NCBI GenBank assembly: GCA_003208875.1
Contig: QCUR01000002.1
Coordinates: 244,401 to 308,400, forward strand
Source: Prochlorococcus sp. AG-679-M23
Lineage (GTDB): Bacteria; Cyanobacteriota; Cyanobacteriia; PCC-6307; Cyanobiaceae
Direction: 5' to 3'
Length of the DNA: 64,000 nt
Position 1 is the stretch's first letter; every line of letters starts with the position of its first letter. Positions 1-64,000 of the stretch are shown piece by piece. Under the pieces are notes generated by a model, which was not told where the DNA came from, ran no database searches, and saw only the letters and a program-made list of their open reading frames with translations. The translations under genes were made by a program, and so were the position numbers.

Positions 1-596
1 TTTGTGCCAAATGCTAATGCGCCAATTGCCTGTGCTCCACCAATTCTAAACACTTTATCAACTCCTGATAAGTAAGCAGCAGCTAAAACAGTTGTATTTA
101 TTTTCCCTTTTGTGTTTCCAGGAGAAACCATTGAAATTTCTTTAACTCCAGCTACTTTTGCAGGTATCGCATTCATTAAAACTGTACTTGGATATGCCGC
201 TCTCCCTCCAGGTATATATAAACCAGCATTTTTTACAGGCATCCATCTTCTTTGGACGGAGTCACCATATTCTCCCTTTAAAGTAAATGATTCAGGGATT
301 TCTTTTTCATGGAATTTTTTTATTCTTTGATAGGCAATTTCTAATGATTGTTTTAAATGCTGATCTGTCTCTTCCCAAGCAGTTTTTAAATCCCTAGTAC
401 TTACTTGCATTGGTTTAGGATGGAATCCATCAAATTTTTTTGTATATTTTTCTACAGCTATATCTCCATGAAATTTCACATCTTGAAGAATATCTTCAAC
501 AATTGAATTTATTTTTTTATTATCTCCAGAGGTTGTTCTTTGAGAAATTCTTCTCAACTCTTTGAGAGCTTTTTGTTTACTATTTATGATCTTCAT
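1..596 (-). CDS. hisD: Histidinol dehydrogenase, N-terminal part (continues beyond the window start)
   Basis: Manual translation from ATG at 596 (MKIINSKQKAL...) gives GLYIPGGRAAYPSTVLMNAIPAKVAG and VGGAQAIGALAFGT, both HisD motifs; not in the ORF track. Confidence 0.95.
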   Translation of the reverse strand, partial: MKIINSKQKALKELRRISQRTTSGDNKKINSIVEDILQDVKFHGDIAVEKYTKKFDGFHPKPMQVSTRDLKTAWEETDQHLKQSLEIAYQRIKKFHEKEIPESFTLKGEYGDSVQRRWMPVKNAGLYIPGGRAAYPSTVLMNAIPAKVAGVKEISMVSPGNTKGKINTTVLAAAYLSGVDKVFRIGGAQAIGALAFGT

Positions 597-716
597 ATTC
601 TTAATACTTAATTTAAATTCAATTAAGTAATTACGTAACTCACTGATTTGAATTATATAATATTGATTAGTAGTCTATCTATTTGATACAATAAATCTAT
701 ATTTAATCTTATTTCT

Positions 717-1010
717 GTGGCCAATAACAAATCAGCGAAAAAAAGAATTCAAGTTGCTGAAAGAAATCGTTTAGTGAATAAATCATATAAATCAACAGTA
801 AGAACGCTAACAAAAAAAACATTAGCTAACTGTGAGAAATATAAGCAAGAACCTAATTCTAATAACAAAGATATAGTTCTTGTTAGTGTAAATGAAGCCT
901 TCAGTCTTATCGATAAGGCAGTCAAAAAGAATGTTCTACATAAGAATAACGGTGCTAACAAAAAATCAAAAATCAATAAAATAGTTAAAGATTTTCTTAC
1001 AAGTAAGTAA
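717..1010 (+). CDS. rpsT: 30S ribosomal protein S20
   Basis: MANNKSAKKRI...IDKAVKKNVLHKNNGANKKS. Confidence 0.97.
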   Translation: MANNKSAKKRIQVAERNRLVNKSYKSTVRTLTKKTLANCEKYKQEPNSNNKDIVLVSVNEAFSLIDKAVKKNVLHKNNGANKKSKINKIVKDFLTSK

Positions 1011-1016
1011 GTAAAA

Positions 1017-1811
1017 ATGACCAATATTGAATTAATTGATTCTCATTGTCATTTGATATTTGAAAATTTTGAAGAGGATCTTGAAGAAGTTGTTTCAAGG
1101 TGGCGTTCAATAGGAGTAAAAAAATTGCTCCATGCATGTTGTGAATTATCAGAAATTCCTAAATTGAAAAATATATCTCGAAGATTTGATGAATTGTATT
1201 ACTCAGTTGGTTTACATCCACTTGAAGCTAACAAATGGGAATGTAATTCAAAAACTATAATGAAAAATGCAGCCCAAGGTGATTCAAGAGTTGTTGCTAT
1301 TGGTGAATTAGGGTTAGATTTTTTTAAAAGTGAAAATACAAATAAACAAATAGATGCTCTTGTTCCACAAATGCATTTAGCCTGCGAACTTGACTTGCCC
1401 GTCATTATCCATTGTAGAGAAGCTGCAAATGAGATGATAAAAATATGTCAGGATTTAACCCAACAAGGTATATGTCCTAAAGGAGTTCTGCATTGTTGGA
1501 GTGGCACTCCAGATGAGATGAAGCAATTTTTAGATCTAGGATTTTATATAAGTTTTAGTGGGATAGTTACATTCCCAAAAGCATACGAAATTCATGAATG
1601 CGCAAGAATTGTTCCAGGTGATAGATATTTAATAGAAACAGACGCTCCCTTTTTAGCCCCTGTCCCATATCGAGGGAAAAGAAATGAACCAGCTTTTGTA
1701 GAAAGCGTAGCTAAGTCTATAGCCAGTTTAAGATCTTCAGACTTGAAAAATATTGCAGATGAGTCTTCTAGGAATGCTGAAGATTTGTTTAAGTTTGACT
1801 TGATAAATTAA
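1017..1811 (+). CDS. tatD: TatD family hydrolase/DNase
   Basis: DSHCH, GLHP, AIGELGLD, IHCR and ETDAPFLAP motifs. Confidence 0.93.
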   Translation: MTNIELIDSHCHLIFENFEEDLEEVVSRWRSIGVKKLLHACCELSEIPKLKNISRRFDELYYSVGLHPLEANKWECNSKTIMKNAAQGDSRVVAIGELGLDFFKSENTNKQIDALVPQMHLACELDLPVIIHCREAANEMIKICQDLTQQGICPKGVLHCWSGTPDEMKQFLDLGFYISFSGIVTFPKAYEIHECARIVPGDRYLIETDAPFLAPVPYRGKRNEPAFVESVAKSIASLRSSDLKNIADESSRNAEDLFKFDLIN

Positions 1812-2049
1812 CACATAACCTGTTAATATTAAAAATTACTGGAATTTTTTCTTAATTATTAGTAAACAGCTGATTAAAGTATGGTTTTATCGCCTTTATC
1901 TTTGATCATTTCAGCTAATAATAATCTAGATATTTGTTGAATTCAAGACTAAAATCTCGATTTCACTTTAAAAGTCTTGATTATTTTTCTAAAAGTTAAG
2001 TCGATTTTATGGTAATTAGCAATTCTTACATAATGGCGGGTTTTCTTGG

Positions 2050-7286
<5,237 letters not shown>

Positions 7287-7301
7287 TCCTTAAAAAACTA
7301 A

Positions 7302-11420
<4,119 letters not shown>

Positions 11421-11466
11421 AGGCTATTCTTATTTTCAGTTACTAGAATGCTAATTTAAATTTTAA

Positions 11467-11622
<156 letters not shown>

Positions 11623-11631
11623 TCAATTTAG

Positions 11632-12699
<1,068 letters not shown>

Positions 12700-12769
12700 T
12701 CATATTTAAAAACTTTTTATTAAATTCAACTTAAACACGTTATTATTGATTTAATTCTTTTTTTTATTA

Positions 12770-12895
12770 TTGGGATTTATTAGAACTAAGCTTTTACCTT
12801 TTGCAATTGTTAGTTTATTCGGCGTTGCTTTTTTTGCTGTTAGTGCAAGGATTTGGCTACCAGGAGATATGATGTCACCTGCTCCGATTAATTAA
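12770..12895 (+). CDS. Small membrane protein, 41 aa
   Basis: TTG start; MGFIRTKLLPFAIVSLFGVAFFAVSARIWLPGDMMSPAPIN, one hydrophobic helix, GC-richer than the flanks. Confidence 0.65.
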   Translation: MGFIRTKLLPFAIVSLFGVAFFAVSARIWLPGDMMSPAPIN

Positions 12896-12908
12896 TCTTT
12901 ATTATTAT

Positions 12909-13685
12909 TTGATAATGACTAAAAGAAAGGATATACAAAATGAAAGTTTGGCAGAAATAGCAATAGATCCAGATGTTTTAGCTCAAGAATTATCTGTAGA
13001 GCTTGAAATTGATCCTTTAGAACAGATTGATCAAGATGGTTTCTCAAGAGGAAATTTAGATAAAAATTTAGAATGTGATGAAGCCTTAAAATTACTTAAG
13101 GGTGACAGAGAGCAAAGAATTCAAGGCTTGAGAATATTTTGTGAATATCGAGATAAAAGATCTTTCCCTCTTTTACTTCCTTTACTTGATCAACCTTGCC
13201 CAGTAGAAAGAATGAGTGCTGTATATGCATTAGGGAGGAATCCGTTCCCTAGCGCAGTAGAAAAATTAGTCAGTCTATTAGAAACAGACGACAATGCATA
13301 TGTAAGGAGAGCTACCGCTTGGAGTCTAGCTAATTATGATAATGAAATTGTTTTGAAGCCATTAATAAATTCATTAAAAAATGATGTGGCTTCAGTAAGA
13401 TTATGGTCATCTAGTTCTCTAGCGGAAATTGGAAGTACTTCATCCTTTAACGCTCAATTAGCGGCTGAACAATTATTAATTAGCTTGAAAATAGATAATG
13501 AACCCGTGGTAAGAAGCAATTGTATATGGTCTTTATGTAGATTGTTTGAAAAATTAAATGAAATATCGCAAGAAAGTTTCGTTGATGAATGTACCAAAAT
13601 TGCTCTTTTTGATAAAGAACCGTCAGTTATGGAAGAAGCCAAAACTGCTTTAGATTCAATGGGGATGAAAGGGTTTTATAAATAG
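12909..13685 (+). CDS. HEAT repeat (PBS lyase-like) protein
   Basis: Repeated VRxxAxxSL/AL helical units. Confidence 0.85.
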   Translation: MIMTKRKDIQNESLAEIAIDPDVLAQELSVELEIDPLEQIDQDGFSRGNLDKNLECDEALKLLKGDREQRIQGLRIFCEYRDKRSFPLLLPLLDQPCPVERMSAVYALGRNPFPSAVEKLVSLLETDDNAYVRRATAWSLANYDNEIVLKPLINSLKNDVASVRLWSSSSLAEIGSTSSFNAQLAAEQLLISLKIDNEPVVRSNCIWSLCRLFEKLNEISQESFVDECTKIALFDKEPSVMEEAKTALDSMGMKGFYK

Positions 13686-13795
13686 AGTTTTTATATTTAT
13701 TAAGTAATCAATATTAAAAAATATATTTTAATTAACTTGTACCAACTGAAACAATTATTTTTCGTTATCGTATATAAAGTATTAGTACTTAGTAC

Positions 13796-14020
13796 TTGAT
13801 TTTAATGCCCCAGAGAACATTAAGATTCAAAATTCATCAAGATGGAAGGGTTGAAGAAACCGTTGAAGGATTCAACGGTAATGCATGTAATAGTGCAACA
13901 AAAAATATTGAAGGTGCTCTTGGCGAAGTAAAAGTCAAGAATAAAACTTCAGAGGCGTTTATCTCTAACCAAAGCGAAAGTTCAAATCAAATTAACAACG
14001 AATCTAATGTCACATTTTAG
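13796..14020 (+). CDS. DUF2997 family protein
   Basis: FKIHQDGRVEETVEGFNGNAC...TKNIEGALG. Confidence 0.8.
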   Translation: MILMPQRTLRFKIHQDGRVEETVEGFNGNACNSATKNIEGALGEVKVKNKTSEAFISNQSESSNQINNESNVTF

Positions 14021-14399
14021 TACTATCAAGACTCAACTTAAGGAAGTAAAACCCCTGATTAAAGCTTTAGATCAACTCGGTTACGTAGTAAATCACGAAA
14101 AGAAGTTTGTCAAAGGCTACAGGGGACAATTTACAGCGGTTGATATAAGCATGGATTTGCCTAGTGAAACTAAAGTTGGATTCAAATGGGATAATAACTC
14201 TAACTCATATGAATTAGTTACTGATCTCGACCTTTGGAAGTTTGATTTACCGGTAGAAAGGTTTATTTCAAAAGTTACTCAAATGTATGCTTACCATACA
14301 ATTATTTCTAAAACAGAAGAGGACGGATACCAAATAGTTGAGCAAAAAAACAAAAATGATGGATCTATCGAATTGGTTCTCACTAAGTGGGAAAGTTAA
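14007..14399 (+). CDS. ycf35: DUF1257/Ycf35 family protein
   Basis: MSHFSTIKT N-terminus; YELVTDLDLW. Confidence 0.85.
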   Translation: MSHFSTIKTQLKEVKPLIKALDQLGYVVNHEKKFVKGYRGQFTAVDISMDLPSETKVGFKWDNNSNSYELVTDLDLWKFDLPVERFISKVTQMYAYHTIISKTEEDGYQIVEQKNKNDGSIELVLTKWES

Positions 14400-14402
14400 T
14401 AA

Positions 14403-14768
14403 TTGGATAGTAATTCTTTAAGTTCAATTGATAATTATTTTGAAACTAAAGAACTAACAGGTTATGAGCCTGTACTAGGAGGAGAATTAACTGAAAAAGC
14501 AGTTTGGGTTGATGAAAGTAGATGTATAGGTTGTAGATATTGTGCTCATGTAGCTACTAATACTTTTATAGTTGATGATGATTATGGACGTAGTAGAGCA
14601 ATAAGACAAGATGGAGATAATCTTGAAACGGTGCAAGAAGCTATTGATACTTGTCCAGTGGATTGTATTCATTGGGTTGAATTTGAAAACTTAGAAGATC
14701 TAGAAAGTAGTCTTGATAGGGATATGTTTCAATCTCTGGGCAAACTACCAAGAATGAATAAGCATTAA
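14403..14768 (+). CDS. Bacterial-type (3Fe-4S/4Fe-4S) ferredoxin
   Basis: CIGCRYC...TCPVDCIHW. Confidence 0.9.
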   Translation: MDSNSLSSIDNYFETKELTGYEPVLGGELTEKAVWVDESRCIGCRYCAHVATNTFIVDDDYGRSRAIRQDGDNLETVQEAIDTCPVDCIHWVEFENLEDLESSLDRDMFQSLGKLPRMNKH

Positions 14769-14774
14769 TTTCTA

Positions 14775-15974
14775 ATGGAGTTGCCTTGTCGCAGATTTGG
14801 TAGAACCAATCTAAATATGCCTGTTTTGTCCTTAGGAGGCATGAGATTCCAAAAAAGTTGGGATGAATTAAAATTTTCAGAGATTTCTCGAAAAGAACAG
14901 AATAAAGTTGAAAATATATTGAATCTTGCAAATAAATTTGGCTTTAATCACATAGAGACAGCTAAGTATTATGGGACTTCAGAAATACAGTTAGGTATGG
15001 GTTTCAAGAGTATTAAAAAAACACCAAAAATCATTCAAACAAAAATCCCTCCTAATCGTGATCCTAAATTATTCGAAGCAGAACTTTTGAAAAGCTTTGA
15101 AAAATTGCAAGTAAAGAAAATTGATTTATTAGCAATTCATGGCATCAATACTCCTGAGCATCTTCATCAATCTATAAAAGATGGAGGCTGTATTGATATT
15201 TTAAAAAAATTCCAAAAAGAAAATTCAATTGGATATATTGGATTTTCGACTCATGGAGAATTTTCTCTTATAGAAAAAGCGATATCTACAAATTTCTTTG
15301 ATTATATTAATTTGCACTGGTATTTCATCAATCAAACGAATTCCAAGTTAATTGAGTTGGCTCATAAATATGATCTTGGAGTTTTTATCATAAGTCCTAC
15401 TGATAAAGGTGGACATCTTCACACTCCATCAACAAAAATTTTGGAACTTTGTAGCCCTTTACACCCAATAGTATTTAACGATCTTTTTTGCTTAAGGAAC
15501 AAAAATGTTCATACAATTAGTGTCGGGATAGCGAAAGAGCAAGACTTTAATTTACATTTAGAAGCAGTTTCATTATTGCCAGAATCTGATCATTATATTC
15601 CTAAAATAGTAAATAGATTACAAGAGGAATCAATAAATTCGTTAGGTATAGAGTGGTATAAATGTTGGGATAAAAATTTACCAAATTGGAAAAATACACC
15701 AGGAGGAATAAATATTCCGGTTCTTCTCTGGCTCGCGAATTTAATAGATTCCTTTGATTTAGAAGAATTTGCAAAATCTAGATACCAATTACTTGGTAAT
15801 GGAAGTCATTGGTTTCCAGGCAATAATGCAAATTTGTTAGATACTGATGTATGCGAAAGTCAATTATTAAAAGTTTTAGAAAGGCATATAAAACCCAAAA
15901 AGGTTATAAAGAAATTAAGATTCCTAAGAGATAAGTTTGGAGACAAATCATTATCAAGATTATCAAAGAATTAA
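14775..15974 (+). CDS. Aldo/keto reductase family oxidoreductase
   Basis: RRFGRT...LSLGGMRF, IETAKYYG, GFSTHG. Confidence 0.88.
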   Translation: MELPCRRFGRTNLNMPVLSLGGMRFQKSWDELKFSEISRKEQNKVENILNLANKFGFNHIETAKYYGTSEIQLGMGFKSIKKTPKIIQTKIPPNRDPKLFEAELLKSFEKLQVKKIDLLAIHGINTPEHLHQSIKDGGCIDILKKFQKENSIGYIGFSTHGEFSLIEKAISTNFFDYINLHWYFINQTNSKLIELAHKYDLGVFIISPTDKGGHLHTPSTKILELCSPLHPIVFNDLFCLRNKNVHTISVGIAKEQDFNLHLEAVSLLPESDHYIPKIVNRLQEESINSLGIEWYKCWDKNLPNWKNTPGGINIPVLLWLANLIDSFDLEEFAKSRYQLLGNGSHWFPGNNANLLDTDVCESQLLKVLERHIKPKKVIKKLRFLRDKFGDKSLSRLSKN

Positions 15975-16690
15975 CCTTTGAGTGGATATTTTTCAGCCTT
16001 GCCAATACTTCTTGGATAAATATCAGGGCAAGGTGCTTTTGGCTCAATAAAAATAGCATTACGTATCCCTTTTTCTCTGGGAAGAAAATTACTTTTAATT
16101 TCTAAGATTTGTCCTTCTAATACGTTTAATATATTTTCTAAATTTTTATTATCTTCATTGGTCCACTTCCCACAATATAAAATACCTAATCCGTTTGATT
16201 TCAACATAGGTAATATATATTCAGAAACTGTTGAGGGATTACTAACTGCTCTTGCAGTCGCAATATTAAAGCCATTTTTAAATGAAGATTGACGGCCAAT
16301 GTTTTCAATACGATCATTAATTACAAAGATATCGTTTTTGAACTTAATACTTTTGATAATTTCTTTTAGTGAATCTGTTTTTTTTTTAGAGGAATCCACT
16401 AGATATATTTCTGAATTAGGATGTGTTATTGCATAGGCAAATCCTGGGAAACCACAACCTGATCCAATATCAATAAATTTTTTATTATCAAAATTTTTAT
16501 TTGTATTTTCTTTAAATGTCCAAAGGCTGTCATAGACTTGTGATATCCAGTAATCATCTCCTTCAATTAATCTAGTTAAGTTGGTTTTATAATTTAGTTC
16601 TTGGATTTTTATCTGTAATTCTCTAAACATTATTATTTCCTCTTCAGTTAATAAATTTAGAAGTTCATTAGGGATACTTTCTTTTGTCAT
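15971..16690 (-). CDS. rsmG: 16S rRNA m7G527 methyltransferase (GidB)
   Basis: NLTR, DIGSGCGFPG, TARAV. Confidence 0.94.
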   Translation of the reverse strand: MTKESIPNELLNLLTEEEIIMFRELQIKIQELNYKTNLTRLIEGDDYWISQVYDSLWTFKENTNKNFDNKKFIDIGSGCGFPGFAYAITHPNSEIYLVDSSKKKTDSLKEIIKSIKFKNDIFVINDRIENIGRQSSFKNGFNIATARAVSNPSTVSEYILPMLKSNGLGILYCGKWTNEDNKNLENILNVLEGQILEIKSNFLPREKGIRNAIFIEPKAPCPDIYPRSIGKAEKYPLKG

Positions 16691-16780
16691 TGAGTTTTAA
16701 GTAGTTTCTTATTCTTGATAATTAAAAATATTCAATTTTATTAAAAATGACTAGAATATTTTTAATGATAATTAAATTTT

Positions 16781-17227
16781 TTGAAAGGCGAGATAACTTA
16801 TTATAAAATTTTAGGCGTTAATAAAAATGCCTCAAATAACGAATTAAGAAAAGCTTTTTGTAAACTCTCGATAGAATTACATCCTGATACGACTTCCTTA
16901 GAATTAGAAGATGCAAAAAATAAATTTCAAAAAGTATTAGAGGCCTATGAAAATTTAAATAATTCTAATTTGAGGAAAATTTATGATGAAAAATTACAAG
17001 TAAATTCGAAAAAACCAAATAAAACAAATTTAAATGTCTTGAATCCTTTAGTAATGGATGCTAATAATCAGCCGTTAGTAGGTAATAGGAGACCATTTTC
17101 AAATGGAGAAATGTTCTCATTATTTTTGTTGATTATTATTATTTTGATAAGTTTATTTTTAGCTATCTTAATCGCTTCTTTTGCTGGCAAAGAAATACAG
17201 TCAATTCCAACTTGGCTTTTGAGATAA
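16781..17227 (+). CDS. J-domain (DnaJ-like) membrane protein
   Basis: YYKILGV...LHPD J-domain and a C-terminal TM helix. Confidence 0.88.
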   Translation: MKGEITYYKILGVNKNASNNELRKAFCKLSIELHPDTTSLELEDAKNKFQKVLEAYENLNNSNLRKIYDEKLQVNSKKPNKTNLNVLNPLVMDANNQPLVGNRRPFSNGEMFSLFLLIIIILISLFLAILIASFAGKEIQSIPTWLLR

Positions 17228-17244
17228 TAATTTAAAGAAATTCT

Positions 17245-17502
17245 GTGATCCCATCTGACACCCCAATTAATCAACATTCACTTCAATCATTAGAATTATG
17301 GTTAAAAGATTTAGGTGCAACTAAAGATATTGATAATCCGTCTAAATGGTATTTGTTACTTTCTAATTGGAATGCAACTATTAGTTTTGAACAAGAAGAT
17401 TTAAGTGTTGTCTGGGAGAGTGGAGGTAAATTAACTAAAAGACTATTTTCTTATTGTATTAATAGAGAAGATATAGAAAATGCTATTTTACAGGGGCCTT
17501 AA
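17245..17502 (+). CDS. DUF3143-like conserved cyanobacterial protein
   Basis: PINQHSLQSLELWL...REDIENAILQGP. Confidence 0.7.
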   Translation: MIPSDTPINQHSLQSLELWLKDLGATKDIDNPSKWYLLLSNWNATISFEQEDLSVVWESGGKLTKRLFSYCINREDIENAILQGP

Positions 17503-17510
17503 TGTTGTTT

Positions 17511-18812
17511 TTAAAGATCGCTTAAAATTTCAAAAATAATTCTGTAACTTTTTTCTAACTGTTTGTCTGTAATACAAAGAGGGGGTAATAGATAGATAAC
17601 ATTACCAAGTGGCCTAATAAATAAACCTTTTTTAATTGATAATGCTTTTATCCTTTTGCCAACATTGTTTAGATAACCTTCATTTTTACCTATTTCAATA
17701 TCAAATGCGGCGATAGTTCCTGTGACTCTTATGTTTTTTACAAATGGTATTTTTTTAATTTTCTTTAGATGGGAAAGGTGCTTTTTTTCAAAAGAAAGAT
17801 ACTTTATTGGATCTTTTTCTAATAAGTCAAGGCTCGCATTAGCTGCAGCACACCCTAAAGGGTTTGCAGTGAAGCTATGACCATGCCAAAAAGTTTTTTT
17901 AGGAGAATCGCTAATAAAAGATTGGAAAATTGTCTCTTTAGCTAATGTGATTCCCATAGGTAAGAATCCTCCAGTTAAACCCTTTGAAATAGAAATTAGA
18001 TCAGGAATTATATTTGCCTTTTGAAATGCAAAGAGACTTCCACATCGCCCAAATCCAGTTAATACTTCATCAGCTATTAATAAAGAATTATTATTTTTTA
18101 CTACTTCTGAAACTTGTCTGATAAATTCAGGCCTAACCATATTCATTCCTCCCGCACCCTGTACTAATGGTTCAAGAATGACAGCTACAGTGGGCTTTTT
18201 AAGAAGTTTAGTTAATATTTGAATCGCGTTATTCTCTTTTATTTCAACCTCTTCATCATTTATCCAAGTAGAAGGCCATGGGGCCCTTTTAACAGGGAAC
18301 ATTAGATTATCAAAATTCTCATTAAAAATATTTCGTTCCCCTAAAGCCATTGCTCCAAATGTATCACCATGATAGGCACCATCAAAAGCAATTATTTGAT
18401 TTCTTGTTTCACCTTGATTTTGCCAAGATTGATAGGCAATTTTTAAAGCTACTTCTACAGCGGTAGATCCATTATCAGAAAAAAATAGTCTTTCTAATTT
18501 TGTTAAGCCACTGAGTCTCTCTGATAATATTTGAGCCTGTGGATGTAAGAAGTCGGCGAATATAATTTGCTCTAGAGTCTTGGCTTGTTGATAAATGGCA
18601 TCTGCTATGTAATCGTTACTATGACCATGTAGAGTAACCCACCAACTACTTATTCCATCAATGAGTTCTTGTTTTGGATTTTTAGTATAAATTAAAGCAT
18701 TTTTTCCATGAGTAACTTCTAATTGAGGCTTGCTATTTATAATCTGCGTAAAAGGAGGCCATATATTAGGATGCCAATCTTGATTGGGATTTTTTAAAAC
18801 TGGAGATTTCAT
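17511..18812 (-). CDS. bioA: Adenosylmethionine-8-amino-7-oxononanoate aminotransferase
   Basis: IWPPFTQ, SSWW, GSTAVEVALK, DEVLTGFGR, SKGLTGG; position in bio operon. Confidence 0.96.
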   Translation of the reverse strand: MKSPVLKNPNQDWHPNIWPPFTQIINSKPQLEVTHGKNALIYTKNPKQELIDGISSWWVTLHGHSNDYIADAIYQQAKTLEQIIFADFLHPQAQILSERLSGLTKLERLFFSDNGSTAVEVALKIAYQSWQNQGETRNQIIAFDGAYHGDTFGAMALGERNIFNENFDNLMFPVKRAPWPSTWINDEEVEIKENNAIQILTKLLKKPTVAVILEPLVQGAGGMNMVRPEFIRQVSEVVKNNNSLLIADEVLTGFGRCGSLFAFQKANIIPDLISISKGLTGGFLPMGITLAKETIFQSFISDSPKKTFWHGHSFTANPLGCAAANASLDLLEKDPIKYLSFEKKHLSHLKKIKKIPFVKNIRVTGTIAAFDIEIGKNEGYLNNVGKRIKALSIKKGLFIRPLGNVIYLLPPLCITDKQLEKSYRIIFEILSDL

Positions 18813-18815
18813 TTA

Positions 18816-19478
18816 TTATTTTTTTTGATTTAATAAGGTGATCAATTTATTTTTAATATTGAGCTCTTCCCAAAGTATATCTAAATTATTAGAGTCTATT
18901 TTCTGGATATATGGAAATTCAGCAATAATAGGAAGACTACTAAATTCAGTTAATGTTTTTGGATTATCTAAGTGTTTTTTCCCGTTTATAACTAGACCTA
19001 GAATTTTAATATTTCTTTTTCTTAATGCCTCAATACTAAGAAGAGTGTGATTAAGAGTCCCAAGGCCGCTCTTGCATACAAGTATTACAGGGATATCCCA
19101 TTTCTTGATTTGATCTATTTGCAAATAATTTCTTGTAATTGGGACCATTAAGCCCCCCGCTGTTTCTACAATTAATGATCCATCAATAGTTGGTAAATTT
19201 AATAGCTGAAAGTTTATAACTTTTTGATCTATTTCTGACGCCCAATGAGGAGAAACAGGTTCTCTAAAGATATAAGCCTCACTGATTATTTTCGCTTTGT
19301 TCACTTTTGCAAGTCGTGCAACAGCTTGACTATCAGTCTCAGACTCAATGCCACTTTGAATAGGCTTCCAGTAAAAAGAATTTAATCCTCTTACAAAAAA
19401 AGAACTAATTAATGTCTTTCCGATATCAGTATCTGTCCCACAAATAACAAATTGGGATTTATTCTTTATAGCGCTCAT
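18816..19478 (-). CDS. bioD: Dethiobiotin synthase
   Basis: GTDTDIGKT, WKPIQSG, ETAGG, LGTLNHT. Confidence 0.96.
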   Translation of the reverse strand: MSAIKNKSQFVICGTDTDIGKTLISSFFVRGLNSFYWKPIQSGIESETDSQAVARLAKVNKAKIISEAYIFREPVSPHWASEIDQKVINFQLLNLPTIDGSLIVETAGGLMVPITRNYLQIDQIKKWDIPVILVCKSGLGTLNHTLLSIEALRKRNIKILGLVINGKKHLDNPKTLTEFSSLPIIAEFPYIQKIDSNNLDILWEELNIKNKLITLLNQKK

Positions 19479-20233
19479 GATTTTTTTAATATTTCAATAT
19501 TAATTTCCCATGTAAGGTTAACTGAATTAGTTGCCGTCTTAGGCCAAAACTTTTGTATTGCTTTTAATTCACATACTTTTTTACGTTTACACTTGGTTGA
19601 TTGAGCTCCCACGTTTACTATGCTTCTGAAAAGTTTATAAACATCTGGAAAGTTTTCTATATATAAGTATTTATTTGAGAAGAATATTTCGTCAGAGTTG
19701 AAACTTTTGACTATATTTTTTGAAACAGGGAAAGTTAGGCCACTATATTCAATATTAGTTTCTAAGCAAGTTTGCTTCCATTCCGGGAATGAATTTATTG
19801 TGGGATATGAAATTATTAAATAACCACCAGATCTTAATTTGTTAAACCAATCTCTTATTATTTTTTCGGGATTGTCTAACCAGTGTATACAAAAGTTAGA
19901 TGTCATTAGAGGACAGTTTCTAATTGATGGAGGTAAACCATTATTTAAATCCCATAAAATCTTTTTACTAGAGCCCTTATTTTGAAGAAGCATTTTTTTG
20001 CTGAAATCAATTCGGCTAATATTTTTTGTAGAAAATTCTTTTTCTATTTCATCAGCTAATAAGCCAGTTCCTGAACCAAGATCTATCCATTCACCTTTTT
20101 GAATATTTAGATCTTTTAAGAAATAAACAATTTTATCAGCAAAATGCTTTTGAATATTTGAATAACTTAAATAATTTGCTGATGCATTATTAAAGTTATT
20201 TTTAATTGTTTCATTCCAGATTTCATTTTTCAT
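19475..20233 (-). CDS. bioC: Malonyl-ACP O-methyltransferase (BioC-like)
   Basis: SAM motif DLGSGTG; position in bio operon. Confidence 0.82.
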   Translation of the reverse strand: MKNEIWNETIKNNFNNASANYLSYSNIQKHFADKIVYFLKDLNIQKGEWIDLGSGTGLLADEIEKEFSTKNISRIDFSKKMLLQNKGSSKKILWDLNNGLPPSIRNCPLMTSNFCIHWLDNPEKIIRDWFNKLRSGGYLIISYPTINSFPEWKQTCLETNIEYSGLTFPVSKNIVKSFNSDEIFFSNKYLYIENFPDVYKLFRSIVNVGAQSTKCKRKKVCELKAIQKFWPKTATNSVNLTWEINIEILKKS

Positions 20234-20939
20234 ATTTATTATCCAGAGTTCTTTTGATGATTTGGTAAAAATTTAAATTAGTTAGACAATGCCCTTGATT
20301 ATCTAATTCAATTAAAGTTGGCTTTTTAGTAAATGTTTTTTTTAATAATTCAATAAAGTCATCACTTGAATTTTGGTCAAGAATTAAATCGTTTTTAGAA
20401 TTTATAATGATGACATTGCAATTTTTCTCAATAGACTTTAAAGAATTTTTATCTGCATAAAGTTTTTTAAGGTCACTTAATAGAAGATTATTATTTAAAT
20501 TCTCTAAGTTTTTATAAAACATAGTTTGGAAATTAATGCTCATATTATTGGGCAAAAAAGATCTATGTATAAATTCTTTTAACATAACCTCTGTTTCAAA
20601 TAACATTATTTTTTTTTCCATTCTCTTAAGAGATCTGTAAATTAAATTTCTTTTTTTGCTTGAAGGAAGAAAGTTATTAAACGAATTTATAAAGACAATA
20701 TGGGATGCTTCATCTAAAAGATTTTCTTGAATTAAATGGAAACCTAAAGAATGACATAAAATCATCTTGATTTGATCGTTCAAATTGTTTTGTATCCATT
20801 TTGCTTGATTGACATTTTTTGAAAAATATCCTCTTTCATTATCTTGCCAATGCCATCCATTTCTTTGAAATTCAATTTTATAATTATCCCAGAAACTTTG
20901 ATCTAACCCCCAACCATGCTGAGTAATAACTTGTTTCAT
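20223..20939 (-). CDS. bioK: Alpha/beta hydrolase, probable pimeloyl-ACP methyl ester esterase (BioK type)
   Basis: HGWG, CHSLG nucleophile elbow, C-terminal GH; lies between bioF and bioC. Confidence 0.72.
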   Translation of the reverse strand: MKQVITQHGWGLDQSFWDNYKIEFQRNGWHWQDNERGYFSKNVNQAKWIQNNLNDQIKMILCHSLGFHLIQENLLDEASHIVFINSFNNFLPSSKKRNLIYRSLKRMEKKIMLFETEVMLKEFIHRSFLPNNMSINFQTMFYKNLENLNNNLLLSDLKKLYADKNSLKSIEKNCNVIIINSKNDLILDQNSSDDFIELLKKTFTKKPTLIELDNQGHCLTNLNFYQIIKRTLDNKYEK

Positions 20940-22081
20940 TTGAAGTTTTTTAAAACAGAAATAAAATTATTAAGTATGTCTAGATTTAAATCTCTTCTAA
21001 TTGTTAGCCTTATTCTTGATTCGTTCACAGGGACAGTAGGTGGTCTAATAGCGACAGCTAAAAAACCGTTTTTTTCAAGATGTTTTTGTAGAAGGATTGC
21101 CTTTTCTTCTTGTCCGACGATTATAGATAAGATTTGAGATTCTCCCTTAACTGGGTAACTTAAATTTCGAAGAATTTCTTTTTTCCATTTTTTAGAAGAG
21201 ATCAATAAATTAATACCCCATTCGTGATTGGCTTTGATTTTTTGGAGCGATTTAAGTGCACCTGCAGATAAAGCTGGGGAAAGAGCAGTTGTATATCTAA
21301 AAGCCCCACTCGTTTGAATAAGGTATTCTCCAATTTTTGAGTTACAAGCTATAAAAGCCCCGCCGCTACCAAACGATTTACCAAAGGTTCCAGTAATCAT
21401 AGTTATTGCATCAGATAAATCAAAACTTAAACCTTTCCCTTCAGTCCCTAAAATCCCAATAGCATGAGCTTCGTCGACTAATAATTCAACATTATACCTT
21501 TTACAAATTCCAGCAATTTCTTTGAGAGGAGCAATTGAACCTTCCATACTGTAAAGGGATTCAACAATTATAAGAATGGACTTTTGCGATGAATTGAATT
21601 TAAGAATTTTATTTTCTAAGTCTTTTAAATCATTATGTGCGAATCTTACTAGTTTTGATCCGGCAGCTTTTACTCCAACTAATAAAGAATTATGAATAAA
21701 TTTATCTGCAATTACAATACTATTTCTGTTAGCTAAACCTTGTACGGCAGCAATATTAGCTTGGAAACCACTAGGAAATAAAAGCACTTTTTCCTGGTTA
21801 AGCCATTCTGCAAGTTGTGTCTCTAATAATTTATGTATTGGTCTTGAGCCCGTTATGAATCTCGAACTGCCTGAACCAAGACCTTCAGATAAGCTTATTT
21901 CATAAGAGGCTTTTATTACATCATTATCTCTACTTAATCCAAAATAATCATTACTACATAAGTCAATAAAGTTATTTTTAACTTTCTTTGGATTTACACC
22001 TTGAAGTTCATATGGCTTTCGACCTAATGTGAATGTTTTTAATTTACGAAGTCTATTTTTTGGGATTTTTACTCTATTCAT
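20936..22081 (-). CDS. bioF: 8-amino-7-oxononanoate synthase
   Basis: SNDYFGL, GSGSSR, DEAHA, GTFGKSFG, AIRPPTVP. Confidence 0.95.
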   Translation of the reverse strand: MNRVKIPKNRLRKLKTFTLGRKPYELQGVNPKKVKNNFIDLCSNDYFGLSRDNDVIKASYEISLSEGLGSGSSRFITGSRPIHKLLETQLAEWLNQEKVLLFPSGFQANIAAVQGLANRNSIVIADKFIHNSLLVGVKAAGSKLVRFAHNDLKDLENKILKFNSSQKSILIIVESLYSMEGSIAPLKEIAGICKRYNVELLVDEAHAIGILGTEGKGLSFDLSDAITMITGTFGKSFGSGGAFIACNSKIGEYLIQTSGAFRYTTALSPALSAGALKSLQKIKANHEWGINLLISSKKWKKEILRNLSYPVKGESQILSIIVGQEEKAILLQKHLEKNGFLAVAIRPPTVPVNESRIRLTIRRDLNLDILNNFISVLKNFK

Positions 22082-22220
22082 TTGTAAGTAATTTCAACTA
22101 AATATTTTTAATAAAATGATCTAGATTTACTATTAAAGTGTGCAAGGTGGCTATTGTTTATTAATATCTATATAGATCATATCTTAAGAAGTTAACTCCT
22201 CCCCTCTTCAATCACAATTA

Positions 22221-24947
22221 TTGCTTAATTTAGAGGAATATTTCCCATTCCCACTAGATCCCTTTCAAATAGAGGCAATAAAAGCTATTAATAGTGGAAA
22301 TTCTGTTGTTTTAACTGCTCCAACTGGCTCAGGTAAAACATTAATCGGTGAATTTGCTATTTATAGAGGCTTATCCCATGAAAGTAGAGTTTTTTATACA
22401 ACCCCTTTAAAAGCTTTATCAAATCAAAAGTTTAGAGATTTTATTAGTCAATTTGGAGAGAAGAATGTAGGTCTCTTAACTGGAGATATTAGTATCAATA
22501 GAGATGCTCCAATCTTAGTAATGACTACTGAGATTTTTAGGAATATGCTCTATGGAGAGTTTGAAGAATTTGATGACCCATTGGTAAATCTGGAATCTGT
22601 AATTCTTGATGAATGTCATTATATGAACGATCCTCAAAGGGGGACAGTTTGGGAAGAAACAATAATTCATTGTCCAAGTAGAGCACAGATAATAGCTTTA
22701 TCAGCAACCATCTCTAATGCAGACCAACTTCAAAATTGGATAGAAAAAGTTCATGGTCCTACAGAACTTGTTAACAGTAATAAAAGACCAGTCCCATTAG
22801 ATTTTATTTTCTGTAGTGCCAAGGGACTTCATCCTCTTTTGAATAATAAGGGTAATGGGATTCATCCAAATTGTAAGATTTGGAGAGCACCAAAAGGGCA
22901 AAAAAAGAAAGTTAAAGTAGGAAGAATAATGCAACCAAAGGCTCCTCCGATTGCCTTTGTAGTCTCTAAACTTGCAGAGAGAAATATGTTACCAGCTATC
23001 TATTTTATTTTTAGTAGAAGAGGTTGCGACAAGGCTGTTGAGTATATAAAAGATTTATCTTTAGTAAGTTATTCAGAAGCAAATTTGATATCTCAAAGAT
23101 TAGATGTTTATCTAAAAAATAATGAAGCGGGTATAAAAGATAAATTTCATTGTGAAGCTCTTAAACGAGGTATAGCTTCACACCATGCTGGTTTGCTTCC
23201 AGCATGGAAAGAGTTAGTAGAGGAACTATTTCAGCAAGGATTGATAAAAGTTGTTTTTGCAACTGAAACTTTAGCTGCGGGTATTAATATGCCTGCAAGA
23301 ACAACAGTAATTTCAACATTATCAAAAAGGACTGATGAAGGACATAGATTATTATTTAGTAGTGAATTCTTGCAGATGTCAGGCAGAGCTGGAAGAAGAG
23401 GAAAGGATTTGCAGGGATATGTTGTAACCTTACAAACTAGATTTGAGGGAGCAAAAGAAGCTAGTACCTTGGCTATTAGTGAACCAAATCCACTAGTTAG
23501 TCAGTTCACACCAAGCTATGGAATGGTTCTTAATCTTTTGCAAAATTATAGTTTAGATAAATCTCGAGAGTTAATAAAAAGAAGTTTTGGGAGCTTTTTA
23601 TATTTAGGGGAATCTTCAGAAGAGACTGCTATTCTTGATAATTTAGAAAGAGATTTAAAAGAACTAAAAAAAATAACTGCCAATATTTCATGGCAAGATT
23701 TCGATTCATACGAAAAGTTGAAAAGTCGTTTAAAAGAAGAAAGAAGATTGTTGAGGATATTAGAAAAACAAGCAGCTGAAAAATTATCAGAAGAAATTAC
23801 TAGTGCACTTACCTTTATTAAAGATGGAAGTTTAATTTCCATAAAAGCCCCTCAAATAAATAGAAAAGTTGTTCCAGCTTTAATTTGTAAAAAAATATAT
23901 GAATCAAAAAAAATTAAAAGTTTGCTTTGTTTAACAATTGATAATTTATTTATCCTTATAAAACCTTCTTACATAGTCAATATTTTTCCTGATTTAGAAG
24001 AAATTGAAATTTTGAGGCTTGAAGAACCCAAGATGAATTTCTCAGGAGAAGTTGTAAGAGGTGATAATGAATCACAAACTTTTGTAGATAGAATTTTTGA
24101 TATTTCTGAAAAATATGATTTAAGAACTCCTCAATATGACCTATCAACTGAAGTTTTGGCACAAAAGAAACTAATTACTAATTTGGAAGAAACAATTACT
24201 AATCAGCCTGCGCATAAATTTGGTGACTCTAAAAAATTAAAAAGATATAGAAAAAGGATTATCGAGATTGAGCAAGAAATAGTTATGAAAAATAATCTTA
24301 TGGAAGAAAAAGAAAATCATAACTGGTTAAAATTTACTGATTTAATAAAAATTTTGAATCATTTTGGCTGTTTAAATGATTTAGAGCTTACCGAAGTAGG
24401 GCAATCAGTTGGTGCAATAAGAAGTGAAAATGAATTATGGGTTGGACTTGTTTTACTTAGTGGATACTTGGATGATTTGGCCCCTCCTGATTTAGCCGCA
24501 ATCATTCAAGCAATTTGTGTGGATGTAAGAAGACCCAATCTTTGGTGTAATTTTAAGCCTTCCATAAAAGTTATAGATGTTTTTAATGAGTTAGAGAGCC
24601 TAAGAAAATTAGTAGCCTCGAAACAAAATAAGTTTAATATTAACACTCCAATTTTTTTAGAAATGGAGTTGACTGGGATAATTTCAGAATGGGCGAGAGG
24701 TAAAAAATGGAAAGAACTAATTTTTAATACTTCTCTAGATGAGGGGGATGTTGTAAGGATCTTAAGAAGGTCTATGGATGTTTTATCACAAATTCAATAT
24801 TGCGTAGGAGTAAGTAATAAATTAAAAAATAAAGCAAAGTTAGCCTTAAAAGCTATAAATAGATTTCCTGTTTCTGAATCGAATGATTTGTTAAAAGTCT
24901 CTGATAATATTAATCCAGCAACGAAAAGAATCGATAATAATTCCTAA
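22221..24947 (+). CDS. Ski2/HelY-like DExH helicase
   Basis: APTGSGKT, DECH, SAT, QMSGRAGRRG; DSHCT-like C-terminus. Confidence 0.92.
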   Translation: MLNLEEYFPFPLDPFQIEAIKAINSGNSVVLTAPTGSGKTLIGEFAIYRGLSHESRVFYTTPLKALSNQKFRDFISQFGEKNVGLLTGDISINRDAPILVMTTEIFRNMLYGEFEEFDDPLVNLESVILDECHYMNDPQRGTVWEETIIHCPSRAQIIALSATISNADQLQNWIEKVHGPTELVNSNKRPVPLDFIFCSAKGLHPLLNNKGNGIHPNCKIWRAPKGQKKKVKVGRIMQPKAPPIAFVVSKLAERNMLPAIYFIFSRRGCDKAVEYIKDLSLVSYSEANLISQRLDVYLKNNEAGIKDKFHCEALKRGIASHHAGLLPAWKELVEELFQQGLIKVVFATETLAAGINMPARTTVISTLSKRTDEGHRLLFSSEFLQMSGRAGRRGKDLQGYVVTLQTRFEGAKEASTLAISEPNPLVSQFTPSYGMVLNLLQNYSLDKSRELIKRSFGSFLYLGESSEETAILDNLERDLKELKKITANISWQDFDSYEKLKSRLKEERRLLRILEKQAAEKLSEEITSALTFIKDGSLISIKAPQINRKVVPALICKKIYESKKIKSLLCLTIDNLFILIKPSYIVNIFPDLEEIEILRLEEPKMNFSGEVVRGDNESQTFVDRIFDISEKYDLRTPQYDLSTEVLAQKKLITNLEETITNQPAHKFGDSKKLKRYRKRIIEIEQEIVMKNNLMEEKENHNWLKFTDLIKILNHFGCLNDLELTEVGQSVGAIRSENELWVGLVLLSGYLDDLAPPDLAAIIQAICVDVRRPNLWCNFKPSIKVIDVFNELESLRKLVASKQNKFNINTPIFLEMELTGIISEWARGKKWKELIFNTSLDEGDVVRILRRSMDVLSQIQYCVGVSNKLKNKAKLALKAINRFPVSESNDLLKVSDNINPATKRIDNNS

Positions 24948-24958
24948 AAGTAGTTCAA

Positions 24959-26347
24959 TTAAATCATTTTATTAGTATTTATAGCATCCTCAAAATCATT
25001 AGCCGTTAAATAACCTAATTTTATTGTTGCTTCTTTTAAGTTGATTGATTCATTAAAAGCCAGATTCGCAATTTCTGCTGCTTTTTCATAACCTATTTTG
25101 GGAACCAATGCGGTTACAAGCATTAGTGAATTTTCAAGATTAGCTTTTATAGTTTTTGGGTTTGGTTCTATCCCTTCAACTAATTTTAGTCTGAAGTTAC
25201 TTATCGCATGATTCAGTAATTTTATACTCGTGAGAATATTAAATCCAATTAGTGGCTTATACTCATTCATTTGTAAAGTGCCGCTGGCATTAGCTATTGA
25301 TACTGCGTATTCAAAACCCATTACTTGAGTGCATACCATCGATAATGCTTCACATTGGGTTGGATTAACTTTTCCAGGCATGATTGAGCTTCCCGGTTCA
25401 TTTTGGGGAATTATTAATTCATAAATGCCAGATCTAGGTCCTGAGGACAATATTTTAATATCATTAGAAATCTTGAATAATGCACTTGCTAGGATTTTTA
25501 TTTGACCCATTACTTGGGCTAATCGATCATGAGATGCCATTAAAGAGAAATGATTCTTTGATTTATAAAAAAATAAACCAGTATATTCTGAAATTGATTT
25601 TATAGATTCTTTTGAGAAATCTTTTGGACAATTAATACCTGTACCAACGGCCGTACCACCTAGTGGTAAGAAACATAATTCATCAAGACTAATTATCAAA
25701 GCATCTTCAGCGTCCTTTAGTTGTTTTGACCATGCAGAAACTTCTTGACCAAGAGAAATTGGCACTGCATCTTGAAAATGAGTTCTACCTATTTTTATAA
25801 GATCTTTCCATTTATTACTCTTACTATCAAGAACCTTAGTAAGTTCCTTTATTGATGGAACTAATTTTTTAATTATTTGAGTAACAACAGATATCTGAAT
25901 AGCCGCAGGAAAAGTATCATTTGTAGACTGCGATTTATTAACATCATCATTTGGATGAATAGGATGATGACTTCCAAGTCCTGAATTTGTTTTTAATGCA
26001 GCAATATTAGATATGACTTCATTGATATTCATATTTGTTTGTGTACCACTACCTGTTTGCCATATTTTTAAAGGGAATTGAGAATCGTGTTTCCCATCAA
26101 GTATTTCTTTACAGGCTTCAATAATGAGATCTTTTTTTACATTATTTATTAAACCCAATTTGAAATTAGAAATTGCAGCTGCTCTTTTTACAACCGTAAG
26201 TGAATAAATTAATTCAATTGGGATTAACTCCTCACCAGTAGAAAAATTTATAATTGATCTCTGCGTTTGGGCTCCCCACAAAGCCTCTGAAGGAACTTTA
26301 ATCTGTCCCATACTATCTTTTTCAAATCTAAAGTTCTTGGTCATCAA
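24959..26347 (-). CDS. fumC: Fumarate hydratase class II
   Basis: GSSIMPGKVNP, WQTGSGT. Confidence 0.96.
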   Translation of the reverse strand: MMTKNFRFEKDSMGQIKVPSEALWGAQTQRSIINFSTGEELIPIELIYSLTVVKRAAAISNFKLGLINNVKKDLIIEACKEILDGKHDSQFPLKIWQTGSGTQTNMNINEVISNIAALKTNSGLGSHHPIHPNDDVNKSQSTNDTFPAAIQISVVTQIIKKLVPSIKELTKVLDSKSNKWKDLIKIGRTHFQDAVPISLGQEVSAWSKQLKDAEDALIISLDELCFLPLGGTAVGTGINCPKDFSKESIKSISEYTGLFFYKSKNHFSLMASHDRLAQVMGQIKILASALFKISNDIKILSSGPRSGIYELIIPQNEPGSSIMPGKVNPTQCEALSMVCTQVMGFEYAVSIANASGTLQMNEYKPLIGFNILTSIKLLNHAISNFRLKLVEGIEPNPKTIKANLENSLMLVTALVPKIGYEKAAEIANLAFNESINLKEATIKLGYLTANDFEDAINTNKMI

Positions 26348-26385
26348 AAAAAAATGTGGTTAAACTTCAAATAATATTTAGGGAT

Positions 26386-27681
26386 TTAAATACTTAACTT
26401 ATCCCATATTACATTTAAATTGTTGAGGTGTATTGAGGGGTCAAAGCATACCTTTAAATCATTCTCAGAAACTAATGTCATTATCTCTTGTTCCCCCTCA
26501 ATATTTTCCTTGAAATTACCATTCTCATTATTCCAAGCTTGATGAGCACTTTTTTGTACTAAGCTATAAGCCTTTTCCCTAGACATACCCTTTTCAACAA
26601 GTAAAAGTAAAACTTTCTGACTGAAAATTACTCCCCCATATATATTTAAATTTTTGAGCATATTGTCCGGATAAATTTTTAAATTATTTATAATTTCTTT
26701 CATTTCTCTAAGCATAAAATGTAGGCATATAGATACATCGGGTAACATGATACGCTCATTAGAACTATGGCTAATATCTCTCTCGTGCCAAAGCGGAACA
26801 TTCTCAAGAGCTGTTACGACATAACTCCTCAAAATTCTAGATAAACCACTAACCCTTTCACTACGAATAGGGTTTCTTTTATGAGGCATAGCTGAGCTTC
26901 CTTTTTGCCCTTTTGAAAATCCTTCTTCGACTTCTAAAACATCTGTTCTCTGAAGGTTTCTTATCTCAGTAGCAAACCTATCAAGTGAAGCTCCAATCAA
27001 CGCTATTGTTTGAACATATTCAGCATGTCTATCTCTTGATATAACCTGAGTACTTGCTGTATCTGGTTTTAAACCCAGCAACTCGCAAGTAATTTTTTCT
27101 ATTTCTGGGTTTGTATTAGCGTAAGTTCCCATTGCTCCACTTATTTGTCCAATGGAAATAGATTCTTTAAGGATTAATAATCTTTTTTTATCTCTTAATA
27201 TTTCTGCTAACCATCCTGCCAATTTAAATCCAAACGAAATAGGCTCTCCGTGAATTGCATGGGATCTGCCAATCATTAAAGTATTTTTATGCTGTCTTGC
27301 TAATGATCTGACCTCATTTTCTAGGTTTTCAATTTCCTCTAATAACAATTCGCAGGAATCTTTTAGCTGTAATGATAGGCCTGTATCAAGGACATCACTG
27401 CTAGTCATTCCAACATGAATATATCTTCCGGAATCTCCAACATGTTCATTGATATTTGTTAGAAATGCAATTACATCATGTTTTACTTCTTTCTCGATTT
27501 CTTTAATTCTTGATTCTTCAAATTTTGCATTTAAACGAATTTCTTTTAACGCAGCTTCAGGCATTTTTCCAAGAGAACAATTTGCCTCGCATGCTGCAAT
27601 TTCAACTTTAAGCCAACTCTGGAATTTTGCATTTTCAGTCCAGATTCTTCCCATTTCGGGTAATGTGTAACGTTCAATCAC
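26386..27681 (-). CDS. purB: Adenylosuccinate lyase
   Basis: MIERY N-terminus, GSSAMPHKRNP, HERDISHSS. Confidence 0.97.
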   Translation of the reverse strand: MIERYTLPEMGRIWTENAKFQSWLKVEIAACEANCSLGKMPEAALKEIRLNAKFEESRIKEIEKEVKHDVIAFLTNINEHVGDSGRYIHVGMTSSDVLDTGLSLQLKDSCELLLEEIENLENEVRSLARQHKNTLMIGRSHAIHGEPISFGFKLAGWLAEILRDKKRLLILKESISIGQISGAMGTYANTNPEIEKITCELLGLKPDTASTQVISRDRHAEYVQTIALIGASLDRFATEIRNLQRTDVLEVEEGFSKGQKGSSAMPHKRNPIRSERVSGLSRILRSYVVTALENVPLWHERDISHSSNERIMLPDVSICLHFMLREMKEIINNLKIYPDNMLKNLNIYGGVIFSQKVLLLLVEKGMSREKAYSLVQKSAHQAWNNENGNFKENIEGEQEIMTLVSENDLKVCFDPSIHLNNLNVIWDKLSI

Positions 27682-27974
27682 AATTTTTAAACATCTTCAA
27701 TTTAAACTTTATAACTAAAATCTCATAATTGCTCTATACGTAAAAGTTCTACTTGCCATTGAACATATTTGTATAAGTATTATTGTTATAAATAAGAGCT
27801 TTTGGATTTGTAAATATCAATTCATTTTGAAAAATGTCTAAATCTTGCGATTGGATTATCTTTATAAATAGTAGGTATTTTGTTTTTAATAAAATTTTAA
27901 ATTAGTATTATGCTTCAAAAATATAATTTGAAAATAGCCAGTAATTATTTTTTAAAGTTACCTTTTTAGAATAA

Positions 27975-28787
27975 ATGATTAAAAAAAGTAGGCTAGATCT
28001 TTATCTTATTTACAAAGGTTTATGCGAGACTCGTCAGAAAGCACAGGGGCTAATTCTTGCAGGAAAGGTTAAAGATATAAATGGTAAGATTTTTGATAAA
28101 CCTGGTCAACAAGTTTTAATAGGAACTGAATTTATTATTGAATCTGAACCTCAATTTGTATCGAGAGGAGGAGAAAAATTACTGGAGGCTTTTAAAAAAT
28201 TAAAGATTAATGTTAAAGATAGAGTTTGTATAGATGCAGGAATTTCTACTGGAGGATTTACTGATTGCTTGTTGCAACAAGGGGCGAAAATGGTTTATGG
28301 GATAGATGTAGGTTATGGTCAAACGGCTTGGAAAATAAGGAAAAATCCAAAAGTGAAACTCTTTGAAAGATCAAATATTAGAAATTTAAAGCCTTTAGAT
28401 ATCTATTCTCAAGAAAGTTTATTACCAAATTTTGTTGTAGCGGATTTATCTTTTATTTCACTAAAGTTAGTTTTACAACCTATTAATAATTTATTATCAG
28501 GAGATTTTATAGAGGGAATATTTCTTATTAAACCTCAATTTGAAGTAGGAAAAGATCGAGTAAGTAAAGGGGGCGTTGTAAGAAAAGCTGAATATCAAAT
28601 TGAGGCTATTGAGTCAGTTATTAATGCAGCAAATCAATTGCAATGGAATATTCAAGGTCTTGTAGCTTCGCCTTTAGTTGGGCCTGCAGGAAATCATGAA
28701 TATCTAGCTTGGATGTCTAAGTTTGGGATTTCTAATCCAATAATAAATACTAAATTTATAGAAAATTTAGTAAAAGAAACTCTTTAA
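27975..28787 (+). CDS. tlyA: TlyA family rRNA methyltransferase
   Basis: S4 domain, FVSRGGEKL, STGGFTDCLLQ, KPQFE. Confidence 0.93.
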   Translation: MIKKSRLDLYLIYKGLCETRQKAQGLILAGKVKDINGKIFDKPGQQVLIGTEFIIESEPQFVSRGGEKLLEAFKKLKINVKDRVCIDAGISTGGFTDCLLQQGAKMVYGIDVGYGQTAWKIRKNPKVKLFERSNIRNLKPLDIYSQESLLPNFVVADLSFISLKLVLQPINNLLSGDFIEGIFLIKPQFEVGKDRVSKGGVVRKAEYQIEAIESVINAANQLQWNIQGLVASPLVGPAGNHEYLAWMSKFGISNPIINTKFIENLVKETL

Positions 28788-29144
<357 letters not shown>

Positions 29145-29151
29145 TTATATT

Positions 29152-29397
29152 TTAATTCTTTTTCTGCAAAACATCTAGCATTGAGATTCCAGAAAATGAT
29201 TTAATATTTAGACCTGCGCTAGTTGCATCCTTAACTAGTAACTTAGAGTTTTCTTTTGAAATTATTACTTGATTATTTGATAACGCCTTCCATTGATTAT
29301 CTTCAAAATGCGTTTGGAGCCATAACATTCCAATAACACTAGTGGGTATAAGAGATTTATTTAAATTGTTGTCTATGTCAACCAAACAGATATCCAT
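29152..29397 (-). CDS. Conserved hypothetical protein upstream of glnB
   Basis: 81-aa ORF with GMLWLQTHFE, co-oriented with glnB. Confidence 0.75.
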   Translation of the reverse strand: MDICLVDIDNNLNKSLIPTSVIGMLWLQTHFEDNQWKALSNNQVIISKENSKLLVKDATSAGLNIKSFSGISMLDVLQKKN

Positions 29398-29446
29398 AAG
29401 TTTTTAGAAACTAAATACATATAAACCTTTTTAATGACCTTAGGAT

Positions 29447-29462
29447 TGTTATCGATGATACA
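29447..29462 (-). promoter_or_regulatory. Candidate NtcA-binding site for the hypothetical-glnB unit
   Basis: Minus strand TGTATCATCGATAACA (TGT-N10-ACA; GTA-N8-AAC), 50 bp upstream of the ORF. Confidence 0.55.
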
Positions 29463-29588
29463 AAACAAAATTTTATATCCCTTGACTTATTGATTTGTAA
29501 TACTTGAGTATATTTTTAATTTTTCGAGAATTATTAGCTTTTTTTATGGTTTTTTATATAGTTTTAATAAAGGTGATTTTGAAAAAAA

Positions 29589-29999
29589 ATGAGTACAGTT
29601 AATTTAAATGATGCGACCAATAAGCCCTTATACGGCGAAAGACTAATAGAAGAATCAAAAATTATTTGTTTTGAAAATCCAAATAAAAAAAGAATTTATG
29701 AAATTTCAATTGAATTACCTGAATTTACGTGTAAATGCCCATTTTCAGGTTATCCAGATTTTGCAAAATTAAATATCTTTTACCAGCCTAAGATGAAAGT
29801 ATATGAGTTGAAATCCTTAAAACTTTATATTAATAACTTTAGAGATCTCAAAATATCACATGAAGAAGTGGTTAACAGAATAATGGATGATCTTTTAAAT
29901 GCAGCTGCGCCTCACTGGATTCATTTAAATGCTGATTTTAATCCTAGAGGAAACGTCTCTATGAAATTAGATATCTATAGTGGTCAGAAAAGAAATTAA
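29589..29999 (+). CDS. queF: preQ0 nitrile reductase
   Basis: [30 protein letters not shown]. Confidence 0.95.
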
Positions 30000-31282
30000 T
30001 TATTCTTGATCTCATCTGATAATTTTAGAAATTCCTTTTTAAAACCTAAAAGATTTCTATTACTTAAGCCACCAATAAATAATTTATTTGTATTTTCATT
30101 AAATAAAATCCATATTTGGTTTGTGGGAATAAGACTAAAAATTGTTCCCAAAATTACTAAAGTAAAGGATAAATAAATAAATGGAATTGAAGGATCATTT
30201 TTAATAATTAAACCACTACTAGGAATTATTTTTTTTAAAGATAGTTTTGAAGAATTAATTTCTAATGGATTATTATTTAAATAAACAAAATTTTCAGAAA
30301 AATCTTCAATATTTGAGACTTTAAGTGGACCATTTTCATTATCAATAGTTAAAAGATAATTCTTTTTATTTTCTCTACCCAATTCAATTAAAAGACCCCA
30401 TATTTGATCTCCTATCTCAGGAATAGGCTTTAGTTGGAGTTGGTAAAGAACAGTATCAATTTCCACAACAATATTTGAAACAGACCAATCCGCTTGATAA
30501 ATAGTTAAACCTTTGAATCTGATAGGTTGATTTACTTGAGTTGTTTTTATTTCATTCAAATTTTGTTGTTTCGAAAAAAATTCTAAATTTGAAATAAATT
30601 GCTTTGGTTTCCCATCACTTTCACGTTCAATAAAAAAGTTTTTTAATTTTATTTTCACTTTTGAATTTGTACTCTCATTTATTAAATCTAAACTTTCTCC
30701 TAATCTCAAATATTGTTCTTTAGATTGGCTACTAAAATTTCCGTATGCAGAACCGATCAGTAAAATAATTAAACCTATATGTACAATTATAGGTCCAAGT
30801 TTTCCCACTAAACCTTTTCTTGCCGATAAGCGATTTTCAAATTTGGAAATGTTCCAACCTTTTTTTCTAAGTAAAGAATCAGCTTTTAAAATATAATCTG
30901 CATCTTGGTTTATTTCGTAATTAGTTATTAATTCGAGTTTGTAGAATTTTTTTTCATCTTTGTAGTCAGTCCATTTTAATGCTGCTTTTAAAGACGGTAT
31001 TTGCCTCCTAAAGCTGCAGGCTGCAAGAGAAATACAAAGTAGTATTAATGAAAATAGAAACCAATTACTTGTATAAATATGATCTAATTGGAGTCTTATA
31101 ACTTGAGATCCATTAATAAATCCTAATATTGGCGTTTCGTTGTAGAAATCAATATACTCTTGTTGATCATTTCCTTGAGGTATAAACGTTCCAACTCCAC
31201 TTGAGATGGCAATGAAAATTATTAAAAGTATTGCAAATCTTAAACTTGATATCTTTAGAATAAATTTCTTAAAAATAACCAT
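29996..31282 (-). CDS. ccs1: Cytochrome c biogenesis protein Ccs1/ResB
   Basis: [30 protein letters not shown]. Confidence 0.88.
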
Positions 31283-31939
31283 TTAGATCCAATTTGAAAT
31301 TAAATTTAGAATCCCTATCGAAACTAAAAATACCCCACTTAAAGTAGGAATTATTTGACTATATTTTCTGAGTTCTAGAAACTGCTTTAAATTTTCAGTT
31401 GTCGCTCCTGCAATGATTAATGGTGTTACTTGACCAAGGCCAAAGAAGAATAAAAAAATTATTGAAATTGCAGGGTTTTTTGCTTGTGATACCCATGCTA
31501 AGAGTGAAGCCAGTACTGGAGTAATACAAGGTGAAGAGGCAAGACCAAAAGCTCCACCTATTACAAAAGGAGTAATTATAGAAGGCACCTTATCTTCCAT
31601 AAATTGTAAATCGGGCCCATTAGGTAATTGGAATTTTAAAATTCCTAATAAGTTTAAGCCCATAATAATTGCTATTAAAGCTACTAAAGATGCGTAGTAA
31701 GAGGGTAATTGTCCATATATTTTTCCTAAGAATCCGCTCAAGGCACCCAATGTAATAAGGGAAAAAATTACCCCTCCAGAAAAACTAATAAGTTTAAACT
31801 TATTATTCTTAGTTCCACCCACATAAGCAATTGTGATTGGTAGTAAAGATAACGAACATGGACCAAGACTTGTTAAAAGGCCAGCAGTAAAAACTAAAAA
31901 TATGGTAAGTGGACCTGGATTATTAAGCCCTTGCTCCAT
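31283..31939 (-). CDS. ccdA: Cytochrome c biogenesis thiol-disulfide transporter
   Basis: GLLTSLGPC...SPCITPVL. Confidence 0.92.
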   Translation of the reverse strand: MEQGLNNPGPLTIFLVFTAGLLTSLGPCSLSLLPITIAYVGGTKNNKFKLISFSGGVIFSLITLGALSGFLGKIYGQLPSYYASLVALIAIIMGLNLLGILKFQLPNGPDLQFMEDKVPSIITPFVIGGAFGLASSPCITPVLASLLAWVSQAKNPAISIIFLFFFGLGQVTPLIIAGATTENLKQFLELRKYSQIIPTLSGVFLVSIGILNLISNWI

Positions 31940-32022
31940 TAGTAAATTACCCTTTTGAGCTAATTCTGAAATAAATAAATTAATTGAGGCGATAACAGGA
32001 ATCTAAATCTTCTAAATTCTAA

Positions 32023-33252
32023 CTAATGAAGAGACTTTCGCGCACTAATCATGCCTATATAACCAGTTGATTCCAGTGAACACCTTAACAACATTCCGAT
32101 CACAAAAAATGAGGATAATAAGGAATTTCCTCCGTAACTTACAAAAGGTAATGGTAACCCAGTTGTGGGCATTGTTCCTGTTGCCACAGCTATATGCATT
32201 ATAGATTGACCTATAAGTAAAGTTGCGCATCCAATAGCAACTAACTTTGTATAATTATTTCTACACTTTATTGCGATTCTTAAGCTTACATAAGAAAAAA
32301 GAACTAAAAAACCTAACAATAATGTTGATCCTAATAAACCAAATTCTTCTGCAAAAATAGCAAAAATGAAATCTGTGCTTTGAATTGGTAAATATTGTAA
32401 TTTTTGTGTAGAGAGGCCAAATCCTTGTCCAAATAATCCTCCTGAACCTATCGCTAGTAAACTCTGAATTAATTGATAGCCATTGCCCTCTGCATCTTTC
32501 CAAGGATCTATGAATGATATGACTCTTAGCTTTTGATACTCATTACTCAAAATACTAATACAACCACTTAAAACTCCTAATGAAGCTAATGATAAGAGTG
32601 AACTGAATTTTACTCCCCCACATAAACCCATCACCCAAAAAAGAATTCCTGTTAAACCTGCGGTACTTAAATTGGGCTGCTTCATTATTAGTAAAATTAA
32701 AAACCCAAATGTGCTTAATGAAATAATTTTTCTTTTATTTTTAACTAAATTCCAATGTGCAAATAAGTTAGCTGCTTCCAAAATTGAAAAAGGTTTAATT
32801 AATTCAGACGGTTGAATTTGTAGAGGACCTAGAATTAACCATCTTGAAGAACCGTTAACGGTACTGCCAAAGAATATTGTTAAAATTATCAAAAAAATTA
32901 AGAAGTAAAAAATAATTTTTGAAATTTTTAAAAGATTTCTAATATTTGTATTTAAAACAAAATAAAAAAAAGTTAATCCAGGAATACACCAAATAATTTG
33001 CCTTTTTAAATAATAAGCCCAATCCCCCATTTCCTTGCTAGCGACCCACCAACTAGCAGAACCAAGAATAAACAGACCTAAAACAGACCATATACCAATC
33101 AAAATAAGTAGAAGTTTTCCTTCATAAGGCCAAATTTTCCAAGGTATAGGTAAGAAATTTTCCCTTAAATAGTTGGGGTTGTTTATGGAATCAAAAGTTC
33201 TATTTCTTTTAAAATAACTATTATATTTTGTAGCTGATTTACTTATCTCCAA
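32023..33252 (-). CDS. ftsW: SEDS family peptidoglycan polymerase FtsW
   Basis: NGSSRW, QPSE, TDFIFA, GLPLPFVSYGG. Confidence 0.9.
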   Translation of the reverse strand: MEISKSATKYNSYFKRNRTFDSINNPNYLRENFLPIPWKIWPYEGKLLLILIGIWSVLGLFILGSASWWVASKEMGDWAYYLKRQIIWCIPGLTFFYFVLNTNIRNLLKISKIIFYFLIFLIILTIFFGSTVNGSSRWLILGPLQIQPSELIKPFSILEAANLFAHWNLVKNKRKIISLSTFGFLILLIMKQPNLSTAGLTGILFWVMGLCGGVKFSSLLSLASLGVLSGCISILSNEYQKLRVISFIDPWKDAEGNGYQLIQSLLAIGSGGLFGQGFGLSTQKLQYLPIQSTDFIFAIFAEEFGLLGSTLLLGFLVLFSYVSLRIAIKCRNNYTKLVAIGCATLLIGQSIMHIAVATGTMPTTGLPLPFVSYGGNSLLSSFFVIGMLLRCSLESTGYIGMISARKSLH

Positions 33253-33519
33253 TTTAAAGTTTGTAGATATACTATTGAGACGTTAAATGACTACTTTGCC
33301 AAGTCTTATTACTCCTTTTTGAGTAAATTTGAGTTTTTAGATTTTGATTAAAAAAACTCAATTTATTTTTATTTTTTCATAAACATCTAAATCAAATATC
33401 ACAAATCTTAAGAATTAGGACTTTAAACAAAATATTCCTAGCTAAAAGACCCCTCCCCATGATAGATTCCGTGGGTTTATATACTTACTTAAATCTGTAT
33501 AGAGGGGGTTTTCTAAATT

Positions 33520-33999
33520 ATGTTCACATCTGTGGACTCAAATAGAAAAAAAATTGTTGAGCATCTTCCAGGTAAGAATGTTCATGGTTCCCCTACCCAG
33601 GGTAATTCTTTCATTAATAAAATTAAATTAGTTTTTGCTAGTCAATTTCAAAAATTATTTTCAAAAAATGATGAATACACTAAATTGCAAATAACAATTT
33701 TTGGTATTACTTTTATCGTTGCCATTTTAGTGGCATCTATAACAGGAATTATAATTGGGTATACTTTTGGTTTTAGTGTTTTTGTAGGTGCCATTGCTGG
33801 TATTTTTTACTTACGTTTACTTGCTAAAAGCATAGGAAAAATAGGGAAAGAATCTAATGGGTTTTCTCAATTGCAACTATTGGTTCCAGTTTGTCTCTTT
33901 CTTTTTGCAAGCAAGCTAGGATCTTTAGATATTTTCCCCGCAATGATAGGCTTCTTTATCTATAAGCCTTCTCTTATATTTTATTTCTCACGTTCTTAA
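33520..33999 (+). CDS. atp1: ATP synthase protein I (atp1)
   Basis: Hydrophobic ORF at the head of the atp operon; YLRLLA, GFFIYK. Confidence 0.85.
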   Translation: MFTSVDSNRKKIVEHLPGKNVHGSPTQGNSFINKIKLVFASQFQKLFSKNDEYTKLQITIFGITFIVAILVASITGIIIGYTFGFSVFVGAIAGIFYLRLLAKSIGKIGKESNGFSQLQLLVPVCLFLFASKLGSLDIFPAMIGFFIYKPSLIFYFSRS

Positions 34000-34044
34000 A
34001 TAAATTTTGCTTTTCAAAATTTATTAATTTTTATTTAAATCAAA

Positions 34045-34770
34045 ATGTTCTTTAACTCCTTGCCAACAAATTTTGCAGCATTAGAAGTAGGTCAACATCT
34101 TTATTGGCAGATTGGAAATATAAGACTTCACGGACAAGTTTTTTTAACTTCTTGGATCCTATTAGGTGCTTTATTAGTTTTCATCTCATTAGGGACAAAA
34201 AAAATGGAAAATGATCCTAAGGGATTACAGAATTTACTTGAATTTTTATGGGACTACATTAGAGATCTTGCAAGAACTCAAATTGGTGAAAAAGTATACA
34301 GAGATTGGATGCCTTTTATAGGAACTCTATTCTTATTTGTTTTTGTAAGTAATTGGGGAGGAGCGCTTATACCTTGGAGATTAATAAAATTACCAAGTGG
34401 AGAATTAGGAGCTCCAACAGCTGATATTAATACAACCATTGCTTTGGCATTGTTAGTTTCTCTATCTTATTTCTATGCTGGGCTAAGTAATAAGGGTTGG
34501 AGATATTTTGAATATTATGTTCATCCAACACCGATAATGTTGCCTTTTAAAATTCTAGAAGACTTTACTAAACCTCTATCTTTATCCTTTAGGCTTTTTG
34601 GAAATATTCTTGCTGATGAACTTGTTGTTGGTGTTTTGGTTTTTCTAGTTCCCTTGGTTTTGCCCATTCCTGTAATGTTTCTAGGGTTGTTCACAAGTGC
34701 AATTCAAGCATTAATCTTTGCTACACTCGCTGCTTACTACATAGGAGAAGCCGTAGAAGAACATCATTAG
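34045..34770 (+). CDS. atpB: ATP synthase F0 subunit a
   Basis: [17 protein letters not shown]. Confidence 0.98.
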
Positions 34771-34787
34771 TTTCTCTTTAATACACT

Positions 34788-34895
34788 CAGACTCTTTTAC
34801 AAAGGGCCTGTAATCTGGCAAAATGTTTAATCGCGTAGGTCTGAAAAATTCAGACCCATTCTTAAAAAAAAAAGAATGTCCAAGCGTGTTAGACA
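34788..34895 (+). ncRNA. Structured cis-element between subunits a and c (position of the ATPC RNA motif)
   Basis: Hairpins GGTCTGAA/TTCAGACC (34838-34856) and CATTCTT/AAGAATG (34857-34878) enclosed by TGTTTAA..CGC/GCG..TTAGACA. Confidence 0.75.
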
Positions 34896-34918
34896 AAAAG
34901 ATTTATCACAAGCATTAA

Positions 34919-35182
<264 letters not shown>

Positions 35183-35250
35183 AAGTTAATGTTGCTTTTA
35201 ATTCTTATTAGCAATATTTAAATATAATTTTTTAATTTCAACTGAAACAT

Positions 35251-35712
35251 ATGTTGGCCTTTGATTTTTTTGGTGCTACTGAAGGTGGGTTATTTGATAT
35301 AAATGCCACTTTGCCTCTTATGGCAATACAAGTAGTCGCTCTTACTTACATACTAAATTCTCTTTTTTTTAAGCCAGTAGGCAATGTTGTTGAAAAAAGA
35401 GAAAAATTTGTAAGTAACAATATTATGGATGCCAAAAATAAACTTTCAGAAGTTGAAAAATTAGAAGCTGATTTATTAAGTCAGCTTCAAAGCGCTCGCT
35501 CTGAAGCTCAAAAGATTGTGAGCGAAGCTGAGAATGAATCTGATAAGCTTTATAAAGAAGCTCTTGAACTTGCTAATAATGAAGCAAACGCTTCTAAGGA
35601 AAAAGCAAGGTTAGAAATAGAAAATCAGACATCTTCAGCTCGTGACCAGCTTTTTAAGCAAGCTGATGACTTAAGCGAACTTATTGTTAATAGATTAATT
35701 CTAGAAAAATGA
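35251..35712 (+). CDS. atpF2: ATP synthase F0 subunit b'
   Basis: [13 protein letters not shown]; operon order. Confidence 0.93.
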
Positions 35713-36221
35713 ATTTACTTCTTCTAGCTACAGAAGGTTTTGGCTTAAATCTTAATTTATTCGAAACTAATGTTCTTAATTGGGCTGTAGTTGTTTTTGG
35801 CCTTTATAAATTTTTACCAGGCTTTCTAGGTAAAATGCTTCAAAAAAGAAGAGAGGGAATTCTTCTTGAATTAAAAGATGCAGAAGATCGACTTCTTAAG
35901 GCTACAAAAGCTTTAGAGAAAGCAAAGACTGACTTATCTTTAGCAGAAGAAAAAGCTAGTCAAATAAAAGCAGATTCTCTTAAAAGATCAGAATCAATCA
36001 GGATGGAAAGTGAGAAAAAAGCCATTGAAGAGATGGCACGAATAAAACAAAGTGCAATCTCTGATGAAAGCTCAGAAGCCTCAAGAGCGATTTCTCAACT
36101 TCGTAAAGAAGCTGTTGAATTAGCTATTAAGAAAGCTTTAGATTCTCTACCAAATAGACTTGATCAAACAACTCAAGAAAATTTGGTAACTCAATCCATA
36201 AATAATATTGAGATGAATTAA
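35709..36221 (+). CDS. atpF: ATP synthase F0 subunit b
   Basis: [14 protein letters not shown]; operon order. Confidence 0.94.
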
Positions 36222-36763
36222 TGCCACTTTTAAATTCCGTTACTACCCCATACGCAGAAGCATTACTTCAGGTTGTTAGTGAAAACGATCAAACTGAAGA
36301 AATGGTTAAGGAGGTAAAACAACTACTATCCTTAATAAATGATTCTCCTGATCTAGAAAAAACATTATCTTCTCCAGTTTTAGAGACAGATACTAAGAAA
36401 AAAATAATAATTGAAATTTTTTCAGAAAAGATTAATTCTTCTCTTCTAAATTTTTTAAAACTATTAGCTGATAGGCAAAGAATTGGAATTGTAACTTCAA
36501 TTCTCGATAGATTTTTAGAAATTTACAGAGAAAATAGTAATATTGCTTTGGCAACTGTTACTTCTGCTGTTGAGCTTACTGATGACCAAAAAGGTTTAAT
36601 TACCAAAAAAATTATCAATATAGCTGGAACTGAAAAATTAGAACTTGTAACTAAAATCGACCCATCCCTCATTGGTGGTTTCGTCGCGAGTGTAGGATCT
36701 AAAGTAATTGATGCTAGTCTTGCCTCTCAAATTAGAAAGCTTGGTTTGTCACTATCCAAGTAA
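36221..36763 (+). CDS. atpH: ATP synthase F1 delta subunit
   Basis: PYAEALL, DPSLIGG...IDASL. Confidence 0.95.
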   Translation: MPLLNSVTTPYAEALLQVVSENDQTEEMVKEVKQLLSLINDSPDLEKTLSSPVLETDTKKKIIIEIFSEKINSSLLNFLKLLADRQRIGIVTSILDRFLEIYRENSNIALATVTSAVELTDDQKGLITKKIINIAGTEKLELVTKIDPSLIGGFVASVGSKVIDASLASQIRKLGLSLSK

Positions 36764-36782
36764 ATTCAAAATCCAACCTTAA

Positions 36783-38312
<1,530 letters not shown>

Positions 38313-38332
38313 ATTTATTCTAAGGAGATATC

Positions 38333-39283
38333 ATGGCAAATCTTAAAGAAATCAGAGATCGAATTGTTTCTGTAAAAAACACTAGAAAAATAACAGAAGC
38401 TATGAGATTAGTTGCGGCTGCAAAGGTGAGGAGGGCACAAGATCAAGTACTGAAAAGTAGACCTTTCGCTGACAAACTTGCCCGTGTCCTGGAGAATATT
38501 CAATCTAGGGTTCAGTTTGAAGCTGTAGATTCTCCTCTGTTATCCAAAAGGAACGTTAAAACAATCTCCTTAGTTTGCATAACTGCCGATAGAGGTTTAT
38601 GTGGGGGATACAATACCAACATAATTAAAAAGGTAGAAATTAGGTACGCAGAGTTGATCAAACAAGGTTATGAACCTAACTTGATTTTAATTGGCAAAAA
38701 GGCAATAGGTTATTTCCAAAATAGGAAAGATAAATACGTAATAAAAAGTACATTCAAAGAGCTAGAACAAGTACCAACAGCTATAGATTCTGAAGGAATT
38801 ACTAATGATGTCTTAGCCGAATTTTTATCAGAAAATTCAGACAGGGTAGAAATTATATATACCAAATTCATCACTCTTGTAAGTTGTGCTCCAGTTGTGC
38901 AAACATTGTTGCCATTAGATCCTCAAGGAATTGCTGAGGATAATGATGAGATTTTTAGATTAACTACAAAAAATAGTAAGTTACTCGTTGAAAAATCAAA
39001 TATGGAAAAGAATGATTCAGAGAAATTGCCTTCTGATATTGTTTTTGAACAAAGTCCTGATCAGTTATTAGATTCCTTATTACCTTTGTACTTACAGAAT
39101 CAGATTCTTAGAGCGCTGCAAGAGTCTGCCGCTTCAGAACTTGCCTGTAGAATGACAGCTATGAACAATGCGAGTGATAATGCTAAAGAATTAGCGAGTA
39201 CTTTAAACCTTACTTATAACAAAGCAAGACAAGCTGCTATAACTCAGGAAATACTTGAAGTAGTAGGAGGTTCAGCAGTCTAG
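38333..39283 (+). CDS. atpG: ATP synthase F1 gamma subunit
   Basis: DRGLCG, YNKARQAAITQEILE. Confidence 0.98.
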   Translation: MANLKEIRDRIVSVKNTRKITEAMRLVAAAKVRRAQDQVLKSRPFADKLARVLENIQSRVQFEAVDSPLLSKRNVKTISLVCITADRGLCGGYNTNIIKKVEIRYAELIKQGYEPNLILIGKKAIGYFQNRKDKYVIKSTFKELEQVPTAIDSEGITNDVLAEFLSENSDRVEIIYTKFITLVSCAPVVQTLLPLDPQGIAEDNDEIFRLTTKNSKLLVEKSNMEKNDSEKLPSDIVFEQSPDQLLDSLLPLYLQNQILRALQESAASELACRMTAMNNASDNAKELASTLNLTYNKARQAAITQEILEVVGGSAV

Positions 39284-39298
39284 CGGAATCGTTAAAAA

Positions 39299-39625
39299 AT
39301 GTCGGAATATAATATAAAAATTGAATTAGAAAAAAAGACGTATGTTTTTTTATGTCCTGAAGATCAAGATATAATATCTGCTGCTAAAGCTAATGGGTTT
39401 GATTTACCAAGTAGTTGCTGTTCGGGAGTATGTACTAGCTGCGCCTCAATGGTGATTGATGGATCAGTTGAACAAGAGGATGCAATGGGTTTAAATGATG
39501 ATTTGAAGGAAAAGGGTTTTGCTCTTTTATGTGTTGCGTATCCAAAGTCTGATTTACATATTATTATTGGCGATGAAGTTGAAGATAATCTATATAATAA
39601 TCAATTTGGTAAATATCAAAAATGA
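39299..39625 (+). CDS. Plant-type 2Fe-2S ferredoxin
   Basis: LPSSCCSGVCTSC...ALLCVAYP. Confidence 0.92.
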   Translation: MSEYNIKIELEKKTYVFLCPEDQDIISAAKANGFDLPSSCCSGVCTSCASMVIDGSVEQEDAMGLNDDLKEKGFALLCVAYPKSDLHIIIGDEVEDNLYNNQFGKYQK

Positions 39626-39831
39626 ACTTAAAAAAGGTTGATTTTTATTTAGATTGGCCAGGATCAAAAAAAATTATTCATTTGAGGAGATTTATTACTG
39701 AAAATCTGATGAAAAAAGGGGAAGTTATAAGATGGTCTATCGAAGATATTAAAGATTCAGTAGAATCCCTTAATATAAAAAAAATAAGAATTAAGGCTGT
39801 TTTAGCAAATCCAGTGAATTCAAAAATATAA
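39622..39831 (+). CDS. Hypothetical protein
   Basis: 69-aa ORF with ATGA overlap to the ferredoxin gene; GEVIRWSI. Confidence 0.65.
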   Translation: MNLKKVDFYLDWPGSKKIIHLRRFITENLMKKGEVIRWSIEDIKDSVESLNIKKIRIKAVLANPVNSKI

Positions 39832-39835
39832 TTCA

Positions 39836-40894
39836 ATGTCAATATCCCCCACAATATTTATTATTCCAACTGGAATTGGATGTGAAATAGGAGGTTTCGC
39901 TGGTGATGCACTTCCTGCCGCAAAATTATTAGCCTCTGCGAGTGGATGTTTAATTACTCATCCAAATGTTATGAATGGGGGATCTCTCTCTGAACAGAAC
40001 AAAGATATTTTTTACGTGGAAGGTTATAGTTTAGATCGATTTGCTAAAGGAGAAATTGGTCTCAAAAGTGTAAAACAGCAGAAAATTGGAATAATTTTTG
40101 ATTCAAGTATTGAACATGAAATATTACTGAGACATTTACAAGCCGCAGATGCTTGTGTCGCAACTTTAGGGATTGATGTTGATTCATATGTTTTAACAAA
40201 AGAACCGCTAGGAATAGTTATTGAGTCTGAATCAAAAGGTATAAGTGAAGGTTTAATTGAAAATCCCGATACTTTAATTGAAGCAGGAGAAAGGCTTATA
40301 GAGAAAGGGATAACTGCAATAGCGATAGTAGCCAAATTTCCTGATAATACTGATTTGATTGAGACAAATTCATATAGGGAGGGAAAGGGGGTTGATCCTA
40401 TTGCTGGAGTGGAGGCTGTAATAAGTCACTTGATAAGTAAGTATCTCAAAATCCCCTGTGCACATGCACCTGCATTAAGTCCAATTGAATTGAACGAAAA
40501 TTTAGATCCTCGTGCTGCTTCAGAAGAAATAGGATATACATTTTTGCCATCAGTACTGATTGGATTAAGTAATGCACCAGATCTTATAGAATTGACTGAT
40601 AACAACGAAAATATAACCTTACACCCAAGTCATATCGAATCTATTGTTGTTCCAAGTGGGGCATTAGGAGGAGAAGGAGTATTAGCTTGTATTGAGAGAG
40701 GTTTAAATGTAATCTCTGTAAAAAATAAAAATATATTAAATCTTGGTAATCATAATTTAAATTATCCCAAACTCATTGAAGTGGATAGTTATTTCGAGGC
40801 GGCAGGCTTAATTCTTGCTCTTAGACAGGGAATTAACCTAAAATCAATTAAAAGACCGTTGAATAAAGTCCAAGAATTAAATTTTAAGAAATAG
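39836..40894 (+). CDS. DUF3326 family protein
   Basis: IPTGIGCEIGGFAGDA, THPNVMNG. Confidence 0.85.
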   Translation: MSISPTIFIIPTGIGCEIGGFAGDALPAAKLLASASGCLITHPNVMNGGSLSEQNKDIFYVEGYSLDRFAKGEIGLKSVKQQKIGIIFDSSIEHEILLRHLQAADACVATLGIDVDSYVLTKEPLGIVIESESKGISEGLIENPDTLIEAGERLIEKGITAIAIVAKFPDNTDLIETNSYREGKGVDPIAGVEAVISHLISKYLKIPCAHAPALSPIELNENLDPRAASEEIGYTFLPSVLIGLSNAPDLIELTDNNENITLHPSHIESIVVPSGALGGEGVLACIERGLNVISVKNKNILNLGNHNLNYPKLIEVDSYFEAAGLILALRQGINLKSIKRPLNKVQELNFKK

Positions 40895-40899
40895 CTTTT

Positions 40900-42597
40900 T
40901 TAATTAGAGATTGCAATTGGTACTCTCCAGTCACTACCAAGTGATTGACTACTTAATTTTAGTATTGGAGGAGCTTGCTTTCTTTTGAATTCTGCTTTTT
41001 TAATAAGTGTAATTATTTTTAAAATTTGTTCTTTGGTATGACCATCTTGTTCAAGAAGTTGTAAATCTTTTTTTTCTTCAATAATTCCCTTAAGAATTTT
41101 ATCCAATAAAGAGTATGGAGGTAGTGAATCAGTATCAAGTTGATCAGGACCAAGTTCAGCGCTTGGAGGCTTATTGCAGATTTGATCGCCTATTATTTTG
41201 ACTTTGGTATCTAATTTATAAGCTTTTCTATGTTCTATTGAATCTTTACTATCAAGCCATCTACACAATTTAAAAACGTTAGTTTTATATAAATCACCTA
41301 TTACAGATAATCCTCCATTCATGTCACCATATAAAGTGCAATATCCAACAGCTAGTTCTGATTTATTACCTGTTGAAAGTAACAAATGCTTTTCTTGATT
41401 AGCTAAAGCCATTAAGAGAGTACCCCTTATCCTTGATTGAATATTTTGATTTGTTATTCCTTCTGTTTTGAAGTTTAAGCTTTCTATAAAAGATTCTTCA
41501 AAAGAGGACATAATATTCTCAATTGAAATTGTATTTAAGTTTATTTTTAGTCTTGCGACTAAATCTTTTGCATCGATTTTAGAATGCTCTGAGCTCCACT
41601 TTGAAGGCATTGAAACGCAAAAAATTTTTTCACTTCCTAATGCAGCAGTTGCAATTACTGAAACTAATGCTGAATCAATTCCTCCGCTTAGGCCAATTAA
41701 AGCTGATCTAAATCCGCATTTTTTAGCATAGTCTTTTACTCCTAAAACTAAAGCATCGAAAACTGAAGAAATTTCAGAAGGGATGCTTTCGTCTACTAAA
41801 TTTAAGTTTTCGTTAATATTCCAACTAGAAGTATCCTCTGAGAAGGATTTTAATTGTTTAATTTTTGAACCGTTTTTATTCATAATGAAACTATTTCCAT
41901 CAAAAATTAAATCATCATTTGCCCCTACCTGATTAACATATATTAAAGGGACTTGAAGATATTTAGCAGCAAAACTTGAAATTTTATTTCTTAAGTTGAA
42001 TTTTTTGAACGTATAAGGAGAGGCAGATAAATTTAATAAAAGATCAATTTTTTTGCTTTTTAAATCTATAATCGGATTCTTTTTATGAATACCTCTTCCT
42101 TCTATATTTTCATTAACCCATAAATCTTCGCATATAGTTATTCCAAGCTTATAAGTTTTGTTTTTTATTTTTTTGGAGATTATAGATACTCTTTGCTCAG
42201 ATCGAAAGTATCGTTTTTCATCAAATACTTCATAAGTTGGGAGAATAATTTTACGTGCAATTGTTTTCCATTTGCCACCCTCAATAAGAGCAATAGAATT
42301 ATAAAGATTTGGGAAAAAAGAATCATCAATCTTTTCTGCAATCCCAACCGCAACACTTAAATTCCCATATTTTTTATGAATTGATATGGATAATTGATCT
42401 AAAATATAATATTGTCTTTCAATTAAATTTTTTTTTAGTAGTAAATCTTTAGCAGGATAACCCCATAATGATAATTCTGGGGTGAGAACCATATCAGCAG
42501 AATTTGAATATGCTTTACCAGTTTCATTAAGTATTTTTTTTGCATTCCCCTCTAGATCTCCCACAATTGGATTCAATTGTGCAATGAAAAAATTCAT
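40900..42597 (-). CDS. nadE: Glutamine-dependent NAD+ synthetase
   Basis: Nitrilase domain (TPEL, ICEDLW) plus GLSGGIDS, GNKSE, PPSAEL. Confidence 0.96.
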   Translation of the reverse strand: MNFFIAQLNPIVGDLEGNAKKILNETGKAYSNSADMVLTPELSLWGYPAKDLLLKKNLIERQYYILDQLSISIHKKYGNLSVAVGIAEKIDDSFFPNLYNSIALIEGGKWKTIARKIILPTYEVFDEKRYFRSEQRVSIISKKIKNKTYKLGITICEDLWVNENIEGRGIHKKNPIIDLKSKKIDLLLNLSASPYTFKKFNLRNKISSFAAKYLQVPLIYVNQVGANDDLIFDGNSFIMNKNGSKIKQLKSFSEDTSSWNINENLNLVDESIPSEISSVFDALVLGVKDYAKKCGFRSALIGLSGGIDSALVSVIATAALGSEKIFCVSMPSKWSSEHSKIDAKDLVARLKINLNTISIENIMSSFEESFIESLNFKTEGITNQNIQSRIRGTLLMALANQEKHLLLSTGNKSELAVGYCTLYGDMNGGLSVIGDLYKTNVFKLCRWLDSKDSIEHRKAYKLDTKVKIIGDQICNKPPSAELGPDQLDTDSLPPYSLLDKILKGIIEEKKDLQLLEQDGHTKEQILKIITLIKKAEFKRKQAPPILKLSSQSLGSDWRVPIAISN

Positions 42598-42601
42598 TCA
42601 A

Positions 42602-43183
42602 CTACCTAATAGATTTATATAAATTATTCTTCTTCACTATATCGATTAATGATTCAGGTAAATCAGAATAATTATTACTTAATCTAACCATTGAACTAGA
42701 AATATTGGGAATGTTTAATGAAGAAATTTCAAAGATAACTTTATTAGTTTTTAACATTTTTAGAGTCTTAGATTCTATTGGATATCCTTCCCTTTTGATG
42801 ATGAGTAATTTAACTGCATGAATAATCTTATCAAAATTTTTCCATGAGAAAATTTCCGTAATTAAATCACTACCTATTACAAAATCTAATTTATTAAAGG
42901 GATAAGTTTTTTTACATTCTTCAATAGATTCTATAGCCCATTGGCTACTTATTTTTTGATTAAAAATGATTTTAGGATTATTTATATCTTTTATAAGTGA
43001 TTTTAATAAAAGGTTTCGAAAGAAAATATTTTCTTTATGCTTTTTTTTTGGATTATCACTTGCATAAGCAATAACAAGAGAATAAATGTTTGATAATTCT
43101 TCAAGTATTTTTTTGTGACCAATGGTTGGTGGATCTGCACTAGTCCCAAATAAGGCAATTCGATTTTTAGTATCAAATTTCAA
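42602..43183 (-). CDS. nadD: Nicotinate-nucleotide adenylyltransferase
   Basis: GTSADPPTIGH, VIGSD, ISSSMVR. Confidence 0.93.
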   Translation of the reverse strand: MKFDTKNRIALFGTSADPPTIGHKKILEELSNIYSLVIAYASDNPKKKHKENIFFRNLLLKSLIKDINNPKIIFNQKISSQWAIESIEECKKTYPFNKLDFVIGSDLITEIFSWKNFDKIIHAVKLLIIKREGYPIESKTLKMLKTNKVIFEISSLNIPNISSSMVRLSNNYSDLPESLIDIVKKNNLYKSIR

Positions 43184-44439
43184 GGTAGAAAAATAGAAAA
43201 ATTATTATCTAACTTTTTTCTAGATAAATAAATCTTTGTATAATCAAAAATCTCAGGTTCTTTTATTGCAATTTTTTTGATTATGTGAGAAGGATCTAAA
43301 AGATATTCTTTACTTTTTCTAAATATTTCTTTAGCGGCTAATTTACCAACTATTTTTGTTGAGCGAACCGATATAGCTGCTTGTACGATAGCAATAGGTC
43401 CGTAAGGTAATAATGATAAACCATTTGTAAAAGGAGCAGTGGCCAAGAAAATTTTACGCAATAAATTAAAAGATGTATTTATACCAACTTGAGTGGCTCC
43501 AAGGAAGATATTATTTATAGAAATCTTTTTGATGATTTTTCGTACTGATTCACCTTTAAGATTTAATCCATAAACTTTGCCCAACTCACTAACTAATACA
43601 GTATCTAATGCAAAACCTCCTGTAATATCGAGCAAAATCAATGGATTCAATGCTACCCCTGATGCTTTTATTGTTGCAAATTTACCTATAATCGATTGAG
43701 CTTCGCGTTGTCTTTTTTTTAATCTTTGTTCTTTTATTTTTAAGAATAATTTATCAGCTAATTGAAGAGAGTTTAAAGTCAATAGACTTTCTCCATAATT
43801 ATTAATTAACTCACTTAACTGGTTCCTAATATTATTTTTCGAATTTACTATTATCGGGATTTTTATATATTGTGGAAGTTTTAATCTTATATTTTTAAAA
43901 ATTTCTTTTAAATCATGCCCTTTCCACATATCAATTTTATTAAAAACAAGAATAATTTTTTTTCCATTCTTAATAAATGAATTGATTTGAGATACCTCAT
44001 TTCTGTTTATATCTCCAGCTATTGTAAATAAAATTAGTTCTGAACTATTGATTTGCGAGAATATATTTTCTGGATCTTTGATATCACAAAAATCAAAGCC
44101 TGGAGCATCAATTAATTCGATAGTTCTTAGACTTTGATGTTTGAAATTCCACTCTTCCCTTTTAATATTTTTTGTGGTCCCATTTAAAATGCCTGTCTTA
44201 AATACGTTTTTTTCTAATATTAAATTCAAAATAGAGGATTTACCAACTCCTGCTTTGCCATATATTCCAATTCTTAATTGCTTTTCGTTAAGTCTGAAAA
44301 GTTGTTGATTTAAAGAAATAATTTCATTGTTTAAATTACATTTTTCAAAGTTCGTAAGATCAATACTTTCCCACCATTTTTTCAAAAGTAAATAACTTTT
44401 ATCAATATTAATTTGCTTCATTATTATTCTTTCCACCAA
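43180..44439 (-). CDS. GTP-binding protein with DUF697-like C-terminus (start may be at 44421)
   Basis: GKAGVGKSS, DAPG, NKID. Confidence 0.82.
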   Translation of the reverse strand: MVERIIMKQINIDKSYLLLKKWWESIDLTNFEKCNLNNEIISLNQQLFRLNEKQLRIGIYGKAGVGKSSILNLILEKNVFKTGILNGTTKNIKREEWNFKHQSLRTIELIDAPGFDFCDIKDPENIFSQINSSELILFTIAGDINRNEVSQINSFIKNGKKIILVFNKIDMWKGHDLKEIFKNIRLKLPQYIKIPIIVNSKNNIRNQLSELINNYGESLLTLNSLQLADKLFLKIKEQRLKKRQREAQSIIGKFATIKASGVALNPLILLDITGGFALDTVLVSELGKVYGLNLKGESVRKIIKKISINNIFLGATQVGINTSFNLLRKIFLATAPFTNGLSLLPYGPIAIVQAAISVRSTKIVGKLAAKEIFRKSKEYLLDPSHIIKKIAIKEPEIFDYTKIYLSRKKLDNNFSIFLP

Positions 44440-45401
44440 CCTGCCAATACCGAGAGCACAGCTTCTGATCCGATTATTCCCACGAATCCTCCAAATTCAT
44501 CTACTACTACTTTCACTCCTTTATGATCCTTGTCAAATCTTGTTAACAACTTGTCTACTTTTATCATTTCTGGGATGTAGTCGACAGGATCACATAATTC
44601 AGATATTAATTTTTTATTTTCTCCTTTAATAAGACTAGTTAGTAAGTTCTCACGTTTTGCTATCCCTTGAACTTTATCAACTTTATCTCCCAAAACAACC
44701 CACCATGGAGAATTATTTGAAATTAGAAGTTTTGAAATTTTATCAAGATTTGAGGACCCATCAAGACTAGGTGCTGATACTCTTGGGATCATTAAATCTT
44801 TTGCTTTTAAGTCATTTAATTGAAAAACCTTAAGTATCATTTCTGCTTCATCAGCCTCTATAAATCCCTTCTGTGAGCCAATTTTCGCCATTTGTCTAAT
44901 CTCTGCTTCATCGGTCGATATTTCGTTCTCCGCAGTTATAACAGGAAATAATTGTTCTATTAATAATAAAAATGGCCTCATTGAAGTATTTAACATCCTC
45001 AAAATAGGAACAGAAAACATAGCTATTTGCAGGGAAAATCTTGTACCTAATGCTTTTGGAAGTACTTCGCCAAGTAATACAACTAATATATAAAAAACGA
45101 TTGAAAATAATGTTAAACCCAAACTACTTTTAATTATTAGGGCCCCATAGACTCCTAAAAGGAGACTACCAATTATGTTAAACCCATTATTAGTTATGGT
45201 AATTACAGTTAAAGTTCTCCCAAGATGTTTTCTAAGTTTAAGTAATTGATTTGCAGAACTCTTGGGTTTTTGTTTTGATGCTAATTCTAAAATCCTTATT
45301 GAATTGACTGCTAAAAAAGCTGCTTCTACTCCTGAACAACATGCTGAACCTACTAAAATTATAATTATAAGTAAAATTAGAATGTAGACATTTGGTTCCA
45401 T
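44424..45401 (-). CDS. CNNM/DUF21-CBS domain membrane protein
   Basis: SGVEAAF, GEVLPK, MIPR, VVDEFGG. Confidence 0.88.
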   Translation of the reverse strand: MEPNVYILILLIIIILVGSACCSGVEAAFLAVNSIRILELASKQKPKSSANQLLKLRKHLGRTLTVITITNNGFNIIGSLLLGVYGALIIKSSLGLTLFSIVFYILVVLLGEVLPKALGTRFSLQIAMFSVPILRMLNTSMRPFLLLIEQLFPVITAENEISTDEAEIRQMAKIGSQKGFIEADEAEMILKVFQLNDLKAKDLMIPRVSAPSLDGSSNLDKISKLLISNNSPWWVVLGDKVDKVQGIAKRENLLTSLIKGENKKLISELCDPVDYIPEMIKVDKLLTRFDKDHKGVKVVVDEFGGFVGIIGSEAVLSVLAGWWKE

Positions 45402-45475
45402 TAAAAAGATTAGTTTTTAAATATCTTGTAATTCATTCTTCCATTTTTTTATAAAATTCGCCAATCCAAAATTTT

Positions 45476-46801
45476 ATGTTTAAACCCGACTGTAGAGTAT
45501 TTGAAGAAAGAAGAGAAATTTTCTTCAAAAAATTAAATGGCAAAACTGCTATTATTCCAAGTTCTAGCTTGGTTAGGCATCATGCAGATTGTGAATATCC
45601 TTTTAGACAAGACAGTAATTTTTGGTATCTGACTGGCTTTGATGAGCCTGATTCTGTTGCTCTTTTCTTATCTCATAAGCCAAAAGGGGAAAGGTTTATT
45701 TTGTTTGTTGCTCCAAAGGATATTTTAAGTGAGGTATGGCATGGCTTTAGGTGGGGAATAGAAGGTGCCGAAAGAGAATTTAAGGCTGATAAAGCTCATT
45801 CAATTAATGAGTTTAAGGATCTGCTTCCAGTTTATATTGGTGAATCAGAAGAGATTGTTTATTCAATTGGTAAACATGCCAAAATTGAAAAAATTGTTTT
45901 GGAAACATTTTCTCAACAACAAGAAGCTAGGTCAAGGGTAGGAATAGGAGCAAATTCTATAAAATCGCCTGAAATATATCTCAATGAAATGCGCTTAATT
46001 AAAAGTGATTTTGAAATAAATAGGATGAGAGAGGCTACTCAAATTTCGGCTGAAGCCCATGAATTAGTAAGGGAATCTATTTCATCAAAGAAAAATGAAA
46101 GACAAATTCAAGGATTAATAGAAGGATTCTTTTTAGAAAAAGGTGCAAGAGGTCCTGCTTATAACTCTATCGTTGCTTCAGGTGATAATGCATGTATTTT
46201 GCATTACACATTAAATAACTCTGAATTGAATAAAGGGGATTTATTATTAGTAGATGCAGGTTGTTCATTAATTGATTATTACAATGGTGATATTACAAGA
46301 ACTTTTCCTATCGGAGGTAAATTTTCTAAAGAGCAGAAACTTATTTATGAAATTGTTTTAGAAGCACAAAAAAATGCAATCAAAAATTCTGTTAAAGGAT
46401 CTAATTCTACTAACGTTCATAATGTTGCTTTGAGAATTCTGGTAGAGGGATTAAAAGAAATTGGACTATTAAGAGGAGATACTGATGGAATAATTGAAAA
46501 CGGATCTTATAAACATTTATATATGCATAGAACTGGACATTGGCTTGGTTTAGATGTTCATGATGTTGGAGCATATAGGATGGGAGAATATGATGTTCCC
46601 TTACAGAATGGGATGATACTTACTGTCGAACCAGGTATTTACATAAGTGACAGAATTCCCGTTCCAGAAGGGCAACCTAGTATTGAAGAAAAATGGAAAG
46701 GTATTGGAATAAGAATAGAAGATGATGTACTTGTAAATGAAAAAGAGCCAGAAATTCTTAGCTTCGCCGCACTTAAAGAAATTTCTGATTTAGAGTATTG
46801 A
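45476..46801 (+). CDS. pepP: Xaa-Pro aminopeptidase
   Basis: FRQDSNFWYLTG, DITRT, GHWLGLDVHD, EPG, GIRIEDD. Confidence 0.95.
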   Translation: MFKPDCRVFEERREIFFKKLNGKTAIIPSSSLVRHHADCEYPFRQDSNFWYLTGFDEPDSVALFLSHKPKGERFILFVAPKDILSEVWHGFRWGIEGAEREFKADKAHSINEFKDLLPVYIGESEEIVYSIGKHAKIEKIVLETFSQQQEARSRVGIGANSIKSPEIYLNEMRLIKSDFEINRMREATQISAEAHELVRESISSKKNERQIQGLIEGFFLEKGARGPAYNSIVASGDNACILHYTLNNSELNKGDLLLVDAGCSLIDYYNGDITRTFPIGGKFSKEQKLIYEIVLEAQKNAIKNSVKGSNSTNVHNVALRILVEGLKEIGLLRGDTDGIIENGSYKHLYMHRTGHWLGLDVHDVGAYRMGEYDVPLQNGMILTVEPGIYISDRIPVPEGQPSIEEKWKGIGIRIEDDVLVNEKEPEILSFAALKEISDLEY

Positions 46802-46858
46802 ATATTTGACTTTTACAGTTAATAGATTTAATTTTTTAAGATAATTAAAAATTTTATC

Positions 46859-47017
46859 ATGGATAAAACTAGTTCTTATGATTCTAAATTATCTCAAGCA
46901 AGAGGCTTGGCGAGTCAACTTGGAATGTTTGCAGAAGAAAATGATATTCCTAAAGATCTTTGGGATTCTTTAGAGGCAAAAATTTATGATTTTTATGAAG
47001 TATCTAGAGAAAGATAA
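46859..47017 (+). CDS. Small hypothetical protein, 52 aa
   Basis: Manual translation MDKTSSYDSKLSQARGLASQLGMFAEENDIPKDLWDSLEAKIYDFYEVSRER fills the intergenic gap. Confidence 0.65.
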   Translation: MDKTSSYDSKLSQARGLASQLGMFAEENDIPKDLWDSLEAKIYDFYEVSRER

Positions 47018-47125
47018 GATAAACTTTTAGCGATAATCAATAAATAAAAGCAAGAATTTTTAATCAAAATGATCAATTAGTGACCATTAACTGATAAATT
47101 ATAAAAATAAATCTAATAATACTGA

Positions 47126-47602
47126 ATGACTTCATCAGATAAGGGTAATGAGAATGCTAAGGAGCAGCAAGAACAAAAAAATGTTTCTCAAAAATCAAAA
47201 ATAACCTCACCAAATGCAGGGATGATGGGAGCAAATGCCGTTTTAGCGGCTGCTAAAATTGATGAAGATGGAGTTCCCACAGGCTATACTCCAAAACCAG
47301 ATGAGGGTAGATTTATTATTAAAATCTTATGGTTACCTGATAATGTCGCATTGGCAGTAGATCAAATTGTTGGAGGAGGTCCAAGTCCATTAACTGCTTA
47401 CTATTTTTGGCCAAGAGATGACGCATGGGAAAAATTAAAGAGTGAATTAGAGAGTAAAAGTTGGATTACAGATAATGAAAGAGTTGAAATATTGAATAAA
47501 GCTACTGAAGTAATTAATTACTGGCAAGAAGAAGGTAAAACGAAAAAATTGGAAGAAGCAAAGCTTAAATTTCCTGAAGTTGCTTTCTGCGGAACTGCTT
47601 AA
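47126..47602 (+). CDS. ycf65: 30S ribosomal protein PSRP-3/Ycf65
   Basis: [15 protein letters not shown]...[15 protein letters not shown]. Confidence 0.9.
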
Positions 47603-47605
47603 AAT

Positions 47606-48010
47606 TTAGTTTTTTGAAGCTTGAATTCTTGCCTCAGCTTTTGATACTTCATTAAGGGCTTTAATCTTTTCTGAACTTTTCTCATTTTCGGGAAATTTAC
47701 TAATTGCGGATTTTGCTTTTTTAAGAGCATCTTCAGCATTTTGGATGTTAATTTCGGAACCAATTTCAGCGCTGTTAACAAGAACTATAACTTCATCTGA
47801 CTCTATTTCAGCAAAGCCACCCATTAAAGCTATAGATTTCCATTTGGAATTCATTCTTAGTCTTAAGACACCAATATCGATAGCCGTAACTAAAGATATA
47901 TGTCCAGGGAGTACCCCAATTTGACCAGTGGTGCTTGGAAGAATTACCTCCTCAGCATCACCTTCGTAAACATTCTGATTTGGAGCTAAAACCTTGAGTG
48001 AAATTGCCAT
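47606..48010 (-). CDS. atpC: ATP synthase F1 epsilon subunit
   Basis: [15 protein letters not shown]. Confidence 0.97.
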
Positions 48011-48058
48011 TAATTTAAATTTTTAGAGAGATTAAAATTATTTATGAAAGTTGATAAT

Positions 48059-49522
<1,464 letters not shown>

Positions 49523-49606
49523 TTATTGACTTGGTGAGGATTAGCTGATTTTAGAACAGCTCATAATGCGAAATATTACCATCCCGAGGGTATATTCGTT
49601 AACTGG

Positions 49607-49622
49607 GTTCGGCCAACCGCAC
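49607..49622 (+). promoter_or_regulatory. K-box upstream of groESL
   Basis: GTTCGGCCAACCGCAC matches the cyanobacterial K-box consensus GTTCGG-NNAN-CCNNAC exactly. Confidence 0.8.
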
Positions 49623-49740
49623 AGTTAAAGAGTGGTTTAATTGCTGCTTAACAGATTATGTTATTTACCATACGGTTTGAGTATTACTCACACCAGACTT
49701 TTTGACGCATAGCGTCGCATTTATGATCCACCATTAATCT

Positions 49741-50052
49741 ATGGCAGCTGTTTCACTTACAGTCTCTACAGTCAAACCACTGGGAGATAGAATATTTATC
49801 AAAGTTTCCGAATCTGAGGAAAAAACTGCTGGTGGCATCCTTTTGCCCGACTCAGCTAAAGAAAAACCACAAGTAGGAGAAGTTGCTCAGGTTGGTCCTG
49901 GGAAGCTTAACGACGATGGTTCTCGACAAACTCCCGAAGTGAGTATTGGCGATAAAGTCTTATACAGCAAATATGCTGGAACTGACATCAAATTGGGAGG
50001 AGATGAGTACGTCTTACTTTCAGAAAAAGATATTTTGGCTGTAGTTGGCTAA
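49741..50052 (+). CDS. groES: Co-chaperonin GroES
   Basis: [22 protein letters not shown]. Confidence 0.98.
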
Positions 50053-50076
50053 TTTATTTGTTTCAAAAATTATTAA

Positions 50077-51738
<1,662 letters not shown>

Positions 51739-51759
51739 ATAACTAAAATTTTTAGTTTT

Positions 51760-51789
51760 AAAGGGATTGTTTTAACTATCCCTTTTTTT
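51760..51789 (+). terminator. Rho-independent terminator after groEL
   Basis: AAAGGGATTGTT-TT-AACTATCCCTTT hairpin followed by a T run; convergent with secG. Confidence 0.8.
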
Positions 51790-51822
51790 ATTTATTTTTA
51801 AAAATAGTTAAATTGGATACTT

Positions 51823-52047
51823 CTATATCCAACCTGCACTAAGAATGATTGCAAGAGATAAAAATATAATTAAGATGGTCCAAGTTATTTTGTTTAGTGA
51901 TGCTTCTGCGCTGCTGGCGCTAGTAAACATTGAGCTTCCACTGGCTGCTATTCCTCCCATACCATCTCCTTTGGGACTATGAAGTAGAACTAAAAGTATT
52001 AGTAGTATTCCAGAACTAACCCATATCCAAGTAAATATTTGACTCAT
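51823..52047 (-). CDS. secG: Preprotein translocase subunit SecG
   Basis: LLHSPKGDGMGG...LNKITW. Confidence 0.93.
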   Translation of the reverse strand: MSQIFTWIWVSSGILLILLVLLHSPKGDGMGGIAASGSSMFTSASSAEASLNKITWTILIIFLSLAIILSAGWI

Positions 52048-52072
52048 ATTTTGTATTTGTTATATATCTAAT

Positions 52073-53695
52073 TTAAACATGTTGAACGACTTTATTAAAT
52101 CCTTTTAATTCGATTTCTTTAATAAGTGATTTTCCTGTCATCTCTTTTGGAATAGGAAGATTTAATAATTGCAATAATGTTGGAGCAATATCTGCTAATC
52201 CTGCATTTTCTCTCAAATAAATCTCATTGCCCATATTTGGAATTTTTCTTTTCTCACCTTCAATAAAAATTAAGGGGACTTTATTAATAGTGTGAGCTGT
52301 CCAGGGTTCTCCATCAGGACCTTTCATTAGTTCAGCGTTGCCATGATCTGCAGTAATAAGAATACTACCTCCCATTTCTCCTGTAGCATTTACTATCTTA
52401 CCTATACATCTATCTACGGTTTCGATGGCCTTTATAGCTGCGGCCATATTACCTGTATGTCCAACCATATCAGGATTAGCAAAATTTATAACTACAAAAG
52501 AATACTGTCCAGTTTTTATAGCATTTGAGCAACTTATAGTTAATTCTTCGGCAGACATTTCCGGAGCCATATCATAAGTTGCAACTCTTGGTGAAGGAAT
52601 TAAATGTCTTTGTTCTCCTGGCGAGGGGACTTCTACTCCTCCATTAAAAAAATAAGTAACATGTGGATATTTTTCGGTCTCTGCTGTTCTGTATTGCTTA
52701 AGTCCATTTTCTGAAACTATTTGGCCAATAAAGTTATTGAGAGACTCAGGAGGGAATGCTATTTTAACGGGTAAATTTGCTTCGTATTGAGTGAAAGTTA
52801 ATATATCTACATCAGGTATAATTTTTCTTTTAAAGTTATTAAATTCTTTTTCCGAAAGAGCTTTTATTATTTGTCTGGCCCTATCTGGACGGAAGTTAAA
52901 ACAAATTAAACTATCTTCATCTTTTAAAAAGTTTTTAGATAATCTTATAGGCTCTAAAAATTCATCTGTAATATTTGCGTTATAACTTTTATTTAAATAA
53001 TCTGCAGGGGAAATATCAATTTTTTTACCATTTGGATCAGTTAAATTTACATAAGCTTTTTCTGTTCTTTCCCATATTAAATTTCTATCCATTATCCAAT
53101 ATCTTCCGCATATAGATGCTATTTCTCCTACATTAAATTCCTTTATGCAATCTTCTATTTGTCTTATGTATTTATAAGCACTTTTTGCTGGAGTATCTCT
53201 ACCATCGGTAATAATGTGAATAGCTACTTTTTCTATATGTTCTTCAGAAGCCCATTTTATTAATCCTAATAAGTGATCAATGTGGCTATGGACCCCTCCA
53301 TCTGAACATAGACCAGTTATGTGTAAAGTACCCTTTTTTTTCTTAATAGAATTAGCCATTTCCTTTAACTCATGTACTTGAGTTAATTGGTTATTTTTTA
53401 CAACATTTGTAATTCTTACAAGTTCTTGTTGAATGATTCTCCCTGATCCAATTGTGAGATGACCCACTTCAGAATTACCCATTTGACCATTGGGTAAACC
53501 TACATCTGCTCCGCTCGCATTAATAAGAGTATGAGGATAGGCGTGCCATAAAGAATCCATTACAGGAGTATTGGCATTTTTTATGGCATTATCTAAATTT
53601 TCTTCACGATGTCCCCATCCGTCCAGAATTGCGAGAACTACTGGACTCTCAGGAACTTTTATTTTATTTATATTCTTGCTGCTAAACTTTGACAT
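52073..53695 (-). CDS. gpmI: 2,3-BPG-independent phosphoglycerate mutase
   Basis: [29 protein letters not shown]. Confidence 0.97.
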
Positions 53696-53835
53696 CTCTT
53701 AATTAAAATGCATGGTTTTAATGAAGTAATCTTTAATTTAGCCGTAAAAGCTGTTCCATACAATTTATATGTAATTTAGTTAGCTTTTGCTAATTTTATT
53801 AAGGATATTGAATAAAGTTAATTTTAGGATGAATC

Positions 53836-54378
53836 ATGACCAAACTAGATAAAAAAATCATAATACTTACTGAAGATGAGCTAAGAAAAACTTTCTCTAG
53901 ACTAACTTTCGAAATTATAGAAAAAATCTCAAATTTAGAAAATCTCTTATTGGTTGGTATCCCTACAAGAGGAGTTCATCTTGCTGAAGTTTTGAGAAAA
54001 GAAATGTTGGATAAAACAGGAGTTGATGTAAAGAAAGGAATAATTGACCCAACTTTTTATAGAGATGATCAAAATAGAGTTGGAACTCGTTTAATAGAGG
54101 CAACTGATTTCCCTACATCTATAGAAAAAAAAGATATTGTTTTAATTGATGATGTCATTTATACAGGAAGAACAATTCGAGCTGCAATTGAGGCTCTTCT
54201 TTTATGGGGAAGACCAAAAAGTATTATGTTATTGGTAATGATTGATAGAGGTCATAGAGAACTTCCAATTCAGCCTGATTTTTGCGGAAGAAAAGTTCCT
54301 ACTAGCAAAAAGGAAATTGTTCATTTAAGTCTTAAAGAAGTTGATGGCGAAGATGGTATCTTCTTGGATAAAATTTAA
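53836..54378 (+). CDS. pyrR: PyrR bifunctional regulator/uracil phosphoribosyltransferase
   Basis: GIPTRG, FYRDD, DDVIYTGRT, DRGHRELPI. Confidence 0.95.
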   Translation: MTKLDKKIIILTEDELRKTFSRLTFEIIEKISNLENLLLVGIPTRGVHLAEVLRKEMLDKTGVDVKKGIIDPTFYRDDQNRVGTRLIEATDFPTSIEKKDIVLIDDVIYTGRTIRAAIEALLLWGRPKSIMLLVMIDRGHRELPIQPDFCGRKVPTSKKEIVHLSLKEVDGEDGIFLDKI

Positions 54379-55940
54379 AAGATATTTCCTAAATTAAATA
54401 CACCTAATTCTTTTTCATAAATATCAAGACATCTTAGATAAAGAGATGAATCCTTTTTAATACTGAAATAAAGTTTTAAGCTATCTTCTCCAATTTTACA
54501 ATCATTGTTCAACTTTATTTGAAGAGGTTTTCTATTCCATTTAAATACCTCTTCTTCATTTTGAAATTCTGATAACTTTGGTAATCCATTCTCAAAAGTT
54601 ATATCAAAACTTCTCTTCGTTTTAGTTTCTCCAATAATTATCTCGAAAATGTTCTGACCATCTTTACTGGCTTGAAGAATTAACTCAAATGGTTTTTCTG
54701 TAGGCCATGTTTGGCCTTTATAAAAAATTGGATGCCAGAAATGTTTTTGTTCTCTTTTATTAAATAATCTAATTGATAAGCCTTTAATTAAGATATCTTT
54801 AATCTTTACTCCAGGAGTCATAGCAAGAGCTCCTATTGCTATTGATTCAATTGGTGGCGGAGAATTGATTTGTATTCCTGAAATTTTATTAGTGAACCAC
54901 TCTTTTATTAATGGAATTTGTGTTCCTCCTCCAACCAAAATCACAGAGTTTAAATCATCTAAATTAAAAAATTTTCCTCTAGCCTCATTTAATAAATCCT
55001 TAAGTAGTAAATTTAAGTGACTTAAAAGATTATTCTGCATCAAAATCTTTTCAAAAATTTCTTTACTCATAAAAAATTCTTTTTCTTCGTTTTCTGATGT
55101 AAATAAAGAGATAAGGTATTTTCTCTCAGATTCAATTTCTGGGCCACTAAGCTTACATTTTAATTTTTCTGCTATGGATAAATTTCTCTCATCTTGATTT
55201 GATGGTAAAAAGTAATTAACAATCCACTGATCTATATCTTTACCTCCGACTTTTGAACCCGATTTGCTTATTATTTCAGCACATCTTAATTTTTGCTTTG
55301 ATATTGCACTTACATCCTTTCCTTGGAACTTCAATAGTTCTGCAATAGGTGCAGATTTACCTTCCCCACCTTGTGTTTTGATTACGCTCATATCGATAGT
55401 ACTCCCGCCAATATCGATAATCATAATAATTGAACCTAATGGAACATTCATTCCTATCCCGGCTGCAGTTGGTTCATCAACAAGTGCTACCTCATTAATA
55501 GGCAAACTTTCACATAGACTTATTAACCACTTTCTATAACCCTTATAAGTGTCAATTGGGGCAGTTAAAACGAGCCTTTTAATGTTAAATTCTATTGGAA
55601 TATTTTCCCAAAGAATTTTGAAAAATTTTTCACCTGATTCGATGGGACTTAAAACTTTCTCTTTTTGCCTTTCAAAAGGATTACCTATTAATCTTTTGAA
55701 ATTTGAATGAAAATATTTTTCTGAATAAGATAAATCTTTCTTTTTCATTGCAGATAATCCTATCTTTCCAATATTATCTCCACCTTCGAACCAAACTACT
55801 GATGGGACGACACCAGGAGAAGTCGTAATACCTGGTATTTCTATTAAAATATAATCGCTATCTTTCTCATCTTGAAAAGCTAATACAGTATTAGTATTTC
55901 CCAAATCAAGAGCAAGGGTTCCTGAACAATTATTTTCCAT
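54375..55940 (-). CDS. Hsp70 family (DnaK-like) protein
   Basis: LDLGNTNT, DEPTAA, DIGGSTID, LVGGGTQIP. Confidence 0.88.
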   Translation of the reverse strand: MENNCSGTLALDLGNTNTVLAFQDEKDSDYILIEIPGITTSPGVVPSVVWFEGGDNIGKIGLSAMKKKDLSYSEKYFHSNFKRLIGNPFERQKEKVLSPIESGEKFFKILWENIPIEFNIKRLVLTAPIDTYKGYRKWLISLCESLPINEVALVDEPTAAGIGMNVPLGSIIMIIDIGGSTIDMSVIKTQGGEGKSAPIAELLKFQGKDVSAISKQKLRCAEIISKSGSKVGGKDIDQWIVNYFLPSNQDERNLSIAEKLKCKLSGPEIESERKYLISLFTSENEEKEFFMSKEIFEKILMQNNLLSHLNLLLKDLLNEARGKFFNLDDLNSVILVGGGTQIPLIKEWFTNKISGIQINSPPPIESIAIGALAMTPGVKIKDILIKGLSIRLFNKREQKHFWHPIFYKGQTWPTEKPFELILQASKDGQNIFEIIIGETKTKRSFDITFENGLPKLSEFQNEEEVFKWNRKPLQIKLNNDCKIGEDSLKLYFSIKKDSSLYLRCLDIYEKELGVFNLGNIF

Positions 55941-56041
55941 AACAGATTTCTTATTATTTTTTTAAGTTCGTTTGAAAATTTATAATTTTAATGATGTTAA
56001 TATTAATGTAAACTATATTGTATATTTAAAAATATTTTTTT

Positions 56042-56278
56042 ATGAACGTATCAAATAATTCCAATATTGATCACAATGATCTTGCTAAAAGAGGTGAAAG
56101 TTTAATAAGGAAATCTACTAATAGATACTTAACAACTGTAAGAATTGCTTTTAGAGCTAAACAAAGAAGGTTTGACGATTTTGATGGATTATTAGAAGAA
56201 TCAGCTATTAAACCAGTTCAAAGATCAATTATTGAATTAAGTGATGAACAAGATCAACCAGATTTACTTCCAGGTTAG
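56042..56278 (+). CDS. rpoZ: RNA polymerase omega subunit (Ycf61)
   Basis: [17 protein letters not shown]...[13 protein letters not shown]. Confidence 0.9.
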
Positions 56279-56280
56279 CT

Positions 56281-56652
56281 TTGTCATTTGAAGAAAATAA
56301 TTGGAGATTAATTAAAGATACTAAAAAAGGTAAATTTTGTTTTTTGATTGGTGTTAATAATTGGGCTATTGAGTTACAGAAACATGAATTCGAATTGCTA
56401 TATAAATTACTTATAAAACTGAATAATCAATTGTTGGAAATAAACGATGAATTAATGGAGGAAGAGTTTATTAATTTAGAAATAGAACAATTACCTTGGT
56501 ACGCAGAATTGGAGGGTAAAAAATATGGATGGAACCTAAGATTAATATTTGAAAGCTCAGAACAAACTCGATCATTTGAAATGTATTGGCCTATACCAAT
56601 AGCTGAAAATTTATTTTATGAAATAAAAAAAATGTGGGAATCAATGGATTGA
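56281..56652 (+). CDS. DUF1818-like protein
   Basis: WRL...LIGVNNWAIEL...RSFEMYW. Confidence 0.75.
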   Translation: MSFEENNWRLIKDTKKGKFCFLIGVNNWAIELQKHEFELLYKLLIKLNNQLLEINDELMEEEFINLEIEQLPWYAELEGKKYGWNLRLIFESSEQTRSFEMYWPIPIAENLFYEIKKMWESMD

Positions 56653-56715
56653 AAAATTAATTAAATTGGAAATTTTTTGAAAAAATTCCCCGATCTAAAA
56701 ATCTTTTTTAACATC

Positions 56716-56769
56716 TTTTCCACAGCTAATCTCTAAAAAAATATTTGCAGATCAACCTTATGTGGAAAA
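56716..56769. promoter_or_regulatory. Pair of inverted DnaA boxes
   Basis: TTTTCCACA at 56716-56724 and its reverse complement TGTGGAAAA at 56761-56769. Confidence 0.6.
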
Positions 56770-56965
56770 CTTGTAATCATAAGAAATTTTTATATTACTT
56801 ATAAGATTTATATTATTCAAATAAATTCCTATAGAAACCTAGTCTTCTAAAGGGGTCTTATCTTTAATACGAATGAGACATGTATAAATATTAAAAGTTG
56901 ACTATTTACTTTTTTTAGAGAAAACTAATCTCGTGCCCTATTAATCTTTTCCGCCTATTTGAATT

Positions 56966-57217
56966 ATGCAAGAATTAAATTGTGATATTAATCAAAAAAA
57001 TATCAATAATACAGAAGAAATAATTAGCTTTAAATGTGACCTTCATGAAAATCTTCAACAAGCTATGAATAAATTTGTTGAGGATCATCCTAATTGGGAT
57101 CAATATAGAATCTTGCAAGCAGCAATTGCTGGCTTTTTGATGCAAAAAGGATTTCAAAATAGGGATCTCACAAGGCTTTATATAGGTAAAATGTTTTCTA
57201 TGGATTTTGATAACTAA
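56966..57217 (+). CDS. DUF2811-like protein
   Basis: FVEDHPNWDQYRILQAAIAGFL. Confidence 0.8.
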   Translation: MQELNCDINQKNINNTEEIISFKCDLHENLQQAMNKFVEDHPNWDQYRILQAAIAGFLMQKGFQNRDLTRLYIGKMFSMDFDN

Positions 57218-57230
57218 TCAAGAATTAACT

Positions 57231-57692
57231 TTATTTAATTTTCTCTAAGATCAATTTAGCTATTTCTTTTTTTATTGGAATAATAGATAATCTATTACCT
57301 TTCTTAACTAATAACAGTTCCTCCTCATTAAATAAAATTTTTAATTCAGTTAAACTTAAAAAATTACTTGCTTTAAATAGATATTTTACTTTCACACAAT
57401 CCCATCTTGGTTTCTCTTGACTTGATTTAGGGTCATAATATTTTGATTCTTTTTGGAATTGAGTTGGGTCAATAATATTTAGATCGATAACCTCCATAAA
57501 TCCAACGATTCCAGGAGGTTTGCAATTTGAATGGTAAAAAAATACTTTATCTCCAAGAGACATTCTTCTCATAAAATTGCGCGCCTGATAATTTCGGATG
57601 CCATCCCATAAAGTAACTCCATCCTTTTTTAAAGTATCAATACTGTAAGCGTCTGGTTCACTTTTCATTAGCCAGTAGTTTTCTTCAGTCAT
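57231..57692 (-). CDS. EVE domain protein
   Basis: YWLMKSEP, WDGIRNYQARNFM, FFYHS, RLSI. Confidence 0.93.
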   Translation of the reverse strand: MTEENYWLMKSEPDAYSIDTLKKDGVTLWDGIRNYQARNFMRRMSLGDKVFFYHSNCKPPGIVGFMEVIDLNIIDPTQFQKESKYYDPKSSQEKPRWDCVKVKYLFKASNFLSLTELKILFNEEELLLVKKGNRLSIIPIKKEIAKLILEKIK

Positions 57693-57852
57693 ATCAAAGG
57701 ATTTAGAGGAAGTCGCAAATCGTGAACGAATCGTGAATGTAATATCATACTATTCGCTTTTATATATTTATTATCCTGCAAAGTTCCTATTTAGGAAAGT
57801 AAGGGGTGATATGGGTTTTTTTGAATCCTTATGACTATCTTGATATGATTAT

Positions 57853-57933
57853 TTAATGCCAAATTAGCCAAAACAAACCACAACCATAAAGAACACCTAT
57901 AAAAACAATTGCTGGGAGCAGAAAGATTTTCAT
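57853..57933 (-). CDS. Putative 26-aa hydrophobic microprotein
   Basis: MKIFLLPAIVFIGVLYGCGLFWLIWH; start overlaps the upstream stop (ATGA). Confidence 0.45.
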   Translation of the reverse strand: MKIFLLPAIVFIGVLYGCGLFWLIWH

Positions 57934-58100
57934 CGGATTAAAAATTTATCTAAACCATTTTGTTGGACATATCTAAAAAACCAAATAGCAACTGAGAGAT
58001 TTAATAGAACTGTCAGTGATATAGAAATTATTAAAAATTTCTTACCAACCCCTGATTGGGTGGAATTATTTCCTGCTATTGAAATTGACTCAAGTTTCAT
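57930..58100 (-). CDS. Putative 56-aa single-TM microprotein
   Basis: MKLESISIAGNNSTQSGVGKKFLIISISLTVLLNLSVAIWFFRYVQQNGLDKFLIR. Confidence 0.55.
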   Translation of the reverse strand: MKLESISIAGNNSTQSGVGKKFLIISISLTVLLNLSVAIWFFRYVQQNGLDKFLIR

Positions 58101-58205
58101 AAAAAGAAAAGTTAAGTGCTAATAAGTTTATACCATCTTTTAAATATTTATTTTTAGATAAGACTCTGTAATATCAATCGATTTAAAGCTCTTCAAACAC
58201 TATCG

Positions 58206-58248
58206 TGTAGTTTAAGATACTTAGAAAATTATTATATAGATATATATT
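58206..58248 (+). promoter_or_regulatory. Candidate NtcA-activated promoter
   Basis: GTA-GTTTAAGA-TAC at 58207-58220, then 22 nt, then TATATT at 58243-58248. Confidence 0.45.
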
Positions 58249-58403
58249 TGTAATATTTAATTTAAAAACCATCTATTTATACACAGTCTAATGATTTAAT
58301 CTTTATATTTAAGGTGATAATTTGTCTCTATAATCTATAAATTTTGAACTTGAATATATGAATAAAAATATCTATTTTTATTAGAGTACATAAATTCAAA
58401 AAC

Positions 58404-58619
58404 ATGGTAGGCGTAACTAAAGATCCAACATTATTTTTACTTTTAGGGAGTATTGGACTGCTTCTCTTTGGCTCAATAGGATATGGAATATATACGACAG
58501 TTGGACCATCATCTTATAAGTTAAGAGATACAATTAAAGAGCATGCAAGATTACATGAGTTAGGTATCGCTCATGGACACAATAATCACAATCATGATGA
58601 ATCAGATCATTTTCATTAA
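58404..58619 (+). CDS. PsbN-like protein with a His-rich C-terminal extension
   Basis: TM helix followed by GYGIYTTVGPSSYKLRDTIKEH, resembling PsbN GYxxYxxFGPPSxxLxDPFEEH; tail HELGIAHGHNNHNHDESDHFH. Confidence 0.75.
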   Translation: MVGVTKDPTLFLLLGSIGLLLFGSIGYGIYTTVGPSSYKLRDTIKEHARLHELGIAHGHNNHNHDESDHFH

Positions 58620-58638
58620 AAAATAATTTTTAAAGTTT

Positions 58639-58755
58639 ATGGCACTTATTCCTTTCAAAACAACTGAAAAGCAAGGTAAACCAAATAGCAAAAGTATTTT
58701 TAGTCTTGCTTTAGTGATGACCTCATTGGTAGTTTGGATGTGCTTATTTCAATAA
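58639..58755 (+). CDS. Putative 38-aa membrane microprotein
   Basis: MALIPFKTTEKQGKPNSKSIFSLALVMTSLVVWMCLFQ, 19 nt after the psbN-like stop. Confidence 0.5.
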   Translation: MALIPFKTTEKQGKPNSKSIFSLALVMTSLVVWMCLFQ

Positions 58756-58762
58756 AAAAATT

Positions 58763-58897
58763 ATGGCTAAAAAAGAAGGAAAGGAATTAGCGACAGTAAA
58801 GGTCTATCTCAATACTGGAATAATAGCTGCATTAGTAGGTGTTGGGTTTATTGCCTCTACTTTAATTTTTGGTGTATTGGTTTTGGTTTTAAAATAA
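58763..58897 (+). CDS. Putative 44-aa membrane microprotein
   Basis: MAKKEGKELATVKVYLNTGIIAALVGVGFIASTLIFGVLVLVLK, 7 nt after the previous stop. Confidence 0.55.
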   Translation: MAKKEGKELATVKVYLNTGIIAALVGVGFIASTLIFGVLVLVLK

Positions 58898-58921
58898 AAA
58901 GAATTCAAAAATTTAAGATCT

Positions 58922-59077
58922 TTATTTAATTTCTTTAGAACTTAATAGAGGTCTTATTTTGTTTTTTAATTCCTCAAGAGGTTTTTCAATAAAATCAGGT
59001 TTTTTTAAAACTGCAAGTACAACCCATCCTGCGCTAATAGCTAGAACCATTCCTAAATAAGCGAAACCATAAATCAT
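58922..59077 (-). CDS. Cassette ORF A copy 1, 51-aa single-TM protein
   Basis: MIYGFAYLGMVLAISAGWVVLAVLKKPDFIEKPLEELKNKIRPLLSSKEIK; differences from copy 2 are at third codon positions. Confidence 0.75.
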   Translation of the reverse strand: MIYGFAYLGMVLAISAGWVVLAVLKKPDFIEKPLEELKNKIRPLLSSKEIK

Positions 59078-59088
59078 TGATACTTTAA

Positions 59089-59277
59089 TTAAGTTGATTC
59101 CAATTTTACTTCTTTTTTGACTTCCTTTTCCTGTTTAAGTTCCATCTTATTTTTAACATCTTCTTTTTCTTTATCCTCAATTATCAAATTTTTTTCTTTT
59201 CTTCCGAAATCATCTTTACCTGAAATAAAGAATATAAGTGACACTATAAAAAATAGTGCAAAAAGCAAAACTTCCAT
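59089..59277 (-). CDS. Cassette ORF B copy 1, 62 aa, N-terminal TM plus K/E-rich tail
   Basis: ORF track; paralogue at 62348-62536. Confidence 0.7.
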   Translation of the reverse strand: MEVLLFALFFIVSLIFFISGKDDFGRKEKNLIIEDKEKEDVKNKMELKQEKEVKKEVKLEST

Positions 59278-59371
59278 TAGTCAACAAATTTAACTGTCAA
59301 TATTAAATTAATTTAGAGATCTAGTTTTAATCAATATCAAATAATACAACTTGCTGTTAATTCAACTTAAA

Positions 59372-59488
59372 TCAACTATTAATTGGTCTCTTCTTATTTT
59401 TTGTTTGATACTGTAATGCAGCTTTTAAATGTTTAACTTCTTTTTCTAAGTTTTCAATTCTTTTTTCTAAATCGTCGTTACTAGTCAT
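59372..59488 (-). CDS. Cassette ORF C copy 1, 38-aa coiled-coil peptide
   Basis: MTSNDDLEKRIENLEKEVKHLKAALQYQTKNKKRPINS; heptad L/I pattern; same length in copy 2. Confidence 0.7.
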   Translation of the reverse strand: MTSNDDLEKRIENLEKEVKHLKAALQYQTKNKKRPINS

Positions 59489-59639
59489 TTAAATGTTTTG
59501 ATAAAGTACAAGTAAATAATTATATTAAAGTAATCTGCGACATAATTGATTCATTAGTGTGTTATTAAGTCCAAATGATACAAGACTCTCTCGTTTTTGT
59601 TTACAATAAGTAATATCTAGTTATTAGCTTAATACAAAA

Positions 59640-59756
59640 ATGAATTCAAACAAAGACATTCTTGACAGAGCCATAGGAAGACCAGCAATGATGGCTTTCA
59701 TGATTTTAGTCGGAACATACGTTACAACGGGTCAACTTATTCCAGGTGTTTTTTAA
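59640..59756 (+). CDS. hli: High light inducible protein-like (atypical motif), 38 aa
   Basis: MNSNKDILDRAIGRPAMMAFMILVGTYVTTGQLIPGVF with a TGQxIPG tail. Confidence 0.82.
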   Translation: MNSNKDILDRAIGRPAMMAFMILVGTYVTTGQLIPGVF

Positions 59757-59899
59757 TGGAAAATAAAAATCAGAAAAGAAACATCGATCCTCAAAAAACA
59801 AGTGCAGAGAAATTAAATGGCAGATTCGCTCTTGTTGGTGTTATCGCTTTAGTTGGTGCTTACATAACAACAGGACAAATTGTACCTGGGATCATTTAA
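59756..59899 (+). CDS. hli: High light inducible protein (multicopy/phage-related type), 47 aa
   Basis: ...AEKLNGRFALVGVIALVGAYITTGQIVPGII; TAATG overlap with the previous gene. Confidence 0.92.
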   Translation: MENKNQKRNIDPQKTSAEKLNGRFALVGVIALVGAYITTGQIVPGII

Positions 59900-59926
59900 G
59901 AATTCATTCAACCAAGATCGTCATGA

Positions 59927-59960
59927 GAGTCAGCTAGTAGGGATACGGGCTGGCTTTATT
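59927..59960 (+). terminator. Hairpin terminator after the hli pair
   Basis: GAGTCAGCT/GGCTGGCTT stem, inner GTA-GGGA-TAC with a GNRA loop, then TATT. Confidence 0.6.
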
Positions 59961-60138
59961 AATGAAGAAATTTGTTTAATTTTAGTAATGAATTATATAA
60001 TAAAAAGTTCGAATGAGGTTCGAATGGAACTAGCGTTCTCTGAACCCTTTTATTAGTTAATTCTCTTTCAATATATCGAATAGTTTTTCGAGAAGAAATA
60101 TATAGTTACAGATCACTAGGGATAAAGTTTTTTATTAT

Positions 60139-60357
60139 TTAACAACAAGAGCAACCGCTCTCAGATTCAGATTCTGGATGAATAGAAGTTAGTGCATCTG
60201 CGATATCTCTCAGCATATCTGCAACATATTCAGGAGGGCACCCAAATTTATTAACATAAGCAACACTTTGTTTCGCAATATCTGTATAGGCAGGCAAGAT
60301 CATATTATCTAGCTGCTCTTTAGTTGGTTGCCACTTTAATTCTAAATTATCTGACAT
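60139..60357 (-). CDS. Hypothetical 72-aa acidic protein with a C-terminal CSCC
   Basis: ORF track; ends in ESESESGCSCC. Confidence 0.7.
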   Translation of the reverse strand: MSDNLELKWQPTKEQLDNMILPAYTDIAKQSVAYVNKFGCPPEYVADMLRDIADALTSIHPESESESGCSCC

Positions 60358-60472
60358 CTTTGAAAGTAATATTTAATTTAGTTTAATTACTAAAAAACAA
60401 TTAACAACAAGTCTGTATAATTTTTACTTTCTAAAGTTTCTGAATTCTAATTAAGGATTGCATATTTATTTT

Positions 60473-60493
60473 TTAATATGATTATCATTTTCA
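60473..60493. promoter_or_regulatory. Zur/Fur-family box-like palindrome
   Basis: TTAATATGATTATCATTTTCA: ATGAT-N-ATCAT core, one mismatch to TNANAATGATNATCATTNTNA. Confidence 0.6.
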
Positions 60494-60532
60494 TTTTTTG
60501 TCATTAAGTAATACTCTAAAGTGAGTAAGTGA

Positions 60533-60561
60533 TTGACTTTTAGCCTTGTATTCTTTATAGT
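60533..60561 (+). promoter_or_regulatory. Sigma70-type promoter of the Cys-rich peptide gene
   Basis: TTGACT (60533-60538), 17-nt spacer, TATAGT (60556-60561); ATG follows at 60585. Confidence 0.7.
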
Positions 60562-60584
60562 TAGATTCGAATATCTAATTAATT

Positions 60585-60725
60585 ATGATTACTACCTTAT
60601 TAAAAAATATTCTTATTACTAAGATATCTATTTCTAATAAAGAGGAAGTATGTTCTGGCTGTGGATGCACTTGTCCTTGTGAGTGTAAAGATTGCGCAGA
60701 GTGCTCAACTTGTGGCGATCATTAA
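60585..60725 (+). CDS. Metallothionein-like Cys-rich peptide, 46 aa
   Basis: Manual translation MITTLLKNILITKISISNKEEVCSGCGCTCPCECKDCAECSTCGDH: 9 Cys plus a terminal His in the last 24 aa; own promoter. Confidence 0.75.
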   Translation: MITTLLKNILITKISISNKEEVCSGCGCTCPCECKDCAECSTCGDH

Positions 60726-60749
60726 AATTTATAAATCGATATATAAATA

Positions 60750-61121
60750 TCAAACAGTATTGTTTTTCTTAGCTAAATATTTCTCTGATCTCCTTAATGC
60801 TCTTATAGCGCCTTTAAAATCTCCATTATTATATTTCTCATCACTTTTTTGTTCTAATAACTTAACAATCTCATTTATTTTAGATTCATCAATTCTCAAT
60901 TTATGATCATTTATCAAGTCAAATTTAGATGCATATAAAAAGGATAATTCTTCTTTAAATTGTTTGAAAATATCTTTATCACAGAATTTCGACTTTAATA
61001 GGCATCTTAATTCCCTTTTATCTTCTATTGCCCCTTTAAAATCTCCCTCCTTAAATTTTCTTTCGCTAGACCTTGTCTGATTAACAATTTTCTCAATACA
61101 CAATTTATCTGAATTTAGCAT
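60750..61121 (-). CDS. Hypothetical protein with two TPR-like half repeats
   Basis: KFKEGDFKGAI and KYNNGDFKGAI internal repeat. Confidence 0.7.
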   Translation of the reverse strand: MLNSDKLCIEKIVNQTRSSERKFKEGDFKGAIEDKRELRCLLKSKFCDKDIFKQFKEELSFLYASKFDLINDHKLRIDESKINEIVKLLEQKSDEKYNNGDFKGAIRALRRSEKYLAKKNNTV

Positions 61122-61174
61122 TTTCTTGACTTTTGAATTAACTGAAAAAAAACTTCCATATATAAGATTTATTT

Positions 61175-61924
61175 TTAATTCTTAATTGCGTATTGCCATG
61201 AATTATATTTTGAAAAATTTGTTTCTCTAAGTAACTGCAATTTTCTGCTATTTATTTTGATAACAATTCCATCAGTTGGGTATTTAGAAAATATTTTTCC
61301 ATCTAACCATCTTTTTCTAAATAACTCGACTTGGCTTGTAAAATTTGTGAAGTAACTGTGAGGGGTCTTAAATCCACATTTTTTAAGATAGTTAAGGGTT
61401 TCATACTGGTTAAGTCTTCCATTAAGTATTTGGAAACAGCAAAAGCTGAAACTTTCTTCAATCCTTTTTTTATTGTTGAGGAATTCGCTTGTAATTTTTT
61501 GGGAAAAATAGGAAGTTTCGTTTGGGGCATAAAGCTCACCTCTAACTTGAAAATCTCGTTGGATAGGAATGCTATTGGGGACATCTTTAATCTTTTCAAT
61601 TTTGCTTGAGACATCAAATCCTTTTCTTGTAATAGCTTTATTAAACTTGCCTTTTTTATAACTAATTGCAATAGCACAACCATCGATTTTTGGTTGAATA
61701 CTCAATCTTGTATTTTTTAATAAGCTAGCTAAAAACTCTTTATAATTATCCTTAGCCAATGAAGGTAATAATAAATTGCTTCTTTGCTTAAAATAATTAC
61801 ATTGTGGATTTGTACGAAGTAAGTTTCTCTCAAGTTGATCAAATGCTTTATCAGATATAAGTGCATTTCCTATTCGATATTCTTCATCAAGATATTTAAC
61901 ATTTTTTTCTAATAGTGAACCCAT
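61175..61924 (-). CDS. NAD-dependent DNA ligase fragment: domain Ia and adenylation domain only
   Basis: YRIGNALISDKAFD, QPKIDG (motif I), VRGE, PTDGIVIK, ends at WQYAIK; no OB/Zn/HhH/BRCT domains. Confidence 0.88.
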   Translation of the reverse strand: MGSLLEKNVKYLDEEYRIGNALISDKAFDQLERNLLRTNPQCNYFKQRSNLLLPSLAKDNYKEFLASLLKNTRLSIQPKIDGCAIAISYKKGKFNKAITRKGFDVSSKIEKIKDVPNSIPIQRDFQVRGELYAPNETSYFSQKITSEFLNNKKRIEESFSFCCFQILNGRLNQYETLNYLKKCGFKTPHSYFTNFTSQVELFRKRWLDGKIFSKYPTDGIVIKINSRKLQLLRETNFSKYNSWQYAIKN

Positions 61925-62183
61925 AATATTTTTTGAATAATTGTGAAAATATTTTTGAGGAGAATTTTTACATAAGTCAAAGATTTATAGATACAAATTT
62001 GACTTTAGGAGTAAAAAAAGGGTTTCTCCATATATATTTTCTTATGAGGAGTTCACCTGAAAAGTATAAAATTAACTGATTGAGTGTTAAAAAAAAACAC
62101 TTTGATAAAACATTTTTTCAGAAGTTGATTATAAAATAAGCAATTTATTTCCAATACTAAAAATTAAGCTCCACCCCTGCGAG

Positions 62184-62336
62184 TTAATCTTCTTTAGAAC
62201 TTAATAGAGGTCTTATTTTATTCTTTAATTCCTCAAGAGGTTTTTCAATAAACTCAGGTTTTTTTAAAACTGCAAGTACCACCCATCCTGCGCTAATAGC
62301 TAGAACCATTCCTAAATAAGCAAAACCATAAATCAT
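62184..62336 (-). CDS. Cassette ORF A copy 2, 50 aa
   Basis: MIYGFAYLGMVLAISAGWVVLAVLKKPEFIEKPLEELKNKIRPLLSSKED. Confidence 0.75.
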   Translation of the reverse strand: MIYGFAYLGMVLAISAGWVVLAVLKKPEFIEKPLEELKNKIRPLLSSKED

Positions 62337-62347
62337 TGATACTTTAA

Positions 62348-62536
62348 TTAAGTTGATTTCAATTCTACTTCTTTTTTGACCTCCTCTTTCTATTTAAGTT
62401 CCATCTCATTTTTAACAGCTTCTTTTTCTTTATCCTTAAGTATTAATTTTTTTTCTTCTCTCCCGAAATCATCTTTACCTGCAATAAAGAATATAAGTGA
62501 CACTATAAAAAATAGTGTAAAAAGCAAAACTTCCAT
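62348..62536 (-). pseudogene. Cassette ORF B copy 2 with a premature stop (48 aa instead of 62)
   Basis: CAG of copy 1 is TAG at 62392-62390; the frame continues to the ancestral TAA at 62350-62348. Confidence 0.7.
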
Positions 62537-62628
62537 TAGCTAAGAAATTTAATTATCAATCTCAAATTAATTTAGAGATCTGATTTTAATCAACATCAAA
62601 TAATACACCTTGCTGTTCATTTAACTAA

Positions 62629-62745
62629 TCAACCAGTAGTAGATTTCTTTTGATTTTTTGTTTGATACTGTAACGCTGCTTTTAAATGTTGCACTTCTTT
62701 TTCTAAGCTTTCAATTCTTTTTTCTAAATCTTTGTTGCTAGCCAT
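62629..62745 (-). CDS. Cassette ORF C copy 2, 38-aa coiled-coil peptide
   Basis: MASNKDLEKRIESLEKEVQHLKAALQYQTKNQKKSTTG. Confidence 0.7.
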   Translation of the reverse strand: MASNKDLEKRIESLEKEVQHLKAALQYQTKNQKKSTTG

Positions 62746-62812
62746 TTAAAAGTTTGGATAAAGATTAATCAGTAAGCAATCCTAAGGATAAATGATACTT
62801 AAAAAAAGTTTT

Positions 62813-63226
62813 TTAATTAAAAGGGGAGGTGTTATTAGTAGGAGCTATTAATAGGATTTCAAAGATAATTCCAGTTAAGGCTATTGGTAATACCCAGATA
62901 CCAATAAACCTATGATCAAAAAATCTTAAATGATCACTACCTTTAAAAACATTTTTTAAAGAAGTGTATAGAGTTTCTGGTTGTTTATAAGAGGGACCTG
63001 TTTTTGATGGTGAATAAGGTTTTATAAAAGCAGATGATGCATAGAACTTTGAAATATTATTTATAAAAAAAATAGGCAAAACCCAAATGGCAACAAATCT
63101 ACCTCCTAACCACTGTCTTGCGTTAGGAAGAGAATACTCTTTGATAGATTTATTTTCTGGCATTCCAGATTCTAAATCCTTATAAATATTTTCTAAAGTC
63201 TTTTTTTTGCTTGAGTTACTTGTCAT
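62813..63226 (-). CDS. Hypothetical membrane protein with an internal repeat
   Basis: RFVAIWVLPI and RFIGIWVLPI repeat. Confidence 0.65.
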   Translation of the reverse strand: MTSNSSKKKTLENIYKDLESGMPENKSIKEYSLPNARQWLGGRFVAIWVLPIFFINNISKFYASSAFIKPYSPSKTGPSYKQPETLYTSLKNVFKGSDHLRFFDHRFIGIWVLPIALTGIIFEILLIAPTNNTSPFN

Positions 63227-63482
63227 TTAAAGTTCTAATAGGTAAATATTTTATGAATTTAAATCTTTAATAAAAATATTCCTAACTACTAAAATAACTA
63301 AAAAGCAGTTAAGAATATTTCCTTTGGCTAGGTTCATAAAGACGGATTTTATACCGTTGCAGATTCGCCAAATATCTACATACACTTTATAAATAAAAAA
63401 CTATTTTTTTTAAAGTAAATAATATACAATCATATGAATAATATTTAATTATAAAAGTAATTTTTTAATACAAGCTTTTTTA

Positions 63483-63644
63483 GAGAGAACTTCAGATACA
63501 AGAACTAGTGTTTTCTTAGATCCAATTGTGGATGCTCAAACAAAATCTGAGGATGAATTTGCTCACATATTAGGAAAAGTTAAATTTGCAGCGAATCAGC
63601 CTTCTGCAATACTTTTAATTGATAGCGATTTAAAGAAAAAATAA
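63483..63644 (+). pseudogene. Ferritin 3' fragment
   Basis: ERTSDTRTSVFLDPIVDAQTKSEDEFAHILGKVKFAANQPSAILLIDSDL resembles the picocyanobacterial ferritin C-terminus; in-frame TGA at 63435 and no ATG. Confidence 0.75.
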
Positions 63645-63920
63645 ATTTCTTTGTATTTTTGTTTGAGCAATAGTTCTTTTACATTTCTCAACTAATAAAC
63701 TAGAAAAACTAATATTTTCATTATTTCTATTTTTTAATACTATTGATATTGAAGATATCTCATTTAATCTTTGCGAGATATTTTTATTTTCATAAAATAG
63801 TCTATCTCGCAATCCTACATGTGAAGTGTTGAAATAAGCTTGATGAATATTCGTTATCCTGTAACTTAATGAGTCAACTTCCATTAGTAAGTTATTGATT
63901 ATTGATTCGGATCTAAACAT
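63630..63920 (-). CDS. Hypothetical protein (ATG at 63920 preferred; the track starts at GTG 63965)
   Basis: MFRSESIINNLLMEVDSLSYRI..., 96 aa, helical character. Confidence 0.65.
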   Translation of the reverse strand: MFRSESIINNLLMEVDSLSYRITNIHQAYFNTSHVGLRDRLFYENKNISQRLNEISSISIVLKNRNNENISFSSLLVEKCKRTIAQTKIQRNLFFL

Positions 63921-64000
63921 ATTTCGCTTATAAAGGTGAGGCTTCAACAAAAGATGGGGACACACTTACTGTTTGTGTTCCATTTGGAGCTATTATTAAC

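Follow-up and report, generated by a model that had tools for sequence, protein, structure and literature searches.

The window (the whole stretch of Prochlorococcus DNA that was analysed, 64,000 nt) contains a short reading frame that starts with an ATG at 60585 and ends with a TAA at 60723–60725. Its deduced product has 46 amino acids, MITTLLKNILITKISISNKEEVCSGCGCTCPCECKDCAECSTCGDH. The features recognised at this locus are the following, with the evidence or position that defines each of them:

60096..60736, unstranded: limits of a two-gene cassette, set by homology with other genomes; flanks unrelated
60139..60357, minus strand: divergent gene for a 72-aa partner protein with a CSCC tail, back to back with the peptide gene
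60478..60494, unstranded: Zur-type 7-1-7 box, ATGATTATCATTTTCAT, 91 nt upstream of the ATG
60533..60561, plus strand: promoter-like site TTGACT-17-TATAGT, with 10 of 12 consensus positions
60585..60725, plus strand: Cys-rich peptide gene, 46 codons plus stop (list of open reading frames, homologues)
60585..60650, plus strand: variable Cys-free N-terminal half, residues 1–22 (dN/dS, open frame)
60651..60722, plus strand: Cys-rich domain, residues 23–46, with nine Cys; predicted metal-thiolate part (invariance, dN/dS)

The window locus was compared by blastn with 21 loci of one context class (class A). Homology extended from 60096/60131 to 60726/60740 and the flanks were unrelated. Since homology is confined to approximately 60096–60736 and the flanking DNA differs, the segment represents a two-gene cassette of 0.64 kb. 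Loose ends of RNA-library contigs were also found at 60736/60737.

The partner protein is 70–72 aa long in the class A loci, where its gene is adjacent to and divergent from the peptide gene in 21/21 cases; the CSCC tail is kept in 20 of them, the remaining one (L017) being truncated. Residues W9, LPAY, CPP and DMLRDIAD are invariant or nearly so. The AF2 model (pLDDT 81.6) consists of a two-helix hairpin, with pLDDT above 90 for residues 13–59, and a disordered tail ending in CSCC. No name for this protein was obtained from Pfam, NCBIfam or the source annotation, Foldseek, run with the model on the PDB, found nothing at E≤0.001 (best E 3), and tblastn against phages was negative. The partner family is broader than that of the peptide (149/285 genomes of the genus), and the peptide is absent from 15 loci that retain the CSCC-tail gene. 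Therefore, the pairing of the two genes is not obligate. A paralogue of the partner without the CSCC tail was observed in the same genome (L046, G000:C3:12188-15367, positions 1453..2107), directly upstream of a gene for a 135-aa protein that appears OsmC/Ohr-like by reading of its translated sequence.

Several other elements were observed around the cassette. Small genes of the hli type, named by reading of their ORFs, adjoin it. Together with the size (1.65 Mb) and G+C content (~31%) of the genome, they are in keeping with a high-light Prochlorococcus. A direct repeat of ~0.6 kb (58931..59506 and 62190..62763, 86–93% identical, spaced 3.26 kb apart and with small membrane-protein ORFs) encloses the cassette together with the hli-type genes and two further genes, one encoding 123 aa and the other ligase-like. 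The 123-aa ORF (60750..61121, minus strand) contains two GDFKGAI-containing repeat copies and matched no Pfam or NCBIfam family. The ligase-like gene (61175..61924, minus strand) encodes a 249-aa protein in which just the adenylation domain of NAD-dependent DNA ligase was matched (PF01653, 1.2e-18; PHROG 3869, 2.6e-28), LigA being much longer. In locus L030 the peptide gene has a comparable gene, of 251 aa, as its neighbour. A weak match to the small RNA Yfr20 (RF02367; 31.3 bits against a 44-bit gathering score, E 0.039) was located at 59890..59951 on the plus strand (806..867 of the extracted window locus, L001).

Coding evidence and domain structure of the peptide

The first-pass annotation, made from the letters of the window, had proposed that a 46-aa ORF was missing from the list of genes. 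Homologues and a coding signature confirmed it at 60585..60725 on the plus strand, as a gene that gene callers mostly miss. The pattern claimed for its product, C-x2-C-x-C-x-C-x-C-x-C-x2-C-x2-C-x2-C-x2-H without F, Y or W, was found exactly as described. Cysteine represents 9/46 residues overall and 9/24 within the Cys domain, in CxC and CxxC motifs, and the only His is at the C-terminus. Aromatic residues do occur in relatives, as F or Y in the N-terminal half of some of them and, rarely, as a single residue within the Cys domain.

Cysteine conservation and dN/dS had been suggested as checks on this gene, and both were informative. In 25 aligned genomic copies all nine Cys (C23, C26, C28, C30, C32, C34, C37, C40 and C43) were invariant, and so were M1, G27, P31, D36 and E39. 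Codons at invariant residues nevertheless showed synonymous changes (TGT/TGC, GGN, GAR). The pooled Nei-Gojobori dN/dS of 29 copies was 0.35 for the whole gene and 0.15 for the Cys half (residues 23–46). The nine Cys of the proposed layout stood, and the His did not, this last position being occupied by H, N, D or E. For the N-terminal half (residues 1–22) dN/dS was 0.76, and 1.2 in the subfamily of the window, where dS is low. The ATG was nevertheless invariant in 30/30 copies, and among 53 unique nucleotide versions of the 22-codon N-terminal part no stop was present in frame 0, against 102 and 156 stops in the other two frames. Four RNA libraries, one from each of four studies, also yielded contigs over the ORF; these are assembled contigs only, with DNA carry-over possible, and bins without cover in single runs were not counted as evidence. 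An in-frame TAA interrupts two genomic copies. These results show that the 46-codon ORF is a genuine protein-coding gene under purifying selection. In one genome (G022:C1:1694745-1697423) two identical peptide genes were observed 2.5 kb apart, each adjoining a partner gene with an in-frame TAA.

The N-terminal half had also been considered as a possible leader or targeting peptide. Its near-neutral evolution, the lack of an amphipathic signal and its reduction to 7–9 residues in some phage copies speak against this. In the helical-moment test the median moment was 0.15, against 0.21 in shuffled sequences, and none of 48 sequences reached p<0.05, and the idea of an amphipathic helix was rejected. 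The AF2 model of the whole peptide, built on a 30-row alignment, was uninformative (mean pLDDT 53.3, pTM 0.18), and residues 3–17 form its sole helix.

Distribution of the family in hosts, databases and phages

When 285 genomes of the genus were searched in all six frames, 60 contained matches at E≤1. By our own count from the resulting table, 48 of these genomes matched at E≤1.1e-10, three contained fragments at contig edges and nine gave weak matches that are probably due to chance. Relatives of the peptide are thus present in 48/285 genomes, or 51 when the contig-edge fragments are counted. When the search was extended to a family-wide sample (401 genomes, 64 genera), matches were obtained in only two genera; in the second genus the peptide gene was detected in 9/18 near-complete genomes.

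Only 8 protein clusters were found among 5.8 billion proteins, none of them named and none from NCBI; the family is systematically missed by gene callers. With a profile built from 30 copies, 39 proteins were retrieved at E≤1e-3 from 1.84 billion representatives, all with the same motif and none of them a known metallothionein. A profile search of the PDB returned only L40e zinc ribbons (E 0.19–0.47), which were dismissed as chance matches, and neither the peptide nor the partner protein was matched in PADLOC or PHROGs. Full-text searching of a limited literature collection provided no published description of the peptide. In four metagenome-derived members (P0141, P0150, P0155 and P0159) several Cys codons were changed to Tyr codons (TGT to TAT), which may reflect decay of the gene or errors of sequencing.

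The peptide is also carried by phages. Ten related loci were found in IMG/VR, eight of them with the motif; at one of these the neighbouring genes belong to cyanomyovirus PHROG families, including Hsp20, and the flanks match S-SSM4, P-TIM40 and other phages. When the peptide itself was used as query, tblastn against GenBank phages gave no match, a result attributed to the low-complexity filter of BLAST, and blastn then identified a copy in a cultured cyanomyovirus, Synechococcus phage S-SSM7 (SSSM7_228, ADO98293.1, 29 aa, annotated as 'hypothetical protein', T4-like gene cluster 1368). The Cys-rich core of SSSM7_228 is closely similar to that of the window peptide, and its central CGCVCPCEC is identical to that of other phage copies. 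It differs from the window peptide in its length, in having 11 Cys with only 7 residues before the first one, in the absence of a Zur box and in its position between genes of the phage structural region. Phage copies in general occupy unrelated contexts. Some of them have just 7–9 residues ahead of the first Cys, the Cys domain being the sole part kept; therefore, the Cys domain is the functional unit. The phage version, used as query in tblastn against GenBank phages, gave matches only through its Cys-free N-terminus. This module, M(I)NDFLDNLGAxQYxKMH, was also observed at the start of unrelated small ORFs in other cyanomyoviruses (S-WAM2, S-SKS1 and ACG-2014h; loci L061, L062 and L063, each from position 1201), and it looks like a common N-terminal or start-region module.

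The Zur-type box, the promoter and the hupE link

Upstream of the peptide gene, the alignment of 55 unique regions revealed three conserved blocks, corresponding to a 17-nt box, a -35 and a -10. The two promoter hexamers are conserved over all context classes and in both genera, in agreement with the earlier claim that the gene has its own near-consensus promoter; in the window this is the TTGACT-17-TATAGT site at 60533..60561. One RNA-library contig begins to match at 60564, which is only a weak hint. The 17-nt box was present with ≤3 mismatches in 54/59 loci, mostly 83–100 nt before the ATG, and it accompanies the peptide gene across four genomic contexts and the two genera.

A matrix was built from 34 unique boxes and both strands of the 1.65-Mb source genome (~31% G+C) were scanned with it. 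Thirty matches were obtained at ≥13 bits, and only two loci reached ≥23 bits: the box of the window itself (23.8 bits), as expected by construction, and position 19473 of contig C3 (23.9 bits). The latter is flanked by the divergent genes for the ABC ATPase (znuC) and ZnuA, and the surrounding cluster includes ABC-3, Fur-family and CobW/COG0523 genes. None of three simulated first-order Markov genomes reached 23 bits (highest score 22.4), and the six next-best loci examined (16.7–19.2 bits) fell inside long open reading frames or at their ends. The peptide gene thus has, as a member of a Zur regulon would, an upstream 7-1-7 box matching that of the znu uptake cluster. PMC3323870 places the Prochlorococcus Zur box between znuA and znuC. 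We infer that Zur binds the 7-1-7 box, and the predicted Zur regulon of the source genome would consist essentially of the znu cluster and the peptide cassette.

Eighteen loci have a gene of the partner family and no peptide (the CSCC tail is present in 15, and three are loci of tail-less paralogues). None of them has a box at ≥15 bits, and therefore the box belongs to the peptide gene. A role of the CSCC partner as an obligate or Zur-co-controlled companion was rejected on the basis of the 15 CSCC loci without the peptide and of these 0/18 loci with a box.

The box sits 38–51 nt upstream of the conserved -35, whereas the box at znuA overlaps the -10, and its distance to the -35 shifts by 13 nt in one context class. 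Such a placement would be unusual both for a classical repressor and for an activator that depends on strict phasing.

The 59 genomic loci were assigned to 21 of class A, 13 with hupE downstream, 15 in a cynS neighbourhood (five of which, those with clustered neighbours, show cynS-tatA, named from their sequences) and 10 others. In the second of these classes a gene of the HupE_UreJ family (PF04955; E 1e-17 and 6e-15) lies directly downstream of the peptide gene on the same strand (13/59 loci), and in 10 loci of the genus it starts 14 nt past the peptide stop codon. Ten of the 93 genomes of the genus with ≥90% completeness have hupE, and the peptide gene is directly upstream in 10/10; no hupE was found in the source genome. 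In the second genus the peptide gene precedes 4/11 hupE genes. Two of three such loci were scanned, and both contained a cobalamin riboswitch between the peptide gene and hupE:

2780..2926 of loci L067 and L071, plus strand: cobalamin riboswitch (RF00174), ~60 bits (gathering threshold 31.5 bits)

HupE under a B12 riboswitch is a cobalt importer, as shown by mutant rescue in Synechocystis (PMC4284471 and PMC7689651). On the evidence of hupE and the B12 riboswitch, cobalt is as good a candidate as zinc. Taken together, the Zur-type box shared with znuC-znuA and the coupling to hupE provide strong, although indirect, support for a role in metal handling.

Function of the peptide

The peptide has the traits of the metallothionein class, namely low molecular weight, a conserved high content of Cys in CxC and CxxC motifs, and few or no aromatic residues. 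Like the BmtA/SmtA proteins (PF02069), it is small, rich in Cys, predicted to buffer zinc and found in marine picocyanobacteria, with a Zur-type box ahead of its gene. In BmtA/SmtA conserved His ligands stand beside the Cys, and this trait is lacking in the peptide, whose only His is terminal and variable. The nine-Cys beta-domain of vertebrate metallothionein and the short fungal Cu-metallothioneins have ~25–30 residues with mostly CxC/CxxC motifs, and no regular secondary structure is expected in such proteins when metal-free. The peptide resembles them in its richness in CxC/CxxC, and its low-confidence AF2 model is in line with metal-free disorder; it differs from them in its invariant G, P, D and E residues, and it occurs in another kind of host under different regulation.

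The first-pass annotation had placed the peptide outside the SmtA/BmtA family as a new type of metallothionein. It is indeed a real gene outside SmtA/BmtA, although the His did not hold as a conserved ligand. No Pfam or NCBIfam family matched the peptide at E≤10, PF02069 (Metallothio_Pro, the SmtA/BmtA family) and the other metallothionein families included. It has about half the size of BmtA/SmtA, another Cys layout and a 24-residue nine-Cys domain without any conserved His or aromatic residue, and it is further distinguished by the variable 22-residue N-terminal extension, the coupling to hupE, the mobile island cassette and the cyanophage copies. BmtA/SmtA proteins, of which SYNW0359 of Synechococcus WH8102, with its Zur boxes, is an example, are described in PMC3323870 and PMC9337993 as cytosolic, preceded by a Fur-family (Zur-type) box and often overlooked by annotation because of their small size. 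The earlier remark that SmtA/BmtA is largely missing from Prochlorococcus was supported: no PF02069 match was found anywhere in the source genome at E≤1, and the reviews PMC3323870 and PMC8374608 state that all Prochlorococcus lack a metallothionein gene and known handling of excess zinc.

The explanation that we favour, with a probability of roughly 0.55, is that the 46-aa product is a metallothionein-like thiolate-cluster buffer for divalent metals with expression set by Zur. The peptide would bind metal through its nine invariant Cys, which would wrap divalent ions, most likely zinc and possibly cobalt or cadmium. The likely load would be three M(II), since the beta-domain of vertebrate metallothionein holds that number with nine Cys. 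Zinc-loaded Zur would turn the gene on when zinc is plentiful, and in the hupE-coupled copies the peptide would hold zinc or pass on cobalt while HupE imports cobalt. We lean, by a small margin, towards activation by Zur in zinc plenty because the box is located upstream of the conserved -35/-10 and not over the promoter as at znuA, and because the sole tested precedent, bmtA of Synechococcus WH8102, is activated by Zur (PMC9337993).

The same box could alternatively belong to a zinc-starvation gene. In that case the box would overlap, at its left edge, the -10 of a promoter that Zn-Zur keeps repressed. Made when zinc is scarce, the peptide would bind metal as a high-affinity scavenger, or as a chaperone that receives cobalt or zinc from HupE or ZnuABC and delivers it. 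A -10-like TAATAT does lie at the left edge of the window's box (60474..60479), the same layout of TAAAAT plus box occurs on the znuC side ~97 nt from the start codon, and the 14-nt gap between the peptide gene and hupE in 10 loci resembles an uptake operon. Moreover, Zur regulons consist mostly of repressed uptake and chaperone genes, as described for Anabaena Zur (PMC3323870). However, the -10-like hexamer retains just 4 of 6 positions in many loci and has no conserved -35 before it, the conserved -35/-10 blocks being the downstream ones, and bmtA of WH8102, the one tested marine picocyanobacterial precedent, is Zur-activated. We therefore regard control by starvation as rather unlikely. A further possibility is that the Cys do not store metal, and that the peptide acts as a thiol/disulfide redox buffer, as a carrier of Fe-S or another cofactor, or as an inhibitor of a host or phage protein. 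The location in a stress-gene island with hli genes beside it and another Cys-tailed protein adjoining, the carriage of copies by phages and the OsmC-like gene (a label from reading of the translation) next to the partner paralogue would suit such a function, which would leave unexplained both the Zur-type box travelling with the gene and the 10/10 coupling to hupE; it appears quite improbable.

Two other proposals concern what is made from the reading frame. The peptide could be a RiPP precursor of the type seen in SCIFF/ranthipeptides or other Cys-rich radical-SAM RiPPs; a maturase would then act on the Cys-rich core, and the Cys-free part would be the leader. SCIFF and FibroRumin precursors do share with it a length of ~45 aa and a Cys-rich C-terminal half preceded by one without Cys. 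In the ESM Atlas, whose two best clusters (0.89 and 0.80) are unnamed, the FibroRumin and SCIFF clusters were the named look-alikes, at a low score of 0.76 that makes them a lead only. Nevertheless, no SCIFF or other precursor family matched in Pfam or NCBIfam, and the source genome, which is 99.99% complete, has no SPASM (PF13186), MNIO (PF05114), YcaO (PF02624) or LanC-like (PF05147) domain and hence no such maturase. No recurrent enzyme gene was present beside the peptide in 30 loci with clustered neighbours; motif scans of all 59 loci covered three named neighbours and have no bearing on the maturase question. Conservation is also reversed relative to a leader and its core, since the putative leader is near-neutral while the core is invariant, and the leader is missing from phage copies. 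All this makes a RiPP precursor very improbable. The ORF could otherwise be a regulatory upstream reading frame, the translation of which tunes hupE and the product of which is functionless by itself. It does end 14 nt before hupE in 10 loci and precedes the hupE riboswitch in 3 more. Nonetheless, 46/59 loci have no downstream hupE, including that of the window, whose genome has none at all; the non-Cys residues G27, P31, D36 and E39 are invariant, the dN/dS of the Cys half is 0.15, and the phage copies lie in unrelated contexts. Such a role is scarcely credible.

The metallothionein-like buffer may form part of a wider scheme, which is put forward here as speculative and on the whole doubtful. 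The peptide would represent a previously unrecognised metallothionein family of Prochlorococcus and of picocyanobacterial phages, and it would constitute, together with the cobalt importer HupE, a two-part Zur-switched module. As zinc rises, the peptide would lock zinc away and HupE would secure cobalt for B12 against competition by zinc. Strains would exchange the module in the form of an island cassette, while the Cys domain in phages would serve to alter the metal pools of the host during infection.

Competition between zinc and cobalt is thought to limit Prochlorococcus, a globally dominant phototroph. A strain-variable peptide with a link to Zur, and to the only hupE genes that the genus has, would open the buffering of zinc and cobalt in this organism to concrete molecular tests. 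The peptide gene would also mark metal niches in metagenomes, and it would be an unnoticed metal-related auxiliary gene of cyanophages.
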